Program-made: the position numbers and the translations under genes
The notes under the pieces: model-generated
Databases searched by the model: none
What the model saw: only the letters and a program-made list of their open reading frames with translations
Told to the model about the DNA's origin: nothing
In this document: positions 1 through 64,000 of the stretch, one piece after another
Numbering within the stretch: the stretch's first letter is position 1
Layout: every line of letters starts with the position of its first letter
Source: Squalus acanthias
Lineage: Eukaryota
NCBI GenBank assembly: GCA_030390025.1
Contig: CM059439.1
Span: forward strand, 44,888,001 to 44,952,000
Reading direction: 5' to 3'
DNA length: 64,000 bases

Positions 1-320
1 AGGATGTTCCTGATGGCAGGGGAGTCCAGAACCAGGGGTCACAGTCTAAGGATAAAGGGTAAGCCATTTAGGACCGAGATGAGGAGGAATTTCTTCACCC
101 AGAGAGTGGTGAACCTGTGGAATTCTCTACCACAGAAGGCAGTTGAGGCCAATTCATTAGATATATTCAAGAAGGAGCTAGATATATTTCTTAAGGCTAA
201 AGGGATCAAGGGATATGGGGAGAAAGCAGGGACAGGGTACTGAATTTGGATGATCAGCCATGATCTCATTAAATGGCGGAACAGGCTTGAGGGGCCGAAT
301 GGCCTATCTTCTATGTTTCT
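1..320 (+). mobile_element. CR1-clade LINE 3' end (C-terminus of ORF2 plus 3' UTR and tail)
   Basis: ORF 4..243 (GESRTRGHSLRIKG...RNFFTQRVVNLWNSLP) is the typical CR1 ORF2 C-terminus. It is followed by a GATCAGCCATGATC...GGCCGAATGGCCT stem-loop and a tctatgtt tail. Confidence 0.9.
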
Positions 321-329
321 GGAGGCTCC

Positions 330-2140
330 TTTACTACAAGGTTATTCATTAACCCTGTCTCATTGCACAATACCAGATCTAAAATAGCCTGTTCCCTAGT
401 TGGTTCCTCCACATATTTTTCTAGAAAACTATCTTGAATGCATTCCATGAACTTGTCCTCTGCAGTATTACTGCAAATTTGGCTTGCCCAGTCTAAATCA
501 AATTAAAGTTACCCTTAAATCTGGCCTTAAATCTATTTGATTTCCGGCTCTTCACAGTTCTGACGAAAGGTCATCGACCTGAAACGTTAACTCTCTTTCT
601 CTCTCCACGGATGCTGCCTGGCCTGCTGAGTTTTTCCAGCGTTTTCTGTTGTTATTTTAAAGTTACCCTTGTTACATGCATCTCTAATTTCCCGATTTAT
701 ACAGTGCCCAACATTACAACTATTGTTAGAGGGCCTATAAACTACTCCCACTAGTTGTTTTTAACCCCACCCAAAGTGATTCTACATCTTGTTTTTCTGA
801 GCTAAGATCCTTTCTCTACTGTCTTCATCCCATCCTTTATTATCAGGGCTACCAACCCCCTCCTCTTCCATTCGGCCTAGAATATTTAGTTCCCTACCTT
901 GGTCACTCTGCAACCACGTCTCTGTAATGGCTATTAGATCAAACCCATTTATTTCTATCTGTGCTATTAATTCATCTATTTTATTATGAATGCTTCACAT
1001 GCCTGCAGCTTTAACTTTTTTCCATTTTCCCCTGATGCCCTATTACCTTCACGCTCTGTCCCTTCCTGATCCACACTGCTTATTTTTACTCAAACCACTA
1101 CTCTGCTCTACAGCATTGACATTACTCTTACTGCTTTTGAATTTACCCTTTCCTGAATCCTCCATACCCCCTTCATTAGTTTAAAGCCCTATCTACCGCC
1201 CTAGTTATTTGATTCACCAGCAGTGAACCCAGCCTGGTTTAAGTGGAGCACATCCCAACGGAACAGCTCCCTTTTTCCCCCCAGTACTGGTGCCAGTGCC
1301 CCATGAATTGAAAGCCCTGCCTCCCACATCACTCTTTCAGCCATGCATTTAACCTTCTAATCTGCTTGTCCCTATGCCAATTTGCACGTGGCTCAGGTAA
1401 CAATTCAGAGTTTTATTACCGGTGAGGTTCTGCGTTTTAATTTGGACCCTAGGTCCTCAAACTCTCTCAGCAGAACCTCATTCCTAGTTCTACCTACGTC
1501 GTTAGTTCCTACGTGGACCACAACTGAATCCTTCCCCTCCCACTCCAGGTTATTCTACAGCCACTAGGTGATATCCTTAAGCCTGCCACTGGGCAGGCAA
1601 CAGCCTTCAGAACTCCTGGTCACGGCTGCTGAGAACAGTATCTATTCCCCCTGACTGTACTGTCCCCTACCACTACAACATTCCTTTTCACTCCCCCCCA
1701 CTTGAATGGCCTCCTGTACCGTGGTGCTGTATCATCAGTTTGCTCATCCACCCTGCAGACATTGCCCTCATCCACACAGGCAGCAAGAACCTCATAACTG
1801 TTGGATAAGGGCAAAGGCCGAGGCTCCTCCAGCACTGCTCCTCACCTGCCCTTACCTGTCTGAGTCGCAGTCACACCCTCCTGTCCCTGACGACTAACCA
1901 GACCTGTACCACTACCTAACCTAAGGAGTGTGACTGCCTCCAGGATCCAAGTGTCCAGGTAACTCTCCCCCTTCCCGATGCCCCGCAATGTCTGCACCTC
2001 GGACTCCAGCTCAACAACTCTGAGCTAATGTTCCGAGTTGCAGTCACTTACTGCAGACGTGGTCGTCCGGGATCACAACGCTCTCCACAAACTCCCACAT
2101 GCTGCAGTTGCGGCACACCACCTGCACTGCCATCCCTAAA
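330..2140 (-). mobile_element. Decayed CR1 LINE 5' portion (ORF1 with SGNH-esterase motif, and start of ORF2 endonuclease)
   Basis: Minus-strand ORF 1620..1835 carries PLPLSNSYEVL...VVVVGDSTVRG, the GDS esterase motif of CR1 ORF1. Endonuclease-like remnants lie at ~700-1000. Boundaries are approximate. Confidence 0.7.
556..592 (+). ncRNA. Minimal type I hammerhead ribozyme motif in a 140-bp Penelope-type insertion (517-656)
   Basis: AGTT-CTGACGA-A-AGGTC(ATC)GACCT-GAAA-CGT-T-AACT gives helix I, the conserved core, helix II and a palindromic ACGT helix III. The insertion is flanked by a direct repeat ttaaagttaccctt at 503-516 and 657-670. Confidence 0.7.
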
Positions 2141-2829
2141 AATCTGTTTTTATTTATTAACGTTCATGTATTTAAATAACTTAGCTTCTGGTTTAGTTTT
2201 TTAACTAGTTACTTAATCTAGTTTAAGTTATAGGCAGATTAAATTATTTACCTGTAACACAAACCACTACAAGTACTGGAGGCAAAAAGCATCGCCTCCT
2301 TCCCCCTCTTGCCAAATTTCCAACTTTTACACTCTGTTTAGATGCAGAGAGGACTGAGAGCAGAACCAACACAAACTACTATGAAGTCCTATTTGTGGCA
2401 TTTCAGAAATTCAAAAGAGGACTTCATAGCCACGTTTAGAAACCTGCAAACAAAGTCCATGAACTCAGTGATGCAAACACCTGGGTGAAACACCATACAA
2501 ATAAACTTGAGACCCACATCCACCAAAACAAAATCTGACTACCCAGATAACCTATCTATGTGAGCAGGATTAATTAAACGTCAGAGAAAAGGGAAACATG
2601 CAACAACAAAGTCTTCAGTATCCCCCAAGCACTCAAAGATCCTACCAGGACTCCTCAATCTGACAAAATAAGGAACTCCCAGGGTCACTTGTTCGAAGTG
2701 GATTCCAAGTCTCGCATAAAAACAGCTAGCTGAGTTGAGTCAGCTTCTCCACAATGGGAGACACTTCCTCTTGAAGCTAGTGACACTCATACCCTCAACC
2801 CAAAGGACATATCTCTGCCTTGTACATGC

Positions 2830-2950
2830 TTTCATTTCCTACATTACAACAGTGACTCTACTTCAAAAGTACTTCATTGACTGTAAAGCGCTTGGAGACG
2901 TCCGGTGGTTGTGAAAGGCACTATATAAATGCAAGTCTTTCTTTCTTTTC
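2830..2950 (+). mobile_element. DeuSINE/L2-type 3' tail fragment
   Basis: tttcctacattacaacagtgact...ggcactatataaatgcaagtctttcttt matches the 3' end of the SINE at 53672-54108. Confidence 0.75.
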
Positions 2951-4159
2951 CATAGCAACAGACTTCACTGATCATCTAACAGGAGCCTGGGAATCCAAGG
3001 TTACCAAATAAATAAGAGAATGGAGAAGAGTTTGTGAACAAAACCTCACAACCACAACTTGCAGTAACGGTGTGAGGCCAACTCAAATTCTTACACTGAA
3101 CATTCTATTCCCCTTTGTACCTGTTCCAAGTCCTTCATCAAGGCAACCTAAACCCAGAAGCAGGTTAAATAACTGCAACAATGCACAACTATGCCATTGA
3201 TGCAGCCCTCTTTAAACAATGTTAAGAAAAGGTGTTGCACTACACCAATATGTAAACCACTGTACTATTTTAGGTCGCCTAGTCATAAAAGATTCACTTG
3301 AACAGCTTACCCATGGGTTGCCATTACACTAAACAGGAATACACATCCTTCCCAGTCAATGCCAGAGCAACAAGTTGAACCAAAGCTCAATCATAGCCAG
3401 TACTAAACTTTTAACCATTCACTACTTGAAGACATATCCACTGGATAAGTACATCAAGGGGTCTGTTCTGGCCAGGAAATTCAAAATGGCTGGCCTTCAG
3501 CCAGCAGCTATCCAACAAGTATAATTGGAATTATCACTTCTCAAGGAGAACATTTGTTTTAAAATACAGAAAAATATTCTTTTGGGGGAAGAGAAGGGGA
3601 TAAGGGAGCACGTTGCAGTGATATCACTTTGCTCTTCCCCAAGAATGGCATTCATTCACACTATTCAAGAAAAAATATCTACGCAGAATTATAATTAACT
3701 AACATCTATTTACTTTGTTTCTTGGAAAGTGTTGTTTTAACAGTATTAATATAATACTAGGAGAAATTAGCTTTGAGTATTTACTGAACCTAACGGTACA
3801 AGGAAGCTGAATTAACATGTACTGCAGACTGATGATTGTAAATGGGATGTTAATTGAGCTCCCTGAACTTCTTCAGGCCAGTTCTCCAATAACATTTCTT
3901 TCAATAAAAATCTAAATTTTGAATTATCAATCAAAATAGATTGAAATAAAAATTCACATCCCAATTCAGTGTTACTTTTGTTTCACTGGAGGTCTTGATG
4001 GAAAGACTTCCCCTCCTCTTGAATGTACTAGCAAAGAGGAAAATGTCCCAATTTTTAGCAGGATCAATCCTTACTTTGGTGGAAATAAAATTCACAAATA
4101 AAAGTAGAAATGTAAACAAACAGACAGTAATTTCACTATTGTAGTTCAATGGTACTTAC

Positions 4160-4366
4160 AGCATTGGAATGATCCTGAGGAGGCATCATAGCAGGAATAA
4201 CTGTTGGAGATTTGAAGGAAAAGTCTTCACAGGGATCTCTGGCCACTACCATTCGGACTCGATTACCACAGTTTCTCAACACCTGGGCAATCTGTTCACT
4301 TCCCATTCCCTGGACATCAGTGCCTCCAATCTGGAGTATATGATCACCTGTCCTAAGCCTTCCATC
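4160..4366 (-). CDS. PATJ: PATJ coding exon 7 in window (PDZ2 C-terminal half: [45 protein letters not shown]...HSNA)
   Basis: 207 nt, tag acceptor and gtaagt donor, phase 0/0. Manual translation closely resembles PATJ PDZ2. The gene continues beyond the window's left edge. Confidence 0.93.
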
Positions 4367-4674
4367 CTACAAACATGCAATAAAATCTTCAAATTTCAAA
4401 TACAGACAATTTGAAAGTACCATGAATTGAAATTTAAAATTAATGGAGAATAATTTGATGTAGGGAAAAGATTTTTTTTAAATACAAAATTGGGTTCTGA
4501 AACAAGACCGTGATAATGAATGTCTAATGTCTTGACGTCTAATTTAGCACTGAACAGAAGTAATTTAGAAATTTAATTATTTAAAAAACTCTCATTTTCA
4601 ATTTTTGTTCTCAAGAGGCTCCTCAAAGAGATAAACAAAATGCTTCTGAGAATTTACCAATCCAATTATTAATT

Positions 4675-6110
4675 CATAAGAACATAAGAATTAGGAGCAG
4701 GAGTAGGCCATATGGCCCCTCGAGCCTGCTCCACCATTCAATAAGATCATGGCTGATCTTTGACCTTAACGCCACTTTCCCGCCCGATCTCCATATCCCT
4801 GGATTCCCCTAGACTCCAAAAATCTATCTCAGCCTTGAATATATTCAACGATTCAGCATTCACAGCCCTTTTGGGTAGAGAATTCCAAAGAGTCACAACC
4901 CTCAGTGAAAAAATGCCTCCTCATCTCAGTCTTAAATGGCTGACCACTTATCCTGAGACTATGCCCCCTACTTCTAGACTCACCAGCCAGGTGAAACAAC
5001 CTCTCAGCATCTACCCTGTCAATCCTCCTCAGAATCTTGTGTTTCAATGAGATCACCTCTCATTCTTCTAAACTCGAGAGAGTATAGGCCCATTCTACAC
5101 AATCTCTCATCATAGGACAGCCCCCTCATCCCAGGAATCAATCTAGTGAACCTTCATTGCACCGCCTCCAAGACAAGTATATTCTAACTCAGATAAGGAG
5201 ACCAAAACTGTGCACAGTACTCAAGGTGTGATCTCACCAAAGACCTGTACAACTGTAGCAAGACTTCCTTACTCTTGTACTCCAACCAGCTTACAATAAA
5301 GGCCAACATGCCATTTGCCTTCCTAATTGCTTGCTGTACCTGCATGCCAACTTTCTATGTTTACTGTACGAGTCTCTGAACACCAACATTTAATGATTTC
5401 TCACCATTTAAAAAATATTCTGTTTTTCTATTCTTCCTACCAAAGTGAATAACCTCACATTTCCCCACATTATACTTCATCTGCCACCTTATTGCCCACT
5501 CCCTTAATCTGTCTGTATCCCTTTGCAGGCTCTTTGTCTTCCTCACAGCTTACTTTCCCACCTAGCTTTGTATAGTCAGCAAACTTGAATAAATTGCACT
5601 CGGTCCCTTCATCCAAGTCATTAATATAGATTGTAAATAGCTTTGGCCCAAGCACCGATCCTTGCAGCACCCCACTAGTTACAGCCTGCCAACCAGAAAA
5701 TGACCTGTTTATCCCTACTGTGTTTTCTGTCCGTTAACCAATCCTCTATTCATGCTAATATATTACCACCAACCCCTTATCTTGCATAACAACCTTGTGG
5801 CACCTTATCAAATGCCTTTTGGAAATTCAAATATACTACATTCACTGGTTCTCCTTTATCTACCCTGCTAGTTACATCCTCAAAAAACTAAAATTTGTTA
5901 AACACAATTTCCCTTTCATAAAACTATGTTGACTCTGCCTAATCATATGATGATTTTCTAAGTGCCCTGTTACAACTTCCTTAATAATGGATTCTAGCAT
6001 TTTCCCCGACGACTGATGTCAGGCTAACTGGCCTGTAGTACCCTGTTTACCCTCTCTCTCCTTTCTTGAATAGCGAGGTTACATTTGCTACCTGGGACCG
6101 TTCTAGAATC
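4675..6110 (-). mobile_element. CR1 LINE, 5'-truncated (RT region plus 3' tail)
   Basis: Minus ORFs contain [18 protein letters not shown]...FADYTK and GESRSRGHSLRI. The tail reads cataagaacataagaa on the plus strand. Confidence 0.9.
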
Positions 6111-6417
6111 TAGGGAATTCCTAGCTAGTTATTTGCCCGCTTCTCTTGATGGCAGCGATTTATGCTGGAATTCAGTTCAACAGGTGGCAGATGACCTCTG
6201 CTACTTCACTCAACTGAGTGTTCTTAATGCATGAGCTTGAGCAGTGAATGTCAAGGTACTATTCAACTATGGGAGTCAGTACTGCCAAACTCAATGCTGC
6301 CCTTACCCTACATCCTCAGAATGACACCTCCAGAAGTAGCAGCTTCCAATTACAGAACAATCAGGACTGAGAATCCGAGCTAACTTTTCTCTTCCCTAAC
6401 CCAAAGCTCAAGACAAT

Positions 6418-7143
6418 GGTCTGGAATTTGCTCTCAGCGGAAAACGTTGCAGTTGCCCACAGACCTTCAATGGGGTTTTGCACTGAACGTACTGTAAATT
6501 AGACAGCCAAAAAGTGCAGTGCCCTCTAAAGAGCATCTGGGACCTGTGTGAACAGGGCAAGCAACTGTGTATCAGATTGAAGAATCATTAATGAGCAGCA
6601 CAGAGTCTGAACCAGGAAGTGTCAGTTAGAATATTGAATTAAATCTCAAATAAGGTACAGAAAGCAAAATAAAGAGGGAAAGAAAGATTGGATTCATTGA
6701 GATAAAAGCAACAGAAAAAAAAAAAGAAGTTTTTAAAATGTATTTTAAATCTTCAACAACAATTACAATCTGAAGGAATGAGACTCCACACTTGTAAGAG
6801 TTAATTTTTAGTCCCAGATCGGCTGTTTGGCAGCAATTTGGACTTATCACACCGTTAAAAGGGTATTTACACCGGAATGGATAAGATCTAACTTTTTCTG
6901 GCAAGTTTAGTTCGTATCTATGCGGTAAGTACAGCAATTTCACGCTGTTCAAATGTAACTAAATGGGAAGTTAGACAACGAGATGCCGTTTTCGGGAAGT
7001 TTTGAAGGAACATCGCATCTCAGCAACTTCCGGATTTCCACATTTAAATGCATGTGTGGTTGCCAGAAGTTGCTGTCCGATTTCCACGATAGAACAGTGA
7101 GCGCTGTTAGCCTCACCGTCATTTCTACAGCAAAATCCGGCCC
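6418..7143. mobile_element. Non-autonomous TIR element (Harbinger-like MITE)
   Basis: Imperfect 15-bp TIRs GGTCTGGAATTTGCT / AGCAAAATCCGGCCC, with AAT on both flanks. Internal similarity to 16658-17269 in inverse orientation. Confidence 0.7.
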
Positions 7144-7846
7144 AATGATATGGCCCTCCTGCTGACTCCGGCTAATTCAGTATAGGCCACAGATGAACTT
7201 GGGACTCTTGTGGCTATTATCATATTGCAATATGCAACAGGTTTCCTGAATTGCTAGTCTAATTTAGCCAACAGGGCAAAAAAAAGTTATTTAGCTGTGA
7301 CATCTAATCACAGTCAAGTTATTTGAATGGTCTTCCTGGTACCCAATTTCCACAAGACTGCCAGTACAATGAAATGTGCTGTTTGTTGTCCTTATTCAAA
7401 AATGAAAATGCCATCCCAGTAGAAATTGGGAAATTACATTCACAAAAGGGATCCATTCCATGTCTTTATAATATGAGAAAAGACAAAATGAAAAGGAACA
7501 AAATAATTGGTAATAAATAGAACTCAAAAATCCAGATGGAAAGAATACACATGCCATGGAGTGGTAGAGTCCATGTTTTCCCATATGCCAATTTAATGTC
7601 CATATCTTGCAGAAACACTCAGGAGAGGCTAAGCACTTCCCCATAGGAAAGGAGGGCAAGAAAAAAAAAGTCAGTCCCAGACTGACGACCTGAAAACCAA
7701 GTACAAAGCAGTATTGGCAACAGCACGCAAAACCTGCACAACACAAGTCGACTCAAGGAGAAGAATGGGGAAATAAAAGTAATTTATTAATAAAAATTAC
7801 ATTTCCAAATGACTTCTGTTTAGTTATTTCAATATAGAAACAACAG

Positions 7847-7914
7847 GGGCCAGAAGTTGCGGTGGGCAACAACAGCGAACTAACAGCTTCGCCGCTGACC
7901 GCAAATTCCGGGCC
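7847..7914. mobile_element. 68-bp mini-MITE (Harbinger-like TIRs)
   Basis: GGGCCAGAAGTTGCGGT ... ACCGCAAATTCCGGGCC, flanked by CAG on both sides. Confidence 0.55.
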
Positions 7915-8403
7915 CAGATTTATCATAACTGGAAACAGTTCCAGTCACCTACCATTCATCAATTTATGTTCGACTTGCAATCTATACTGGGCAATTAACA
8001 TTCTCAAACTGGAAAAAAATCCTACGTCTCTCACCAGTTCTTCTGATTACAAGTACTATTCGACTGTAACTGGTTACATAGGCATCCAAACACTGGTAAC
8101 AGGAAATCGTTTATGGTCTTTCATTTGGTAAAATCTAAGAAATTGGCTTAAAAATTTTTGAATCTTAATGCAACAGCAATATTAAAGTTGATGAGGAAAT
8201 TCTACCAACTACAGGGTATTAAACAGAATGACGATTAAAGCATTACAATTCTACTTTAAGGAGTTAATCCACATGCCTCTACAATACAATTCAGGGCCTA
8301 TTCAGTGAAGGGCATCGACTATACATAATCATTTTTGAGCACAACCTAAAGTTCGAAGAAGTAGGCACTCAAACTTCCGCGATAATGCGAAGGAAAAGGT
8401 TAC

Positions 8404-8532
8404 CCGATCAGCCAATCCTCCTGGTACGACGGTTTTCACAATTACTCCAGTTGGCTTTCCTCCTACAATTCCAAATCCCAAGCCTGATCCATCACTGACC
8501 AACTCAATTTCTTCTACGTGCCCCCACTGAAT
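8404..8532 (-). CDS. PATJ: PATJ coding exon 6 in window (PDZ2 N-terminal half: [43 protein letters not shown])
   Basis: 129 nt, cag acceptor and gtaacc donor. Contains the GLGF PDZ carboxylate-binding loop and is in phase with its neighbours. Confidence 0.95.
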
Positions 8533-9629
8533 CTGGGATGGATGGAAAACAGAAATATTTATTTTTCTAGCGAAATAGGAGAGACTTTTATTGGTCAAAA
8601 TGAATAGTTTCCACAGGTGACTAAAATAATGCAAGAGCTTTCAAGAGCATATTGTTTCCAGATAGATTTTTTTTGGAGACAGTTGCTTTTACTGCTGAAA
8701 ACATTGAGGGTATATAAACACCTTAATTACAGTTTCTATTTATGCTAAAAGCAATGCCTGTGTCATCCAAAGGCTCAACAATAAACAGTAATGGAACTGA
8801 AATATTCCTACAATACTATACAAGGCTGTGTCCAAGGATCTGCCTGTCATTTATTTGAATAATATAGCTTTGATAGTTTACTGTATCATTTAGGGAAAGA
8901 AATCCTGGTCTCACTGCTGGTTAATCAGGTGATTTAGTTAAAAGGAGGCTGCCATTCATTACTGTCTGCCACAGCACACTGACCAACAATCAGCTGTTTA
9001 TGGTAGGAATTACATAATTTAAATAAATCAAAGAATAACAGTCTGAAGCATGTTCCAAGGCAGTAATGCATCGCAGACTAGGTCTCCCCTGATGTCTCAA
9101 AGAATAAACGCACCACCCGATGCAGAACTGAGCCATACAAATGAAGAATGTCCCAGCTGAAAGTCTTAAGTCATGTACAAACAAAAATCCTGCCTTGAGC
9201 GAGTCAGATACAAATTTTACTATCATTTCTAGTCTGGCACCCCACCAGCAGATACAAAGGATCATCCTTCAAGAGCACCGAAACTGTAAAGACTAAAATG
9301 CTTTTAAAAAAAAAAGTTGTTGGCATAACATTCCTTGTTTAACTATTAACTGCTGTCATTCTGATGAATTGAATGAGTGCCTTGTTTATTAACGTAGACA
9401 AAGGAAGGTATATAACCCAAAACCTGGAGAGAATCAGACAATTTGATTAGCTTCTGGCTTATTATATTTATAAGTTCCATTCAAGAAATAACTTCTTGTA
9501 CCTAGTTATCAACTTGCGCAACACAGCATAAACTCATATGATGCATTTTGACTCGGTTCACACTCAAAAGGGAATTAGATTGATTCTTGACTCAACAGGG
9601 TGTGAAGGAATGCAATCTGGTGTCGGAAA

Positions 9630-10480
9630 ATAACTTGCATTTATATAGCGCCTTTAACGTAGTAAATCATCCCAAGGCTCTTCACAGGTGCAATTATCAG
9701 ATAGAAATTTGACACCAAGCCACATAAGGAGATATTAAGGCAGATGACCAAAAGCTTGGACAAAGAGGTAGGTTTTAAGGAGCATCTTAAAGGAGGAGAG
9801 TGTGGAAGAGAGGCGGAGAGGTTTAGGGAGGGAATTAGAGAGCTTAGGGCGTAGGCAACAGAAGGCATGACCGCCAATGGTGGAGGGATTAAAATTGGGG
9901 ATGGACAAGAGGCCAGAATTGGAAGAGCAGAGAGATCTCAAAAGCTTGTTGAGCTGGAGGATGCTACAGGGATACAGAGGGGTGAGGCCATGGAGGGATT
10001 TGAAAACAAGGATAAGAATTTTAAAACTGAGGCACTGCCGGACCAAGAGCCAATGTAGGTCAACGAGCACAGGGGTGACGGGACTTGGTGCAAGTTAGGA
10101 TACGGGCAGCAGAGCTTTGGAAATTAGCTTAAGTTTATGTAGGGTGGAAGATGGGAGGCCAGCCAGGGGAGCATTGGAACAGTCAAGCCTAGAAGAAAGA
10201 AAGGCATGGTTGAGGGTTTCAGCAGCAGATGAACTAGGCAGGGACTGAGACGAGCGATGTTACGGAGGTGGAAGGGTCTTGGTGATGGAGCGGATGTGTG
10301 GTCGGAAGTTCATCTCAATGTCAAATATGACACCAAGGTTGTGAACGGTCTGGTTCAGCCTCAGACAGTTGCCAGGGAGAGGGATGGAGTCATGACTAGG
10401 GAACGGAGTTTGCATCGGGGGCCGAAGACAATGGCTTTCATCTTCCCAATATTTAGCTGGAGGAAATTTCTGCTCATCCA
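9630..10480 (-). mobile_element. L2-clade LINE 3' fragment
   Basis: Minus ORFs read LVDLHWLLVRQ...FKILILVFKSLHGL and NQTVHNLGVIFD. The L2 tail reads gcatttatatagcgcc on the plus strand. Confidence 0.85.
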
Positions 10481-11033
10481 ACGAGCCACATAGAGAAGGC
10501 ACGTCCAGATTCAATTCAGGCTCTGCGCTAGGTTACATGATCTCAGTCTGGGCAAAAGGAACAGAGAAAACAATAACCAGCCAAGTTACTGCCCGATTGC
10601 TGTCCAGTGATACCTACTAAAGTAAATATGAACACCAAGTTAGGGCAGGGTGAGCTTTGCTGTGATGATCAAATAGTTTGCTGATACTAGGCTCATGCAT
10701 GAAGAATAAAGAAATGGAGGTACAGCCCTCTTGCACCTTCACTGTTCAGGAAATGTGGATGGGTCAGGTAACTCAGCAGTAAGAACAATGGATTTTGATT
10801 GAGTCAGCATGTAGTCCCAACGCAATGGCCCAATAAACTGTCGTAGAATGCTAGCCACTGAAGCAACTTTCCAAGCTTCAGTGTCAACACAATCTGCTGC
10901 AATCTCAGATCACACCAGGTTGCAGGTTCAAATGGCCCGAAAATTACCCTCTGCATACTTGCACTTACCGAGAGATCAACAGAAAATGCTGTAAATACTC
11001 AGCAGGTCAGGCAACATCTGTGGAGAGAGAAAC

Positions 11034-11075
11034 AGAGTTAACGTTTCAGGTCGATGACCTTTCGTCAGAAACTCT
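11034..11075 (-). ncRNA. Minimal type I hammerhead ribozyme motif in a palindromic Penelope-type insertion (10981-11162)
   Basis: The minus strand reads AGAGTTT-CTGACGA-A-AGGTC(ATC)GACCT-GAAA-CGT-T-AACTCT. Long inverted arms surround it. Flanking direct repeat taccgagagatcaac / taccaagagatcaac. Confidence 0.7.
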
Positions 11076-12827
11076 GCTCCTCTCTCCACAGATGCTGCCT
11101 GGCCTGCTGAGCATTTCCTGTTTTTATTTCAAATTTCCAGCATCCGCAGTATTCAGCTTTTGTACCAAGAGATCAACCCGGAAACAACCTCAGAAGCCCT
11201 CTGGCTGGCTGTCCATCTCTGTGCCCCTCTCCCCAGGATCAATTTCCAGGTCCTCACTTACTTGCTGAACTTTCCAGGCCCCTCCCAATTGTCTGAGCTT
11301 TGCAGGCAAAACACTCCCCCACCACCCTTTCAAGAGAATTTCCTAGGCAGAGATGCATTCCATTGAACATTTATTATGTTAAGGGCGTTATATAAATACA
11401 AGTTGTTGTTGTTGAACAGCACCCCGCTGTATTCAGCCCTCTCCTCCCATTGGCCGCTCCCCCCACTATTTTTCTCCCTTCACTCCACCTCCCTCCATCC
11501 CCCGCCACTTCTCTCCCACCTTGGCCCAATTATCCTGTCCGTCATGAATATTGCCCTTGGTCTTAACTTCTCATATGCAACACCACAGTGCGTCAACTAG
11601 TATTTGGAAAGGTTCTCACTGTTTGGTAACCTAAAATTAGTAGAGAGAATTGCAGAAACCAGAAATAGATTCCTAAATCCATCATCATATTTAGAAACTA
11701 GTAGCAGGTCAACTTTAAGATTTCCACTTTTATATAACTGTGACTTCTGTTTGAAATACCAGTCCTACTTCACCACCCACAAAAAAGTTACTTTTCTAAG
11801 TTTATATACCTACAGTGATTTCAATGCTATCATCTTATCTCATTGTCCTTATGACATTTATTAGTTTCTTGACATCTGTACATCTCCATCACTGCCTTGT
11901 AATTAGTCAAATCAATTAAACACTTTAAATAATAGTCGGCAAGAGCGGAGTATTCAATTTCTCATATCATACAACACAAATTTAAGTAGCCAGATTGAAT
12001 TCTATGTAACACAAGCTACAGTTATTTCAGTATAAGAATATCACCTGTTGAAAACATCAAATCAAACAATCGTGTCCGTAACATCACAAGCTGCAGGCTA
12101 CAATAAAAATTCAATACATTAAGCATAGTCGTCCAATAATTGCATAATGCTAGATTAATGCCCTAGAGATTGTGCTCCTGTATCTTTGGCGGTTAGAATT
12201 TTCTTAGTGATTTTTACAAGCGGTTATTGAACTCAGGCGATTAAGTAAATTGAAAAGATGCTGTGATATTAAATTTAAGTATTACACTTCAGAAGGATTG
12301 AAGTAGATTGGCCACAGAGCCAATTAGAAATTTTGCTTTGAGTACAATCTGGTTTCATAATCTCTCTTCTTGGAGTTACACTACAGTGAAGAAAGCATTA
12401 AAAAATTACAATGCTAATGAGAAAATATTTTCTTTGCATTTTAGAAATTCTAGAACTTTTTTGGTAAAATAAAATGATACAACCACCAATTTTTCACAAA
12501 TTTGGTAGAACTAGAAATAAAAGATTACTTGCATGTTCAAACATTTCTATGTTCATTGTATACCATTAATAAAAATCAAATACATTTGTGCAGCCAAATT
12601 TTACCACAGTCTGCAGAAGGAAGTTTAAAAGATATTTCACTAAAACTTACTTACATTTTGAAAATAACCAGCAGTAGGCAATGAATGAGATACAGAAGAT
12701 GTTTAACAGCACTAGCACATATAGAAAGATAGGCCTCAACGTCCCACAGAACTTACAAATCAAAACTCTTAGAACTCTAGATTTATTACATGATTTAATT
12801 CCGGATTTAAAAAAAACCACAACTTAC

Positions 12828-13026
12828 TGATTGTGAAGCAAAGGAGAAGTCTGACATTTCTGTTGGATTGGTAGAAGCTTCATGAAGAGATCCTCTGGCA
12901 ACCACCAAATGCACAGATCCTTTGGTCTGCTGAAGCAATGCAATGGCTTCTTGGTGGGAAATGTTCTCATCCAATGGTATATGATTCAAGGCCAATATCT
13001 GGTCTTGTTCTTGTAACCTGCCATCC
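12828..13026 (-). CDS. PATJ: PATJ coding exon 5 in window (PDZ1 C-terminal half: DGRLQEQDQILALNHIPLDENISHQEAIALLQQ...)
   Basis: 199 nt, tag acceptor and gtaagt donor. The phase-2 entry matches the preceding exon. Confidence 0.95.
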
Positions 13027-13339
13027 CTATGCACAAAACCCCCAAAAAGTTTCATTAGTATTCTGCGCAGAAAAGATGACCATTTTCGGCTATTTAATAT
13101 ACTGCACTTCAGCATTCTCTTTTCATTAAGAAACCTATTTAATAATGACTGTTCATAATTTGGAGGATTTCAAATTTCAATAAGGCTGCCTGGTAGCTCA
13201 AACAGGGTAGTGTTGAACCAAAAGGTTGCAAATGTGAATCCCAGCCTCAACTGACATTTAAAGTCACTTGTATTTGAGTAAATTTAGTAATTTTAAAAGT
13301 AATTCATAAGATACAAATAGTGCCTGGCAGTAAAACACT

Positions 13340-13690
13340 GAACAACTTGCATTTATAGAGCACCTTTAATGTAGTAAAAATGTCCCACGGCGCTTAATTG
13401 GAGTTTAATGAGAAAGAAAATTGACACCAAGCCAAAGAAGGAGACATTCGGACTGGTGACCAAACGTTTGGTATGAGGGGTAAGTTTTAAGGGTGAAGAA
13501 ACAAGAGGCTTGGGGAGGGAATTCCTGAGCTTAGGGCCTGGATGGCTGAAGGCATGTGGTGGGGCAAAGGAAGTGGGGGGGATGCACAAGCAGCTTGAGT
13601 TGGAGAAACGCAGAGTTCTTGGAGCATTGTAGGGCTGGAGGAGGTTACAGAGATAGGGAGGGGTGAGGCCATGGAGGATTTGAACACTTA
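13340..13690 (-). mobile_element. L2 LINE 3' fragment
   Basis: LHGLTPPYLCNLLQPY motif and L2 tail. Confidence 0.75.
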
Positions 13691-14356
13691 AATCATAGAC
13701 TTCAGGAAGAAAATAAAAAAAACCTCCAAACATAACTGCATCTCCTATAACGTCACAGAAGTCTATAAATCAGACCATGTAACTCACCCAGTTAGAGGAA
13801 GGAATGATACAGGAAAGCTACAGAACTGGAGAAGGAGGAAGGAAAAGGTTGTGTTGGTGCAATTTTATATCAATGAATGAAGGTTTCAATCAGTTAAAAT
13901 TAATAAATATGAGCTATATCACAAATGGAGAGAAGAACTTATTAGGGACAACTTAAAATATTTTGTATTGCAAAATATTACAATTTTTACACATATGAAT
14001 CTAGAATTTAAAAATTAAATAAATATTTTGTTCCACTAGATAGATTTTATGATGTTGATGAGTATTTCAAAGAAATGTCTCTTCTGTACCAAGAAATCTT
14101 AGTCCTCTGTCCGATGAATACTTTTCCAACAGGTTAGGAATACAGGAATTGTATGAATTAATGTAAAGTACCCCCTACTTGACACCAATATTGTGCCCCA
14201 ATCTCAGAACCACCCATACTACAACAGTGTAATGTTTCTATTAGATGCACCAGCCCTCCTTATGGCCTCTGCGTGAACCAGTCTAATTTCAAATTAAGGG
14301 CTGTTTGTGCTCTGGATTAATTGTCACTAAGAAAGGAGTTGTGGCACCCTAAAGTT

Positions 14357-16339
14357 AGGTCAGAAATTGCTGCAATACCGCATCGCGAGGCAAGTGATGT
14401 TAATTAGACTTTTTACCTCACCATTCAGATCACATTATTTGCATCACAAATTGCTGGAACATTGAAACAATAATTGTGCAGCGATATCAATGTCTGGGAC
14501 CTCATGAACGTCATGCACAATGGTCTATCTCTTCAACCAATGGAAGAAAAGGATAAAGAAACAAAGCAAATGACGGAAAAGGAAATAGGGTGAATTAGAA
14601 TCAAATTAGAAAGAGAAAGAGAGGGAAAGAAATAGAGTGGACTGAGAAAGAGAAAGAGGCAGAAAAGTTTTTTGTTTTTTTTATAAAAAGAACAAGCAGA
14701 TGAAGAGGACATTGTAACCCAGTTGTGTTGGGAATGATTGTGTTGGTCCTTGAGAAGTTAATGAGTGAATGGAGGGTAGGTGTGTGAAATGTACAAACAT
14801 TCTTGACCCATGAAGTGTGGAGCCAGTGGCCCTGTCCATCATGATCAGGACAGTGGAACTGCTTTCATCGCAACGTAGGAATTGCTAGACAAAACGAGAC
14901 CAAGGTCCATCTAATTCACCTTCTACCATCCTGGGAGTTACATTTATAATGGAGTTGTTGACTAATCATAGCAATCAATCTATCAATTAGTTTATAACAG
15001 ACCCAAAAATGACATGAGGAAAACCCTAGTGATGAGATCCATGGTTCACCAAGTTCTCCAAGTCATCTTTTTCCTCCCAAGCATGCTACACTTGCCGCGT
15101 CATGTCTCAAATTACTCATACTGTATCCCAAAATTATGTTCTGAAAGAAATTGATCTAATTTGCATTTCTGAGTGTCAAAACAACTTTGCATCCTGAAAA
15201 TGATGTGGCATCTAACACCAACAGTTATGTGGATGGCAAGACTGGTACAAAGTACTGCCAAGACACTTAAAAAGATACTAAACCTCTGAGAACAATTCAC
15301 TACCTGCTGGAGTGAGGTTCCACAGCTTCACTGTTCCCTTTCTGGGCCTCTGAGGTTCAGTGTCATCTCAGGACCATAAATCACTTCATTAACAGGGTCC
15401 TTATGACATGAAATACCATCCCTAAATGGCTGCATCGAGATTAATTAGTATTAACGTCGTAAACCCAGCAATTTCATGACGTGCAATTAAGTTCAATGGG
15501 GAGGCTCACAGCAAGGTTGCAATTTTTTGGGTTTTGTTGAGGCTAACGGCGGAGCGGCGAATCGGAACTGTGCAGCTACAGCAAGCCATTAGGAAGACAA
15601 ATGGTCTTCATCACAAGAGGATTTGCGTACAGGAGTAAAGAAGTCTTACTCCAATTATATAGGGCCTTGGTGAGACCACACCTGGAGTACTGTGTACAAT
15701 TTTGGTCTCCTTACCTAAGGAAGGATATACTTGCCATAGAGGGAGTGCAACGAAGGTTCACAAGATTGATTCCTGGTATGGCGGGACTGTCGTATAAGAG
15801 ATGAGAGTGAGTAAACTAGGCCTGTATTCTCTTGAATTCAGAAGAATGAGAGGGGATCTCATTGAAGCATACAAAATTATTACAGGGCTGGATAAGGTGG
15901 ATGCTGAGAGAATGTTTCCCTTGGCTGGGGAGTCTAGAACCAGGGGCCACAGCCTCAGGATAAAGGGTAGGCCATTCCGGACTGAGATGAGAAGAAATTT
16001 CTTCAGAGGGTGGTGAATCTTTGGAATTCTCTACCCCAGAGGGCTGTGGAGGCTCAGTCATTGGGTATATTCAAAACAGAAGTCGATAGATTTCTGACTA
16101 GTAAGGGCATCAAGGGATATGGCGATAGGGCCGGTGAATGGAATTGAGGCAGAAGATCAGCCATGATCTCATTGAATGGCGGAGCAGGCTCGAAGGGCCG
16201 AATGGCCTACTCCTGCTCCTATTTCTTATGTTCTTAACTCATGGCATATCTCTTCTTTACCGCAAAAGCTGGAATTTTTACAAACTAATAATGAAGAGCG
16301 CTGTTAATTCGCCATTATTTTTCCAGCAATTTCTGGCCA
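14357..16339. mobile_element. Harbinger-like MITE expanded by nested insertions (includes CR1 at 15580-16235)
   Basis: TIRs AGGTCAGAAATTGCTG / CAGCAATTTCTGGCCA, with GTT on both flanks. Shares internal motifs (tctgggacct, a purine tract) with 6418-7143. Confidence 0.55.
15580..16235 (+). mobile_element. CR1 LINE 3' fragment
   Basis: ORFs LYRALVRPHLEYCVQFWSPY and RRMRGDLIEAYKI, followed by a cttatgttctta tail. Confidence 0.9.
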
Positions 16340-16657
16340 GTTATTTCATTTTGGATTAGCCAGAACAGAGAGGGGACTAATCCCATCACCATACTCGGAT
16401 TCAAACCTAGCTCCAAGAGGTGAAAGAGCGGAATACTAATCTAGTCCCCATGTTAAATTCACATTTTTTTTTTTTAGAAAAAACAGTAAAGATTGGTAAA
16501 CTCATCAAATAGAAGACTGTAAGCACAAAGCTGCAACCTTTCACTCCATGACAGTATTCTCTTAAGTTATACTTCTGGTAAGTTAAGCTTTGTACTAATT
16601 TCCAAAATTAATGCATGGAGTATTGCATGTTTGATGGTTACTCAAAATAAATATAAT

Positions 16658-17269
16658 GGCCCATAATTTGCTGTCAAAATAAGGCGAGGATAATAGCGCT
16701 TGCTGTTCTTTATGTGCAAATGTTGCAGCAACTTCACGCGAGGGCAGATGCGCAATTAAACACTAAAATCCAAAAGCTGCTGTTCGAGATGCCTTTAGCT
16801 TTGTAAAAATGGCATCTCGCTGTCTGGCTCACTATTGAAATGCATTGAGCTGCATGAAGTTATTGTACTTGTACGGTAGATACAAACTAAACTCAGCACA
16901 GAAAGTTAGAGCTGGTCTGAACTGATGCAAGGAGCCTTTTACTTTTCCTTTCGGTCTCTTTCTCTCTCAATAAAATCTTTCTTTCCCTCTTTATTTCTGT
17001 ATGATTGGACGTTGAATTCACCCACTCTAATTTACACTTGTCAGTCTTTGTGCTGTTCATTTCACAATCCTTCAATCCGATTAGTTAAGGATATACAGTT
17101 ACTTGGCCTGTTCACTCAGGTCCCAGATGCCTGGTGTCCCTCGCTGCGACGTTATCAGCTCGCACTTCCAGCAATTTGTGGCGCAAAATATAGTTGAGAT
17201 TAAATGGGCAGGGCATGTCCAAGTCATGCCGGATACCATTTGATTCACTCTCACAGCAAATTATGGCCC
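16658..17269. mobile_element. Non-autonomous TIR element (Harbinger-like MITE)
   Basis: 17-bp TIRs GGCCCATAATTTGCTGT / ACAGCAAATTATGGCCC with 1 mismatch; flanks are AAT/TAT. Related to 6418-7143. Confidence 0.7.
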
Positions 17270-17526
17270 TATTAGTACTATATGCTCAATGTTGCAAAAG
17301 GAAGTGATTTTTACCACAAAAGAAAAAGTTTACACAGTATACTAGGATATCTAAAAAAGTTAAGCTGCATTGGATAATTCTTGAAAATGGAAAAATGAAA
17401 AAATTTGAAACATGACTGCTTAATGTAGATTTCTCAAAACACTCAGGAATTTTTTTTTTTTTTTTTTTTAAATCCAAGCTTCAAGAATACCAGTATCAAA
17501 AGGATGTGGTTAAAACATAATCTTAC

Positions 17527-17666
17527 CTGTCTGCTATACTTTCTTTTTGTATTTCCCGTATAAAGATACCAAGTTCGCCCATATTGTCATTTTTAAGACC
17601 GACCACACTGAATCCCAGGCCCCCCATTGCTGGCTTGTTCAATTCAATATATTCTACTCGTCTTCC
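17527..17666 (-). CDS. PATJ: PATJ coding exon 4 in window (PDZ1 N-terminal half: GRRVEYIELNKPAMGGLGFSVVGLKNDNMGELGIFIREIQKESIAD)
   Basis: 140 nt, cag acceptor and gtaaga donor, GLGF motif. Not in the ORF track; translated by hand. Confidence 0.95.
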
Positions 17667-18233
17667 CTGAGAAATTTGTTAAAAAGGTGAATTAATAAAA
17701 AGGTGAATATTAAATTACAGTTGTAGTACATAAATATCCAATTAGCCAAACATAATTTTAAACAAAACCAAATCTTACCAAGCAGATACAGCACAATTAC
17801 AATGGATGGGGACAAAAGAAAAATATCCCTGACAATTAACATAATATGCAGGATTTCAGAAAAATTGCATTGAAACTGTACAATAAATAGTGATTAAGTT
17901 AGCAAATCGCTGAGTATTGTGCCTAGTACAGTTGTTAAAAGGTAAACTGATCAAACAACTCAGTAGATTGCTCTGTGATTCAACTAAACACTTTTATCCA
18001 TACTCACTCCAAAATAGGACAGTTAAAACTTGTCCATTTCAAAATAAATATATTTTAGCAATCAAATTCCATGGCTTCTTCACTACTGTCCACTAGAAAT
18101 GTTCACACTTCAACATCCCATAGTAGCCAAAGCAACAATATCATAATTTTACCCAAATGGTGTTATCCGTACCTTAGCGCAGTTTATTTGTGAAATAATA
18201 GTTTATTGCAACATGTTAAAAAGAAACACTAAC

Positions 18234-18446
18234 CTGAGCTATAATTTGAATAATATTATCAAACTCATCTTGTGTTCTTTCAGGTGTTTCTAACAATGTT
18301 GGTTGGTCATAAATTGGAGTATCTGGAAACAGTTTTGCATCTTCAGCCAAAGCTAGATTATTGTCAGAATGTTCTGGATTGAACACCAAGAGTCCCGTTT
18401 GTGAAAAGTCAAAGTTAGGAGATGAATTTGTGGACATGCGGTTCAG
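18234..18446 (-). CDS. PATJ: PATJ coding exon 3 in window (L27-PDZ1 linker: LNRMSTNSSPNFDFSQTGLLVF...EFDNIIQIIAQ)
   Basis: 213 nt, cag acceptor and gttagt donor. The NFDFS..GLLVF motif is characteristic of PATJ. Confidence 0.92.
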
Positions 18447-18892
18447 CTGTGGACAGAGATAAGAAGTTGCACTTTTACAATCTTGCATTATTTGAATTTT
18501 AAGAGCATTCACTAACAAACAGGCTGCTCAGAAGACTGCAACTAAACTCAGTAATTAAATAGTTGCTCACTGAAGGAAGATGTTTTAATTCACAATGGGA
18601 TCTGTTCTGTTCCAAATCATAAAAGATTCAATTTTTTAAAAAATGAGTTTTTGTCGGGTCTATATCGTGCTCACTTTAAATTAGTTACTGCATGGCTGAG
18701 AGCGGCCAGTCTAAAGAGAATACATATTTGTCATAGGGTGATCTAAATTTGTTTTTTGAATTAGAACTCTAGTACAACTTCACAAAAGTTAGATCAAGCA
18801 TTACTAAAATCTCAGAATGCAATGTATTTTTCAAGCAGAACACACGAAGACAATCACATATACAATAGCATAGTAACATGTTAAGCACTTGC

Positions 18893-19062
18893 CTGTTCCT
18901 TCAGCTGTTTGATGGAATGCTGAAGGGTTAGTATTTGATTAAACAGGGGGCTTTCAAGTGTGTCACGTAAAATATTTAGTTTTTCATGTTGAGATGAATC
19001 TCCTTTCTCACGTAACCGTGACTGCAAGCGAGCCAGTGCTTGTAAAACCTGCTGTTTATCGA
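18893..19062 (-). CDS. PATJ: PATJ coding exon 2 in window (L27 domain: [21 protein letters not shown]...[21 protein letters not shown])
   Basis: 170 nt, tag acceptor and non-canonical GC donor (CAG|GCAAGT). [11 protein letters not shown] is the PATJ/MUPP1 L27 signature. Confidence 0.95.
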
Positions 19063-22000
19063 CTATAGATTGAAAAATTCATAGGAAAAAAATTAGCATT
19101 CTCTAATTGCAACTATGTAAAACATGTTAACGCACATATTCTAGTGGATCTCTAATGGCATGGCTCACAGTGAGTCATAGATTACACTGTTGCAGTGAAG
19201 GGGGTATATGTGGTGTGGTCGTATTTAGATGTGTTGGGGTGAGAGACTTGATGGGTAGGGGCTAGAGCTGGAGTGTGGAAGCAGGGGAAGGGGAGATTGT
19301 GGCCTCATTGAACCAGAGAGACTGCAGTGGAACAGATTTGACGGGGTTTTGGATTGAGAGCACTAAGTTAGGGATGAAAATGTAATGGCACAATGCAAGA
19401 AATAGAATGAAATTAAATGACATACTTAACATCCAAAGTGAAATAAAGCGGTATGCAATTTTCTAAAAGCAACACCACAGGACACTCATGACAATATATT
19501 CGAAGTCTTGCGTGTAATGCGGACTTCCTATGTCACACTTTCCCCATCATGCTTTCCCTGTTAAGACTTTGTTGATAACCACCTCCCCAATTGCTTTAAA
19601 ACACCATATCCTCCAACTCATTGGGGTAATGTTATGGGGCATCTGCTGGAATTATTAATAAATGTGTATGTAGCACGTACATCCATTTAGTCACACTTCC
19701 TGTGCCACACCTTGGTCACACTTGTGTATCACAGGTCTTTTTTAAAAATCACATTTTCGAGGCATGGGAGTCATGTGGACAGCCTGCTTTTCAGCCAGCA
19801 GAAAAGTTGTGTGTTTTTAAGATTGTACTGACTAGCGGAGAAGCTGGACTAGTTTTGAAACAGCAGCACGTTTCATACCACAAGACGCAAGTGTCTGTTT
19901 TAAAGTCTATGAAAAAGTGAGTTGCATGCTTATTATTTTATATCAAGGAGAATAGTATTGTTTGTTATTCACTGTTTTTAACGGTGTACGCTCAGTCGGA
20001 AGGTGTACGCTCAGTCGGCTTTTTAAGCAGCGGAGAATCATGTGGCTGCACTTGATACATCCTTTAACTAGTGGACAGTAGAAGGGTTCTTTCTTGCGGT
20101 CCCTGGGTCTCACTGTAATGTGCCTAGATATTGGGAAGGAAATGTGCACTCTGGATCATAGGGTTATGGGTGTGGTTGTGATACTGAACCTGAGAAACTA
20201 TCGTTAGAACCCAAAATCATGACACTATACTTTCCAGAATATGCTCCTACAATTCAAGGATTGTTTTTTTAAATTCAATCTGGGATGGGATAGGTCGTTA
20301 GCATCCATTAGTGAGGTTGAGGTCATGGGAGAATTATAACATTTTATTTAGATACCATAAAACAGCATCTGTGTCACCATAGTCAGATCCTGCCAGTTAT
20401 AAATAAACTGGTCTTGCATCTAGCACACAAACACTTTTTTTTTTTAAACTGAAAAAGCCAATCGTTGGCATGAAGCATTAAATTTTACAAGCCAATATAA
20501 CTGCCCTCCGATTGACCTCAGTAGTTTATAAGTAGCTACACTGACCTGAATTTGCCTATTTACAGCAGTGACTTGAAAGGCACTACCTGTGACAATGCCA
20601 CAGAAGATCCATCAGTGATCACCAAAAGGAATTGGAAATGAGTTTGAGAGACTGCTCAGCGCATTGTGTGAAAACTATTTTTTAATTGGAAGCTTGAATC
20701 ATGCTTTTTTTTTTCCTGCAGACATCTGCCCACATTCGACATACCATTCAGCCCAAAGAATGTGTGCCTGATGCAAGAATGTTATATTAGCAAATCTCCT
20801 GTAGCATTGCTCACAGTAAGTCAGAAGCGACAGTCTCTTATTACTTTTCTCCCAGGCCTTGATCCTGCTTGCCAGGACTAGCTTTATTTTCCATATATTT
20901 CCTTTACCTATATTTTTCATTTTTAAGCTGAGAATGTAGAACAAGATGGTCTGCAAGATGCACCAACTGGAGATATATATCTTAGTTAGCAATACTGGAG
21001 AGTGGAAATGGGGTTTAGCGGTCTTGAGAGCAGTCCTGTGCCTTGGTAGCACTGGGGAATGGTCCTGGAGTTTGACTGTACTGCAGTGCGACTGCTGGAG
21101 TTTGACAAGTCCTTTGATTGGCTAGGAGGAGGAACCTGGGGTTTTACAGAACTGCTCATCTCTGCATTTCTCCCTCTCTCTTTCACTCTTCTTTCTTTTC
21201 AGGTGGGTACCTGGAGGGGAAGAATTGCCAAGGGCTACAGGTTGCATTTTTCAGTGGTGGATATGGAGCAAATGCAGCTTGTAGGCCTCAATGGCTCTCT
21301 TCCCATTCACTCCCACTTCACTGCAACCCTCTTGATTACCGACTATTGCTATGCTCCGGTCATATCCCCCATCACTTTTGCTTCTCACTATCCAATTGAC
21401 ACTGCACCCTTCCCATCACCCCATCATTCTCATTATGTCCCTGCACCTTTCTCGTTTGCAGTGCTCATGCAAGCTTCTATCCTTGCCTACTCCATGCTGC
21501 CATTATTTCTTCCAAATCCCATGCATTCACTCCCCAATGTACCACTTCCTTGCCACGCATCTCCCTCTCCGCGCCTTCACGCACTTCTCCTCCCCATCAT
21601 CGCCCCCACAACCCCATTTCCCCCACCCCCTCAGTTCCCATCCATTTTCCTCTTTCTCTCTCCATGTCACTCCTTAACCAACCCCCCTATTTAGGAGCGG
21701 CTAGAAATAATTAAAGTTTAAATTTACCGTGGAGCAACCATTAGAAATAAAACTTGCTTAGAAATAATTTAAAATTAAAGAATGAGAGAATTTTTTTTTT
21801 GAAGGGTCTGGTGAGGAAAAACAGACAGTGGGGCTAGGCCAACTGGCGGGGCAGACGAGGCAGCAGTGTTATGGTGGCTGAAAATAGGTCAAGTGCTTGG
21901 AGGCCTAATGCAAAGCAGCAGGAAGGCCAGTTGGTTGCAAGACTGGGCAGAGGTAGATTTGACAGCAGATCAAGCCAGAACAGCACAAATGAGTGGGGCC

Positions 22001-24364
22001 AGTAAATCTGAATCAGAAGTGGGATTAGGCAAGCCAGAAGGGCAGGATGCAGGCCCAGAATCAGAACAGAGCCCACGGGAAAAAGGGGAAGGAAAGAAAA
22101 GCCAGAGCCAGCAGGCCAAAGCAAGGGCAGGGTCCAGGAGAAATTGGAAGAGCAAAAAGAGCTGGAGGGATGGAAGAAATATTCAATTAAAATCTACAAA
22201 ATTAAAAATTAAACTAATTTACCTGACTTGGGAAACAGGAAAAAAAAAATAGGTTGAAAAAAGAAAATGGCGGGCAGACCTGGGCAACTTGTCCCAGAGG
22301 GCCAGCACTAGTGGAAGAACCAAATTGGAGACATTATCAGATTACCTATTAACAGTAGTAATAGCAGGCATTACAGTTAGATAGTTATTTTTCCCTCAGG
22401 CACTACCAAGTGTGACAGGTACCAAGATTCACAAATGCATGACTCAATCACGTGGTGTGTGCTGACTCTCTCTATGCCTTCAAGAGGGAGCTGAACTGGT
22501 TCTTGACTGGGGCAGTGATCGTATCATATCGAAGGCAAGCGTCTTTATAGATAAACACTTGGTCCATGTGATCTCCTGGATTGGTTTTGGTCGCCCGAGG
22601 TGTAATGGAATAGCCATATTTCAGAAAAATACACCATCCTATGAACAGAATTCTAGCTTTATTAAAACATGATAAACTGGGGTTAAAAATCTAAAAGCCT
22701 CAACGACACAAGCCGTAAAACAGAACACAGGCTTCTGAGATAAGATGAAGTGTTAACACAAAAGTTGTAAACACCACACAAGCTTTTGAAATGGGAAATG
22801 GTTGTAAATACTAACACAATGGCCTCATTGAAGAAGCAAATGGTTGGTTCCAAGGAGTCTGTAGTTTGGAACCAACACAATAGCAATGCCCAAGTAAAGT
22901 GTTAAAAATTAACACGTCGAACAGAAAAACAGATTAAAAAAACCATGTGCCTTTGTAAAGGTAATCAAAATGAAACAGGAAACACGATTATATATATAAC
23001 CAGCTAAGATGGCTAGGAAAACAAACACCCTGGTTGAAGTGTTTTTGATTTACAAATTGTAAAAGGTACAAACAAGAGACTTTGTAAATATTACATCAAT
23101 AGACGTACCAAGCAATCACATTGTGTTTGTATTGAAAATGGAAGAGTTAGGAGACACGACTGCTAATAAGCAGTTAAGCCAATATTAAGAATTGAATTGA
23201 AGACCTTCGAAAGAATGGCATCAAAGCGATAAATCGATAATAACCATTTTATATGATAAGTTTTTGAAACACCTATACAGCAGACAGGATTCTGAAAGTT
23301 AACAGCTGAATGAACAGTAAGAATAGAAAGAAGTCAACAGAGGTATGGCTAGAGATAATTAGCTTACATCAGCAGAAAACTTCAAAGAATATACCACTAA
23401 AAAAGGGTATAAAAATAGAGCTTTTCAAATGAGAAAGTCAGAAGTCGCTGGAAAGGCAAGCGATTCTCACCTTCAGAACCATTCTGTAGGCCTACAACTG
23501 AGTCTCGGGTAATCAAGGTATTTGATTTTGGTGGATATTCTGGATTAAGAAATAAGTAGAAGTGTGGAAATGTAATGAAGTTAAGATTTGAGAATAAGGA
23601 TCTCTGATAAGAAATGTAAGCTATTTGTATTTTGGACTGTTAAAGTTGCGATGAAATCAACAGCTGTTAACTACATGTCGGTTCTTTAATATATCTATAT
23701 ATTTTTAAATTGTCTGAGTATTTCTGTATCAATCTCGCAAACTCAATTTCTGTACACGCCTTTTGACAGGAGTTGCAGAATTCTGGGGGATTTTCCAGAC
23801 CCTCATAATATCCGGAAAGTTACAGTCTAGTTAAACTTGTTAAAAGTGCTATCCGGAGGACGGTAACATCTTCAGGTCATTTCTTTCCTTTAGGGAGAGA
23901 TAGTCTGAACCTTTAGACCTAATTAAGCATCTCTAGGATTCGGCTATCTCTAACTTTAGTTGAAGGGGAACATCTGGGGAATACGCCTGATCTGGGGTAG
24001 CCCGAAAAGGGCTAGGACTTGTAATTATCCCTTCAGAGGGAGGTTGGAGAGAATTTTCCCAGAATATTATCCCCTTATTGGCCCTGGTTTTTTTGCTTCT
24101 CCCAAGAGATTACATAGCCGGCGGTGGGGGGGGAATGAGGAGGGCGGAAGTGTTTAGTCATGAAGCTCCGACCATCATGGTGTGCGGCAGGCTTGATGAA
24201 CCAGCTGGTCTTTTCCTGCCCATTAATTTTGTATGTTTGTATGTTCAATCGTGGCAAAAAGAAAAAAAGGTGTGAAACAGGAAGTCTCAAGAATTTTAAA
24301 ATACTACTACAGTCGACATTTCAGTTGTTTAAACACAAAAAAAACTAATGGACTAAGACAGTAC

Positions 24365-24386
24365 CTGTTACAGGATTTTCTGGCAT
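24365..24386 (-). CDS. PATJ: PATJ first coding exon (MPENPVT); whole exon probably 24365-24423
   Basis: ATG CCA GAA AAT CCT GTA ACA G|gtac resembles the MPENP N-terminus of PATJ rather than MPDZ. The upstream acceptor follows a (CT)n tract. Confidence 0.88.
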
Positions 24387-25859
24387 GATTATGTCTTCGG
24401 TTGTTTAGTCTTTTTCAAGGAATCTATAATAGAGAGAGAGAGAGAGATATTACAGACAGGAAATACAAAAAATGACATCCAACTCAGATCAGTTTCTAAT
24501 TCGACAATTATGTTGCTTTTCTACAGCATCTACTACATGCAGTTCTGGTCACCACACTACAGTGGGGACATTTTAGCTTTGATGAGGGTATACCAAAGGA
24601 TGACTACATTGATAGCTGGAACCGATACTTAGGCACATGACCTAAAGGAAGAGGCTATGGATATTGGGAATTTTTACACTTCTCATTGATCAGCTTTCTG
24701 TGATACATACAGGAGGACCCTTATTATGTTCAAGATATCCAAATCAAGCTACTGAGAAATCTACACAGATCTGTAAGGTTTCTGCTTGCCCAACATGGAA
24801 TGCTCACATTCTCTTCATAGGGCCACATCCAATTTACACAAATCCAAAAAGCTTAAATACAACTGGCAGAGCCAAGTGTGCAGAGATACTGTTGGGAGTT
24901 TGACCAGCTAAAACCACAGCATAAAAGAGCTCCTTCTCGCACCTTGTCCAACTAGGACCATCCTTCTCATTGCAGCATAAGCTTAGTGATAGCTGGAGCC
25001 AACTGAAGAATTTCTGCCCCATTTACAGATGCTCTCCTTCAGATTTCATTTGTGAGCTGGGCTGGCTGGTCAATTATCGACAGTGCCCTGGAGTTCTGCA
25101 CATTTGCCTGGTTCAAGTATCCGATTACCAAGTCAGCCACATAAGGTTCTCGGTTCCAAGCTTCCACTGTCATCTTGGAGCCACCTTGACCCCAGAAGGA
25201 CTTCGCTTACCTCTTTCACCCCCCCCCCCCCCCCAAAGTTAGTCATTACAGAACTAACAAGCACGGGTTCGAGTTCTTGCTTGGAGGGCAGCAGGTACTA
25301 AGAGCTCCTCAAGGGCAATATGGTGAGTGGAACTACTCACCATAAGACGTGTGAATACCATCTTCCTGACCACAGTATTTACATACACCATATCCCATTC
25401 AATGCTGGTTCAAACAGTTGCAGGTGCAGAGCTTCAGCAGCAGCTGCCTACCTCTCTGCAACAGTCATAGAAGGCACTGAGCCCTAGATTTAGGAATGTG
25501 TGTCCTCATAAAAAGCTGCAAGTAATGCAGCAGTCATCCCAAGTCTGAGTGTTTTCTGATTGGATATATAATGAGCATCTGCTAGCAGCATGGTGGAAGG
25601 ATCTGCACAGATCATGTCGTGCAACCACCTTGATGTCCTTGATATCCAAGCCCAATGCTATGTTCCAGGCGTACTAATTGCCAAATGTTTAATCCAGGGT
25701 TGAGGGCCTCTTACAAAGAGGCACACTCACCGTGAAGCTAACTTCTCCTGTAGGTTTCTATTCCAGGACATCGTAAGCCACGGCCCTCTCATCTCGGTCA
25801 CATCTGGTCTGCTGAAGCCAACTTCCACACTAGAGTTTACAAAATGGACTCCTTTTCCC

Positions 25860-27000
25860 TCTGCTGATGATTCCCCTCCACCATGAGTGATAGGATCCTC
25901 AACCAAATCTGTTCTATTTCCTACCCTTACCTCTTCTCTGTCTCACTCAGAATTAAAGTCTCCTCTCCCCCACCCGCCCCCCACCCACCATCCTCACCTT
26001 CCACCAGCCCCCACATTTGGAAGGTAATCTTGTCATTTCCAATGTGATCCCATCACCAAACACATCTGCTCCTCTTTTCCTCTCAGCATTCCAAAGGGGT
26101 CAATTCTTTCATGATAACCTGGTTCATTCTTCCATCACCCATAGCACCTGCTCTCCTTCTCCTGGCACCTTTCCATGCAAGCATGTGAGACACAACAACT
26201 ACCCATTCAACACCTCCCACAGGGCCCCAAACATTCCTTCCAGGTGAGACAGCAATTGGCAGGTATTTTCTCCAACCTAGTATACTAATTCACTGCTCAT
26301 GGTGCAATCCTCTCTACATTGGGGAAACCAAACACAGATTAGGTGATCACTTTGCCCCCCCCATCCCATGGGGACCCCATGTTGGCACCCCATGTTGGCA
26401 CGTGGTCTGCATTACTTTTTTCTTCCACCAAACTCCTGGCCGCTCGAGCCTCTTGCACTTCGGCAGTTTTGTATGCTTCCCATTCTACTTACCTATCCAC
26501 TTTAGCTCTTCTTACACTGTGTCGTGTAAATGTCTTTTATTTCTTTGATTTGTCTCATTTTGTCTTCTGCACATATCACTTCTGCCATTTAACCATTTCC
26601 TGTTCCCCACCTTAGCAATTGACAGATCATTCTATTTACTTTGCTGTGTACACGCTCTTTCAGATGAAACGTTAAACCGAGGCCCCAGCTGCCCTCTCAC
26701 GTGGACATAAAAGCTCCCATGGTAGAAGAGCAGGAGACAAATTGGCTGCCACATTTCCTAACATTACAATAGTGACCACAGTTCAAAAGGTACTTCATTT
26801 GCTGTGAACTGCTTTGGGACTTCATGAGATTGTGAAAGGCCCTATATAAATGCAAATTTGCTCTTTCTTTTTAAATGCTGTTCATCTGTAATATGTTAGT
26901 TCTGAAGAAGGGTTTCTAACTGAAATATCAGCTGACCTGTGTTCTCAACAGATGCCACCTGACCTGCTGAGTGTCTCTCACATTTTCAGTTTTTGTTTCA
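25860..27000 (+). mobile_element. Decayed Penelope-like element (GIY-YIG endonuclease remnant plus terminal region), interrupted by a DeuSINE fragment at ~26655-26870
   Basis: 26270-26355 reads NLVY*..HCSWCNPLYIGETKHRLGDHF, a GIY-YIG motif. The 3' terminal sequence resembles the hammerhead-bearing termini elsewhere in the window. Confidence 0.7.
26897..26934 (+). ncRNA. Degenerate minimal hammerhead motif at the Penelope terminus
   Basis: TAGTT-CTGAAGA-AGGGTT(TCT)AACT-GAAA-TAT-C-AGCTG. The core is intact; helices I and II are weakened. Confidence 0.45.
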
Positions 27001-27559
27001 GCCATCCATCAATCTGTTTGGTCACTACAGCATTACTCACAAATGACTTTAATCATCATTGAAAACATCTTCATGTTTATTTTATTATGTTCTGTTTTTG
27101 TAACAATCAAGTTTCCTAAAACTTTGCTATAAAGACTGGTCCTATAACTTCAGACCCTCATTAACGAGAATGAAGGGAAGAGTCTAAAAGTCTATATAAA
27201 CTACTTAACAGTAGTTTATTATATTACATAAGTTGCCTCTAACATTTTAACATAGCATTTTATTTATTTGTACAAATCATGACAGCAAGTCAAGAACTCC
27301 CCAAAACTCATAAGTTTTAAATTTGAGACCAGATGAAGATAGTCTGAGATTTGTGACGCTGCAAATAACGCCCAGCTTTTCCCGTCTCGCTGGCCCAAGA
27401 CAGAAATCAAGTGACATTAACCAGACAGATTAAAAACTCTGATCTGCCACCCCTAGGGAGGGTTCCTTAAAATCAAATACAAGAATAAACCAGCAGTCAG
27501 TTCACATGCGGACACAATCTCTAGTGAAATGCCAGCTCCTTGTCGGAGAAGGAACTTTG

Positions 27560-27900
27560 CTCCCACTAAAGTTTTGGTCCGGGAGGAATCACCCCGGCAG
27601 TCAGCTGGTGAAGGCGCTCCAGGCCCGAGCCGCCCACTCAACACCTGACCCTTCCACTGCTTTAATTTATTTCACTAATGTTCCCCGAGAATCCTCGCAC
27701 CCAAACCAGAGGCTGCGGGTCCCCTCAGCCGCCACTCCACAACTTTACCTGGGTTGCCAGCTGTCTCAGCGGACACTGCGGCCCTCACCTGCCCGGCCAA
27801 ACCCGACCCAGCGGAAATGACTCACACAGCGGAGCGCTCACCTGAGACAGGAAATACCGCCAGCCCGCGGCCGCGCCCCCTGGAGGCCCCACCCCCTCAT
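27560..27900 (-). promoter_or_regulatory. Putative PATJ promoter and non-coding exon 1 (CpG-rich)
   Basis: Local CpG enrichment in an otherwise CpG-poor, AT-rich background. Minus-strand donors CAG|GTAAAG (27749/27748) and CAG|GTGAGG (27789/27788). AP-1 TGACTCA at 27818-27824, GGAAAT ETS-like sites, GC boxes. Confidence 0.6.
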
Positions 27901-30070
27901 GGGACAGGCCACGCCCCTCCCAGGACAGGTCACACCCCCTCCCCAGGCCACACCCCCAGGACAGGCCATGCCCCCTCCCTGGGACAGGTCACACCCCCTC
28001 CCCAGGCCACACCCCCAGGACAGGCCATGCCCCCTCCCTGGGACAGGTCACACCCCCTCCCCAGGCCACACCCCCGGGACAGGTCACACCCCCTCCCCAG
28101 GTCACACCCCCAGGACAGGCCATGCCCCCTCCCTGGGACAGGTCACACCCCCTCCCCAGGCCACACCCCCAGGACAGGTCACACCCCCTCCCCAGGTCAC
28201 ACCCCGAGGACAGGCCATGCCCCCTCCCTGGGACAGGTCACACCCCCTCCCCAGGCCACACCCCGAGGACAGGCCATGCCCCCTCCCTGGGACAGGTCAC
28301 ACCCCCTCCCCAGGCCACACCCCCGGGACAGGCCATGCCCCCTCCCTGGGACAGGTCACACCCCCTCCCCGGGACAGGTCACACCCCCTCCCCAGGCCAC
28401 ACCCCGGGGACCGGCCATGCTCCCTCCTTGGGACAGGTCACACCCCCTCCCCAGGCCACACCCCCAGGACAGGCCATGCCCCCTCCCTGGGACAGGTCAC
28501 AACCCCTCCCCAGGCCACACCCCCAGGACAGGCCATGCCCCCTCCCTGGGATAGGTCACACCCCCTCTCCAGGACACACCCCCGGGACAGGCCATGCCCC
28601 CTCCCTGGGACAGGTCACACCCCCTCCCCAGGACAGGCCACACCCACAGGACAGGCCCCTCCCCCTGGGACCTGCCCCCCCCCGCGACAAGCCACACCCC
28701 CTGGGACAGGCTGCAACTCCACCCCCCCTCCCAGGACAGGCCACTCCTTCCCCCGTGACAGTCCGCACCGCCCCCAGGACAGGCCGCACCTCCTCGGGAC
28801 AGCCCACACTGCCCCTGAGACAGGCCGGCGGGACAGGCCGCACCTCCCCCCGGGACAGGCCGCACCTCCCCCAAGTCAGGCCACCCCTCCCTCTGGGAAA
28901 GACCGCCCCTCTCCGGGACAGGCCGCACCTCCCCCCGGGACAGGCCGCACCTCCCCCGGGTCAGGCCACCCCTCCCTCCGGGAAAGACCGCCCCTCTCCG
29001 GGACAGGCCGCACCTCCCCCCGGGGCAGGCCGCACCTCCCCCCGGGACAGGCCGCACCTCCCCCTGGGACAGGCCGCACCTCCCCCGGGTCAGGCCGCAC
29101 CTCCCCCGGGTCAGGCCACCCCTCCCTCCGAGACAGACCGCCCCACTCCGGAACCGACCGCCCCTCCCCCTGGGACAGGCCGCACCTCCCCCCCGGGACA
29201 GGCCACCCCTCCCTCCGGCACAGACTGCACCTCTCTGGGACAGGCGGCACCTCCCCGAGACAGACCGCCCCTCCCCCCGGGAGAGGCCACACCTCCCCCA
29301 GGTCAGGCCACCCCTCCCTCCGGGACAGGCTACCCCTCCCTCCGGGACAGGCCACCCCTCCCTCCGGCACAGACAGCACCTTTCTGGGACAGGCCGCACC
29401 TCCCCGGGACATGCCGCACCTCCCCCCGGGACAGGCCGCACCTCCCCACCCCGGGACAGGCCACCCCTCCCTCCGGCACAGACAGCACCTTTCTGGGACA
29501 GGCCGCACCTCCCCCCGGGACAGGCTGCACCTCTCCGCGACAGGCCGCACCAACCCAGGACAGGCCGGTGGGACAGGCTGCACCGCCCCCAGGACAGGCC
29601 AGCGGGACAGGCCGCACCAACCCAGGACAGGCCGGTGGGACAGGCTGCACCGCCCCCAGGACAGGCCGGCGGGACAGGCCGCACCAGCCCAGGACAGGCC
29701 GGTGGGACAGGCTGCACCGCCCCCAGGACAGGCCGGCGGGACAGGCTGCACCACCACAGAACAGGCCGCACCTCTCCGCGACAGGCTGCACTACCCCCAG
29801 GACAGGCCAACGGGACAGGCCGCACCACCCCCAGGACAGGCCGGTGGGACAGGCCGCACTACCCCCAGGACAGGCCGACGGGACAGGCCGCACCACCCCC
29901 CGGGACAGACAGCACCTCTCTTGGACAGGCCGCACCTCCCCCAGGACAGGCTGCACCTCTCCGCGACAGGCCGCACTACCCCCAGGACAGGCCGGCGGGA
30001 CAGGCCGCACCACCCCCAGGACAGGCCGGCGGGACAGGCTGCACCGCCCCCAGGACAGGCCACACCTCCC
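27900..30070. repeat. C-rich compound minisatellite built on GGACAGG units
   Basis: A 59-bp unit (GGGACAGGTCACACCCCCTCCCCAGGCCACACCCCCAGGACAGGCCATGCCCCCTCCCT) grades into ~21-bp (GGGACAGGCCGCACCTCCCCC) and 14+20-bp units. Confidence 0.95.
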
Positions 30071-30129
30071 CCAGTACAAACCAGCAGAACAGTCCGTTCC
30101 TTCCCCAGGCGAGGCCGAACTCTAACTGA

Positions 30130-30560
30130 CATTGAGCGTGAGAGGTTGCAGCCCATCTTGAAGGGCGGCTCCTCGATTTCTAGCTGCACTTCAGTCCCAC
30201 GCTCCTGATCTTTGGCCACCTGGTGAGGAAGGGAGCAGGCAAATCGGAGTACCTCCTCGTAGTACTGCTCCTGGGCCTGGCCAAGGTGGCCATCAACAGG
30301 TCCAGGCAACGTGCCGTCGAGGGGGTCGTTTGGCCCGACTGCCTGCCTCTCTCCCACTGTTATGTTCCAGGTGTCCCTGGAGTTGGAGTACGCAGTGTCC
30401 ACCAGCACACTCGAGGCCTTCTGCGACCGGTGGGCACCAGAGGGATTGAAGTGCTTCATCACCCCCGGAACAAAACTTTAATTTAATTTTTTTAAGTTTA
30501 ATTTAAGTTATATATATGTTACAGTTTACTGGTTGTGCCCCTTTAAGAAGGGGGCACTTG
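30130..30560 (+). mobile_element. Tx1-clade non-LTR retrotransposon 3' fragment
   Basis: HFSPTLLIFGH...LLLGLAKVAINRSRQRAVEG resembles the Tx1/L1-group ORF2 C-terminus. It is frameshifted. Confidence 0.6.
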
Positions 30561-31382
30561 CTACCTTTTTAATTGACGACGACAGCTGTCATCAATTACA
30601 TAATTAATATATGAAAGGTAGAACTGTAACTGGGGGCTGGGATATTAGACCATCATAACTCTGCAGGCTAATGGTCCAACCTTTTGGACCTGTGCACCGT
30701 ATCTGTATTAAAATCAGTGAGCAGACTGCATATGCAAAACTCCCTGGACAGCAAGACCGCCCTGGCACAAGTTGAGGGTTTGTAATGGATAACTTCTCAG
30801 GTTCAGTGTTGTCATTTGGTTCCGGAAGTGGATCCCATGCCCCTTACATGCTGATGTTGACTTGCACAGCCCATTTGTATGATACATGGGTGTAACAGTG
30901 TTTTTGTGATCTAAACTGGATGTTCATGTCTTTCACATGTAACGCCACATGTGCCTCCAATTTATTTTGAAGGCAGAACAAGAAAACTCTTGATAAGGTG
31001 AGGCCAAATATAAATTCTTAAGCTGTTTTATTTCACAGCAAATATAACTATGGAGCAACAGTTACAATCAGACTCACTTAATTTAATCAGTACAACATTG
31101 TCTTCATGTAATGATACAATATAATGAACATGCTACACTTTGCCACATCAATAGGACATCATGTTCGGCTTAAAGAAAATAATTCCTAACTACGCTCTTA
31201 CATTCTCCTTCTGAGGCTGTTGAAAGCTTGCTCTCACAGCTTTCTGTTTAAAAGCCTAATTGACTTCGTAAGTCTCTGTCTCTATTTTTTACCTGTGATA
31301 AAGGGCAGTTAGAAAGATTAACTGTAATCGTCTGGCAGTGTTCTCTGACTATATATGCTGTGCCGATATACATCTCTTCACT

Positions 31383-31419
31383 TCACCTGACGAAGGAGCA
31401 GCGCTCCGAAAGCTTGTGA
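31383..31419 (+). ncRNA. Minimal type I hammerhead ribozyme motif, second Penelope-type family
   Basis: TCAC-CTGACGA-A-GGAGC(AGC)GCTCC-GAAA-GCT-T-GTGA. Helices I and II are perfect, helix III is the palindrome AGCT, and AATAAA follows at ~31426. Confidence 0.75.
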
Positions 31420-32459
31420 TTTCAAATAAAACTGTTGGACTATAACCTGGTGTTGTGCGACTTCTCATATTTTTTTACTTTTCATTGTTTACAGCCAGAA
31501 AGGAAGGCCTTACACACAAACCCTGCCATGTGCATAAGACCCAAGACTTCCCAACGCAATGCACGTGAGCTGTTTAACAATTGGTCGCGTCTATTCGCAA
31601 CACCAGATTTCTAATTGGTCCCCTTGGAGGACGAGACCATATTTCTAATTGGTCCTCTTGGAGGACAAGACACACCCAGCAATTTATCTGGAATGAGTAA
31701 TTAGATCCTGCCTGCCTAAGTAATTAAATACTTAGCAATGTGTAATTCGAGCCATTCATTCTGACTGCCAGACTCCAGACAGAGCTCTCAGAACAGACAG
31801 GGCTCACCGTCGCAGGTTAGGACCTTCTCCCCCGCAACGACCCCACCCGCCCCACCCCCCGGCCTCCACAACAAGTTCCTGCCCCTCCAACAAGTTCCTA
31901 AGCTTCCCCCAACCCCCGAGTTTCTCACCTTTTCCCTCCCCAATAAGTTCCTGACCTTCTTCCCTGCCCAAGTTCCTGACCTGCACTCGCCTGTGTTCCT
32001 AACCTTCCTCTTCCCACCCTCCCCCACCGAACAAGTTCCTGACCTTCCCCACCACCCTCTCGCAATAGATGTGGCATTGTGTGTGGGTCACGGATTGTTA
32101 ACAGGTTTAATGGGCATGAAGTGAACAGTGACAGTGTCATGACTTCTAGATTTCATCCCGTGCAATGATGTCACTTGCCGCACAGGCACCGAGCTTTCCG
32201 AGAAATCAACCAGCTCTAGGGGGAGGAGAGGGAGAATGTGATGCGGGTGTAAAGTGGGTGGAGTTCGAAGAACGTGATCCGTCTTCCCATCTGGATCACA
32301 TTCTCTATCTCATCCCGCCTTTCGACCTGGATCACGTTCTTCCCCCATCCCCACTGCTCTCCGTGCTATTTACCACCGCCCCTCCCAAACCCCGCCCGCG
32401 AGTTCCTGACCTTCTCCTCCCATGAGTTCCTGACCTCCTCTCCCCCTCAGAGCTCCTCT

Positions 32460-34940
32460 CTCCCTTCGATCCTCTTTTCCTTCGATCCTCTCTCCCCCCA
32501 ATCTCCTCTCTCTCTCCGATCTCCTCTCTCTCCCCCCAATCTCCTCTCTCCCCCCGATCTCCTCTCTCTCTCCGATCTCCTCTCTCTCCCTCCAATCTCC
32601 CCTCTCTCCGATCTCCTCTCTCTCTCCGATCTCCTCTCTCTCTCCGATCTCCTCTCTCTCTCCGATCTCCTCTCTCTCCCTCCAATCTCCTCTCTCTCCC
32701 TCCGATCTCCTCTCTCTCTCCGATCTCCTCTCTCTCGCCGATCTCCTCTCTCTCTCTCCAATCTCCTCTCTCCCTCCAATCTCCTCTCTCTCTCCGATCT
32801 CCTCTCTCTCCCTCCAATCTCCTCTCTCCCTCCGATCTCCTCTCTCTCCCTCCGATCTCCTCTCTCCCTCCGATCTCCTCTCTCCCTCCGATCTCCTCTC
32901 TCCCTCCGATCTCCTCTCTCCCTCCGATCTCCTCTCTCTCCTCCGATCTCCTCTCTCTCCTCCGATCTCCTCTCTCTCCCTCCGATCTCCTCTCTCTCCC
33001 TCCGATCTCCTCTCTCTCTCTCCGATCTCCTCTCTCTCTCCGATCTCCTCTCTCCCTCCGATCTCCTCTCTCTCTCCGATCTCCTCTCTCCCTCCAATCT
33101 CCTCTCTCTCTCCAATCTCCTCTCTCTCTCTCCGATCTCCTCTCTCTCTCCGATCTCCTCTCTCTCTCCGATCTCCTCTCTCTCTCCGATCTCCTCTCTC
33201 CCTCCAATCTCCTCTCTCTCTCCAATCTCTCCTCTCTCCCTCCAATCTCTCCTCTCTCCCTCCAATCTCCTCTCTCTCCCTCCGATCTCCTCTCTCACTC
33301 CGATCTCCTCTCTCTCCCTCCGATCTCCTCTCTCTCTCCGATCTCCTCTCTCCCTCCGATCTCCTCTCTCCGATCTCCTCTCTCCGATCTCCTCTCTCCC
33401 TCCGATCTCCTCTCTCTCTCCGATCTCCTCTCTCCCTCCGATCTCCTCTCTCCGATCTCCTCTCTCTCTCCGATCTCCTCTCTCCCTCCGATCTCCTCTC
33501 TCTCTCCAATCTCCTCTCTCTCTCCGATCTACTCTCTCTCTCCGATCTCCTCTCTCCCTCCGATCTCCTCTCTCTCTCCGATCTCCTCTCCCTCTCCGAT
33601 CTCCTCTCTCTCCGATCTCCTCGCTCTCTCTCCAATCCTCTCTCTCCCTCCAATCTCCTCTCTCTCTCCGATCTCCCCTCTCTCTCTCCGATCTCCTCTC
33701 TCTCCCTCCGATCTCCTCTTTCTCCCTCCGATCTCCTCTCTCTCTCTCCGATCTCCTCTCTCTCCCTCCGATCTCCTCTCTCTCTCCGATCTCCTCTCTC
33801 TCTCCGATCTCCTCTCTCTCTCCGATCTCCTCTCTCCCTCCGATCTCCTCTCCTCTCTCCGATCTCCTCTCTCTCTCCGATCTCCTCTCTCCCTCCGATC
33901 TCCTCTTTCTCTCTCCGATCTCCTCTCTCCCTCCAAACTCCTCTCTCTCTCCGATCTCCTCTCTCTCTCCGATCTCCTCTCTCCCTCCGATCTCCTCTCT
34001 CTCTCTCCGATCTCCTCTCTCTCTCCAATCCTCTCTCTCCCTCCAATCTCCTCTCTCTCTCTCCGATCTCCTCTCTCTCCGATCTCCTCTCTCTCTCCAA
34101 TCCTCTCTCTCCCTCCAATCTCCCCTCTCTCTCCGATCTCCTCTCTCTCTCCAATCTCCTCTCTCTCTCCGATCTCCTCTCTCTCTCTCCGATCTCCTCT
34201 CTCTCTCCGATCTCCTCTCTCTCTCCGATCTCCTCTCTCTCTCCAATCTCCTCTCTCTCTCCAATCTCCTCTCTCTCTCCGATCTCCTCTCTCTCTCTCC
34301 GATCTCCTCTCTCTCTCCAATCTCCTCTCTCTCTCCGATCTCCTCTCTCTCTCTCCAATCTCCTCTCTCTCTCTCCGATCTCCTCTCTCTCCCTCCGATC
34401 TCCTCTCTCTCTCCGATCTCCTCTCTCTCTCCGATCTCCTCTCTCTCTCCGATCTCCTCTCTCTCTCCGATCTCCTCTCTCTCCCCCCATGATCTCCTCT
34501 CTCCCCCATGATCTCCTCTCTCTCTCCGATCTCCTCTCTCTCTCCGATCTCCTCTCTCCCTCCGATCTCCTCTCTCTCTCCGATCTCCTCTCTCTCCCCC
34601 CATGATCTCCTCTCTCCCCCATGATCTCCTCTCTCTCTCCGATCTCCTCTCTCTCTCCAATCTCCTCTCTCCCTCCAAACTCCTCTCTCTCTCCGATCTC
34701 CTCTCTCTCTCCGATCTCCTCTCTCCCCCCATGATCTCCTCTCTCTCTCCAATCTCCTCTCTCCCTCCAAACTCCTCTCTCTCTCCGATCTCCTCTCTCT
34801 CTCCGATCTCCTCTCTCTCCCTCCAATCTCCTCTCTCTCTCCGATCTCCTCTCTCCCTCCAATCTCCTCTCCATCTCCGATCTCCTCTCTCCCTCCGATC
34901 TCCTCTCTCTCTCCGATCTCCTCTCTCTTTCTCCGATCCC
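32460..34940. repeat. Polypyrimidine/polypurine minisatellite, unit ~16-20 bp (CCGATCTCCTCTCTCTCT)n
   Basis: Directly visible tandem array with CCGATC/CCAATC variants separated by (CT)n of variable length. Confidence 0.97.
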
Positions 34941-35589
34941 TTCTCTCCCCCCCTCCCCCTCCCCTCCGATTCCTTTTCTCTTTCTCCCCTTTCGATCCTC
35001 TCTTTTCTCCCCCCCCCCGCCCCACCCTCGGTCACCAACAGATCCCCTGGCCACCTTTGCACGAACCCGCGGACAGCGTGGCCCACAGTGCAGGCCGCTG
35101 TTGGGTACTGCACATGCGCGGTTCTGGTATACCGCACGCTTGCGCAGAAGGCCGCAAAGGTGTTCGTGCAAATAATAACAGCGTTACCAATTACCAAATC
35201 AGGCTAATTGCTTATTGTTTTCAGTCTTTGGGGGAAACAACAGAACAAACACATACTTGTACGTATAAATTTAGAGACCCCAGTACATACAAAATTAAAG
35301 CCCTTCACATCCTCTCTCCATCCTTCCAATCCCTCCATTCTCTATTCGATCCTGCTCCCTCATACCCTCATACCTCCCTAAACCCTCTCCCATCTTCCTC
35401 CTCCTTCCCATCCTTCTGTTCCCCCATTCCTTCCCCTGCCCCTTCACCTTCCCCCCTCCCCTCTGCCTTCCCCTCCTCCCCTTCCCCTCCCCCCCACCCC
35501 CGCTTCCCATTCATCCTTCTCCCCATCTCCTTCCCCATCCCCTGTCTGCCATTCCTTCCAGTCTCTCTCACTTGCAACCATTGATCTTC

Positions 35590-35860
35590 AGACTCTGGCC
35601 TTCTGAGCATCCAACCCTCCATCTCCTAATGGTAGCAGAACTTTCAGCCAACTAGGCCTTGCTCTGCGGGATTCCTTCCAAAAACCTCTCTGTCTCTCTA
35701 CTTCCCTCTCCTTTAAAAATTTCCTCAAATCCCACATTTGTGCCCAACTCTTCAATCACCTCTTTGATTTTTCTCCCCAGCTTGGTGTTCTGTTTCTCTT
35801 GTGTACTCCTCTAAAGTGCCTTGGTATATATTGTATATAAAGATGTTTTATAAATGCATG
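35590..35860 (+). mobile_element. L2 LINE 3' fragment
   Basis: ctctggccttctgagcatcc...aaagtgccttgg...tttataaatgca, an L2-type 3' end. Confidence 0.6.
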
Positions 35861-36560
35861 GTGTTCTTCCACAGTATTTGGATTCCATGTTGTGTTTCTA
35901 TACAGTATATATTTGGATACAAGTAATTTGTGTAGTTAGATATAATTATTGTATTTATATATCAGTATGATATTTATGTATGATATTTTTGTACCAGTAT
36001 TATATTGGTATTGTATTTATGTACAGTTTGAATACCAATTTTATATTCAGTATTACATTTTTGCATATTTTGGGTGTCATATTATATTTGTATATCAGTA
36101 TTGTATTGGTGTATAATATTTAGGTACCAGTATTGGTTTCTCTGTGAAGCGCCTTGGGGCATTTTACTACATTAAGGGCACTATATAATTACAAAACATT
36201 ATGGGGGAAAAATTAGGTCGCGCCCCATTTGGGGCGCAAATATCGTCTGGACGCAAAAATTAGCGCCTGGCGCTAATTATCGCCACTGACTGGAAACTTC
36301 ACTTTTACCGCCCCGGGAGGTGATTGGAGCGCTAAATCAGGTGCTGCACACCTGTCTTAAGGCGCAAAGGCTGAGCAGTGAGGCGCTAACTCAGCGCGCG
36401 AGCGCAGCGCAGCTGCTGCCAGTTAGCGAGGGAACACAGACACACTGGCGCCGGCCAGTTCTTAAAGTGGGGGGGCCAACTTGCTCCCCAGCCACACCCT
36501 GCTCATTGCAGCCTTGAATCTCGGCCTGGAGAGACCTGTGAATCCATTTTGCTGCCAAGG

Positions 36561-38488
36561 ATTGAGAGGGTGAGAGAACGAGCTCAGCGCTTCACCAAGC
36601 GGGCCTTGGATGCTCTGGTTGGCGCGGTGGAGCGCAGAAGATCTATACTCTTCCCTGAGAGTGGCAGGAGGCCTTTGCCACGCGAGTACAGAAGAGTGTG
36701 GAGGGAGGTGGCTCAGAGCGTCTCCTCCAGGAGCATGGTGCCCAGGACCCATGTACAATGCCGCAAAAAGTTCAACGACCTCACTCGGGTCATCAGGGTG
36801 AGTGGCTTTTTCTCAATACCTCTCCATCCCTCCATCTCAACCTCACTCTATGGCCAGAGGGTCTTAAAACCCCAATGCACAACACTCATCCAACACCTAT
36901 GGCCCTTTCATGAAACACACACACACATTCCACACTTTGCATACAGTAAAGGCTATTCACCTATGGGAGGCACATCAGGCAAGACCATGGCTGTATACAG
37001 TAAGGGCTATTCACCTATGGGAGGCACATCAGGCAAGGCCATGGCTGTATACAGTAAGGGCTATTCACCTATGGGAGGCACATCAGGCAAGACCATGGCT
37101 GTATACAGTAAGGGCTATTCACCTATGGGGGGCACATCAGGCAAGACCATGGCTGTATATTTACTCAGATGCTGTCTTTTTTCTTGCAGGCCAAGCTGGC
37201 GCATAATAGGAGACAGCAGCAACGGACAGGTGGAGGGCGGCCTCAGCTGCAACCCCTCAGCGATCTTGAGGAGCGTGTCCACAGGATTGTGGCAAGCCGG
37301 GTGATCGGTCCCGTCGCCACTGGAGACGCCGACCCCGTTCTGGACAGCAATGGTAAGGTCATCACCTTTTTGTCCTCTGTCCTTCCACTTGTCCCTCACA
37401 ACACCAGCCTTTGACACTTTCAATCCAACTTGCTAACTCGCTGCACTTATTCCTCCCTTACTGCCACCCTGTCCTCATGCTAAAGCCACTCTTGTACCTC
37501 CCTGCTTTCAGATGGTGATTCACCAGCTGAGGAGACGGGCCCTGAAGCTGCCAGTGGGAGTGAAGCTGCAGCCGAGGAGGAAGAGGAAGCCGGAGCATCA
37601 GTGCCACCTTCTCCCGAGGAAGCCCATGCCCACACTGGGAACACGCCTTCCCTGGAGGGGAGCAGGGGGGAAGGGTCTGATGAGGGTGAAGCTCCAGGAC
37701 CCAGCGGGCTGCAGCAACGCCATGGGGGTAGGGAAGAACGGGGGCCTTCTCCCCAGAGGGAGAGTATGCCAGCGACTCCTACTGCAATGGACGCAGAGGA
37801 GGAGCGGCTGATCGCAGAAATGAACACCCAGGCGGTGGGCATGCACACTGAGCTCATGGGTGCAGTGGGAAGGGTGCCCGAATGCATTGAGTCACTGGCA
37901 AGGAGTGTGGAGCACTTCGCTGTAGCACAGGCGGATGCCACACTAAAGCTTAGTGCTGCAATTCAGTCACTGACTGCCATGATCCCATCTCTGACTGCTC
38001 TCATGCAGACTCAGATTGAGGCCACGCGAGCACTGACTGCTGCCAACCTCGATGGTTCGTTCACATGTCCCCGGGGCTCTCACCGCGCCGCAGCAGGCCA
38101 GCAATCTGTGCTCCAGCAGATTGCTCCGGATGCTGAAGTGCTGCCCCGTGGGAGTGCCAGTGTGTCGGTCGAGCAGGGAGTTGCTGTCCTCTCTCACGAT
38201 GACAGCATTCCTGCTGCCAACACTGTCACTTCTCCACTGCACTTGCCACCGCCTGTAGGACAGACTGCTGCCGCCCATGCAGAGTTGGTGCAGTCTGCAG
38301 CCGGGCCCTCCAGGCCCAGAACTGGTCGAGGCCGTCCTTCAGGGGCATCTGCAGTGTCAGGGTCTGACAATCAGCAGCCTTCCACCAGCCTTGCTGCAGC
38401 CACTGAGGTCCCATTACGGAGGAGCAGTAGAGTTAGAAGGGGGGAAGTGCGCAAGGGAAGGAGATCACCCTCGAAGGGCAAAAAGTAG
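36561..38488 (+). CDS. Harbinger Myb/SANT-like DNA-binding protein, 3 exons (36561-36797, 37190-37352, 37512-38488; ~458 codons); presumed start codon reads ATT
   Basis: RAQRFTKRALDALV...WREVAQSVS...RTHVQCRKKFNDL is a trihelix/Myb motif, continued after splicing by AKLAHNRRQQQRTGGG. The introns are GT-AG with matching phases (0, 1), and the frame is open to TAG at 38488. Confidence 0.85.
36941..37158. repeat. 54-bp tandem repeat x4 in intron 1 of the Myb gene
   Basis: atacagtaagggctattcacctatgggaggcacatcaggcaagaccatggctgt is repeated at a 54-bp period. Confidence 0.95.
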
Positions 38489-38800
38489 GAGGTGTGACAA
38501 AATGCTGGTCATTTTTTTATTAAAGGCCGAGGTTCGTGGTCCAACTTTTGTCTAGTGTTTTGGACATTATCTCCAGGTTGTGAGAACCAGTTATGTTAAT
38601 GACTGTTTTTTTGTGTTTATTTCTATGAGTTTGTCATGAGGAAATGACACACACAGAGTTTGTAAAATAAATAAGTTTTTGTATTCAAAATATACATGTT
38701 TGGTGTTTGGAATCATTGGTGCCTTGGCCGGCTTAGGGGTTGCGTGCTGGGTTCATTGATGTTGTTAGCAATGGCAGAAGCCATTTCCACAGCAGGGGCC

Positions 38801-39883
38801 CTAGAAGCGGCTTGCTATCAGCCGTTGACGGACGGCCCTTGCAGTTTCACCATTGTGGGCCGCCCTCCCGCCTTGGTGCTGCTGATGATCATCCTCCTCG
38901 TCCTCTTCCTCCTCTTCCTCCTCCTCCTCTGGTGGTGCTCCAAGGCCTGGTGGCATTGGCTGGGTCCTGACGATTGCCATGTTATGCAACATGCAGCACA
39001 CAACTACGAAGTTGGATACTCGCTCAGGCGAGTACTGCAGGGCTCCTCCAGAATGGTCGAGACAGCGGAACCGTTGCTTCAGCACGCCGATTGTGCGCTC
39101 AGTGATGTTCCTGGTAGCTTGATGGCTCTCGTTGTACCGCAGCTCAGCAGCGGTGTTGGGCGTACGGAGCGGTGTCATCAGCCAGGTGCTCAATAGATAC
39201 CCCTTGTCCCCGAGAAGCCAACCAACTGGCTGATGCGGTGCCTCGAAAAGTTCTGCCACAGTAGTCTGGCGCAGGATGAAAGCATCGTGGCAGCTGCCAG
39301 GATAGTGGGCATTGACAGCGAGTATCAGCTGTCTGTGGTCACAGACCAACTGAACATTCAAGGAATGGAACCCCTTTCTGTTCCGGAATTCCTCGGCATT
39401 CTCATGTGGAGCATGCAAAGCCACATGCGTGCAGTCAATGGCGCCCTGCACCATGGGGAAGCCCGCTATCCTCGCAAAGCCCAGAGCGCGGTCACGCTGC
39501 TTGTCTGGGGTCATGGGGAAAGAGATGAACTCTCGTCTCCTTTTAAAGAGGGCATTTGTGACCTGCCGGATGCAGCAATGCACCGCGAACTGGGAGATAT
39601 TGGCGAGGTCCCCAGCAGCAGCTTGAAATGAGCCAGTAGCATAGAAGTTGAGAGCCACTGTGACCTTCACTGCCACCGACAGAGACGTCCTGGACCTCAG
39701 TTGAGGCTGCAGATCTGGCTGCAGCAGGTGGCAGAGCTCAGTGACCACCTCCTTGCTGAATCGCAGCCTTTGCAAACATAGCTCCTCAGACATATGAATG
39801 TAGGAGAGCTGTTCACGATATACCCTGGGAGGGTAAGCTCTCCTGTACATACGCCTGTTGGCCCTCCTCCGTCTGGCCATCAT
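38801..39883 (-). CDS. Harbinger DDE transposase (HARBI1-like, DDE_Tnp_4), 360 aa from ATG 39883
   Basis: Motifs GAIDCTH, NRKGFHSLNVQLVCD, PGSCHDAFI, LLGDKGY, ERTIGVLKQRFRCL and CCMLHN, with no internal stops. TATA-like TATTTAAA on the minus strand near 40150. Confidence 0.93.
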   Translation of the reverse strand: MMARRRRANRRMYRRAYPPRVYREQLSYIHMSEELCLQRLRFSKEVVTELCHLLQPDLQPQLRSRTSLSVAVKVTVALNFYATGSFQAAAGDLANISQFAVHCCIRQVTNALFKRRREFISFPMTPDKQRDRALGFARIAGFPMVQGAIDCTHVALHAPHENAEEFRNRKGFHSLNVQLVCDHRQLILAVNAHYPGSCHDAFILRQTTVAELFEAPHQPVGWLLGDKGYLLSTWLMTPLRTPNTAAELRYNESHQATRNITERTIGVLKQRFRCLDHSGGALQYSPERVSNFVVVCCMLHNMAIVRTQPMPPGLGAPPEEEEEEEEEDEEDDHQQHQGGRAAHNGETARAVRQRLIASRF

Positions 39884-40774
39884 TGCCACTCTCTCTCTGC
39901 GTCCTCCAATTCAGCTGGAGCAGGACGACGCCCCCATTCAGTGCAGCCCCCATAGTCTCTTTGCAAGCAAAGTTATGAAGGACAGCAACCAAAGTACCAG
40001 CGAAGTTAGGATCAGTAGGCAAAACTACCTCACAAAGTGTTGACTCAATGCAGAAGTCTCTCTTTCTCTCTCTCCGAATCTCTCTCTCTCTCTCAGAACG
40101 AGTGGTGCAAAAATGTGAACCACAGAAAAAGACAGGAAGAGGCCCCCTTTAAATAGCGCCCCCCCCAGCCCCACAGCGATTGATAGCGTTCCAGTCTTCC
40201 GGTCGTTGGATGCGCCAGGCGGTAAGGCAGGGGGCGCCACTCAATTTCCGCTCCGGGGCGCCACAAGGGCGTTGCACCATGGAATGACGTCACAATCTGC
40301 GCGCGCAGGTGGTCGCGGCGTTAAAGTTTAGCGCCGCCGCACAATGTCTAGTTAAGTTCCCGAGCAGCGCAAACATCGCTGCGCTCGGGCGTTAGCGGCT
40401 TTGCGCCCCATTAGCGCCCTCTTAAGGCGCTAACGGGAGGCGCAACCAACTGAATTTTTCCCCCTATGTATTTGTATTGCATTTGGGTGCATCTTATGGA
40501 TGTCAGCTTATATTTGTATATCAGTATTTGTGTACAATATTTGGGTAACAGCACCGCATTTGTATATTAATATTGTATTTTTGTACAATTTGTGGGTACC
40601 AGTTCTGCAGTTGTATATTAATATTGCATTTGCTTAGTTTTGGGTACCAATATTATATTTGTATATCTGCGTTGTTTTTGTGTAGAGGTTTTGGCTGCCA
40701 GAATTGTATTTGTACATCTACATTTATATAGAGGTTTCCGGTACTAGTATTGTATTTGTGTACAGTTGTGCTTC

Positions 40775-41245
40775 AACAACAAAAACAACAACAACTTGTA
40801 TTTATATAGTGCCTTTAACATAGAAAAACATTCCAAGGCGCTTCACAGAAGTGTTATTAAACAAAATTTGACACCAAGCCACAAAGGAGATATTAGAGCA
40901 GATGACCAAAAGCTTGGTCAAAGAGGTAGGTTTTAAGGAGCGTCTTAAAGGAGGAAAGAGAGGTAGAGAGGCAGAGAGGTTTAGGCAGGGAATCCGGAGA
41001 TAAGGGCCACCAATGGCTAAGTGACTAAATTCAGGGATGCTCAAAGGCCAGAATTAGAGGAGTGCAGATATCTTGGGGGGTTGTGGGGCTGGAGGAGATT
41101 AGAGATAGGGAGAGGCGAGGCCACGGTGGGATTTGAGAACAAGGATGAGAATTTTAAAATCGAGGCGTTGCTTAACTGGGAGCCAATGTAAGTCAGCGAG
41201 CACAGGGTGATGGGTTAACGGGACTTGGTGTGAGTTAGTACACAG
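40775..41245 (-). mobile_element. L2 LINE 3' fragment
   Basis: PVLADLHWLPVKQRLDFKILILV motif and a (ttg)n tail, seen as caacaacaac on the plus strand. Confidence 0.85.
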
Positions 41246-41252
41246 CAACTTC

Positions 41253-41683
41253 AATATTGTGTTTGTGCACGGTTGTGCTTCAGTGTTGTGTTTGTGCACG
41301 GTTGTGCTTCTGTGTTGTATTTGTGCAGGATTGTGTTTCAGTGTTGTGTTTGTGCACGGTTGTGTTTCAGTGTTGTGTTTGTGCACGATTGTGTTTCAGT
41401 GTTGTGTTTGTGCACAGTTGTGTTTCAGTATTGTGTTTGTACACAGTTGTGTTTCAGTATTGTGTTTGTACACAGTTGTGTTTCAGTATTGTGTTTGTGC
41501 ACGGTTGTGTTTCAGTGTTGTGTTTGTGCACGGTTGTGTTTCAGTGTTGTGTTTGTGCATGATTGTATTTTAGTATTTTGTTTGTGCACGTTTGTGTTTC
41601 AGTATTGTGTTTGTCCACAGTTGTGTTTCAGTGTTGTGTTTGTGCACAGTTGTGTTTCAGTGTTGTGTTTGTGCACAGTTGTG
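41253..41683. repeat. 29-bp satellite, block 1 (CAGTGTTGTGTTTGTGCACAGTTGTGTTT)n
   Basis: Visible tandem array. Confidence 0.95.
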
Positions 41684-44161
41684 GTTTTTTTTATTCGTTT
41701 ATGGGATCAGGTCGTCGCTGGCAATGCCAGCATTTATTGCCCATCCCTAGTTGCCCTTGAGAAGGTGGTGGTGAGTGGCCTTCTTGAACCGCTGCAGTCC
41801 GTGTGGTGATGGTACTCCCACAGTGCTGTTAGGTAGGGAGTTCCAGGATTTTGACCCAGCGACAATGAAGAATCAGCGATATACTTCTAAGTCATGATGG
41901 TGTGTGACTTGGAGGGGAAATTGGAGGTGGTGGTGTTCCCATGCGCCTGCTGCCCTTGTCCTTCTAGGTGGAAGAGGTCGCGGGTTTGGGAGGTGCTGCC
42001 GAAGAAGCCTTGGCGAGTTGCTGCAGTGCATCTTGTAGATGATACACACTGCAGCCATGGTACGCCAGTGGTGGAGGGAGTGAATGTTTAAGGTGGTAGA
42101 TGGGGTGCCAATCAAGCGGGCTGCTTTGTCCTGGATGGTGTCGAGCTTCTTGAGTGTTGTTGGAGCTCGACTCATCCAGGCAAGTGGAGAGTATTCCATC
42201 ACACTCCTTACTTGTGCCTTGTAGATGGTGGAAAGGCTTTAGGGAGTCAAGAGGTGAGACACTTGCCGCAGAATACCTAACCTCTGACCTGCTCTTGTTG
42301 CCACAGTATTTATGTGGCTGGTCCAGTTAAGTTTCTGGTTAATGGTGACCCCCCAGGATGTTGATGGTGGGGGATTTGGCGATGGTAATGCCATTGAATG
42401 TCAAGGGGAGGTGGTTAGACTCTCGCTTGTTGGAGATAGTCATTGCCTGGCACTTGTGTGGCGCAAATGTTACCTGCCACTTATCAGCCCAAGCCTGAAC
42501 GTCGTCCAGGTCTGGTTGCATGCGGACATGGACGGCTTCATTATCTGTGGAATTGTGAATGGCGCTGAACACTGTGCAGCCATCAGCGAACATCCCTATT
42601 TCTGACCTTATGTTGGAGGGAAGGTCATTGATGAAGCAGCTGAAGATGGTTGGGCCTAGGACACTTCCCTGAGGAACTCCTGCAGCGATGTCCAGGGGCT
42701 GTGATGATTGACCTTCAACCATCACAACCATCTCCCTTTGTGCTAGGTATGACTCCAGCCAGTGGAGTGCTTTCCCCCTGATTCCCATTGACTTCAGTTT
42801 TACTAGGGCTCCTTGATGCCACACTCAGTCAAATGCTGCCTTGATGTCAAGGGCAGTTACTCTCACCTCACCTCTGGAATTCAGCTCCTTTGTCCATGTT
42901 TGGACCAGGGCTGTAATGAGGTCGGGACCCGAGTGGTCTTGGCGGAAGCCAAACTTTGCATCAGTGAGCAGGTTATTGGTGAGTAAGTGCCACTTGATAG
43001 CACTGTCGATGACACCTTCCATCACTTTGCTGATGATTGAGAGTAGACTGATGGGGCGGTATTGGCCGGGTTGGATTTGTCCTGCTTTTTGTGGACAGGA
43101 CATACCTGGGCAGTTTTCCACATTGTCGGATAGATGCCAGTGTTGCAGCTGTACTGGAACAGCTTGGCTAGAGGCGCGGCTAGTTCTGGAGCACAAGTCT
43201 TCAGCACGATAGCCTGGATGTTGTCGGGGCCCATAGCCTTTGCTCTATCTAGTGCGCTCAGCCGTTTCTTGATATCACGTGGAGTGAATCAAATTGGCTG
43301 AAGACTGGCTTCTGCGATGGTGGGGACCTCGGGAGTAGGCCGGTATGGATAATCCACTCAGCACTTCTGGCTAAAGTTGGTTGCAAACGCTTCAGCCTTG
43401 TCTTTTGCACTCACGTGCTGGGCTCCACCATCATTGAGGATGGGGATATTCTTGGAGCCTCCTCCTCCCGTTAGTTGTTTAATGGTCCACCACCATTCAC
43501 GACTGGATGTGGCAGGACTGCAGAGCTTTGATCTGATCCGTTGATTGTGGGATCGCTTAGCCCTGTCTATAGCATGCTGCTTCTGCTTTTTAGCATGCAT
43601 GTAGTCCTGTGTTGCAGCTTCCCCAGGTTGGCACCTCATTTTTAGGTATGCCTGGTGCTGCTCCTGGCATGCTCTTCTACACTCGTTGTTGAACCAGGGT
43701 TGGTCCCCTGGCTTGATGGTAATGGTAGAGTGAGGGAAAAGCCGGACCATGAGGTTACAGATTGTGGTGGAATACAATTCTGCTGCTGCTGATGGCCCAC
43801 AGCGCCTCATGGATGCCCCGTTTTGAGCTGCTAGATCTGTTCTGAATCTAGCCCATTTAGCACGGTGGTAGTGCCACACAACACGATGGCGGGTGTCCTC
43901 AGTGTGAAGACGGGACTTCGTCTCCACAATGACTGTGCGGTGGTCACTGCTGTCAATGCTGTCATGGACAGATGCATCTGTGACAGGTAGATTGGTGAGG
44001 ATGAGGTCAAGTAGGTTTTTCCCTCGTGTTGGTTCACTCACCACCTGTCGCAGGCCCGGACTGGCAGCTATGTCCTTCAGGACTCGGCCAGCTTGGTCAG
44101 TAGTGGTGCTACCGAGCCACTCTTGGTGATGGACATTGAAGTCCCCCACCCAGAGTACATA
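41684..44161 (-). mobile_element. 5'-truncated LINE (CR1/Jockey group; endonuclease C-terminus plus RT) inserted in the satellite
   Basis: Motifs VGDFNVHH, LLDLILTN, SDHRTV, YRPISLLS, LDIKAAFD, GVPQGSVLGP and MFADG, with several frameshifts. A polyA tail preceded by AATAAA lies at ~41684-41696 on the minus strand. Clade is not firmly assigned. Confidence 0.9.
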
Positions 44162-44538
44162 CTGTGTTTCAGTATTGTGTTTGTGCACAGTTGTGTTTCA
44201 GTGTTGTGTTTGTGCACAGTTGTGCTTCAGTATTGTGTTTGTGCACAGTTGTGCTTCAGTATTGTGTTTGTGCACAGTTGTGTTTCAGTGTTGTGTTTGT
44301 GCACAGTTGTGTTTCAGTGCTGTGTTTGTGCACAGTTGTGCTTCAGTATTGTGTTTGTGCACAGTTGTGTTTCAGTGTTGTGTTTGTGCATGGTTGTGTT
44401 TCAGTATTGTGTTTGTGCACAGCTGTGTTTCAGTGTTGTGTTTGTGCTTGGTTGTGCTTCAGTATTGTGCTTGTGCACAGTTGTGTTTCAGTGTTGTGTT
44501 TGTGCACAGTTGTGCTTCAGTATCATGTTTGTGCTCAG
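44162..44538. repeat. 29-bp satellite, block 2
   Basis: Same unit as 41253-41683. Confidence 0.95.
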
Positions 44539-45448
44539 TGCAAAAGGCTGATATTTAGAGATATTTAGTAGACGAGAATCATATACATATAAATTCAGGT
44601 GTAGATATTGACCAAATAATATTACCCATAATTACTCCTGGGTAACTAAAAAGCTAGAACTTGTTCAAAATGCAGCTGCAAAGACAGTCAAAAGCAGTTT
44701 TCACTAAGTTTTGAAAACAAACAGCCACAGGCTGCAAGTGAAGGTTAAATTGTTAAATAACATATTATGATACTAAGTAGAAATTAGAATTCGCTTAACA
44801 AAACTAATTGCAAAGATATTTTAAAAATAATTAGTATAAGGACATAAAATGTGAGAGATCATGGAGATAAGGTACTTATCTGGTAGATTAAAGTGAGATT
44901 GTCTGGATACCTCAAGACTATTGAAACAGCGCTGATATGGGCCCTTGGTATAAAGGCCTTGTACCAGGGGAGGCAGGAAATGAAAGAGATATGGTAAATT
45001 CCAATGGCATCAAAAACTATAAACAAGATAACAAGACAGCAGAATAGGGTTGACGAAAAAATACTGGAAAGGCGGGATGCTACCTTAGTCTGAGTTACAA
45101 TGGTATTTTGACCATTAGAACCAATTAAAAAAGGTGATTTTGTTAAAGACCATATATGGACACTGGCCAAACCAACTTTTGATAAGAAAAGGGTTAAAAC
45201 CTCGATACGCAAAGAACAATTTTACACAGACGTACTGCGAGAACAAAGGAACAGACTTAAGACGATGTCATCTGTGTCCGAGAGGTTCCAGAGACCAAGA
45301 GCTGTGAGCTACTCATTAAAACTATCACCTAATGTTAAGTATATTATGCTGTAAGCTTAATAAATCTTGATCTGTTTGCTCAAACATACTGGCTGCTGCC
45401 TATTGGTGTCTTGTCCAAGAACTCAGAGATCATTAAGATCTTACAAAT

Positions 45449-45466
45449 TGGCACCCCAGATGGGAC
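45449..45466 (+). other. Primer-binding site complementary to tRNA-Arg(CCT) 3' end
   Basis: TGGCACCCCAGATGGGAC lies 3 nt after the 5' LTR. It is the reverse complement of ...GTCCCATCTGGGGTG-CCA, as recalled for vertebrate tRNA-Arg-CCT. Confidence 0.8.
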
Positions 45467-45627
45467 AAGACAAAACGGCTAGTAATGTGTAATAGATCGG
45501 ACCTCGAAAGTAGCTTCCTGATCAGCTGCTGCTCTTGAGGAGGGATAAACCCCTTGGGGAGTGGGAGTGCCCGTGAATTGTGCGCCAATAGTTATTGATG
45601 TTAGAGGTCTGTTAGGAAAATCACCAA

Positions 45628-45960
45628 ATGGCTAATAAAAGTTTTGTTAATGCATATAAGAGTAAGTTAGACAGAGGCGCCTGTGTGGAGGAAGTGCAGG
45701 TATTCCTGACAAAATGTTTAATCAAAGGAGACCGAGTCCCCTTTGAAGAAGTGATAAACTTTATTCAGGAACGTGTGGAACACAACGAGTTAAGAGAGAA
45801 ACATAGCCAGGTGGTTAAGCATAAAGTGCAGGAGAGAGAGGGAGAGATAAAGAAGGAAAAAGACCTAATTTGCAGGATAACCAATCTGAAAACTCAGCAA
45901 AGGGTGGGAAAAAACAGGGATTTGGAAAGCCAGGAAAAGCTGCTGAGACGCCGATTTTAA
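45628..45960 (+). pseudogene. Possible truncated gag-like ORF (110 aa) of the LTR element
   Basis: First substantial ATG ORF downstream of the PBS, with good Kozak context (caaATGG) and helical, charged composition. No diagnostic motif was recognised. Confidence 0.35.
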
Positions 45961-46793
45961 AAAGAGGAAAAAAAGAGAAATTTAAAGTTTTACCGACATG
46001 GAAGTTATTAATGTCTGTGCCAAGACAAATAAAACACAAGATTTGCTGAGTGAAAGGAACCTTAAAAAAAATGCTGGAATTTCAGTTTGTGTGAAAGTGT
46101 GTGTTGTTTAAGAAGTTACAGTATTCCTTTTCTCTGAAAATTTGTCTTTAAAACAAAGTGTTTGTTATGTTTGTTTTAGCTCCACCCACTTCTGTGTTAA
46201 AAGCCGTTTAGTAACCCTTTTGTCTTGTCTTGGATTTTGGAAGTTTTAAGAATGTGCGAATAAGATTGTGCACCCAGAATTGAAAAAAAAACTTGAACAG
46301 CAATTTAAGTTAAGCTGGTGTGTAAAAACTGAGAAGAACAACATAAAGTTTGTTTAACAAAAGATTAAGTTTCAGTCTAATATTTAACCTTGAATCGCGG
46401 TTGCTATGGTGAAACTTTCCAAAGCAGTTTGATTTGATTTGTTTAAATGTGCAAAACTAATTTTTCTCCAGTTATATTCAATGTTTTTACAGTATTTTGG
46501 AAAGGCATCTGAAGAAAGGACAATAAGAAATATAACGTAATTTACTGTTTTCTGCAAGCATGTGCTATTTTGTTTTGTTTTATCTGTTCTGTTCGTGTTT
46601 AGTTAAAGTGTGAAAACACAACTGTCTTTTTCAATCAGGAAAGTTTTTTAAATTTACGTGAAGTGACGCAATTGCATGCGCCTGACAATGTTTCGCTCCA
46701 CCTTCTTAAAAACCTGCAAAGGAGTTAACCCTTTCCACTGACAGCTGTATAAGTTCACCAAGCAACAACTTTAGTATGAAATTTAAAGATATT

Positions 46794-47686
46794 GGGGGGA
46801 AAATTCAGTTGGTTGCACCTCCTGTTAACGCCTTAAGATGGCGCTAATGGGGCGCAAAGCAACTAGCGCCCGGGTGCGGCGATGTTTGTGCCGCTCGCAA
46901 AATTAACTAGACATTTTGCGGCGGCGCTAAACACTACCGCCACGATCTCCTGCGCCGGCAGATCGTGACGTCAATCGAGTGCGCAACGCCCCGGTAGCGC
47001 CCCGGAGCGGATATTGAGTGGCGCCCCCTGCCTTATCACCTGCCGCTAGCAACGACAGGTTGAGGGGAGCGTTTTGCAGTCAGGAAGGGACTGGGGGAGC
47101 GCTATTTAAAGGCGACCGCTTCCTGCCTTTTATTGTTGGTGACATTTTTGAACCACGCATTCTGAGAGAGAGAGAGAGAGACTTCTGGAGAGATTCAATG
47201 CTGTGTAAAGGAGTTTTGGGTACTGAGCAGCACTTTGCAGGTTCATTTTGATTTGCCTTTCCTTGTATCGATTTAGAAGAGACTGTGGGGGCTGCACTCT
47301 GAGCTCTTTCCCTGGGTCTCTCCATTGTTCTTTCCAGCAGATTTGATGTACAGGTCTCTCCAGGCCGAGATTCAAGGCTGCAATGAGCAGGATGTGGATG
47401 GAAAGCAAGATCAACCCTCCCCTTTAAGAACTGGCCGGCGCCATTGTGTGTGTGTTCCATTGCTGACTGACATCACATGAGCTTCGCCAATGCTCTGAGG
47501 TAGCGCCTCGCTCCTTGGCCTTTGTGCCTTAAGACAGGTGTGAAGCGCCTGATTTAGCGCTCCAATCACCTCCAGGGGCAATAAAAGTCAAGTTTGCAGT
47601 CGGAGGCGATAATTAGCGCCAGGCGCTAATCTTTGCGCCCGGCCGATAATTGCGGCCCAAATGGGGCGATACTGAATTTCTCCCCC
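46794..47686. mobile_element. Non-autonomous Harbinger deletion derivative (893 bp), inverted relative to 36203-40464
   Basis: TIRs GGGGGGAAAATTCAG / CTGAATTTCTCCCCC, TSD ATT/ATT. Both subterminal regions align by eye with the full-length element. Confidence 0.92.
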
Positions 47687-50600
47687 ATTGGACATTATTC
47701 AATTTAAGTTTCTTAATTTTAAGTTAATATTTCCCCAGAGTGACAGAAGGAAAATTATGATTTGATAAATTAACCCCTGAGCTCTTAAGCAGAGTCACAA
47801 TGGATTCTCTTCCTTCTTTTGTTATATGGAAGTTACCTTGTAAACTAATTGTAGCACTTCTGTCTCTGATGTTAAAACACTGTGTAAACCACTTAGCCTG
47901 GGAATCACTTGTTTCTGAAACTGGAAATGGAAGATAAATTGATAGAACTGAAATTGAACATTGACAAAACCTGTCAGTTCAACAATACTGCTGTTTGGAT
48001 TTTGGGATAATTTTGAAATAACAAAATGGACTCAGGCACTTTATATTGGGTTACTTTTGGGAAAATAAAAGATCCTCTAAAATAATGATAAATAAAAAGT
48101 GTTAATAATCAATATTGTACTGGACAGTAAAGTTCCTCCAGGGCTCATCAATGAGATATGAATGGTAATTAATGGGATGTGTAAAATGGAGAGAGGAAGT
48201 GATTGAGGGTGTGAGATAGAAACAGGAGAATTACACCACCAATTGGGAATTTTCCAAATATTCTAGTGAAAGTCAGGAAAGTGTAATTAAGAATAGTAAA
48301 TTGATAGCTTTCTCTTGGAGACATTTGTGTCCCTACCTATAATGAACTTTTTAAGAAAACTGAATTTGATAGCCTGGCCACTACCCAAGACATCAGAACC
48401 ATGCAGTGGAAGATGAACAAAGACCTCCAGACAATCTTTTGATAAGATCACCTGAAAGCCCGAGAAAGGCTTGTATCGGATGGCACGTGTGGTATAATAT
48501 TGCGATACCGATATGAGTGTGCAAATGTGATTTGTTACGTATGAAGCAATTACCATCTGGAAATGCGTGGTGAATTTGCACTGAAGAACGGGTCTCAGAC
48601 ATGCTCAGCTACTTGACAACAGTACGACATGAAATGGTTAATGTGGCTCAGGAGAATGAGACAACTTTTAAAGCATTGACACATACTCCATCGAGAAACT
48701 ATCAAATTAATGAAACAATCAGAATAGAGTTAAACACACTGGTACCTGTTAGAGGGATTGAAATTGAAGTTGAAGTGGAGAGTTACGTGGAATCTGGATT
48801 GGGACAATTGAGGGCTAAGGAGAAATCATGTTTAGTAAGAATTATCCACAAGATGGATACGAGTAAACGAGATCTGGAGAATCTTTTAAGTCCATGATTT
48901 GTTGATTAGATGTTAAACTGTAATGTTGCTTGAAATGATTGTAAGACTGAATTTAACTGTGACTGTAATAATTGTGTTTTGTAGGTAACAGAGCATGGGA
49001 AAAACCAGTACGAATCCAGTATGAGGTGGTTTTGGTGGTGCCTCCTGTGTCACTACTACCGCAACTACCATGCTTTCCGGGTCTAACAGGACCTGTCCCA
49101 TCAACCAACATGTTTTACTTAATATCAAAACCTATGCTCAAGTGAAACTGACAGTAAATGAGATACTTAAGAATGAGCTGCACAATTATGTGGCACAATT
49201 CGGATACAACATTCCCCTGTTGTCTAAGGGTTTCAGTGAGCTCATGATGCGACTGAACCCCTCTCTAAAGCATTTTATGTTTTGGAGCAAGACAACTCGA
49301 GAATAGATATTGAAATTGACAGCATAAGGGATGATTCACACTGCTGGGATATTGAGCTTAATACATCAGTACACCCTTAGGTTTGTATTATTTCATACGC
49401 TCTGGTAGTTCTCCAACTTGTAATGATAGTGTATTTGATATATGTAACCTATGTAGTAAGACTTTGATACATAAGCCAATTGTGTACTCATGCCTATGAC
49501 TAACCAGCACTAACAAATTAATTGAAAACACCGAAAGAGAAGATCCAAAGAAATGTAGAGGAGACCCCAGGCTGGGTAACATCAGGAAAGATAAAAGAAA
49601 CAGACGATACCCCAGGCGGGGCAGAATTGGAACACCGGAACAGTGAATTGAATTTAAGTAAGGGGTCAGATCAGGGCCGTTACTGCCAGATCGTATGATG
49701 CAGCAATAGCAGCAGCGGGCAGAGGAGAAAGGATAGACTGGGACATACTAGAAGGCAAGACATATCAGCACGGCCAACATGATGGTTGGGGAGACCCCGG
49801 GGTGTCCCTCAGCCATGACGATAGGGGGTTGGCCCCTGGGAGTGTCATAGTTAGCCCCCAGGCCTATAATGAAAACGGGGATTAAAGCTCATTTGAGAAG
49901 CGCTCCGTTCCCCTCAATTAGAGGACTCCAATTTGCAGCAACGCTTGTCAGAAAATAGATTGAAATCGTCGAGGAATCAATGTTTAAAACATTTCATCCT
50001 CGAGGTGGGAAAGGCTGATATTTAGATTAGTAGACGAGAATCATATACATATAAATTCAAGTATAGCCATTGACCAAATAATATTACCCATAATTACTCC
50101 TGGGTAACTAAAAAGCTAAGACTTGTTCAAAATGCATCTGCAAAGACAGTCAAAAGCAGTTTTCACTAAGGTTTGATAACAAACAGCCACAGGCTGCGAG
50201 TGAAGGTTAAATTGCTAAGTAACATATTATGATACTAAGTAGAAATTAGAATTCACTTAACAAAACTAATTGCAAAGATATTTTAAAAATAATTAGTATA
50301 AGGACATAAAATGAGAGAGACCATGGAGATAAGGTACTTATCTGGTAGATTAAAGTGAGATAGTCTGGATACCTCAAGATTAGTGAAACAGCGCTGATAT
50401 GGGCCCTTGGTATAAAGGCCTTGTACCAGGGGAGGCAGGAAATGAAAGAGGTATGGTAAATTCCAATGGCATCAAAAACTATAAACAAGATAACAAGACA
50501 GCAGAATAGGATTGACAGAAAAATACTGGAAAGGCGGGATGCTACCTTAATCTGAGTGACAATGGTATTTTGACCATTAGAACCAATTAAAAAAGGTGAT

Positions 50601-50907
50601 TTTGTTAAAGACCATATATGGACACTGGCCAAACCAACTTTTGATAAGAAAAGGGTTAAAACCTCGATACTCAAAGAACAATTTTACACAGACGTACTGC
50701 GAGAACAAAGGAACAGACTTAAGACGACGTCATCTGTGTCCGAGAGGTTCCAGAGACCAAGAGCTGTGAGCTACTCAATAAAACTATCGCCTAATGTTAA
50801 GTATATTACGCTGTAAGCTTAATAAATCATGATCTGTTTGCTCAAACATACTGGTTGCTGTCTATTGGTGTCTTGTCCAAGAACTCAGAGATCACTAAGA
50901 TCTTACA

Positions 50908-52300
50908 GCACTGTTGTGCTCCAGTGTTGTGTTTGTGCACGGTTGTGTTTCAGCATTGTGTTCATACACAGTTGTGTTTCAGTGTTGTGTTTGTCCACAG
51001 TTGTGTTTCAGTGTTGTGTTTGTGCACAGTTGTGTTTCAGTGTTGTGTTTGTGCACAGTTGTGTTTCAGTATTGTGTTTGTCCATGGTTGTGTTTCAGTA
51101 TTGTGTTTGTCCACAGTTGTGTTTCAGTATTGTATTTGTCCACAGTTGTGTTTCAGTATTGTATTTGTCCACGGTTGTGTTTCAGTATTGTGTCCGTACA
51201 CAGTTGTGCTTCAGTGTTGTGTTTGTGCACAGTTGTGTTTCAGTATTGTGTTTGTGCACAGTTGTGTTTCAGTATTGTGTTCGTGTACAGTTGTGTTTCA
51301 GTATTGTGTTCGTGTACAGTTGTGTTTCAGTATTGTGTTCGCGTACAGTTGTGTTTCAGTATTGTGTTTGTCCACAGTTGTGTTTCAGTATTGTGTTTGT
51401 ACACAGCTGTGTTTCAGTGTTGTGTTTGTACACAGTTGTGTTTCAGTGTTGTGTTTGTGCACAGTTGTGTTTCAGTGTTGTGTTTGTGCAGTTGTTCTTC
51501 AGTATTTTGTTTGTGCACAGTTGTGTTTCAGTATTGTGTTCGTACACAGTTGTGTTTCAGTATTGTGTTTGTCCACAGTTGTGTTTCAGTATTGTTTGTA
51601 CACAGTTGTGTTTCAGTATTGTGTTTGTACACAGTTGTGTTTCAGTATTGTGTTTGTGCACAGTTGTGCTTCAGTATTGTGTTTGTGCACAGTTGTGTTT
51701 CAGTATTGTGTTTGTGCACAGTTGTTTTAGTATTGTATTTGTCCACAGTTGTGTTTCAGTATTGTATTTGTCCACAGTTGTGTTTCAGTATTGTGTTTGT
51801 ACACAGTTGTGTTTCAGTATTGTGTTCGTACACAGTTGTGTTTCAGTATTGTGTTTGTCCACAGTTGTGTTTCAGTATTGTGTTTGTGCACAGTTGTGTT
51901 TCAGTATTGTGTTTGTGCACGGTTGTGTTTCAGTATTGTATTTGTCCACAGTTGTGTTTCAGTGTTGTGTTTGTCCACAGTTGTGTTTCAGTGTTGTGTT
52001 TGTGCACGGTTGTGTTTCAGTGTTGTATTTGTGCACGGTTGTGTTCCAGTGTTGTATTTGTGCACGGTTGTGTTCCAGTGTTGTGCACGGTTGTGTTCCA
52101 GTGTTGTATTTGTGCACGGTTGTGTTCCAGTATTGTATTTGTCCAGTGTTGTGTTTGTGCACGGCTGTGTTCCAGTGTTGTGCACGGCTGTGTTTCAGTA
52201 TTGTATTTGTCCAGTGTTGTGTTTGTGCACGGCTGTGTTTCAGTATTGTGTTTGTGCACAGTTGTGTTCCAGTGTTGTGTTTGTGCACGGCTGTGTTCCA
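50908..52300. repeat. 29-bp satellite, block 3, abutting the TM2D1 promoter
   Basis: Same unit as blocks 1 and 2, with shorter variant units at the 3' end. Confidence 0.95.
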
Positions 52301-52412
52301 TTGCCGGGTCTGTGTGGAGTGACAGGTGTCGGAAGCCTCTGGTGCTGTGCTTCCTCTCGCGCTGTAAACAGAAGTCTCACTGACACGTGATCGGAGTCCA
52401 AGATGGCGTTGC
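52300..52412 (+). promoter_or_regulatory. TM2D1 core promoter / 5' UTR
   Basis: Short CpG-containing stretch with ETS-like CGGAAG (~52330), E-box CACGTG (52384-52389) and YY1-like CAAGATGGCG overlapping the ATG. Confidence 0.55.
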
Positions 52413-52518
52413 CCAGGGAGAGTTTGTTGCTGCGGTTGTTCGCCGGGTTTTTGTGTTTTTGTTTCTTAAACGCTGTTTCTGATGATATCGATAAATGTGA
52501 CGAACTACGACTCGGGCA
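52403..52518 (+). CDS. TM2D1: TM2D1 exon 1 (signal peptide MALPRESLLLRLFAGFLCFCFLNAVS, then DDIDKCDELRLG)
   Basis: ATG in good context and a hydrophobic leader. C..L..GQ continues into YIC..PKIND of exon 2. The exon ends at the U12 donor ATATCCTTT. Confidence 0.92.
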
Positions 52519-53275
52519 ATATCCTTTACTCTGTGGTTATTTTTCTGTTATTAAATAAATTGGTTGCCGAGGCAGCCAAGAGTAATAGAAAAGCTGCACC
52601 AGTGTTTTAGTTACAGGGACAGTTGAGGACAAGAGTCTCATCTTCCAATAATTAGGAATCAGAACTCACGGCCAACACCGGAGAAACGGCAGGAGGGAGA
52701 TTGATGCATGTTTTTTAAAAAGTGACAAGTCATAAACTCAGTTTATTTTTCCGTGATCCGTCAGTAAATAGGTCACACTTTTTAAACCAACATGAGTAAT
52801 TCACTGTAAATAAGGGGATTGTACTGGTCTGATTTGTCTTCGTGATCATTGCAGTACATTCGTGTGAGGCTGTTGATTGTATTAACGCGATGGCAGTGAA
52901 CGTATATACTGATGTGGATAACTAGCTTTGCATCCTTTCATTACTAACTGCACAGCCAACGAGTGTTGGAGAGAGTAACAGTGGTCTTTTTCGTTTTTTC
53001 GTACTCATCACAATACACATTTGGGCTTTATATGCCCAATTTTGCTAATGCGTCAGGTTCAGTGATGAACTGAACTGCGTGGTTCAGTGGGGATATATTT
53101 AGGTTTATTTCTTGAGATTTACCTAACTTGTTTATATTGCAGTACATTAACAATTTCCTGTACACTGCTAACTTTGTATTGATACTATTATTGACTTTCA
53201 ATTTTAACGATAAACATAAAATATATATATATATATATAATTTTAGAAATGTTTCCTTAATGTTTGATTTTGTAC
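52519..53275 (+). other. TM2D1: U12-type (minor spliceosome) AT-AC intron
   Basis: 5' site ATATCCTTT, branch point TTCCTTAAT (53253-53261), and 3' end ...TGTAC. Splicing restores CA|A = Gln in frame. Confidence 0.92.
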
Positions 53276-53349
53276 ATATATCTGTGATGCTCCCAAGATA
53301 AATGATGTAACACAAGAACCAGAAAATTGCACGAATGATACAGCTTTTG
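53276..53349 (+). CDS. TM2D1: TM2D1 exon 2 (YICDAPKINDVTQEPENCTNDTAF)
   Basis: 74 nt, resembles TM2D1 YICKDPKINDATQEPVNCTN. Donor g|gtacat. Confidence 0.93.
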
Positions 53350-53671
53350 GTACATTTTCATTTCTTACTAATTATAATATGAAGGTTCTGAGTTCAAGGG
53401 CATGTGACTTGTTCCCTTGCTCTTATTAATATCACTGGCCTACCTCCTGCAATGTGTCTGAACAGCTTGGGTTTGGCCTCCCTCCCATGGGATTCTTTGT
53501 GTACCTTCTGTTGGATAAATCCTTTACCCATTAAACAGATTTGTACAAATAGAGACAGTAATATGTTTGATTCACTTAATTTATTATTGACAAAACATTA
53601 ATCTTAAACACCCTAAACAAAAAGAGTAGCACACATTATAATGTCCTGCGTCTAAAACTTGCTATGTATCA

Positions 53672-54108
53672 GTGTCAGCTGTGGCTCAGTGGGTAGCACT
53701 CTCGCCACTTCGAACTAAGTCAGAAGGTTGTGGATTCAAGTCCCACTTCAGAGACTTAAGCACAAAAATCTGGCATTGTCGGAGGTGCCGTCTTTCAGAT
53801 GAGACATTAAACCTGTCTGCTCTCTCAGGTGGATGTAAAAGATTCTGTGGCACTATTTCAAAGAAGAGTAGGGGAGTTATCCCTAGTGTCTTGGCCAATA
53901 TTTATCCCTCAATCAATATCACTGAAACAGGTTATCTGGTCATTTTCACATTGCTGTTTGTGGGAGCTTGCTGTGCGCAAATGGGCTGCCGCTTTTCCTA
54001 CATTACAACAGTGACTACACTTCAAAAAAAAAAGTACTTCATTGGCTGTAAAGTGCTTTGGGACGTCTGGTGGTCGTGAACAGTGCTATATAAATGCAAG
54101 TCTTTCTT
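53672..54108 (+). mobile_element. tRNA-derived DeuSINE (SacSINE1-like), near full length
   Basis: A-box GTGGCTCAGTGG and B-box GGATTCAAGTCCC, a Deu-domain-like core (ctctcaggtggatgtaaaagat...gggagcttgctgtgcgcaaat), and an L2-like tail. Confidence 0.8.
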
Positions 54109-54659
54109 TATGCGTTGATTTAATGAGGACCCGAGAAGATGGCTTCTCCAAGCCTGTTCACGCTACAGGGTCTCAAAGGCAGCAGCAGTCTTTCTTTCCG
54201 TCTAACTAAGTAAAAACAATCTTTATTTTATCTGATTTTCTTTTATGGTTCTCTTCCTGTTGGATACAACCCTATCTAATGCTTTATGAGCGTCCAGTTG
54301 TTCAAACAGATTGCAAAACGGAGATGAGAGGCCCCATTCCTTTTCACACCATACTTCGTATGTTGCTTCCTGTCATTGCTTTTACTGAGTCATAGCTTTG
54401 TTGTAAACAATCTTTTGATCTTCTCATAGGAGCACATTACCTTGCATTTCCAATAAATTGTTTGCTTTCCTAATGCTACGTTTGTGTTCTGTGTGGTTCA
54501 TGATATTAACATTAAGCGCACCTTCAGTAACTTGTGTACATAGAAGTACATAGAACTTGCAACACAGAAATGGGCCCAACTAGTCTGCATTGCACAATAG
54601 CAAAATACTGCGGATGCTGGAAAACTGAGATAACAACAGAAAGCGCTGGAAAAACTATT

Positions 54660-54694
54660 CTGACGAAGGGTCTTCGACCTGAAACGTTAACTCT
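54660..54694 (+). ncRNA. Minimal hammerhead motif in a 165-bp Penelope-type insertion (54593-54757)
   Basis: CTGACGA-AGGGTC(TTC)GACCT-GAAA-CGT-T-AACTCT, with 27-bp perfect inverted arms. TSD tagtctgcattg at 54581-54592 and 54758-54769. Confidence 0.65.
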
Positions 54695-54886
54695 GTTTCT
54701 CTCTCCACGGATGTTGCCTGGCCTGCTGAGTTTTTCCAGCGCTTTCTGTTGTTATTTTAGTCTGCATTGGCGTTTACCCTCCACGCAAGCAAATAGTTTA
54801 ATCCCATTTACCAATCCTGTTCCCCATATTCCTTCAACCCCTTTTCTTTCATGCATCTATCCAATCTAGTCTTGAATGTTGATATA

Positions 54887-55218
54887 CAGGAAACTTTCGT
54901 TTATCCGGCACCCTAATATCCGGAATTCTCGCTTAACCGGCAAAAATCAGGTAAGTTTTATTATACAGACAAGACCCCGATTCTGACCATTCGACCCCAC
55001 GAAAGGGGGGTCAACGTTCTTCCGACTCCGACCTGTCGCCGCCACGGAGGAAAAAGCCGGAGTCCCGTTTACCTTCCCTCTCCGGGTCCCAATTGTTCAG
55101 CCTGTGGCCGTGTACGGGGCTCTCGTACCTTGGTAAGTATACCTCTCTGTAATCCGGCACATTCGATCAACCGGCACCACGCCGGTCCCGTCGGTGCCGG
55201 ATAAACGAAAGTTTCCTG
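54887..55218. mobile_element. Tc1/mariner (Tigger/pogo-like) MITE, 332 bp
   Basis: Perfect 26-bp TIRs CAGGAAACTTTCGTTTATCCGGCACC, TA on both flanks. It interrupts an old CR1 fragment. Confidence 0.9.
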
Positions 55219-55863
55219 TAGTTTCTACTGCCACTTCTGACCCTGGAAGTGAATCTTCGGCCTCGCAACACTCTTTGTAAAGAAGTTTCTATTGCCCTCT
55301 GTTCTAAATCTCTTGCATTCAATCTTGTACCAACAGCCTCTCATCATAAAACATTGTCAGCAGGGAAATGTTCCTGATATGGAAGGGATATTAACACGAG
55401 CTGTATCCTCAGTAACTCGTGCAACGTTGCCAGTGAGAAACTGATGTAATGATTTTCCTAAATTGTCCATTAAATTTCACTGTTCATATTTACTTTTTTG
55501 TGCAAATTGTAGCTATTGCAGTTGAAGATTGATAAGTACAGAACTAATTGGCCAAGAAATATTATTGCTGGGTTCGAAGTTGGATAAAATGAACAGGTTG
55601 TACATTGAGATATTACAGCATGAATTTAATCAGTCTCCATTGTCAATCACTTTGCTGATCATTCACCAGCTCACGTAACATTTAGGTGTAGAAATACAAT
55701 ATTTAAAGTGTATCAGTTTTCAGAGACATTACCATGTACATAATAGCTAAACAATGAAAAACTAAATTACTGAACTTAATGTGTACTTAACTGTTCATGA
55801 ATATAAAGTGAAATTCTCCATAATTTAGTTACTATCTCTGGTTTCTTTTGGTTTTATTTCTAG

Positions 55864-55972
55864 TTCCTTGTATGCCGGCTCCTAATATCACCTGCAAAAA
55901 TGATAGCGGGATTGTAAACACTTTCAGTGGAAAGGAAGTAGGTTTCTATAAGCCCTTTTCATGCCGTAATGT
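55864..55972 (+). CDS. TM2D1: TM2D1 exon 3 (VPCMPAPNITCKNDSGIVNTFSGKEVGFYKPFSCRNV)
   Basis: 109 nt, tag acceptor and gtaagt donor, resembling TM2D1 CFPAPNITCK...EVGFFKPISCRNV. The TM2-domain exons were not found in the window. Confidence 0.94.
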
Positions 55973-58900
55973 GTAAGTATTTCACTATTGTGCCATACCG
56001 TAAAAATATTTTGGCTCTATATACTATCAGTTTAGTTTTAAAACATTGCATTTACGTAGTGTCTAATTATGTCATAACCATTATTGAAGCGGAGTCCATA
56101 GTTGTTTATTTTTAAAAGTCAGTCGATAGTTGCTTGAAAGAGGAATGTTAAAGTTTATGGGGTTAAACTTTGTTCCATTGGAGAAAAATACCATTTGTCG
56201 GCCAAATGGCCTGTTTCCGTGCGGTAACATTCTATAAATTACTTTGAACTACTATGTAGGTAAACATGGTGGCATTTTGCACATAGCAAGATCCCACAAA
56301 CAGCAGTATTCAGAATGATCAGTTAGTCTGTTGAACAAGGAATGTTGGTTGGGGCACTGAGAACTCCTTGCTATTCTTAACTTCATGCTCTTTTATGTCC
56401 ATTTACACCATTAAATGGAACCTCAAACACAGTAACTAGGGATTTCCTGAAAATTACTAATTTACCCCGAATTACTAATTTTAGCCCATCTATTATCTGA
56501 CGTATTTAATGACATTTCTTTTGTATAACACTAAAATGTTAAAGTTACTATTTATCCTATTGTTTGCTAAATCCCTAGCAGTAACTTTTAACAAAAAGGC
56601 AAAATAATAAAATAAATTCTATAATGTAACATTCATTTAGCAACCTGTTGTTTGTTGTGCTCTCTCATTTTTTTGAATGATGTGGTTCTGAAGGTACTTT
56701 TTTTTAACTTGATTTGGATCTTTTCGCTTTCTTTTGCTTCTTCAGAATGTACTAGAGCAGAAAATTGTGTTAACCCTATCAGCCCGATCAATAAAATTAT
56801 GTAAAACACACCTAGAGACAGACTTGAAGTAAATGTATAGAATTTTGGTCTGGGCCTGGAGTGACTGTGTTGGACAAGCCAGAGATGAGCTTGCAAATGC
56901 AAAAGCTGCAGTGCTAACCTTGCCATCAGCTGCTTTTTTTAAAAAAAAGGTAGCAAAATGTTGCAGCCACAGAGACCACTTTAATGAAGCGAGACAGTTC
57001 ACAATGTTCACCCTTGCCGTTACAGAAAAGTTAGAATTCCTGTGTCCTAATGTGTGGTTCAACAAGTGATAGTTAAATATACACTTAAAACTCTGTGTGA
57101 AAGCAATTGGGAGTTTCAAAGGCAGGCGGACTGATGTCTGAAACTTTACTACTGATATTCTATCTGCCCCAAGAACTGGATTGAGACTGCCCAAACTCAT
57201 TCCACATAGGACCCTTACAGCCAGCAGACAGAGGAGACATTTCCTTCTCATTACTTTTGGCTGGATTATAAAAGACAGTTACTGTCTGAGCACATGCAGC
57301 TTCTCTCATTCTCTTCTTCCAATGCCAAAAAAACTCAGAGAAACTCTAATTGCAATCTCCACTTTATCAGAGTTTTTTTTTAGCAAGTAAGACTACTTCA
57401 ATTCCTATTTAAGATACCACTTCCTGGACCAGGCTTTAACAACTCTGACCTTTGTGTTCATTATGGGCGGGATTTATCCTGCTGCAAAGAATAGAATTTT
57501 GCACCTTACCTCAGTTGTATCTGATTGACTAACATCAAATTAAATATTAAAATGATGCAGTTTACAACAGCCAAATGGGCCACCTGTAAATTGCTGCACA
57601 GCACAAGTTGATCAGGAATGCAGCGAAATGGATCCCTTCCTGATTTCCCTGCTCCTGCACACATGTTCCATGTCACCAGAATTTCTACCCCATGTGTTAA
57701 TATAGCCATCTCCTGCGTGTGAAAAGCTTATAAAAGAATTGCCATCTCCAAAAGATTTTTTTTGGAAACTCAACTACCTCACCTCCTGGACTAAGCTTAA
57801 GTTTTTCTCCCCTTTATGCCTATTGTTTATGGTAGGCATTGTGCATAACATAATCCCACACCAGAGTCGTTAATTAATGTGCATTAGTAGTGCCATAACC
57901 CATGCATATATTAAACTAGCTATGTAATTATTCCTTACCAGGGCTATTTTCTGTTAATATTTTATTTATTCATTTTGGTGCAATGAACTGGAACAATTTT
58001 TATTTGTTGTTATACATCATGGGAACTCTATCACAATATTCAGTTGCAGTCTACACAAAACCAGAAGTCATGCACTTGCGATTGTAATGCTTATTAAGGT
58101 CTGCTCATTTGATAATTTGTGCAAGATGAAGGGTAGGGAGAATACAACTGACAGATCCGTAACTGAATTAAATTTGTGCTGACAGCTTCAACTTCTGAGA
58201 GTACACTTGTGAACTGTCACAGGCAATAAGTGTGAAGGTCAGCATGATTCAGTTGATTGTAGCTTGTTTTTCTCGTGTCTAAGAATTCAACGGGAACATG
58301 TCTGATCCATTTCTTCCACATTCTGAGTCTAGGGACACTTAGGTCAATTGCAGTACCACAAATGCTGTTTGTTGGATCTTGCTGTGCATACATTGGCTGT
58401 CGTGTTTGCCTGCACTTCAAAAGTAATCCATTGGCTATGGTATGATTTAGAATGTTATGCGGATATGCTACGGTGTTATTGAAATGCTATTTCTCTTTAA
58501 CTGGCAACGTGGTTGAGATCAACTGTGCTGACTGATTTGCTAGCTGGGAGTATCAGCAGGCTGGTGCTCACTGTCAGACTATCACAGCCAAGAATGATCC
58601 TGTTCTCACCTGGTGCCCACAGGCATACACTTTACAACAGGGCTCACAATATAGTGATCATGAGTTGGTAGCCCTGGCTAATTTATTTTCTCCCCTCTCT
58701 ATCCCAACGGTGCTGAGGCCATTTTACAAAGATCGCCGACTTCATCATAGACCCGGGACCTTCTGGTCCATATGGTTTAGTACCACAATATATGCTGCAT
58801 TTAATTGACTAGCCAATGGAGGACCTTACACTATAACTAAAGAGAAAAATACATTGAGGCATTTAAAAAAAAAAAATCAGTGCTAGCCAATAATTTTCCA

Positions 58901-59099
58901 TCCTTTCGTTCAGAACAATTGCAAAATGAAGGGCTTGGAAAGAAAAGTGAGAAGGAAATCATAAAGAAATGGGCTTTGTTTTGAAGATATGTTATGTCTG
59001 AGATATAAAAATAAAACATCATTATGTTTTATTAAAGTGTTAATTGGTCACGCCTGTCTTGACTGAATATAGAAATACAGATCTTGCATTGATACATTG

Positions 59100-59540
59100 A
59101 TAGTAGAACTGACTAAGGAAGTGTATAGCATCCTTTAACATAGGAAAGCAACCCAGAAGGGTAAATCAGACAAAAATTGCCACCAAGCCAAAGAAGGAGA
59201 TACTAGAAGGGGTGACTAAAAGATTAGTCAAAGAGGTAGGTTTTTAGGTGGAACTTGAGGAGGAGGAGGAGGGAGAGGCAGAGAGGGGAGAGGCAGAGAG
59301 GTTTAGGGAGGGAATTCCAGAGTTTGAGGCCTCGACAGCTGAAGGCATGGCTGCTAATGTTGGAGTGAAAGAAGTGGGTGATGCATAAAAGTCTAGAGTT
59401 GGAGGAGCAGAGAGTTAGAGGGCTGGAGGATGTTACAGAGATATGGAGGAGTGGGCAAATAAAGGGATTTGGACACTTGGATGAGAATTTTAAATTGGAG
59501 GCGTTTGAGGACCGGAAGCCAATTTAGGTCATTGAGCAAT
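59100..59540 (-). mobile_element. L2 LINE 3' fragment
   Basis: Similar to 9630-10070 (gtcaaagaggtaggtttt...gtttagggagggaattccagag). Confidence 0.7.
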
Positions 59541-59883
59541 GCTCTACTGATTTAAGTTCAATTTCAGCATGTTCCTCACATTGTTCAGTTTGCAACATTT
59601 TTCAACATTGGAAAAGTTAATAGAAAAGAAGCAAGCAAAATCATTTTGGCAATAAAATTTACAGCGTTGATTAAGAATTAACACAGGGCCCATTCGATGC
59701 CAGCATTTTATTCAGCTATTTCCACGTGTAATTTTTTTTTGATTATTTTAAATTCCTGTTTCCCAATTCTATTGGCTCAACATGGATTTATTTCATCTTC
59801 CAAGTCAAGTCAGACTGGTTCAGCTTTAAAATTTCTGTCCTTTCCATCTTGTAATTTAAAGTGAGCCTTGTCAACAGTAACTA

Positions 59884-62800
59884 TAGAATCATAGAATAGT
59901 ACCTCTCAGAAGGAGGCCATTTGGCCCATCGAGTCTGCGCTGGCTCTTTTCGAAGAGCAATCCAGTTCATCCCACACCCCCGCTCTTTCCCCATATCCCT
60001 GGAATTTTTTCTCCTTCAACTATTTATCCAATTCCCTTTTGAAGGTTACTATTGAATCTGTATCCATCACCCTATCAGGCAGTGCATTCCAAACCCTAAC
60101 CACTCGTTGCGTAAAAAAAGTTTTTCCTCATATCGCCTCCGGTTCTTTTGTCAGTCACCTTACCTCTGTGCCCTCTCTTTATCAACCCTACAGCCATTGT
60201 AAATTGTTTCTCTTTATTTGCTCTATCTAAATCCTTCATAAATTGTCACAAAACGTATTTAAAAGTTCTTTATCTGACTGCACGCAGCATTCGTAACAAA
60301 ATAGACGAGTTGACAGTACAAATAACTACGTATGGGTATGATCTTGTGGCCATTACAGAAACATGGCTGCAGGGTGACAACGACTGGGAATTAAATATGC
60401 CAGGGTATTTAACAATCAGGAAGGACAGGCAGGAAGGAAGAGGAGGTGGGGTGGCTATGTTAATAAAGGAAGGAATCACTGTATTACAGAGAAATGTTAT
60501 TGGGTCAAAGGATCAGGATAATGAAACAGTTTGGGTGGAGATAAGGAATAATAAGGGGAAAAAAACACTAGTGGGAGTAGTATATAGGCCTCCTAATAGT
60601 TGCAACTCTGCTGGAAGAAGTATTAATCAGGAAATAGTTGGGGCATGTAATAAGGGAACAGCTATAATTATGGGGGATTTTAACTATCATATTAACTGGA
60701 CAAATCAAATTGGGCAGGGCAGCCTTGAGGAAGAGTTTATTGAGTGTATTAGGGATGGATTTCTTGAGCAGTATGTAACTGATCCTACAAGGGGGCAAGC
60801 AACCTTGGACCTGGTCCTGTGTAATGAGTCAGGATTAATTAATAATGTCCTAGTTAAGGATCCCCTTGGAATGAGTGACCATAACATGGTTGAATTCCAT
60901 ATCCAATTAGAGGGTGAGAAGGTTGGTTCTCAAACAAGCGTACTGAGCTTGAATAAAGGAGACGATGATGGTATGAGAGCGGAATTGATTAAAGTGGACT
61001 GGGAAAATAGATTAAAGGGTAAGACGGTACATGAGCAGTGGTGTTCATTTAAGGAGTTATTTTACAACTTTCAAAAAAAATATATTCCACTGAGGAAAAA
61101 AGGGTGTAAAAGAAATGACAGCCGTCCGTGGCTAAGTAAAGAAATTAAGGATAGTATCCGACTAAAAACAAGGACATATAAGGTAGCCAAACTTAGTGGG
61201 AGGATAGAAGATTGGGAAGTCTTCAAAAGACAGCAAGAAAGTAACTAAAGGATTGATTAAGAAAGGGAAAATAGATTATGAAAATAAATTAGCAAAAAAT
61301 ATAAAAACAGATAGCAAGAGTTTCTATAGTTATATAAAAAGAAAAAGGGTGGCTAAGGCAAACGTAGGTCCCTTAGAGGATGAGACCGGGAATTTAATGG
61401 TGGGAAACATGGAGATGGCAAAAATGCTGAACAAATATTTTGTTTCAGTCTTTATGGTAGAGGACACTAAGAATATCCCAACACTGGACAAACAGGGGGC
61501 TCTAGGGGGGGAGGAGCTAAATACGATTAAAATCACTAAGGAATTGGTACTCAGTAAAATAATGGGACTCAAGGCGGATAAATCCCCTGGACCTGATGGC
61601 TTACATCCTAGGGTCTTGAGGGAAGTGGCAGTAGGGATTGTGGATGCTTTGGTAATAATTTTCCAAAATTCCCTGGACTCAGCAAAGGTCCCGGAAGATT
61701 GGAAAACTGCTAATGTAACACCCTTATTTAAAAAGGGTAGTAGGCAGAAGGCTGGAAATTATAGACCAGTTAGCCTAACATCTGTGGTGGGTAAAATTTT
61801 GGAGTCTATTATTAAGGAGACAGTAACGAACATTTAGATAAACATAATTTAATAGGACAAAGTCAGCATGGCTTTATGAAGGGGAAGTCATGTCTGACAA
61901 ATTTGCTTGAGTTCTTTGAGGACATAACGTACAGGGTGGATAAAGGGGAACCAGTGGACGTAGTGTATTTAAACTTCCAGAAGGCATTCGACAAGGTGCC
62001 ACATAAAAGATTATTGCTCAAGATAAAAAATCACTGGATTGGGGGGGAATATTCTGGCATGGGTGGAGGATTGGTTATCTAACAGGAAGCAGAGAGTTGG
62101 GATAAATGGTTCATTCTCGGACTGGCAACCAGTAGCCAGTGGTGTTCCGCAAGGGTCGGTGCTGGGTCCCCAACTCTTTACAATCTATATTAACGATTTG
62201 GAGGAGTGGACCGAGTGTAACATATCAAAGTTTGCAGATGATACAAAGATGGGAGGGAAAGTAGAAAGTGAGGAGGACATAAAAAACCTACAAGGGGATA
62301 TAGACAGGCTGGGTGAGTGGGCGGAGATTTGGCAGATGCAATACAATATTAGAAAATGTGAGGTTATGCACTTTGGCAAGAAAAATCAGAGAGCAAGTTA
62401 TTATCTTAATGGCGAGAAACTGGAAAGTACTGCAGTACAAAGGGATCTGGGGGTCCTAGTGCAAGAAAATCAAAAAGTTAGTATGCAGGTGCAGCAGGTG
62501 ATCAAGAAGGCCAACGGAATGTTGGCTTTTATTGCTAGGGGGATAGATTATAAAAACAGGGAGGTATTGCTGCAGTTATATAAGGTATTGGTGAGACCGC
62601 ACCTGGAATACTGCATACAGTTTTGGTGTCCATACTTAAGAAAAGACATACTTGCTCTCGAGGCAGTACAAAGAAGGTTCACTCGGTTAATCCCGGGGAT
62701 GAGGGGGTGGACATATGAGGAGAGGTTGAGTAGATTGGGACTCTACTCATTGGAGTTCAGAAGAGTTAGAGGCGATCTTATTGAAACATATAAGATTGTG

Positions 62801-64000
62801 AAGGGGCTTGATCGGGTGGATGCGGTAAGGATGTTCCCAAGGATGGGTGAAACTAGAACTAGGGGGCATAATCTTAGAATAAGGGGCTGCTCTTTCAAAA
62901 CTGAGATGAGGAGAAACTTCTTCACTCAGAGGGTAGTAGGTCTGTGGAATTTGCTGCCCCAGGAAGCTGTGGAAGCTACATCATTAAATAAATTTAAAAC
63001 AAAAATAGACAGTTTCCTAGAAGTAAAGGGAATTAGGGGTTACGGGGAGCGGGCAGGAAATTGGACATGAGGCTGAGTTTGGATCGGTCGAGGCCCTGTG
63101 GATGGCGTAGCGGGCCCAGGGGCTGAGTGGCCAGGTCCTGCTCCTACTTCTTGTGTTCTTTAGATTTGAGGTTAGGATCAGATCAGCCATGATCTTATTG
63201 AATGGCGGAGCAGGCTCGAAGGGCCGATTGGCCTACTCCTGCTCCTATTTCTTATGTTCTTATGATTTTAAACACCTCTATCAAATCTCCTCTTAGCCTT
63301 CTCTGCTTCATGGAGAACAACCCCATATTCTCTAGTCTATCCACGTAACTGTATTCCCTCACCCCGGAACCATTCTAGTAAATCTCTACTGTAGCCTCTC
63401 CAAAGCCTTCATGTCCTTCCTAAAGTGTGGTGCCCAGAATTGGACACAGTACTCCAGCTGGGGCCGAACTAGTGTTTTATATAGATTTAGCATAACTTCC
63501 TGGCGTTTGTACTCTGTGCCTCTATTTACAAAGCCCAGGATCCCATATGCTTTATTAACTGCTTTGTTAACCTGTCCTGCCACCTTCAAAGATTTGTGCA
63601 CAAGCACCCCCAGGTCTCTCTGTTCTTGCACCCCCTTTAAAATTATACCATTTAGTGTGTATGGTCTCTCCACATTCTTCCTACCAAAATGTATCACCTC
63701 ACACTTCTCTGTGTTGAATTCCATCTGCCATGTGTCCACCCATTCCACCAGCCTGTCTATGTCTTATTGAAGTCTATTACTACCTTCCTCACTGTTTACT
63801 ACACTTCCACGTTTCATGCCATCTGCAAATTTCGAAATTGTGCCCTGTAGTCCAAGTCCAAGTCATTAATGTTTATCAAAAGAACAGTGGTCCTAGTACT
63901 GAAGCTTGGGGAACGCCACTGTATACCACCCTCCTCTCCAAAAAACAGCCATTCACCTCAACTCTCTGTTTTTTATCCCGTAGCCAATTTTGTATCCATG
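59884..64000 (-). mobile_element. Older CR1 LINE (minus strand), split by the younger plus-strand CR1; pieces ~59884-60242 and 63265-64000
   Basis: The tail reads atagaatcatagaat on the plus strand, and ORF 63386..63748 contains LYKTLVRPQLEYCVQFWAP. The sequence joins across the insertion (ctaaatccttcataa|ttttaaacacctctatc). Confidence 0.85.
60243..63264 (+). mobile_element. CR1 LINE with near-complete ORF2 (APE endonuclease plus RT), disrupted by a few frameshifts/stops
   Basis: ORFs contain [47 protein letters not shown] and FADD. The 3' tail is ttcttatgttcttatg. Confidence 0.95.

Follow-up and report, generated by a model that had tools for sequence, protein, structure and literature searches.

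The insert and its target site

In the window, i.e. the whole 64-kb stretch of DNA analysed here, a 140-bp insert (517–656) is enclosed by two identical copies of TTAAAGTTACCCTT, situated at 503–516 and 657–670 (Table 1). The stretch corresponds to C15:44888001–44952000 of an assembly whose repeats suggest a cartilaginous fish as the host. These exact repeats confirm the insert and the 14-bp target-site duplication (TSD) described in an earlier, sequence-only reading. The paralogues of the old dispersed repeat that took the insertion are continuous across the insertion site and provide the corresponding empty sites; the 14-mer is absent in the 19 paralogous loci listed. Since the TSD spans an older deletion of about 18 bp, which is private to the window copy of this repeat, the 14-bp duplication arose at insertion. 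The repeat itself is probably a decayed LINE of the CR1/L2 type, because a paralogue encodes a peptide with GDFN..SDH motifs, which we take to be apurinic-endonuclease-like. Positions 1–300, 200 bp upstream of the insert, presumably hold the 3′ end of a LINE-like repeat.

Table 1. Features of the insert, of further copies in the window and of mini-units elsewhere in the genome
Feature	Position	Strand	Basis
Old dispersed repeat that took the insertion	321..1000	-	Comparison with paralogues
Left TSD, 14 bp	503..516	+	Exact repeat; paralogues give empty sites
Three junction bases, AAA	517..519	+	Mismatch the element at −43 and −41
Element −40 to −5, pyrimidine-rich 3′ UTR/pseudo-LTR of Penelope-like element	520..555	+	Identity to longer copy L001
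Putative minimal type I hammerhead motif, element −4 to +33	556..592	+	Direct reading; architecture as in the main text of PMC4209133
Element +34 to +97, first ORF codons as repeated in the pseudo-LTR	593..656	+	Ends at commoner 3′-end cluster (+94 to +99)
Right TSD, 14 bp	657..670	+	Exact repeat
Copy 2, 182 bp, 15-bp TSD (1 mismatch)	10966..11177; TSD 10966–10980/11163–11177	-	Direct repeats
Older copy of −4 to +99, about 70% identical	26898..27000	+	Still fits the hammerhead descriptor
Copy 3, 165 bp, 12-bp TSD	54581..54769; TSD 54581–54592/54758–54769	+	Direct repeats
Non-coding mini-units of about 385 bp, about −103/−117 to +273/+284, hammerhead in each	L362/L363 (C1:18.72 Mb); L366 = L310 (C2:26.02 Mb); L387/L390 (C22:36.44 Mb)

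Numbered from the C of the hammerhead CUGA (+1, window position 560; no zero), the insert comprises element positions −40 to +97 plus three junction bases. A copy reaching −516 (L001) is identical over −40 to +97 (137/137) and matches 138 of all 140 bases, both mismatches falling within the first three. The difference from a copy with an open 1004-codon frame (L132) amounts to 5 of 140 bases. A second in-frame ATG of the insert is located at 611–613. The AAA of the junction and the adjoining end of the TSD together repeat CCTTAAATCT, which is present again 10 nt downstream, and the junction is likely to reflect a microhomology-primed slip. By analogy with the Poseidon element PAc of Anolis (PMC11167929), the 3′ end of the insert is presumed to represent a start site of reverse transcription.

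Hammerhead motif

Direct reading of 556–592 recovers each hammerhead part as first listed: AGUU (556–559), CUGACGA (560–566), a bulged A (567), AGGUC (568–572) opposite GACCU (576–580), GAAA (581–584), the palindrome ACGU (584–587), GUU (586–588) and AACU (589–592), with a predicted cut between 588 and 589. The CUGANGA plus GAAA core, an NUH triplet, helices I and II and a palindrome replacing helix III characterize the motif, as judged from its sequence, as a minimal type I hammerhead. A 32-nt core pattern finds 22,021 matches and its reversed control none (this and all other genome-wide counts are derived from exact pattern matching in the 3.7-Gb assembly), so the core is not due to chance. 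A scan against Rfam gave no hammerhead match at E≤5 and only weak miRNA-like matches, which are due to the inverted arms within copy 2. The lowest-energy fold of the monomer is not the hammerhead, its stability is ordinary (z −0.6), and folding lends no support either way.

Among 104 family copies the helices hardly vary. A single A-U to G-U change (26/104) and no two-sided change are seen, in a sequence that is also constrained by overlap with the ORF. This near-invariance fits selection on the putative ribozyme, confounded by the ORF overlap. Subfamilies vary at N7, in loop II and at H17, the cleavage-site base (GUU in 82 and GUC in 13 of the 104 copies); intact arrays carry CUGAUGA and GUC instead of CUGACGA and GUU. 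One subfamily (L075, L071/L072, L092) has a shortened loop of helix II and displays CCGACGA for CUGACGA, an alteration of the core which may impair cleavage, though it has spread. The genome also harbors a second hammerhead family (L183, L175, L192, L057, L044 and others) of other sequence and the same architecture, with helix I UCAC/GUGA or UUAC/GUAA and the palindrome AGCU, which probably represents another Penelope-like element (PLE) family. This family and one old copy retain the architecture with different pairs.

Further copies in the window

Two more TSD-flanked inserts with near-identical cores had been reported for the window. Their lengths and TSDs stand (Table 1), but helix I is incomplete in both, as each starts at −2 and lacks its own 5′ strand. 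In copy 2, AGUU plus an extra U is supplied by the inverted half, and in copy 3 only UU is left. Copy 2 is composed of a forward piece from −2 (11070) to about +90 and an inverted piece of +30 to +133 (11070–11164), copy 3 of an inverted piece of +132 to +70 (54594–54656) and a forward piece of −2 to +98 (54658–54757). These inverted pieces of the same element, situated on the 5′ side, were absent from the earlier description, as was the fourth, older copy, which shows U-A for C-G in helix II, the palindrome AUAU and an AUC triplet. Remnants of the ORF end lie upstream of this older copy (25792–26355). Copies 1 to 3 differ at both ends, none is in tandem (0/3), and each insert contains a single motif. 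In another part of the window, 28001–36000, the sequence is strongly skewed and GC-rich (GC 0.74 at 28–30 kb; GC skew −0.7 at 32–36 kb), probably representing simple tandem repeats.

Parent element

A 29-nt pattern from the tail (+63 to +91) has 53,148 exact matches (reversed control, 0), which, in combination with the core matches, bears out the very high copy number suggested earlier. The upstream sequence shared by the first 30 core loci extends over 2 to more than 1,100 bases and runs into RT and GIY-YIG coding sequence. Among 4,873 candidates, a protein search scored 150 matches, many of them with open 1004-codon frames. In an intact array, four hammerheads lie 3,198–3,199 bp apart, the units are 99.94% identical and encode a 971-aa ORF; partial upstream units are also present, resulting in the tandem and partial-tandem organization of pseudo-LTRs (pLTRs). 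Pfam matches of this ORF to RVT_1 (494–621; E 2.4e-5) and GIY-YIG (873–909; E 6.2e-4) are both below the curated cut-offs, and the GIY-YIG match of another copy is above its cut-off with 23.4 bits. A single ORF thus combines RT with a C-terminal GIY-YIG domain, as in EN+ PLEs. It starts with the AUG within CUG-AUG-A, and the predicted cut is 26 nt downstream. The linker CTHRRCNTC (CX4CxxC) fits the motif CX2-5CxxC, which is common to Neptune and Nematis, and is the one feature that points to a Neptune-type PLE.

The parent element has been recently active, and the family is very young. As had been supposed, the inserts are products of retrotransposition, and the motif is a minimal type I hammerhead of the Penelope type. 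In conclusion, the insert is with high probability the truncated 3′ end of a PLE bearing a minimal hammerhead, and probably a dead-end copy rather than a self-propagating mini-element. Minimal hammerheads on truncated PLE ends are already known, and the insert itself adds nothing new.

Length profile of the family

The length profile was drawn from 216 tail-anchored segments with an exact tail. Of these, 100 are the first matches on C1, and the other 116 were selected through an arbitrary trinucleotide lying 70 bases downstream (120 loci minus 4 duplicates). Both halves of some inverted pairs are counted, and 7 segments derive from two segmental duplications. The 3′ ends are bimodal, at +94 to +99 and +127 to +139. 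Of the 5′ ends, 11 are located at +34 to +62, 102 at −8 to +33, 5 at −15 to −9, 17 at −100 to −16 and the remainder further upstream. At a background of 0.196% per base, 13.5 ends would be expected between −8 and +33. The copies are therefore not merely random truncations, a reading that had been considered for them, while the window insert itself (−40) falls in the background range. The rate of 5′ stops is 1.5% per nt over +1 to +20 and reaches its maximum of 3.5% per nt over −8 to −1. The peak coincides with the hammerhead 5′ border (−8 to −3), displays a sharp upstream edge near −4 and does not lie at the cleavage site. Genome-wide, 1,120 starts at −4 and 131 at −9 were counted, with patterns that demand non-element upstream bases and each capture a similar share, estimated at about 0.4; 25,470 copies continue through −11. 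A weaker second cluster of 5′ ends is found at −100 to −126, around CTCTTAATGT repeats (e.g. L286, L327, L400, L403, L145, L168, L396).

TSDs of 9–16 bp flank 28 of 62 simple (non-inverted) short copies, compared with a single one of the 62 shuffled controls; 25 of the 28 copies begin within −8 to +9. The other 34 are without detectable TSD, and several appear to be cut by an adjacent DNA transposon. At six loci without TSD (L075, L021, L076, L280, L303, L357), the 5′ junction adjoins a sequence resembling AATTT(T)CTGGGCC, probably the terminus of a DNA transposon by which the copies were cut or captured.

Both 3′ classes show an identical 5′ peak (17/57 vs 18/61; KS p 0.69), which is thus fixed by position and not by the distance travelled; a model in which the distance from initiation sets the end was rejected, as no peak shift of 36 nt is seen between the two classes. 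An inverted neighbour occurs in 82 of the 216 segments. For 59 of 69 inverted pairs the partner reaches a tail site; 55 of the 59 combine a +97-type with a +133-type end, the tail is at one end only in 55, and the lengths are short/short in 39, long/long in 11 and mixed in 9.

A different picture emerges where ORF-bearing copies pass the upstream hammerhead, i.e. at the second passage. Here 10 of 119 copies at risk stop (8.4% vs 7.7% expected), one of them borderline at −10, whereas 102 of 205 stop at the first passage (Fisher p 2e-15), and 35 of 78 do so among array-like copies alone. The 119 copies were taken from the 150 scored rows: the first 30 rows contributed 24 and a set of 20 chosen for their odd frame length contributed 18, while 72 have 1004-codon frames and 5 were assumed. 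The 72 must reach −99, as did all of the 17 checked (17/17). Rows with broken frames (17), with 930–960 codons (6) or ending downstream of +33 (8) were left out.

Two further candidates were examined. A microhomology bias due to purine content was dismissed, because 40-nt purine fractions of 0.33–0.40 over the motif vs 0.34 in the ORF differ too little for a 7-fold effect. A splice acceptor, suggested by the pyrimidine tract and CAG at −3 (cf. the D. virilis intron ending at helix I), was not supported: in the loci examined, no copy joins the sole nearby donor-like site (+278) to −2, and the pLTR contains no canonical donor. In the main texts of the openly accessible literature, neither a shark description nor a first-passage pile-up of 5′ ends was found; Fig. 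S2 of PMC11167929 may show a similar edge.

Origin of the 5′ edge

In the proposed mechanism, the element protein would nick both target strands 9–16 bp apart, and cDNA synthesis would start at two tail sites. For the window insert, target-primed reverse transcription would have begun at the internal tail site of the element and stopped early. RNA with its 5′ end at the hammerhead 5′ border, primed at the first tail, would give rise to the 95–140-bp class, including window copies 2 and 3, and longer templates to randomly truncated copies such as the window insert. The template would be mostly uncleaved, because copies extend across the cut site. Priming would be possible only at a tail with the ORF behind it. 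By analogy with PAc, which needs RNA up to ORF +172 (PMC11167929), inserts ending at +97 or +133 would be unable to move again, since the downstream stretch to ORF +172 is missing. Due to the lack of a tandem partner for a dimeric fold, the hammerhead would be a passenger in a lone insert.

A transcription start near −4 seems on balance the probable cause of the 5′ edge, where we infer the RNA 5′ end itself. The sequence CCAGTTC with its A at −4 matches what we take to be the initiator consensus. A clear cap-derived G is not seen: G occupies −5 in 37 of the first 100 starts listed for −4, and 8 of those are fold-back-like (hand count). In Penelope of D. virilis, an internal Inr/DPE promoter is situated in the pLTR (PMC2377424). 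Half of the excess 5′ ends lie within +1 to +33 and not at −4; these would require trimming or microhomology joining. The short/short correlation of inverted pairs could come from two RTs moving in step. Given linear multi-unit RNA, the start-site model predicts an excess of full-length copies ending at −4. Since no such excess is present, long copies would need another template, an RNA extending further upstream, either as read-through multimers or as the circle proposed in PMC4209133.

It is possible, though rather doubtful, that the pile-up arises without a promoter at −4, by stalling or fall-off of RT in a folded, protein-bound hammerhead close to the site where RT starts or by 5′ exonuclease trimming down to the ribozyme. 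The stop rate is indeed raised over the whole motif. Moreover, cleavage by the PAc hammerhead needs protein (PMC11167929); the fold may therefore be stable only near bound protein, which would explain the specificity for the first passage. However, the peak is located at the far (5′) edge, a point at which the fold has already been unwound, and drops sharply beyond −8. Because the second passage shows no excess of stops, a plain structural stall is excluded.

Status of the short copies

The sequence-only reading had taken the ribozyme-bearing terminus to be mobilized alone, as a SINE-like or retrozyme-like unit. That the short copies form an independent non-autonomous family which uses the Penelope enzyme, and that the insert is a member, is improbable. 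In favor of such a family are the discrete short class, with its narrow starts among the TSD-confirmed simple copies, and the true mini-tandem derivatives elsewhere in the genome; host DNA flanked by pLTRs is also reported to be moved in trans (PMC3846280). However, the insert represents the 3′ end of an autonomous element and, starting at −40, equals a longer copy; a fixed 5′ boundary is not shared, as that of the class (−8 to −3) spreads to +33 and is off the cleavage site. No haplotype is private to the short-copy group, and the seven commonest 14-position haplotypes occur in both classes, so that no lineage with diagnostic mutations of its own appears in this sample (36 short-class keys, with limited power for rare masters). 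In addition, the 3′ ends are split alike in both classes (57/61 vs 52/46), and the three window copies, with their differing ends, include no tandem unit, whereas a retrozyme consists of tandem units with a complete hammerhead in each. Separate mobilization of the window insert is not supported.

That short inserts copy the 3′ cleavage product of the hammerhead, so that cleavage sets the 5′ end, is very improbable, and as the main route it is refuted by the few +30 ends and by the copies crossing the cut site. Starts at +30 do exceed those at +31 genome-wide (316 vs 101), one tandem unit spans +30 to +339 (L359), and of the 7 hammerhead stops seen in a set of 20 full-length copies, 2 fall at +29/+30. 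However, only 4 of the 216 sampled segments end at +30, and the forward parts of all three window copies cross the cut site. Of 30 inspected +30 matches, 7 are fold-back junctions, in which a copy reaching −4 turns back via helix I complementarity; others result from internal deletions or point changes or adjoin the end of a DNA transposon. Cleavage could account for at most about 2% of copies.

Mini-tandems and RNA templates

In 5 of the 216 segments, the copy is preceded by ORF 5′ sequence ending at +274 to +302, which is joined to the pLTR at −43 to −118. A narrow pattern for such junctions matches 38 times across the genome, with some matches counted twice. Mapping of 23 loci revealed one tandem junction common to two distant loci (387-bp unit) and an array with mixed junctions that contains at least five units of 384–391 bp. 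The junctions are placed on short microhomologies (ATC, TATCT). Judged by their sequence organization, these mini-tandems are candidate nascent non-LTR retrozymes, rare and distinct from the window copies. A single example of another kind, L359/L360 (C1:238.94 Mb), is a partial tandem of a 310-bp unit (+30 to +339) that starts exactly at the predicted cleavage site and shows the same junction twice; it could reflect a cleaved and circularized template.

It is tentatively proposed that one element uses two RNA templates. Linear uncleaved RNA from the hammerhead border would yield some 20,000–25,000 ribozyme-sized inserts, estimated as roughly half the 53,148 exact matches of the tail pattern, and an endless template, e.g. 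a unit-length circle, would yield the long copies, while microhomology jumps would create the mini-units of about 385 bp as nascent retrozymes. A unit-length circle formed by hammerhead cleavage and ligation was proposed in 2014 (PMC4209133); within the literature examined, no demonstration for an autonomous element was found. Of 21 runs, all consisting of assembled contigs, four were examined; all four contain the element stretch, and three of them the joint of +271 to −70. Their RNA origin is a guess, the species may differ, and they are silent on starts, strand and expression. This joint (L151:4471 to 4131) is of the mini-unit type and has a depth of 64–178 in runs X1, X2 and X3, from the coded organisms A and B.

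More weight attaches to the statistics of the family than to the insert itself, as they bear on how PLEs employ their ribozyme and on their true template. With more than 50,000 copies, this very young family offers a length profile that is incompatible with a simple structural stall and with ends set by cleavage. The profile places a candidate 5′ end of the RNA to within a few bases, and it leads to the prediction that long copies stem from an endless template, multimeric or circular. The mini-tandems suggest a concrete route from an autonomous PLE to a non-LTR retrozyme. If the two-template reading is true, animal retrozymes would be caught at birth from a PLE.

Comparison with known systems

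Minimal hammerheads without helix III, which may act as dimers, are found in the pLTRs of metazoan PLEs (PMC4209133). They share with the motif described here a short helix I, an unpaired nucleotide before helix II, a G-C near the base of helix II and a palindrome in place of helix III. Helix II has 5 bp here, compared with 7–8 bp in the S. mansoni families. As in the present family, most of them are single motifs ascribed to truncated PLEs; they are known in fish Xena, Poseidon and Neptune elements, and no shark family is named in the text of PMC4209133 that was examined.

PAc resembles the parent element in its tandem organization and in an ORF whose start lies at stem II, the cut following 26 nt after the ATG (PMC11167929). 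Its two internal RT start sites, which match the genomic tail, are comparable to the two 3′-end clusters found here. In PAc both strands are cut and extended, the main template is uncleaved RNA, cleavage is dispensable in vitro, and no read ends lie at the cleavage site. In contrast to PAc, the linker of the present element is CX4CxxC, the Neptune/Nematis type. The text of PMC11167929 that was examined describes neither a 5′-end pile-up at the ribozyme border nor its absence at the second passage.

Features shared with EN+ PLEs of the Neptune clade (PMC8557442, PMC3846280) are 5′ truncation, partial tandems, an inverted 5′ copy, a 30–40-bp tail at one end and the CX2-5CxxC linker, whereas the TSDs are 9–16 bp long here and 8–10 bp in canonical EN+ PLEs. 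The available text of PMC6155905, a review, and of PMC3846280 holds nothing contrary to the identification as a truncated PLE.

Animal non-LTR retrozymes (PMC7229834; bioRxiv 10.64898/2026.07.22.740005) are likewise non-coding, of a similar size range and derived from PLE pLTRs, and carry type I hammerheads; a set from cartilaginous fish is listed in the supplements of bioRxiv 10.64898/2026.07.22.740005. They are defined by hammerhead-bearing tandem units and circular RNA (PMC7229834), in contrast to the window copies, which are single fragments with variable 5′ ends. The mini-tandems of about 385 bp (L362, L366, L387/L390), however, fit the tandem part of this definition (PMC7229834; bioRxiv 10.64898/2026.07.22.740005).
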